Shown piece after piece: positions 1 through 21,496 of a DNA stretch of 21,496 bases. The notes beneath the pieces were generated by a model. That model made no database searches and was not told the origin of the DNA. It saw nothing but the letters and a program-made list of their open reading frames with translations. The position numbers and the translations under genes were made by a program. The first letter of the stretch is position 1. Each line of letters opens with the position of its first letter. This stretch comes from Octopus sinensis (Eukaryota): contig NW_021823701.1 of assembly GCF_006345805.1 (NCBI RefSeq), positions 1 through 21,496 of the forward strand. The letters run 5' to 3'.

Positions 1-1823
1 CGCTTGTCATCGAGAAACTGGTCGACAACACACAAACGTGCGCCGTGCCGGGCCGGAGCATCCATGACAACCTCCATCTGATGCGCTACATCATAGACAG
101 GGTAGTTAACGAACCTGGCATGGGTGGGGCCCTGATCAACTTGGATCAATCGAAAGCCTTTGATAGGGTAGACCATCGATACTTGGAGGCAGTCCTGAGA
201 GCGGCTGGTTTCGGTCCCGTCTTCCGCGGCTGGATAGCTGCCTTGTACAGAGGCATCCGTTCGGTAATTCGCGTAAATGGACATCTATCGAGACCTTTCG
301 ACATTGCACGTTCGGTCCGTCAGGGATGCCCCCTCTCGGCGCTTCTATACGTATTGACTCTTGAGCCACTACTGCGGAAGCTGGCGACTCTAAGGGGCAT
401 CCCGCGAGAATTGGGATGCGGGACGAGCGTGTCTGCATACGCGGACGACGTCACCGTCATAGTGTCAAGCCACGAGCACATCGAGCGGGTCGGCGAGACA
501 CTGAAAGACTACGAAGCGGTGACAGGAGCAAAAATCAACCGGGAAAAGTCAGTGGGCTTGCGGCTCGGAACCTGGAGAAGCAAGCCCATGCCGTCCACCA
601 GTACCTCCGTCGTGGGACGCTGGACAGACGGCCCGGTTGAGTTGCTCGGGGTCTGGTTCGGTCCGGACCTCCAAATGGCGAAGAACTGGAACGAGATAAC
701 GAGTAGGGTGGTCACTCTCGCCCAGCAATGGGCCGAGAGGAAACTGTCCCTAAAAGGTCGGGAGGAGGTGGTGAACGCGTACATCGCGTCCATCATCTAC
801 TACCGCCTCACAGTCGTACCTTGTCCCGACCCTACCATCACCAAACTAGAACGCATCCTCTTCCGCTTCTTGTGGAAAGGATGCGTCCCGATGGTCAGGC
901 GATCCATTTGCTGTCAACACCCGTTAAAAGGAGGGCTGGGCATGCCGTGGTTGATGATGCGCAGACACGCGCTGAGACTGTGACATCTCCGGCTCTATGT
1001 AGACGACGGTGAACAGGTGTGGTCGCCGTTTGTGAGGCACGCATTCCCGCAACTCGTCTCCATGACCGAACTACAGTCGTGGATCAAAATGAGGCCGAGG
1101 AAGGGCGAATGGCACCGCGAGTGTCGCGTTGCTCTCAAGCAACTCTGCCGTCCCGGGTCAACCTTGAGTGACTTCAACACAACCAAAGCATTCTATAGGG
1201 GATTAGTGGAGGGGAGGTACGACGACGAGCTCGGGGCAAACCTGGGCGTCGACGAGGAATACCTGACCCGCCTGTTTCAAACGACTTTCGGCCCGGGACC
1301 TATGGACAACTTCCAGAGATCCCTGGCCTGGCGGTGCTACCGAGAAGCGCTACCCGTTCGGGATAAGCTCTATAGGCATGGCTCGAGAAACACAGGGCCT
1401 ACCTGCCCGAGATGCGGGCAGAGCGACGAAACCGCTCTGCACGCAATCGTGCAGTGTCCAGCAATTTCCGACCTGTGGGCTTATGTCGAACGACTGCTGT
1501 CACGTGTGGGACGTGTCGGTTTATCAGCCGAGTCTATCGTTAATATCGTCACGCCTCCTTCTTTCAAACGGGAAGGAAGAGCTAATTTTATCATACTTGT
1601 GGCTATGGCGAAAGAATGTATCTGGTGGACGCGCCTGAAAGGATTGGAGACAAACACTTTCCTCTCTGGTCAATCTCTCATCAACTTCTTCAAGTATCAC
1701 TTGAAGAGGAAAGTGAGAGAAGAGAGGCAAGTTTTGTCTAGTGAATGTTTTAAAAAAAGATGGGTGAATGTAGGAAGGATGGCACGTATGAATGACGAAG
1801 CCACCTTGACTATGATTCTATGA
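1..1823 (+). pseudogene. Tx1 ORF2 (RT + zinc knuckle) with one in-frame stop at 981-983
   Basis: ORFs 45..983 and 1017..1823 share a frame. The TGA at 981-983 is CGA in copy 2 (gagactgcgacat). Confidence 0.9.
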
Positions 1824-2186
1824 ACCATAAAAATTAATACAGAGAGTTGCTTATTTGCAAAAAAAAAAAAAAAAGAAATATAACATGTGACTTCATTGAC
1901 CGAGGTTACCGTGGTCTTTTCCGTAGGCTTTTCTTTCCACTGGTAAACCTCACCTGTCCTCCCCTTTACACTTCATATTGACATTTCTGTGATAACGATC
2001 CCTATTATTCATTTTTTTCTCTCCCCCCTTTTTTTAACCCCTCCCCTTTTTTTTGTCCTTTTTCTTTCCTTTTACGATCCCTTTTGATCGAAAACCACCA
2101 CTCTCCTTTTTTTTACCCCCAAAAGAAAAGCTCTACCTTGTAATTTGTTCTATCTGTGTGCAGCCCTGTGTGGCTAATAAAGAAAC
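1..2186 (+). mobile_element. Tx1-group (L1 clade) non-LTR retrotransposon, copy 1; 5' part runs off the window
   Basis: RT motifs PGRSIHDNL, LDQSKAFDRVDH, VRQGCPLS, YADDVT; W..RKLSLKGR; C-terminal CPRC..ET..H...CP zinc knuckle. Pyrimidine-rich 3' UTR ending AATAAAGAAAC (2176-2186), homologous to 19224-21443. Confidence 0.93.
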
Positions 2187-2954
<768 letters not shown>

Positions 2955-2962
<8 letters not shown>

Positions 2963-3109
2963 GGGACTTATTCTTTGTGAGCCCAGTACTTATTCTATTG
3001 GTCTCTTTTGCCGAACCGCTAAGTGACAGGGACATAAACAACCAGCATCGGTTGTCAGGCAATGCTAGGGGGACAAACACAGACACACAAACACACACAC
3101 ACACATACA

Positions 3110-3112
<3 letters not shown>
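2955..3112 (-). mobile_element. SINE family A internal fragment, fused to the RTE 3' end
   Basis: Reverse complement matches 4265-4383 and the 94-bp array (cttagcggttcggcaaaagagacc..aataagtcccgggg). Confidence 0.85.

Positions 3113-3192
<80 letters not shown>
3113..3192. repeat. (TA)n followed by (GA)n microsatellite
   Basis: Direct reading. Confidence 0.95.
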
Positions 3193-3194
<2 letters not shown>

Positions 3195-3764
3195 AGTAAA
3201 TATATGGCCAACGAAGTACCGATATTTACTGGAAATAGCGAACGTAATAATACGACGCTATGTATAGCTTCACCGCGTATGTACTAGCAAAATGCGTGTG
3301 TGCAACAAACTAGAAAAAAATTGTCTTACCTCCAGGGAGAACATTTTTGCTATTACATACGCGGTGAAGCTATACATTAGCGTCGTATTATTACGTTCGC
3401 TATTCCAGTAAATATCGGTACTTCGTTGTGCCATATATTTACTTCTTTGTATATTTTTCCCTCACGGGCTATTCTTTACTGGAAAGCAATACTCTAGTAT
3501 TGCATTACTAATTTATTGAAACTTCTTCACCGTTCCCGTGCTGTTAGCGTTTCGGCGTTTCAGTCGAGTGTAATGGCATTAATGTGGTAACATCTGAAAG
3601 GTTGTCGTGGTATATGTTTGGCTGATGAAGATAGATCAAGTATATGTGGGCAGACATATCTTGAAAAATCTGAAACCTGCGCAGGTCCCACATTATCCTT
3701 TTCACCATCCTCGCAATTTTTTCTAGTTTGTTGCACACACGCATTTTTGCTAGTACATACGCGG
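3192..3764 (+). mobile_element. Hammerhead-bearing 400-bp repeat unit with a 5' inverted partial copy (Penelope-like pLTR or non-LTR retrozyme-like)
   Basis: 23-bp direct repeat at 3342-3364 and 3742-3764 (1 mismatch, period 400). 3192-3323 is the reverse complement of 3714-3764 joined to 3365-3446. Contains a hammerhead fold. Confidence 0.65.
3609..3697 (+). ncRNA. Type I hammerhead ribozyme; predicted cleavage after C3687 (GUC)
   Basis: CTGATGA 3622-3628; stem II AGAT/ATCT + TCAAG/CTTGA + ATATGT/ACATAT with loop GGGCAG; GAAA 3672-3675; stem III palindrome ACCTGCGCAGGT 3675-3686; GTC 3685-3687; stem I TGG/CCA + ATG/CAT plus further bulged pairs. Confidence 0.8.
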
Positions 3765-4181
3765 CAAAAGAGACCGATAGAATAAGTACTGGGCTTACAA
3801 AGAATAAGTCCCGGGGTCGATGCTGGTGTGTTTACGTCCCCGTCACCTAGCGGTTCGGCAAAAGAGACCGATAGAATAAGTACTGGACTTACAAAGAATA
3901 AGTCCCAGGGTCGATGCTGGTGTGTTTACGTCCCCGTCACCTAGCGGTTCGGCAAAAGAGACCGATAGAATAAGTACTGGGCTTACAAAGAATAAGTCCC
4001 AGGGGGGGATGTGGCTGGTGTGTTTACGTCCCCGTCACTTAGCGGTTCGGCAAAAGAGACCGATAGAATAAGTACTGGGCTAACAAAGAATAAGTCCCGG
4101 GGTCGATTTGCTCGACTAAAAAGGCGGTGCTCCAGCATGGCCGCAGTCAAATGACTGAAACAAGTAAAAGAGTAAAAGAGT
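3763..4181 (+). repeat. Four tandem copies of a SINE-A internal segment (periods 94, 94, 98); the last copy runs into the SINE 3' end
   Basis: ggcaaaagagacc starts at 3763, 3857, 3951, 4049. Ends ggcggtgctccagcatggccgcagtcaaatgactgaaacaagtaaaagagtaaaagag. Confidence 0.92.
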
Positions 4182-4196
4182 ATATATATATATATA

Positions 4197-4441
4197 AAGC
4201 CTTGTGAGTGGATTTGGTAGACGGAAACTGAAAGAAGCCTGTCGTATATATGTATATATATATATGTGTGTGTGTCTGTGTTTGTGTGTCTGTGTTTGTC
4301 CCCCCCTAGCGTTACTTAGCGGTTCGGCAAAGAGAGACCGATAGAATAAGTACTGGGCTTACAAAGAATAAGTCCCGGGGTCGATTTGCTCGGCTAAAGG
4401 CAGGCGGTGCTCCAGCATGGCCGCAGTGAAATGACTGAAAC
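4197..4441 (+). mobile_element. SINE family A, 5'-truncated with an internal deletion
   Basis: aagccttgtgagtggatttggtagacgg.., internal (TA)/(TG) tract, same core and 3' end as 4049-4181. Lacks the acaaccgatgctgg..cccc segment seen at 3030-3060. Confidence 0.85.
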
Positions 4442-4546
4442 GAATTTTTTTTTCATTAAAAAAATGGAATTGAAACAGTTTTACGTTTTTTATTGCTTTT
4501 TATTTATTTATTTTTTTATTTTTCGTTTTTTTGTTGTTTTTTGCAG

Positions 4547-4630
4547 TCGACTGCTCTCGATAAAGGGTCCAAGTACTTCCGGGGCCGCGGAGCCTTTACT
4601 GTGCACCCGAAACAGGACGAAGTCTTTTAA
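4547..4630 (+). CDS. Candidate terminal coding exon (STALDKGSKYFRGRGAFTVHPKQDEVF*)
   Basis: Long T-rich tract plus TGCAG acceptor (AG 4545-4546), GC-rich non-repeat 27-codon frame ending TAA. No homology recognised. Confidence 0.2.
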   Translation, partial: STALDKGSKYFRGRGAFTVHPKQDEVF

Positions 4631-4681
4631 GCTCCACCAATGTTCCTTCCACATCTACTTTTATTGAATTTTCATTGAAAC

Positions 4682-4682
<1 letters not shown>

Positions 4683-4727
<45 letters not shown>
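4683..4727. repeat. (CAA)n microsatellite
   Basis: Direct reading. Confidence 0.95.
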
Positions 4728-4796
4728 GAAGCACAAAGCTATTTGAATTCTCGGCGACTCCAGCAATAGCAAGAACACTAAAAAAAAAACTGCAGT

Positions 4797-5023
4797 GGAT
4801 GCGCAATGGCCCGGTGGTTAGGGCAGCGGACTCGTGGTCGGAGGATCGCGGTTTCGATTCCCAGACCGGGCGTTGTGTGTGTTTATTGAGCGAAAACGCC
4901 TAAAAGCTCCACGAGGCTCCGGCAGGGGTCGGTGGCGACCGACCCCTGTTGTACTCTTTCACCACAACTTTCTCTCGCTCTTACTTCCTGTTTCTGTTGT
5001 ACCTGTATTTCAAAGAGCCAGCC
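4797..5023 (+). mobile_element. tRNA-derived SINE family B, 3'-truncated (tail type 1)
   Basis: tRNA-like head with A box TGGCCCGGTGG and B box GGTTTCGATTCCC; resembles tRNA-Arg-derived octopus SINE heads. Confidence 0.85.
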
Positions 5024-5042
5024 TATATATATATACACATGT

Positions 5043-5255
5043 GGAGGCGCAATGGCCCAGTGGTTAGGGCAGCGGACTCGTGGTCGGAGGATCGCGGTTT
5101 TGATTCCCAGACCGGGCGTTGTGTGTGTTTATTGAGCGAATACGCCTAAAAGCTCCACGAGGCTCCGGCAGGGGGTGGTGGCGACGCCTGTTGTACTCAT
5201 TTGCCACAACTTTCTCTCACTCTTACTTCCTGTTTTGTTTGTACCTGTTGTACCG
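5043..5255 (+). mobile_element. SINE family B, 3'-truncated
   Basis: ggaggcgcaatggcccagtggttagggcagcgg head; A box 5053-5063. Confidence 0.85.
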
Positions 5256-5258
5256 GGA

Positions 5259-6077
5259 GTTGTGAGTGTTTATTGAGCGAAAACACCTAAAAGCTCCACG
5301 AGGCTCCGGCAGGGGTCGGTGGCGACCCCTGTTGTACTCTCTCACCACAACTTTCTCTCACTCTTTCTTCCTGTTCTGTTGTACTGTATTTCAAAGGGCC
5401 GGCCTTGTCACTCTCTGTGTCACGCTGAATATCCCCGAGAACTCCGTTAAGGGTGCACGTGTCTGTGGAGTGCTCAGCCACTTACACGTTAATTTCACGT
5501 GCAGGCTGTTCCGTTGATTCGGATCAACCGGAACTCTCATCGTCGTAACCGACGGAGTGCTCCTGCAGGGGATTGGGGGACCCCTGTTGTACTCTTTCAC
5601 CACAACTTTCTCTCACTACTTATTGTTTCTGTTGTACCTGTATTTCAAAGGGCCGGCCTTGTCACTCTCTGTGTCACGCTGAATATCCCCGAGAACTCCG
5701 TTAAGGGTGCACGTGTCTGTGGAGTGCTCAGCCACTTACACGTTAATTTCACGTGCAGGCTGTTCCGTTGATTCGGATCAACCGGAACTCTCATCGTCGT
5801 AACCGACGGAGTGCTCCTGCAGGGGATTGTGGGGACCCCTGTTGTACTCTTAAAACCACAACTTTCTCTCACTTCTTACTTCCTGTTTCTGTTGTACCTG
5901 TATTTCAAAGGGCCGGCCTTGTCACTCTCTGTGTCACGCTGAATATCCCCGAGAACTACGTTAAGGGTGCACGTGTCTGTGGAGTGCTCAGCCACTTACA
6001 CGTTAATTTCACGAGCAGGCTGTTCCGTTGATTCGGATCAAACGGAACCCTCGTCGTCGTAACCGACGGAGTGCTTC
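5259..6077 (+). repeat. SINE-B body plus tail type 1, tandemly triplicated (255-bp period)
   Basis: acccctgttgtac at 5325, 5580, 5835. Each unit ends in two stem-loops (gttccgttgat/atcaaccggaac region) and cggagtgct. Confidence 0.92.
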
Positions 6078-6078
6078 A

Positions 6079-6271
6079 ATTGAGCGAAAATGCCTAAAAG
6101 CTCTACGAGACTCCGGCAGGGGTCGGTGGCGACCCCTGTTGTACTCATTTGCCACAACTTTTTCTCACTCTCTCTTTCTGTTTCTTGGGTAACGCTGAGG
6201 GGAGGGGGAACACATACGCCACAGAAACCGGGAAACCGGGCCCACGAGCCCGGCTAGGCTTGAAAAGGGCG
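6079..6271 (+). mobile_element. SINE family B, headless, tail type 2
   Basis: Body as above, then tttcttgggtaacgc..gaaaccggg..ggctaggcttgaaaagggcg. Confidence 0.8.
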
Positions 6272-6283
6272 AAATTATTTTGT

Positions 6284-6555
6284 GGAGGCGCAATGGCCCA
6301 GTGGTTAGGGCAGCGGACTCGAGGTCGGAGGATCGCGGTTTCGATTCCCAGACCGGTCGTTGTGTGTTTATTGAGCGAAAACACCTAAAAGCTCCACGAG
6401 GCTCCGGCAGGGGTCGCTGGCGACCCCTGTTGTACTCTTTCTTCTGTTGGCCTGCTCGCCTAGCCAGCGGGGTGGCGTCATTCGAAGGCTTAAACAATGC
6501 GAAGGGCATTGTGACCAGCGATGTGTAACAACATCTGATAGCCTGGTCGATCACG

Positions 6556-6560
<5 letters not shown>
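6284..6560 (+). mobile_element. SINE family B, full head, tail type 3
   Basis: Head and body, then unrelated tail ttggcctgctcgcctagccagcgg..tgtgaccagcgatgtg..cacggtgat, followed by (AT)n. Confidence 0.8.
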
Positions 6561-6596
<36 letters not shown>

Positions 6597-6597
6597 T

Positions 6598-6886
6598 GAG
6601 GCGCAATGGCCCAGTGGTTAGGGCAGCGGATTCGTGGTCGGAGGATCGCGGTTTCGATTCCCAGACCGGGCGTTGTGTGTGTTTATTGAGCGAAAACACC
6701 TAAAAGCTCCACGAGGCTCCGGCAGGGGTCGGTGGCGACCCCCTGTTCTACTTTTTCGTCCCAACTTTCTCTCATACTTCTTCCTGTTTCTTGGGTAACG
6801 CAGAGGGGGTGGGGAACACATACGCCACAGAAACCGGGAAACCGGGCCCATGAGGGTTAGGGTTAGGCTAGGCTTGAAAAGGGCGC
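6598..6886 (+). mobile_element. SINE family B, apparently full length, tail type 2
   Basis: Head, body and the same tail as 6079-6271. Confidence 0.85.
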
Positions 6887-7064
6887 ACAATAAAATCAGC
6901 AGCAATTGCTATAACAACAACAGCAACAAATGCAAGAACAAGAATTAAGACGATGACAACAGCTTCAACAATAATAATTAAAATATTCATCATGGAAAGT
7001 GACAACGGAAGAGAGGACGAAAAAACATTGATTTTCCTTCCTTCTTTTATATATATTTTTTACT

Positions 7065-7735
7065 ACCCAGCGTCCAATTACTCCCACCACAACACTAATC
7101 TCAAAAAGTCTTCTTGTGAACGTGACCTGGGTATTATTGTCGACAGAGATTCGTGTTGGACAAAACACATTGCTAAAATTGCCAAGAAGGCTGAGGGTGT
7201 CTTGGCATCACTCACCAAGTCCTTTGTGAGCCGCTCTCCGACTATCTATCTGCGGCTTTATATAGCTATGGTAAGATCTCACCTGCAATTTGCATCACCG
7301 GTCTGGAACCCCTTTCTTGCCCAGGATATCAATCGTCTGGAAGCCGTTCAGCGATGTGCAACCAAAAGAATACCCTCCATCAGGAATTGCCATATTCTGA
7401 ACGCCTTACTTCCCTGGGCATGGATACATTGAAACTCCGACGTCTGGCAGCTGACTTGGCAGACACCCATAAAATTATTAACCATCTTAGAAACAATAAC
7501 TCTGAGCACCTTTTCAAACTCCACCCATCTAACACCCGTGGTCATATTTAGAAAGTCAGAAAACAGCACAGCTCCCATGACTTCAGGAAACATTTTTTCA
7601 CGCTGAGAGTTGCTGAAGCATGGAACAAACTGCCGGCATCAGTTGTTAGTTATCGGAGCACTGCATCCTTCAAAACTTCCATGCTTCCTGAGATTAGCCA
7701 ACACTACACCTGATTTTGTCCCTTCCATACACACG
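7065..7735 (+). mobile_element. CR1-group LINE, 5'-truncated 3' fragment (family 1)
   Basis: ERDLGIIVD, LYIAMVRSHLQFASPVWNP, LEAVQR.ATK, LPYSERL..L, RRL.ADL, TRGH, FF.LRV.EAWNKLP, SFK. Frameshift near 7390, stop at 7549-7551. Confidence 0.9.
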
Positions 7736-8455
7736 CTGAAGCATGGAACAAACTGCCGGCATCAGTTGTTAGTTGTCGGAGCACTGCATCCTTCAAAACT
7801 TCCATGCTTCCTGAGATTAGCCAACACTACACCTGATTTTCTCCGCTACATACACACGCTGAAGCATGGAACAAACTGCCGGCATCAGTTGTTAGTTGTC
7901 GGAGCACTGCATCCTTCAAAACTTCCATGCTTCCTGAGATTCGCCAACACTACACTTGATTTTCTCCCATCCATACACACGCTGAAGCATGGAACAAACT
8001 GCCGGCATCAGTTGTTAGTTGTCGGAGCACTGCATCCTTCAAAACTTCCATGCTTCCTGAGATTCACCAACACTACACTTCATTTTCTCCCATCCATACA
8101 CACAACAAGCATGGTACAAACTGCCGGCATCAGTGTTAGTTGTCGGAGCACTGCATCCTTCAAAACGTCCATGCTTCCTGAGATTCGCCAACTACACCTG
8201 ATCTTCCCCTCCATACACACACTGAGGCATGGAACAAACTGCCGGTATCAGTTGTTAGTTGTCGGAGCACTGCATCCTTCAAAACGTCCATGCTTCCTGA
8301 GATTCGCCAACACTACACCTGATCTTCTCCCCTCCATACACACACAAGCATGGAACAAACTGCCGGCATCAGTTTTTAGTTGTCGGAGCACTGCATCCTT
8401 CAAAACTTCCATGCTTCCTGAGATTCACCAACACTACACCTGATTTTCTCCATAC
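7613..8455 (+). repeat. Seven tandem copies of the CR1 3'-terminal ~123 bp
   Basis: gcatgg(a/t)acaaactg at 7618, 7741, 7864, 7987, 8109, 8227, 8348. Confidence 0.93.
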
Positions 8456-8456
8456 C

Positions 8457-8850
8457 CCCTAGACGACGCCGTGGTGATCTCATTCTTGCTCACAACATCA
8501 TAAGCGGAAAGTGTAACCTCTCGAAAGAGCTGTTCTTCACTCCTGATCCAGAGCGTAGGTTGCGGGGTCACTCCGAAAAGCTCTATCTGCGACGATCTCA
8601 TCTCAGTCGAAGGAGAGGGTCTTTCTCCGTCCGGGTTGCGGATCCGTGGAACAAGCTTCCGGACGAGATGGTGAAGATGCTGACGACCGCTCGGTTCAAA
8701 GTCTCCCTTGACCAGAAATGACCTGAACTCTTTACATGAACACCACCCTGTACATAACTCCATGTCCCCCCTACATGGCCTTGCTTTTTGCTTTTTGAGC
8801 CAAAAATGAACTAACTAACTAACTAATTAACTAACTAATTACTACTAACT
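8457..8850 (+). mobile_element. CR1-group LINE 3' fragment (family 2) with (ACTA)n tail
   Basis: RRRRGDLILAHNII..RLRGHSEKL..FSVRVADPWNKLP..FK.SLD; 3' UTR stem-loop ccatgt/acatgg; tail 8809-8850. Confidence 0.88.
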
Positions 8851-9087
8851 AGTTACAGCAACATGAGAAGCCCTAGGAACAACTACCACCAAGACAATAC
8901 CATGATAGTACCAGTACTGCAACCAATACAACAACAAACACTAACAAGATTCCCGGATTTACTGATTTGTTTTATTGTTAATTAAAATGAATTTTTTTCT
9001 AATTCAATAAAACAATTTTTTACTAGAAAATGTTTTTCTTGGTTTTTTTTTTTTTTTTTTACTTATTTCTGTGTAGCAATAAAGTAC

Positions 9088-9631
9088 ATTACGGAGATGT
9101 ACTTGCATAGCAAGTGACCTGGTCTGAGATCGTGTGCTGGAACGAAAATAATTGCAGCGTGGAAGGTGTTTATAAGCGATTTAAGAAACTCACATCTGTC
9201 CCTTAGCCTTATACTCTATCTCTCTCACTACTTTTCTTCTCTCCGCCCCTCATCCCCTCTTACTGCCAATACCCTCTCTATCTGCTATAAGATTCCTTAC
9301 TCTATCTCTATCGCCTGCTACCTATCACCCTCTCATGACAGCTCTACCATACTCTGCCTGTCCTTCTCTTCAAGGGGTGTTTAGAACGACCTCTAATTCA
9401 CCCGAAAGGGGTCGCAGAACCGATCAATCCACCTGAATCTGACAGGACAATGTAGGTCGCCGTTTGAAAGCGACGAAAAGATTTGAACAAATTCAATTGA
9501 AATGTTGAAGTGAATCTAACGGTTTTTGTGTGTTTCTTAAATCGCTTATAAACACCTTCCACGCTGCAATTGTTTTCGTTCCAGCACACGATCTCAGATC
9601 AAGTCACTTGCTATGCAAGTACATCTCCGTA

Positions 9632-9662
<31 letters not shown>

Positions 9663-9861
9663 CATATGAAGCTTTGTCAGTGAACAGGTCACGGTCGGAA
9701 AGTGAGGAAAAGATTTGAACAAATTCAATTGAAATGTTGAAGTGAATCTAACGGTTTTTGTGTGTTTCTTAAATCGCTTATAAACACCTTCCACGCTGCA
9801 ATTGTTTTCGTTCCAGCACACGATCTCAGATCAAGTCACTTGCTATGCAAGTACGTCTCCG

Positions 9862-9903
<42 letters not shown>

Positions 9904-10099
9904 GAAGCTTTGTCAGTGAACAGGTCACGGTCGGAAAGTGAGGAAAAGATTTGAACAAATTCAATTGAAATGTTGAAGTGAATCTAACGGTTTTTGTGTG
10001 TTTCTTAAATCGCTTATAAACACCTTCCACGCTGCAATTATTTTCGTTCCAGCACACGATCTCAGATCAAGTCACTTGCTATGCAAGTACATCTCCGTA

Positions 10100-10145
<46 letters not shown>

Positions 10146-10262
10146 GAAGCTTTGTCAGTGAACAGGTCACGGTCGGAAAGTGACGAAAAGATTTCAACAA
10201 ATTAAAATGAAATGTTGAAGTGAATCTAACGTTTTTTTGTGGTTTTTTTAAATCGCTTATAA
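9088..10262 (+). mobile_element. Inverted 107-bp arm + pyrimidine-rich body + about 3.4 tandem units of 232-242 bp; Penelope-like pLTR array or TIR element
   Basis: 9088-9194 is the reverse complement of 9527-9633 (4 mismatches by eye). Periods 232, 236, 242 differ only in (TA)n length. No coding remnant recognised. Confidence 0.55.
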
Positions 10263-10344
10263 AATATAGTACATATGTTGTGTAATGTATGTAGTACATA
10301 GTTTATGATGTATTTAGTATTTCCAAACAAGAATATTATTGACA

Positions 10345-10382
<38 letters not shown>

Positions 10383-10384
10383 GT

Positions 10385-10547
10385 TTGTATGTCTGTTTAT
10401 CCCCGACACCGCTTGACAACCGGTGCTGGTGTGTTCATGTCCCCGTAACTTAGCGTTTCGTCAAAAGAGAAAATAGATTAAATACTAGGCCTACAAAAAA
10501 TAAGTATTGGGTTCGAATTTCGCGAATAAAGGCGCTGCTGCGGCATG

Positions 10548-10548
<1 letters not shown>
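10385..10548 (+). mobile_element. SINE family A 3' half, heavily altered
   Basis: Similar to 4049-4140 (gcttgacaaccggtgctggtgtg..cttagcg..ggcatgg). Confidence 0.75.
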
Positions 10549-10606
<58 letters not shown>

Positions 10607-10624
10607 GTGTGTGGTGTGTGTGGT

Positions 10625-10815
10625 GTTTGTAATGTCTGTTTATTTCTCGAACATCGTTGGACAACGGGGGTGGGTGTGTACAATTCCCCGAACTTAGCGG
10701 TTCGGGAAAAGGGACCGATAGTTTAAATACTAGGCCTACAAAAAATAAGTCCTGGGGTCGATTTGCACGAATAAAGGCATTGCTCCACCATGGCCCCAGT
10801 CAAATAATTGAAAAA
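10625..10815 (+). mobile_element. SINE family A 3' half, heavily altered
   Basis: cttagcggttcggg..gtcctggggtcgatttg..catggccccagtcaaat. Confidence 0.75.
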
Positions 10816-11159
10816 TTGTGTGTGTAAAATAGAAAATAACCAGAAAAGTTTATATCTTTTAACTACATCAGTAAGGGAGATAACTGAAAATCAACTTTTA
10901 GAGTTACTTCCCTTGACATATTGATAAAAGGCATGACAGTTTAAGATGTAGGCGCGTTTGTTTTTGATGCGAAGGGCACACTTGCATTCGCGCAGGAAGA
11001 TACAAACATACGCATGCAAATTTTCTGCTGTTAACTTTAACAAATAAACATTATAATTTACATTTAATTACACCCGAAAACTATGTAAAGTACTCACCAT
11101 ATCTAGTACTACCCTTGGACATGATCAGGTTTTCTTTTGTTTTAGATAGTATAACGTAT

Positions 11160-11304
11160 GTGTGGGTATATACACGTGTATATGTATGAATGCATGTATT
11201 TCTGTATATAAATATATATATATATATATATTAATGTATATATATGTATTTATATATATTCATAAATTTATAATTTTATATATATATATGTAGGTATATA
11301 CCTA

Positions 11305-11351
<47 letters not shown>
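11160..11351. repeat. Degenerate (TA)n tract
   Basis: Direct reading. Confidence 0.9.
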
Positions 11352-11355
<4 letters not shown>

Positions 11356-14335
11356 AAATGGAAGATAAAATTCCTGGAGGACTGGATCGATGCCCATCCA
11401 AACCACATCCCTTTCTTCGTCCTCACTGAAACCCATCTTAGTGACCTCCACTTGGAAGCCGAGGTGAAAGTTAAAAATTTCAAAGCCATTCGTGCTGATC
11501 GTGCTGGCAGAAGAAAGGGTGGGACTGCCATTTATGTTCATGATTCATTCTCAACAGAAGCTATGAACATATTTTCCAATGGATACTGCGAAGCAGTCGC
11601 TATATTCAGTCAAACCAACAACTTCACAGTAGTTGGGCTCTACAGACCACCCCAAACGCCCCTACCATGCTTCAAGGAATGCCTCAACAACATAAAGTGT
11701 TTCATTCAGCAGTGTCAACCTGACAACATTTTAATGACGGGAGACTTCAACCTTCCCGGGGTTGACTGGTCTACAAACAGTCTGCCGCCAGGTTCTTCTC
11801 TCTCAACCCCTGACAGGGAGGCAGTGGAATCGCTTCTTGACTTCATGGATGATTTCTTCCTGTCCCAACTGGTGCTCGAACCAACGAGATGTCACAAAAA
11901 CGTCTTAGACTTAATTTTCAGCAATCACACTGATACTATCCACAATATTGCAGTGGAGAAAACCCTACTCTCCGACCATGACATGGTTCTCTGTGATCTG
12001 AGATTTCACCGGCCAAAATGCAAAACAAATGTCATCCCTCCTGTTCATCCATTTGACACTATGGATTTCCACAATGCAAACTGGGAAGCGATCAATAATG
12101 ATCTTGCACAAGTCGATTGGTCCTTCACGCACACATACACACCCACTAACATCAAAAAGTCCTGGCAGTCATTTGTAGACACCATTACGAACATATGTGC
12201 AAACCACACCCCATTAAGATCTGCAAACAAATCTAAGTGTCGAATCCCTAGAAATAGAAAATCTCTCATCAGGAAAATTAAAAGAATTAACAAAAAAAAT
12301 CAACGAGCTGAAATACTGTCAACAGCAACACACCAACCTGACTGCCATCTCGTCGCTAGAGATTAAAAAACATAAACTCCAAAACAACATGATGTCTATC
12401 ATCAATAGTCAGAGAAGAGCTGAAGAGGCCTGGGCCATTGAGAAGATCAAACTCAATCCCAAAGTATTCTTTTCATTTGCAAAAATACACAGAGTCACTG
12501 GTTCTACTGTTGGCCCTCTGATTGATGAAAATGGTACTCTTCAAGACAATGCCAAAACCATGGGAGAGATATTGCAGAAACAATACTGCTCTGTTTTCAG
12601 CAATCCTGATATGACTGATCTGGTCTGTATCAGTGATGTTACTCCCCAATACACTTTATCGGACATAACCTTTGGTGCTACTGATGTCTTAGCAGCAATA
12701 AAGGAAATGAAGCATAAATCAGCAGTAGGTCCCGATAGGTTCCCTGCTTGTGTCTTGAAGATGTGTCAACACCAACTTGCACCCACTCGAGCCAATCTGT
12801 GGCGGAACTCACTGGATGCTGGATATATACCAGAAGACCTATCCCAGTTTGTATTCCCAGTTTTCAAAAAAGGAAACAAATCGCTTGCCGTGAATTACCG
12901 TCCAATCTCACTCACCTCTCATATCATTATGGTATTTGAGAGAGTGCTGAGATCGCGTATGACTCACTTCCTTGAGAGTCATGATATGCTGAACTCCAAC
13001 CAGCATGGATTCCGTAATGGAAGGGATTGCCTGACGCAGCTACTGCATCATTTTGATGACGTTTTGAGAGCCTTGGGAGAGGGTTCCAACACTGATGTCA
13101 TCTACCTTGATTTCAGCAAGGCCTTTGACAGGTTTGATCATAAGATCCTTTTGAGAAAGATGTCTAATATTGGTGTCACTAGAAAGCTGCTACAGTGGAT
13201 CAAGTGCTTCCTGTCTAACAGAACCCAACATGTTGTAGTCGAAGGAGTCAAATCCAGCCCAGCCAAAGTCAGCAGTGGTGTCCCACAAGGCACGGTGTTG
13301 GGCCCACTTCTCTTCATCATCTACATAAATGATATTACTGACACCATCAAACACAGTAACATCAGAACCTTCGCTGATGATTCCAAGCTCCAGAAGGTCA
13401 TCAATGGCGTGGATGACCGAATAAGCCTTCAGTCAGACCTACTGGCTGTTGTCCAATGGGCGGAAAAGAACAACATATTGCTAAACATAGACAAATTCGA
13501 ACTGATCCACTTTGGAAGGGAGGACGCTCTGAAACTCCCATACTCCCTTCCTTCTGGAGAAATTATCATGGCGTCAACAACATCAGAGATTTGGGAGTAA
13601 CAGTGGACAGCAACATAAGCTGGGCTACACATATAAGCAGCAAATTTGACATGGCCCGCAGAATGTGTTCCTGGATTCTCAGAACCTTCCAGTCGAGAGA
13701 TTCCCACACCATTATCCTTCTCTTCTTCACTTTTGCCCGACCCCCACCTTGAATACTGTTGTCCACTGTGGTCTCCCTACACGAAACATGAGAATTGAAG
13801 CTCCCCAAAGGTCAATCACAAAAAGATAGATGGCATGTCAGACCTTGACTACTGGGGTAGACTAGAGAAGCTGAAACTGTATTCACTCCAACAACACTGT
13901 GAACGCTACATTATCTGTATGATGTGGAAAATATTCCATCAGCACTGTCCGAATGATGTTGGCATCACCTTCAAAATACATCCAAGGCTTGGACAACGTG
14001 CCATCCGTCCACAACACAAATCTAAATCGCATCACATAACAACAATACGGCACAATTATTTCACCTCAATTGGACCCGCTCTCTTCAACATTACACCAGG
14101 ACACGTCAAAAAAGAAACTGACCACACAAAATTCAAGAAGTCTTTGGACAAATTCCTTCAAACAGTCCCGGACAAACCATCCACACCCGGATATGTCTCC
14201 GGAAACAATAACTGTCTGCTCGAATGGGCCTTGGTGCCCAAATCCTGAATTGAAAGACTTCGCCAGGTGGTGCTATTAAGTTAGACATGGCCTGGGCCAA
14301 TACTGGCCAAAACCTTTCTAAGTTATTCTAAGTTA
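11352..14335 (+). mobile_element. CR1-group LINE (family 3): near-complete APE+RT ORF2, truncated in the endonuclease N-terminus, at least 4 frameshifts
   Basis: APE motifs LTETHL, RADR..GG.AIYV, YRPP, GDFNLP.VDW, EPTR..NVLDLIFSN, SDH. RT motifs NYRPISLTS, YLDFSKAFD, SGVPQGTVLGPLLF, FADDSK, RDLGV. Stop at 14248; tail (TTCTAAGTTA)2 at 14316-14335; (TA)n on both sides. Confidence 0.93.
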
Positions 14336-14339
14336 TATA

Positions 14340-14402
<63 letters not shown>

Positions 14403-14509
14403 GTATGTATATATGTATGTATATATGTATGTATATATGTATGTATGTATATATCTATATATATCTATATATATATGCATGCATATAACTATGTATATAT
14501 GTATGTATA

Positions 14510-14554
<45 letters not shown>

Positions 14555-14643
14555 GTATGTATATATGCATGTATATATGTATTTATGTATATATGTATGT
14601 ATGTATGTATATATATATATCTATATATATATACATGCATATA

Positions 14644-14679
<36 letters not shown>

Positions 14680-14812
14680 CATACATGTATTATATTATGT
14701 ATATATGTATATATTATGTATATATATATGTATGTATGCATATATATATATATATATACATGTATATATATATTTGTATGTATGAGTATAAGCGTATGTA
14801 TGAGTATGTATG
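14336..14812. repeat. (TA)n/(TATG)n compound microsatellite
   Basis: Direct reading. Confidence 0.95.
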
Positions 14813-16149
14813 AGAGGGAGAAATTTTTTTTCAAGAATATTGTTTACTTTAATATTTGTGTCTTTGTGAAATAGATGTTGGTTGGATTATGTTCTTCGTT
14901 ATCTTTGTATTAATGGCGGGGGAGAAGGATGGCGTTCCAGTGTCTTTTGTTTATTTTAACTCATAAAATTATGTGTAATTAAAATTACTTCATCAGTAAA
15001 TGAAGGATTTAAAAATATCCTTCCTTCCCCCCATCCCCATCCACTCTAATACTCCAATATAAATATCTTTTATAGGTAATTCCAGCCTGAAGAATTCAAT
15101 ATGTTATATAATAATAATAATAATAATGATTTTAGTCAGTTGTCTGTTTGCTCAAAAATATCAAAAATATGTTTGGGAAATTATTGGCAGATACATTCGT
15201 TTGCTTCCTGGAAAACTGAAAATTGAGAATAATTTTTTAGCCTGAAGAGAAGGTGTGGAAGGATGAGCGGGAGGAGAGGTGGTGGTCATGGGGAAGACTC
15301 TTGTAAAGGATTATTCCTGTTGAAATTAAGTAATGAGATTATTAACTGAAAATATGTAAACTTGTCTTCTTCAATTATCAATGTCCCTTAAGTGTTGCAT
15401 TATCTACACAAGTGCAATCTCTGAAATAATTTGAAAACAGCTAAATTGAATTGAGAAGAAATAATTAAATTAAAAACAGAATACATTGATAATGCTTGTT
15501 CTTTTCTGAAGAATTATATTTGACAGAAGGAATTACACAATGTTGTTGTTTTTAACAATGCTGTTCAAATATTTGCTTTTAAATTTCTCATTTCTATATT
15601 AAAAAATATATAACACTGCTCCTAATGAAAACTGTTTTTCTTTTCTTTTTATTGTTTTAAATTTTTAAATTTAAAAATCAAACAAAATGTATTAAGGGGG
15701 TAAAAACGTAGTGACTTCATGCAAAATTTTAATATGAAACAAATTCACAAACTGGAATAAAAACAAAAAAATTATCATACTTCAAATAAACTTGCAGACA
15801 TAAGTCCATTAAAGGCATCATTATGAAAACATATTCAAAATTTGGTTATTAATAACCAAATAGTAGAAACCGATTGACAAGATGAGACATTTCAAATAGA
15901 TTTTTTATAATCAACTGCTGTCAAATGTAAATAAAGGAAATGTTAACACAGGAGATAATGACTGCGAACGATCTGCTAATTAAAGTGCAATTAGCAACAT
16001 GGGTGATGGTTTAATTAGCAACACTCACTGGTAAAGAAAAACAGGGATTACCTCCCCTTGCCTTTCAACTCCATCCAAGCATGTTCCATGCATTAAATAC
16101 CTGCCAGTTGTTACTTGGGGATTCGACAGGATTTTTAGCTGATTGCTTA

Positions 16150-16250
16150 GAATGTATTGAAGTAGTCATTCTGGCATTCTGTGCCCTGAGTTCAAATCCC
16201 ATCAACGTCAACTTTGCTTTTTCATTCTTTCAATACAACATCAGGTACTG
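16150..16250 (+). mobile_element. Degenerate SINE family C fragment
   Basis: ctgagttcaaatccc..gtcaactttgctttttcattcttt resembles 17184-17230. Confidence 0.5.
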
Positions 16251-16284
16251 AAAGGAATACATCATTATATTTTGCACTCTCTCA

Positions 16285-16289
16285 TTCTC

Positions 16290-16332
<43 letters not shown>

Positions 16333-16335
16333 CTC
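16285..16335. repeat. (CT)n microsatellite
   Basis: Direct reading. Confidence 0.9.
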
Positions 16336-16885
16336 TTTTTCTTTGAAATATTTCCACTGTAGTTTAACAGAGAGAGGGGTTAGCTACATCATGTTTAAAA
16401 TACCCAAATATGAGTGTGAGGAAGGCATCCTTATGATTCTGACAACATATGATGACTGAAGACAGGGAATGGATATGAATAGACCCCCTCATCAATAGAT
16501 ATACCCAATACTCAATCCTATTGAACAACCACAGTTATCTGTGGTAGTAGTAAGTACATCAGATAAAAATGCTATCTGATGCGTCTACTGAAAATCTAAG
16601 CAGGGTCCTGTCAAACTGTTCCTGTCTATTTATTTGCACAAGCTAATAATGAACCAATGAGAGATCGTGTATGTGGTGGTTAGGTCTGTTAGATGTAGCA
16701 GCCACATCTGCCTCGTATCTTAAAACAAGGACATGTGAACTCACATGGTTATATGGTCATTGCAAATAGGAAAAAGACAGGATGGTCACAGCTAGAATGC
16801 TTTTGATCTCAGGCCTGCGCAGTCAGGGTTGACCAAGGGCTAAACAGCACATTTTATTATTAGTATTGTTGTTGTTATTGTTGTT

Positions 16886-17040
16886 AAGGTGACGGAAATG
16901 TGAGCACATCAGGCAAAACGCTTAGTAGCATTTCTTCTGACTTTACATTCCAAATTTTGATTACCATGAAGCTGACTTTGCCTTTCATCCTGTTAGAGTC
17001 AGTAAAATAGGTACCAGTTGAGTACTGGGGTTGATTAATG
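16886..17040 (+). mobile_element. SINE family C, old copy
   Basis: Colinear with 17115-17324 (aaaacgcttagtagcattt..gactttgcctttcatcc..gtaccagttgagtactgggg). Confidence 0.7.
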
Positions 17041-17114
17041 GACTATATATTCCACTTTACCAAAATTGTTTTTATCTTCATCATCATCATCATTATCATC
17101 ATCATTATCATTAT

Positions 17115-17324
17115 GGCGGCAAGTTGGCAGAAACATTAGCACATTGGACAAAATGCTTAGCAGCATTTTATTCACCTTTATGTTCTGAGTTCAAATTCCA
17201 CCAAGGTAGACTTTGACTTTCATCCTTTCAGGGTCAATAAATTAACTATCAGTGAAACACTGGGGTCATTGTAATTGACTAATCATCCTTCCCCAAATTT
17301 CAGGCCTTCTGCCTTTAGTAGAAG
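17115..17324 (+). mobile_element. tRNA-derived SINE family C with (ATT)n tail
   Basis: A-box-like TGGCAGAAACATTAG, B-box-like GAGTTCAAATTCC, central gactttcatcctttcagggtcaataaa block resembling conserved SINE-superfamily central domains (superfamily not assigned). Confidence 0.75.
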
Positions 17325-17353
17325 TTATTATCATTATTATTATTATTATTATT

Positions 17354-17904
17354 GAGTGAGAGAGCAGTTCATGCCATCAAAGTGACACTGGGGTAAAATA
17401 TACGAAGCCCAATATACCCATCATGACTACCCGTCTGATAAAGGTACACCAGGCACATGCATCACAACCATATGTGCGCGACATGGTGATCTCATATCAA
17501 GATAAACAGCACATGACCTTGCAGGTGGTGCCCAGTTAGAATTTTCTTCAGATCGAGTACCCATCCCGCTCAAAAGGTCCCTGAATAAGGGTTGTTTAGG
17601 ACGTTGAACGAAACACCTATGTTTCCAGAGGTGAACCATTCAAACTCAAAGAATCCTCTCAACACATGGCCATGATGCTCCCCCACTACTTCTGCTCGTG
17701 ATCAGAGATGCACATATCGTCAGCCACTAAGGGACATGCTCAACTGGTTAAGGTCAAACAACTGACAAGCAAATCTGTGGTATTGAGCAGAATATTTGCT
17801 GTAGCCCATCTTTTATACCAAGACAAAACAATGTACATGATAACACTTCCAATCAGTTAAGATCAGAAGCCATGAGAGCCACTGCCTGGTACTGCATCAG
17901 GCAT
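17354..17904 (+). mobile_element. 551-bp island between (ATT)n tracts; probable non-autonomous retroposon
   Basis: Sharp boundaries, higher GC than its flanks, 3' end runs into (ATT)n, no credible ORF. Single copy in this window; orientation tentative. Confidence 0.45.
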
Positions 17905-17965
17905 TTATTATTATATTATTATTATTATTATTATTATTTATTATTATTATTATATATTATTATCA

Positions 17966-18007
<42 letters not shown>

Positions 18008-18206
18008 TATTATTATTATTATCATTATTATTATCATTATTATTATTATTATATTATTATATTATTATTATCATTATTATTATTATATTATTATTATTAT
18101 CATTATTATTCATTTATTATTATTATTTATTATTATTATTATTATTATCATTATTATTATCATTATTATTATTATCATTATTATTATTATTATTATCATC
18201 ATATCA

Positions 18207-18244
<38 letters not shown>

Positions 18245-18266
18245 GTTATTATTATTATTATTATTA

Positions 18267-18326
<60 letters not shown>

Positions 18327-18400
18327 TATTATTATTATCATCATTGTTATTATTATCATTGTTATTATTAGTATTGTTATTATTATTATTATTATTATTA

Positions 18401-18447
<47 letters not shown>

Positions 18448-18606
18448 GTTATTATTATTATTATATTATATTATTATTATTATCATAATTATTATTACTA
18501 TTATTATTATTATTATTATCATTATTATTATTATTATTATTATTATCATTATTATCATTACTATTATTATTATTATTATTATTATTATCATTATTATCAT
18601 TATTAA

Positions 18607-18638
<32 letters not shown>

Positions 18639-18797
18639 TATGTTTGACTTTTGCTTTATATTTGTACAAGTTGGCTCCAAGTCTCACCCAGAGACCTCAA
18701 GAGACAACAGGGTTGGAAGTCCATGTTGTTGTTATGCCTAGTGTGCCATATATTCAGGGGGTGGGGATGTTGTACTAATGAATGTCTAAAAAAAAGG

Positions 18798-18837
<40 letters not shown>

Positions 18838-18940
18838 TATTATTATTATTATTATTATTATCATCATCATCATCATTTGATATTATTATTATTATTATTA
18901 TATTATTATTATTATTATTATATTATTATTATTATTATTC

Positions 18941-18971
<31 letters not shown>

Positions 18972-19003
18972 TATTATTATTATTATTATTACTATTATTA
19001 TTA

Positions 19004-19043
<40 letters not shown>
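17905..19043. repeat. Long (ATT)n/(ATC) microsatellite with a ~160-bp non-repeat island at 18638-18800
   Basis: Direct reading. Confidence 0.95.
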
Positions 19044-21443
19044 GGCAGCAGCGTGTACTGGACCTGGCAGCTAAACGGGAGCATCCCGGTTTTGTGAGCC
19101 GAGGAGCAGTAACACTGCTGAAGAAAGATCTAAACAAGGGAAATGTAATAGATAACTTTAGGCCCATCACTCTGCTTAATGCAGACTTGAAGATTTTGGC
19201 CAAGGTGTTAGCCAAGAGGTTGGCGCTTGTCATCGAAAAACTGGTTGACAAGGCGCAAACGTGCACCGTGCCGGGACCGGATCATCCATGACAACCTCCA
19301 CCTGATGCGCTACATCATAGACAGGGTAGTTAACGAACCTGGCATGGGTGGGGCGCTGATCAATCGAAAGCTTTCGATAGGGTAGACCATCGATACTTGG
19401 AGGCAGTCCTCAGAGCGGCTGGCTTCGGTCCCGTCTTCCGCGGCTGGATAGCCACTTTGTACAGAGGCATCCGTTCGGTAGTTCGCGTAAATGGACATCT
19501 ATCGAGACCTTTCGACATCGCACGTTCGGTTCGTCAGGGATGCCCCCTCTCGTCGCTTCTATACGTATTGACTCTCGAGCCACTATTGCGGAAACTGGTA
19601 ACTCTGAGGGGCATCCCGTGAGAACTGGGATGCGGGACGAGCGTGTCTGCATACGCGGACGACGTCACCGTCATTGTGTCTAGCCACGAGCACATCGAGC
19701 GGGTCGGCGAGACACTGAAAAACTACGAAGCAGTGACAGGAGCAAAAATCAACCGGGAAAAGTCAGTGGGCTTGCGACTAGGCACCTGGAGAAGCAAACC
19801 CATGCCGTCCACCAGCGCCTCCGTTGTGGGACGCTGGACCGACGGTCCGGTCGAGTTGCTCAGGGTCTGGTTCAGTCCGGACCTCCAAATGGAGAAGAAC
19901 TGGAACGAGATAACGAGTAGGGTGGTCACTTTCGCCCAGCAATGGGCCGAGAGGAAACTGTCCCTAAAAGGTCGGGCGGAGGTGGCAAACACGTACATCG
20001 CGTCCATCATCTACTACCGCCTGACCGTCGTGCCTTGTTCCGACCCTACCATCACCAAACTAGAACGTATTCTCTTTCGCTTCTTATGGAAAGGATGCGT
20101 CCCGATGGTCAGACGATTCATTTGCTGCCAACTCCCGTTAAAAGGAGGGCTGGGCATGCCGTGGTTGATGATGCGCAGACACGCGCTGAGACTGCGACAT
20201 CTCAGGCTCTTCGTAGACGACGGTGAACAGGTGTGGTCACCGTTTGTGAGGCACGCGTTCCCGCAGCTCGTCTCCATGACCGAAATGCAATCGTAGATCA
20301 AAAAGAGGCCGAGGAAGGGCGAATGGCACCGCGAGTGTCGCGTTGCTCTCAAGCAACTCTGCCGTCCTGGGTCAACCTTGAGTGACTCCATCACAACCAA
20401 AGCATTCTATAGGGGATTAGTGGAGGGGAGGTACGACAATGCGCTCGGGGCGAACCTGGACGTCGACGAGGAATACCTGACCCGCCTGTTCGGGACGACT
20501 TTCGGGCCAGGGCCCATGGACAACTTCCAGAGATCCCTGGCCTGGCAGTGCTACCGAGAAGCGCTACCCGTTCGGGATAAGCTCTACAGACACGGCTCGA
20601 GAAACACGGGGCCGACCTGCCCGAGATGCGGGCAGGGCGACGAAACCGTTCTGCACGCACTCGTGCAGTGTCCAACAATTTCCGACCTGTGGGCTTATGT
20701 CGAACAACTGCTGTTACGTGTGGGACGAGTTGGTTTATCAGCTGAGTCTATTGTCAATATTGTCACGCCTCCTTCCTTCAAACGGGAAGGAAGAGCTATT
20801 TTCATCATCCTTGTGACTATGGCGAAAGAATGTATCTGGTGGACGCGTCTGAAAGGATTGGAGAGAAACACTTTCCTCTTTGGTCAATCTCTCATCAACT
20901 TCTTCAAGTACCACTTGAAAAGGAAAGTGAGAGTAGAGAGGCAAGTTTTGTCTAGCGAACGTTTTAAAAAAAGATGGGTGAATGTAGCAAGAATGGCACG
21001 TATGAATGACGAAGCCACCTTGAGCATAATCCTATGAACCCAGAAATTGAAAACAGAGGGTTACCCACTTGCAAACAAATGTGGTAACATATAACAATAT
21101 TGACCGAGGTTACCGTGGTCTTTTTCCTAGGCTTTTCTTCCCACGGATAAACCTTACTTGCTTTCCCCTTTACACCATACATCATGACACTGTGATACAC
21201 GATCCCTATTGATCGCTTTTTTTTCCTCTGCCCCTTTTTTCCTCTTTTTTCTTCTTTTTTCATTTTTCTTTTCTTTTTTTCCTTTCTTTCTTTTTTTTCT
21301 TTTCCTTTTATTTGTTCTTTTTTCCCTTTTACGATCCCTTTTGATCGAAAACCTACGCCACTTTTTTTTTCTCCCCCAAAAGAAAAGCTCTACCTTGTAA
21401 CTTGTCCCATCTGTGTGCAGCCCTGTGTGGCCAATAAAGAAAC
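19044..21443 (+). mobile_element. Tx1-group LINE, copy 2; 5'-truncated at the RT start, flanked on both sides by (ATT)n
   Basis: NFRPITLLNADLKILAK motif; colinear with 1-2186 from 19224. Lesions: 1-bp insertion near 19275, 10-bp deletion near 19363, stops at 19619-19621 and 20294-20296. Ends AATAAAGAAAC. Confidence 0.93.
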
Positions 21444-21456
21444 TTATTATTATTAC

Positions 21457-21496
<40 letters not shown>
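21444..21496. repeat. (ATT)n microsatellite
   Basis: Direct reading. Confidence 0.95.

What the first reader, a model, noticed from the sequence alone, without database searches (positions are those of the whole stretch)
3609..3697. Complete type I hammerhead ribozyme with extended stem II and palindromic stem III
Seen: all core elements in the correct order and spacing: bulged stem I 5' strand, CUGAUGA (3622-3628), a 15-bp three-segment stem II, GAAA (3672-3675), stem III formed by the perfect 12-nt palindrome ACCUGCGCAGGU, the GUC cleavage triplet, and a stem I 3' strand pairing back to 3609-3621. The 10.1-11.1 pair is A-U instead of the usual G-C. Known: type I hammerheads occur in Penelope-like elements and metazoan non-LTR retrozymes, and palindromic stem III permits cleavage as dimers; those are usually minimal with short stem II. 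Inference: a probably active self-cleaving RNA with an unusually long stem II. Whether it is already catalogued cannot be determined here.
Basis: partly seen in the sequence, partly recalled or inferred. Interest (0 to 1): 0.85.

Follow-up and report, generated by a model that had tools for sequence, protein, structure and literature searches.

The report
Lone hammerhead-like ribozyme motif, unconfirmed
A 90-base stretch in a repeat-rich animal genome has every sequence feature of a type I hammerhead self-cleaving RNA and is much better than chance would give in this window, but no curated model recognises it and no second copy could be found, so it is a plausible but unproven member of a well-known ribozyme class.

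Summary
Window 3609-3698 (+) carries CUGAUGA, a 15-bp three-segment helix II, GAAA, a perfect 12-nt palindrome as helix III, a GUC site and a bulged helix I. A canonical-core descriptor finds only this site in the window. Chance simulations give about 1e-4 motifs of this quality per window, roughly 13 per 2-Gb genome. None of 719 scrambled-core controls run on the real sequence comes close.

Against it:
- No Rfam hammerhead model scores it, even at E<=10 on 106 nt.
- The 10.1-11.1 pair is A-U instead of the conserved G-C.
- The hammerhead fold is 3.8 kcal/mol above the MFE.
- It is single-copy in the window.
- Every route to other copies found nothing related (metagenome, viral and prokaryote scans, two ORF tricks).

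The context is suggestive only. The motif lies in a 39% GC, about 400-nt unit whose first 48 nt recur after it. An inverted partial copy and microsatellites lie upstream. This resembles Penelope-like or retrozyme insertions, but the window has no Penelope-like element (PLE) ORF and no tandem array.

Verdict: probably a genuine hammerhead-lineage motif (about 0.55), most likely cleaving as a dimer. Chance look-alike about 0.3. If real it is a new member of a known kind. Modest interest.

The parts
3609..3621 (+). Helix I, 5' strand (GGUAUAUGUUUGG). G3620 and G3621 pair next to the core, U3618-U3619 are bulged, 3614-3617 pair, then an internal loop and a G3609-G3610 closing stem.
   Evidence: Sequence; constrained folds.
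3622..3628 (+). Core C3-U4-G5-A6-U7-G8-A9 (CUGAUGA).
   Evidence: It is one of 15 CUGANGA sites in the window and the only one with helices.
3629..3671 (+). Helix II: 4 bp (A10.1-U11.1 first), a 3x3 internal loop, 5 bp, bulged U3641, 6 bp, loop GGGCAG.
   Evidence: Present in the unconstrained MFE as well.
3672..3675 (+). Core G12-A13-A14 plus A15.1 (GAAA).
3675..3686 (+). Helix III: perfect 12-nt palindrome ACCUGCGCAGGU. It forms a weak 4-bp hairpin with a GCGC loop, or a 12-bp helix between two copies.
   Evidence: (I4).
3687..3687 (+). C17 of the GUC triplet. The predicted scissile bond lies between 3687 and 3688.
   Evidence: position inferred from hammerhead numbering.
3688..3698 (+). Helix I, 3' strand (CCACAUUAUCC).
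3342..3741 (+). Putative repeat unit of about 400 nt, 39% GC: partial 'a' 3342-3364, 'b' 3365-3446, 'c' 3447-3716 carrying the motif, then the start of the next 'a'.
   Evidence: 400-nt register of direct repeat D3. Unit MFE z is about -5, but 8% of 400-nt windows here reach that value.
3717..3764 (+). Segment 'a' (48 nt), the second direct copy. It abuts the 94-nt satellite.
   Evidence: 98% identical to the reverse complement of 3273-3319; 96% identical to 3342-3364 over 23 nt.
3196..3446 (.). Foldback. The left arm 3196-3319 is the reverse complement of a+b. The right arm 3320-3446 is a truncated a plus b.
   Evidence: 83% identity over 265-269 nt; folding z = -19.6.

Best explanation
The stretch 3609-3698 (+) is a genuine hammerhead-lineage motif of type I topology. 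It sits in a low-GC, roughly 400-nt non-coding repeat of the kind mobilised by Penelope-like elements (PLEs), that is, a retrozyme-like or pseudo-LTR-like unit.

Proposed mechanism, all inferred. When the + strand is transcribed, helices I, II and III form around the 15-nt core. The 2'-OH of C3687 attacks the adjacent phosphate. This leaves a 2',3'-cyclic phosphate on C3687 and a 5'-OH on C3688. Helix III is only a marginal 4-bp hairpin but a perfect palindrome. Efficient cleavage would therefore need two copies pairing through a 12-bp intermolecular helix III (a double hammerhead), as described for newt, axolotl and PLE-type motifs. In the full-length unit the most stable fold pairs UGAUG of the core with CAUUA of helix I. 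The ribozyme would then be active only transiently or as a dimer.

At this locus there is only one ribozyme, so it cannot release a unit-length RNA. This copy may be a solo or decayed member of its family.

Shown: the motif itself, its improbability by chance in this window, the dimer energetics and the repeat architecture. Inferred: transcription, cleavage, family membership and the retroelement link.
For: - The core is fully canonical, with U7 and a GUC site. It is the only descriptor hit in the window.
- Chance rate for this quality is about 1.5e-4 per window. It falls to 1.7e-5 if closeness to the MFE is also required.
- The best of 719 scrambled-core controls on the real sequence reached -12.3 kcal/mol against -17.8 here.
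- Three features that the descriptor did not ask for match published metazoan type I motifs. Helix III plus its loop is a perfect palindrome (about 1/16 given a 4-bp hairpin with a tetraloop). Helix II runs 4 bp before its first loop. Helix I runs 6 bp before its internal loop. PMC4209133 gives helix I 6 bp, helix II 4 bp and a small palindromic helix III, and mentions shrimps, flies and rotifers.
- A dimer is strongly favoured.
- The context fits. The unit is 39% GC and about 400 nt with a 48-nt terminal direct repeat. An inverted partial copy lies upstream and microsatellites adjoin it. Non-LTR retrozymes are described as 170-400 nt and low GC (PMC7229834). PLE insertions are described as partial tandems with an inverted truncated copy and a microsatellite bias (PMC8557442).
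- The host is a repeat-rich metazoan with LINEs.
Against: - No Rfam hammerhead family matches, even at E<=10 on 106 nt.
- A10.1-U11.1 replaces the highly conserved G-C. The extra nucleotide typical of PLE minimal hammerheads (HHRs) between positions 9 and 10.1 is absent.
- The local MFE is not unusual (z = -0.52). The hammerhead fold is 3.8 kcal/mol above the MFE and holds about 0.1% of the ensemble.
- A UU bulge lies 2 bp from the core in helix I.
- The motif is single-copy in the window by BLAST and by a covariance model built from it. The next best match scores 14 bits and lacks the core.
- The window has no tandem array and no PLE RT or GIY-YIG ORF.
- No related sequence was found in any accessible collection, so covariation is untested.
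- The unit's folding z of about -5 is matched by 8% of 400-nt windows here.
Confidence: 0.55

Rival explanations
1. Chance look-alike. A hairpin and a short palindrome are both common in this palindrome-rich repeat DNA. Here they happen to lie between a CUGAUGA and a GAAA, with weak flanking complementarity. Nothing is cleaved.
For: - The simulated rate implies about 13 equally good chance motifs per 2-Gb genome, and about 1650 looser ones.
- The two metagenome loci matching core plus helix III show that such strings arise by chance.
- No Rfam hit.
- The 10.1-11.1 pair is non-consensus.
- Helix I needs bulges and the local fold is not significant.
- Ten non-simple perfect 12-nt palindromes occur in the window.
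- 23% of 400-nt windows fold with z <= -3.
- The motif is single-copy.
- The number of windows the first stage read is unknown.
Against: - For one window the expectation is about 1e-4 or less.
- No scrambled-core control on the real sequence approaches it.
- Several features that were not selected for agree with published metazoan type I motifs: the palindromic loop 3, the 4-bp and 6-bp helix lengths before the loops, U7 and GUC.
Confidence: 0.3
2. Relic. The sequence descends from a real hammerhead-bearing repeat, but this copy is catalytically dead or nearly so. The causes would be the 10.1-11.1 change, the helix I bulge, an expanded helix II and the loss of its tandem partner. This is a sub-case of the best explanation and its probability is contained within that 0.55, not added to it.
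For: - It is a solo copy among rearranged repeats. The first 'a' segment is truncated and the unit abuts a truncated satellite copy.
- The pair is A-U where G-C is highly conserved.
- The HHR-compatible fold is a small fraction of the ensemble.
- PLE-type motifs show low activity in vitro even when intact (PMC4209133).
Against: - All 11 strictly conserved core letters and the A15.1-U16.1 pair are intact. Neutral decay would be expected to hit them.
- 10.1-11.1 is changed on both sides, so the pair is kept.
Confidence: 0.2
3. Box C/D snoRNA-like element or k-turn. UGAUGA (3623-3628) would be read as box C and CUGA (3670-3673) as box D.
For: The only Rfam matches to the stretch are C/D snoRNA families, at 9-11 bits: sR41, ceN28 and snR67.
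Against: - Those scores are far below the gathering thresholds of 54-70 bits, with E-values of 3-9.
- No terminal stem flanks the boxes.
- The segment between the boxes is a closed hairpin and not a free guide.
- The resemblance is the known overlap between the hammerhead core and C/D box letters.
Confidence: 0.02

Closest known systems
Canonical metazoan type I hammerheads of non-LTR retrozymes and satellite DNAs (newt, axolotl, Schistosoma, coral, mussel; PMC7229834, PMC4209133)
   Same: - Type I topology and a full consensus core.
- Helix II runs 4 bp to its first loop and helix I 6 bp to an internal loop.
- Helix III is weak and palindromic, which implies action as a dimer.
- The carrier is low GC and about 400 nt, in a metazoan genome.
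   Different: - Helix II continues past an internal loop for 11 more bp instead of ending in loop 2.
- The 10.1-11.1 pair is A-U.
- Helix III is 4 bp instead of 1-2 bp.
- Helix I has a UU bulge.
- There is no tandem array here, only a 48-nt terminal redundancy.
- Rfam models do not match.
Hammerheads in the pseudo-LTRs of Penelope-like elements (PLEs), including the fly, rotifer and shrimp variants with a small palindromic helix III (PMC4209133)
   Same: - Helix II is larger than usual.
- Helix III is palindromic.
- Helix I is poorly defined.
- The insertion architecture has a direct terminal repeat, an inverted truncated copy and adjoining microsatellites (PMC8557442).
   Different: - The unpaired nucleotide between A9 and 10.1 is missing.
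- G10.1-C11.1 is not kept.
- No PLE reverse transcriptase or GIY-YIG ORF lies within the window. The RT genes present are LINE-type (APE, RVT_1, zf-RVT).
Double-hammerhead mode of cleavage, first described for viroid and newt transcripts (reviewed in PMC6155905)
   Same: A palindromic helix III lets two copies form one long helix III and two active sites. The predicted gain here is about 15 kcal/mol.
   Different: Only one copy is present at this locus, so dimerisation would have to occur between transcripts of different loci.

Membership tests
Hammerhead ribozyme, type I | Conserved core: C3 U4 G5 A6 N7 G8 A9, G12 A13 A14, the A15.1-U16.1 pair, and H17 (not G). | tested here: met
   CUGAUGA 3622-3628, GAA 3672-3674, A3675-U3686, C3687.
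Hammerhead ribozyme, type I | Three helices around the core, with helix I open-ended. | tested here: met
   At least 4, 4 and 3 contiguous bp starting from the core. The constrained fold is -17.8 kcal/mol. Helix I is bulged and helix III is marginal as a hairpin (-1.8).
Hammerhead ribozyme, type I | G10.1-C11.1 pair closing helix II, described as highly conserved in PMC4209133. | tested here: not met
   A3629-U3671. The pair is kept but with different bases.
Hammerhead ribozyme, type I | Match to the curated Rfam hammerhead covariance models (all hammerhead families in Rfam 15). | tested here: not met
   No hammerhead family was reported at gathering score. None was reported at E<=10 on 301 nt or 106 nt or at E<=1 on the whole window. 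The 43-nt helix II may depress the score, and this could not be tested.
Hammerhead ribozyme, type I | Tertiary contact between loops of helices I and II. | tested here: inconclusive
   Internal loops lie at the canonical distances, 4 bp up helix II and 6 bp up helix I. The conserved loop nucleotides could not be compared.
Hammerhead ribozyme, type I | Core conservation and compensatory changes across homologues. | tested here: inconclusive
   No homologue could be retrieved. The window has one copy only. Metagenome, viral and prokaryote scans gave only unrelated strings. Two ORF-based look-ups found nothing.
Hammerhead ribozyme, type I | Site-specific self-cleavage. | not testable with these tools
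   Needs transcription and cleavage assays.
Metazoan non-LTR retrozyme | Tandem repeats of about 170-400 nt, each carrying a type I hammerhead. | tested here: not met
   There is one ribozyme and about 1.1 units. Only the 48-nt segment 'a' recurs at the 400-nt register. It could be a solo or decayed copy.
Metazoan non-LTR retrozyme | Low GC content (<45-50%) and no coding capacity. | tested here: met
   39% GC. Only short ORFs without homologues.
Metazoan non-LTR retrozyme | Expression as linear and circular RNAs of unit length. | not testable with these tools
   No transcriptome is available.
Hammerhead of a Penelope-like element (PLE) pseudo-LTR | Lies in the terminal repeat of an element that encodes a PLE reverse transcriptase, with or without GIY-YIG. 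| tested here: not met
   The RT ORFs of the window are LINE-type (RVT_1 with zf-RVT or Exo_endo_phos). ORFs near the motif have no Pfam match. A non-autonomous derivative is not excluded.
Hammerhead of a Penelope-like element (PLE) pseudo-LTR | Minimal-HHR signature: a long helix II, palindromic 15.2-16.2 and loop 3, and an extra nucleotide between 9 and 10.1. | tested here: inconclusive
   The long helix II and the palindrome are met. The extra nucleotide is not met.
Box C/D snoRNA | Boxes C and D brought together by a terminal stem, a free guide segment, and a score at or above the family's Rfam gathering threshold. | tested here: not met
   Scores are 9-11 bits against thresholds of 54-70. 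There is no terminal stem, and the interior is a closed hairpin.

The most novel reading that the evidence does not exclude
The motif is the first-seen copy of an uncatalogued family of roughly 400-nt retrozyme-like elements in a marine invertebrate genome. The genome looks crustacean-like from its microsatellite load. The family's type I hammerhead would replace loop 2 by an internal loop plus an 11-bp extension and would use A10.1-U11.1. This variant escapes all Rfam hammerhead models yet would still cleave as a dimer.
Probability: 0.25. Interest if true: 0.45.

Novelty: new member of a known kind. Interest (0 to 1): 0.3.

Why it matters
Type I hammerheads are already known in huge numbers in animal genomes, inside Penelope-like elements and retrozymes. 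Another one would be ordinary biology.

Two modest points would matter if it is real and active. First, an extended, internally looped helix II and an A-U 10.1-11.1 pair would widen the range of hammerheads that homology models should accept, since every Rfam model missed this one. Second, it would mark a retrozyme-like or PLE-dependent repeat family in this genome.

If it is a chance motif, it gives a calibrated measure of how good a hammerhead look-alike can be: about ten per 2-Gb genome at this quality.

Tried and rejected
- **Rfam 15.** I ran it at gathering score, and at E<=10 or E<=1 on 301 nt, 106 nt and the whole window. No hammerhead family appeared. The only hits were weak C/D snoRNA look-alikes and microsatellite-driven miRNA artefacts.
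- **Other copies by DNA pattern.** The metagenome scan gave 2 loci that are the same unrelated GC-rich sequence with no helix II. Viral contigs gave 0. Prokaryote genomes gave 2 chance strings. A satellite-repeat probe in viral contigs gave 0.
- **Other copies through spurious ORFs.** A 66-aa ORF across the motif and a six-frame concatenate of 3196-3770 both found nothing in the 5.8-billion-protein collection.
- **Organism identity through a LINE reverse transcriptase.** The best match was only 56% identical (Argonauta hians; also Mnemiopsis and many marine metagenome contigs). The source genome is therefore not in the collection.
- **Second copy inside the window.** Neither BLAST nor a covariance model built from the candidate found one.
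- **A Penelope-like element (PLE) ORF near the motif.** Pfam found none.
- **Rod-like folding of the 400-nt unit.** z is about -5. I rejected this as evidence because 8% of all 400-nt windows here do as well, and 'c' alone gives z = -0.27.
- **Reading A3629 as the PLE-type extra nucleotide.** I rejected this because U3671 would then be unpaired between 11.1 and G12.
- **Supplementary figures of PMC4209133.** These show the shrimp hammerheads but are not held in the library.

Full report
**What is in the sequence.**
- Helix I 5' strand: 3609-3621.
- Core CUGAUGA: 3622-3628.
- Helix II: 3629-3671. It has three paired segments of 4, 5 and 6 bp. A 3x3 internal loop and a bulged U3641 separate them, and the loop GGGCAG caps them.
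- GAAA: 3672-3675.
- Helix III: the perfect palindrome ACCUGCGCAGGU at 3675-3686.
- Cleavage site: GUC, with C17 at 3687.
- Helix I 3' strand: 3688-3698.

Constrained folding gives this hammerhead structure -17.8 kcal/mol. Two qualifications apply. A 12-nt palindrome cannot fold into 6 bp on its own, so as a hairpin helix III is 4 bp plus a GCGC loop and is worth only -1.8 kcal/mol. The pair next to the core in helix II is A-U.

**Is it more than chance?** I ran a descriptor that requires CUGANGA, GAAA, A15.1-U16.1, H17 and at least three contiguous pairs per helix. It finds this site and nothing else on either strand. None of the other 14 CUGANGA sites has a paired helix II leading to a GAAA.

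Plain Markov simulations over 80 Mb gave 38 loose hits, none with energy as low as -17.8. An importance-sampled simulation equivalent to 7.7e9 positions gave these expected counts:

| Quality of hit | Expected per window | Expected per 2-Gb genome |
|---|---|---|
| Any hit | 0.018 | about 1650 |
| At least 4,4,3 bp and energy <= -17.8 | 1.5e-4 | about 13 |
| Also within 3.8 kcal/mol of the MFE | 1.7e-5 | about 1.5 |

Real repeat-rich DNA has more hairpins than a Markov chain. I therefore also ran 719 scrambled-core versions of the descriptor on the real window. They gave 11 hits, which matches the simulated rate. The best reached -12.3 kcal/mol and none reached -17.8. The motif is thus very unlikely by chance in one window. 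A whole large genome would still be expected to contain a few equivalents, and I do not know how many windows the first stage read.

**Evidence against a working hammerhead.**
- No Rfam 15 hammerhead family matches. This holds at gathering score, at E<=10 on 301 nt or 106 nt and at E<=1 on the whole window. The only matches to the stretch are 9-11-bit hits to C/D snoRNA families. These reflect the shared letters UGAUGA and CUGA.
- The local fold is not unusually stable (z = -0.52).
- The hammerhead fold lies 3.8 kcal/mol above the MFE and accounts for about 0.1% of the predicted ensemble.
- In the 400-nt context the MFE pairs UGAUG of the core with CAUUA of helix I.
- G10.1-C11.1 is described as highly conserved in canonical hammerheads and in those of Penelope-like elements (PLEs) (PMC4209133). 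Here the pair is A-U.
- A UU bulge sits two pairs from the core in helix I.

**Features I did not select for that fit the published class.** PMC4209133 describes canonical metazoan type I motifs as having helix I of 6 bp, helix II of 4 bp and a short helix III with a small palindromic loop. This makes them work as dimers. The paper also notes that PLE-type motifs have a helix II larger than usual, and that shrimp, fly, rotifer and mosquito variants share a small palindromic helix III.

Here helix II runs exactly 4 bp to its first loop. Helix I runs 6 bp, with the bulge, to an internal loop. Helix III plus its loop is a perfect palindrome. Two copies are predicted to co-fold through a 12-bp helix III at -57.9 kcal/mol, against 2 x -21.6 for separate monomers. 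The core also uses the commonest options, U7 and GUC.

**Surroundings.** The window is metazoan and extremely repeat-rich.
- It has long microsatellites and several tandem arrays and no tRNAs.
- It has LINE fragments with APE, RVT_1 and zf-RVT domains. Their best database relative is only 56% identical (Argonauta hians, then marine metagenome contigs and Mnemiopsis).
- Two copies of one LINE family, 88% identical over 2.2 kb, lie at the two ends of the window. Each ends in a microsatellite, so the motif is not part of that LINE.

The motif lies in a 569-nt block, 3196-3764, at 39% GC. I name its parts a, b and c.
- 'a' is 48 nt at 3717-3764.
- 'b' is 3365-3446.
- 'c' is 3447-3716 and carries the motif.
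- Read left to right, the block is: the reverse complement of a+b (3196-3319), a truncated a (3342-3364), b, c, then a again.
- The two direct copies of 'a' are in a 400-nt register.

To the left are (AT)n and (AG)n runs and an inverted copy of a dispersed 94-nt satellite family. To the right the block abuts a truncated array of the same satellite.

A unit of about 400 nt with low GC, a terminal direct repeat, an inverted truncated copy upstream and microsatellites alongside matches two published descriptions. One is non-LTR retrozymes (PMC7229834). The other is PLE-type insertions (PMC8557442). A 2026 preprint argues that animal retrozymes are non-autonomous PLE derivatives.

This resemblance is not proof. 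The locus has one ribozyme and no array. No PLE ORF is in the window. The unit's strong folding (z about -5) is matched by 8% of 400-nt windows here.

**The missing test.** The decisive evidence would be conservation and covariation in other copies. I could not obtain any.
- The window has a single copy, both by BLAST and by a covariance model built from the candidate. The next best match scores 14 bits and has no core.
- Pattern scans of metagenome, viral and prokaryote collections returned only unrelated strings.
- Two attempts to reach the repeat through spurious ORFs in the protein collection returned nothing.
- The source genome is evidently not in any collection I could search.

**Verdict.** I put about 0.55 on a genuine hammerhead-lineage motif carried by a retrozyme-like or PLE-dependent repeat, cleaving mainly as a dimer if at all. 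Within that 0.55, a decayed and inactive solo copy is a serious possibility. I put about 0.3 on a chance look-alike and the remainder on other readings.

If real, it is a new member of a well-known kind, with a somewhat unusual helix II and 10.1-11.1 pair. Interest is modest.

Noticed in passing
window 3196-3446: Near-perfect foldback: two arms of about 125 nt at 83% identity with almost no spacer. It gives the strongest folding signal of the window (z = -19.6). It lies directly upstream of the motif-bearing segment and shares the 48-nt 'a' segment with it.
   Followed up: partly
window 3762-4107; also 2955-3161 (-), 4310-4441, 10421-10813: A dispersed repeat family built around a 94-nt unit (CGGCAAAAGAGACCGATAGAATAAGTACTGGG...). 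It is tandem (3.6 copies) right after the motif block and inverted before it. In other copies it is joined to (AT)n and (GT)n tracts and to a conserved tail (GATTTGCTCGACTAAA...GGCCGCAGTCAAATGACTGAAAC). No core motif and no Rfam hit.
   Followed up: partly
window 1-2190 and 19224-21447: Two copies of one LINE family (RVT_1 plus zf-RVT ORFs), 88% identical over 2.2 kb, both on the + strand. Each ends in a different microsatellite, (TATC)158 and (TTA)n. This suggests microsatellite-tailed 3' ends.
   Followed up: partly
window 11452-13600: A third LINE fragment with APE endonuclease (Exo_endo_phos_2) and RVT_1 ORFs. Its closest database relative is only 56% identical (Argonauta hians), so the source genome is absent from the protein collection.
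   Followed up: partly
window 2188-2818, 14334-14773, 17905-19043: Very long microsatellites: (TATC)x158, (TATA)x111 and (TTA)x379. The last drives GC down to 10%. The TA-rich tracts produce many sub-threshold Rfam miRNA hits (mir-297, mir-1277, mir-3149), which are artefacts.
   Followed up: yes
window 5111-6854, 7612-8451, 9466-10263: Three further tandem arrays with periods of 141/254/313 nt, 123 nt (6.9 copies) and 236 nt (3.4 copies). The 123-nt array reads as a 277-aa ORF with spurious Pfam hits. None contains a hammerhead core.
   Followed up: partly
window 3566-3586: A degenerate inverted copy of segment 'a' inside segment 'c'. It pairs with 3342-3364 in the predicted fold and accounts for much of the 400-nt unit's folding stability.
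   Followed up: no
L001 3265-3320 (-) and L002 6949-7004 (-): Two metagenome contigs share an identical GC-rich stretch containing CTGATGA...GAAACCTGCGCAGGTC by chance. It has no helix II. It serves as a concrete example of a core-plus-palindrome string without a hammerhead.
   Followed up: yes
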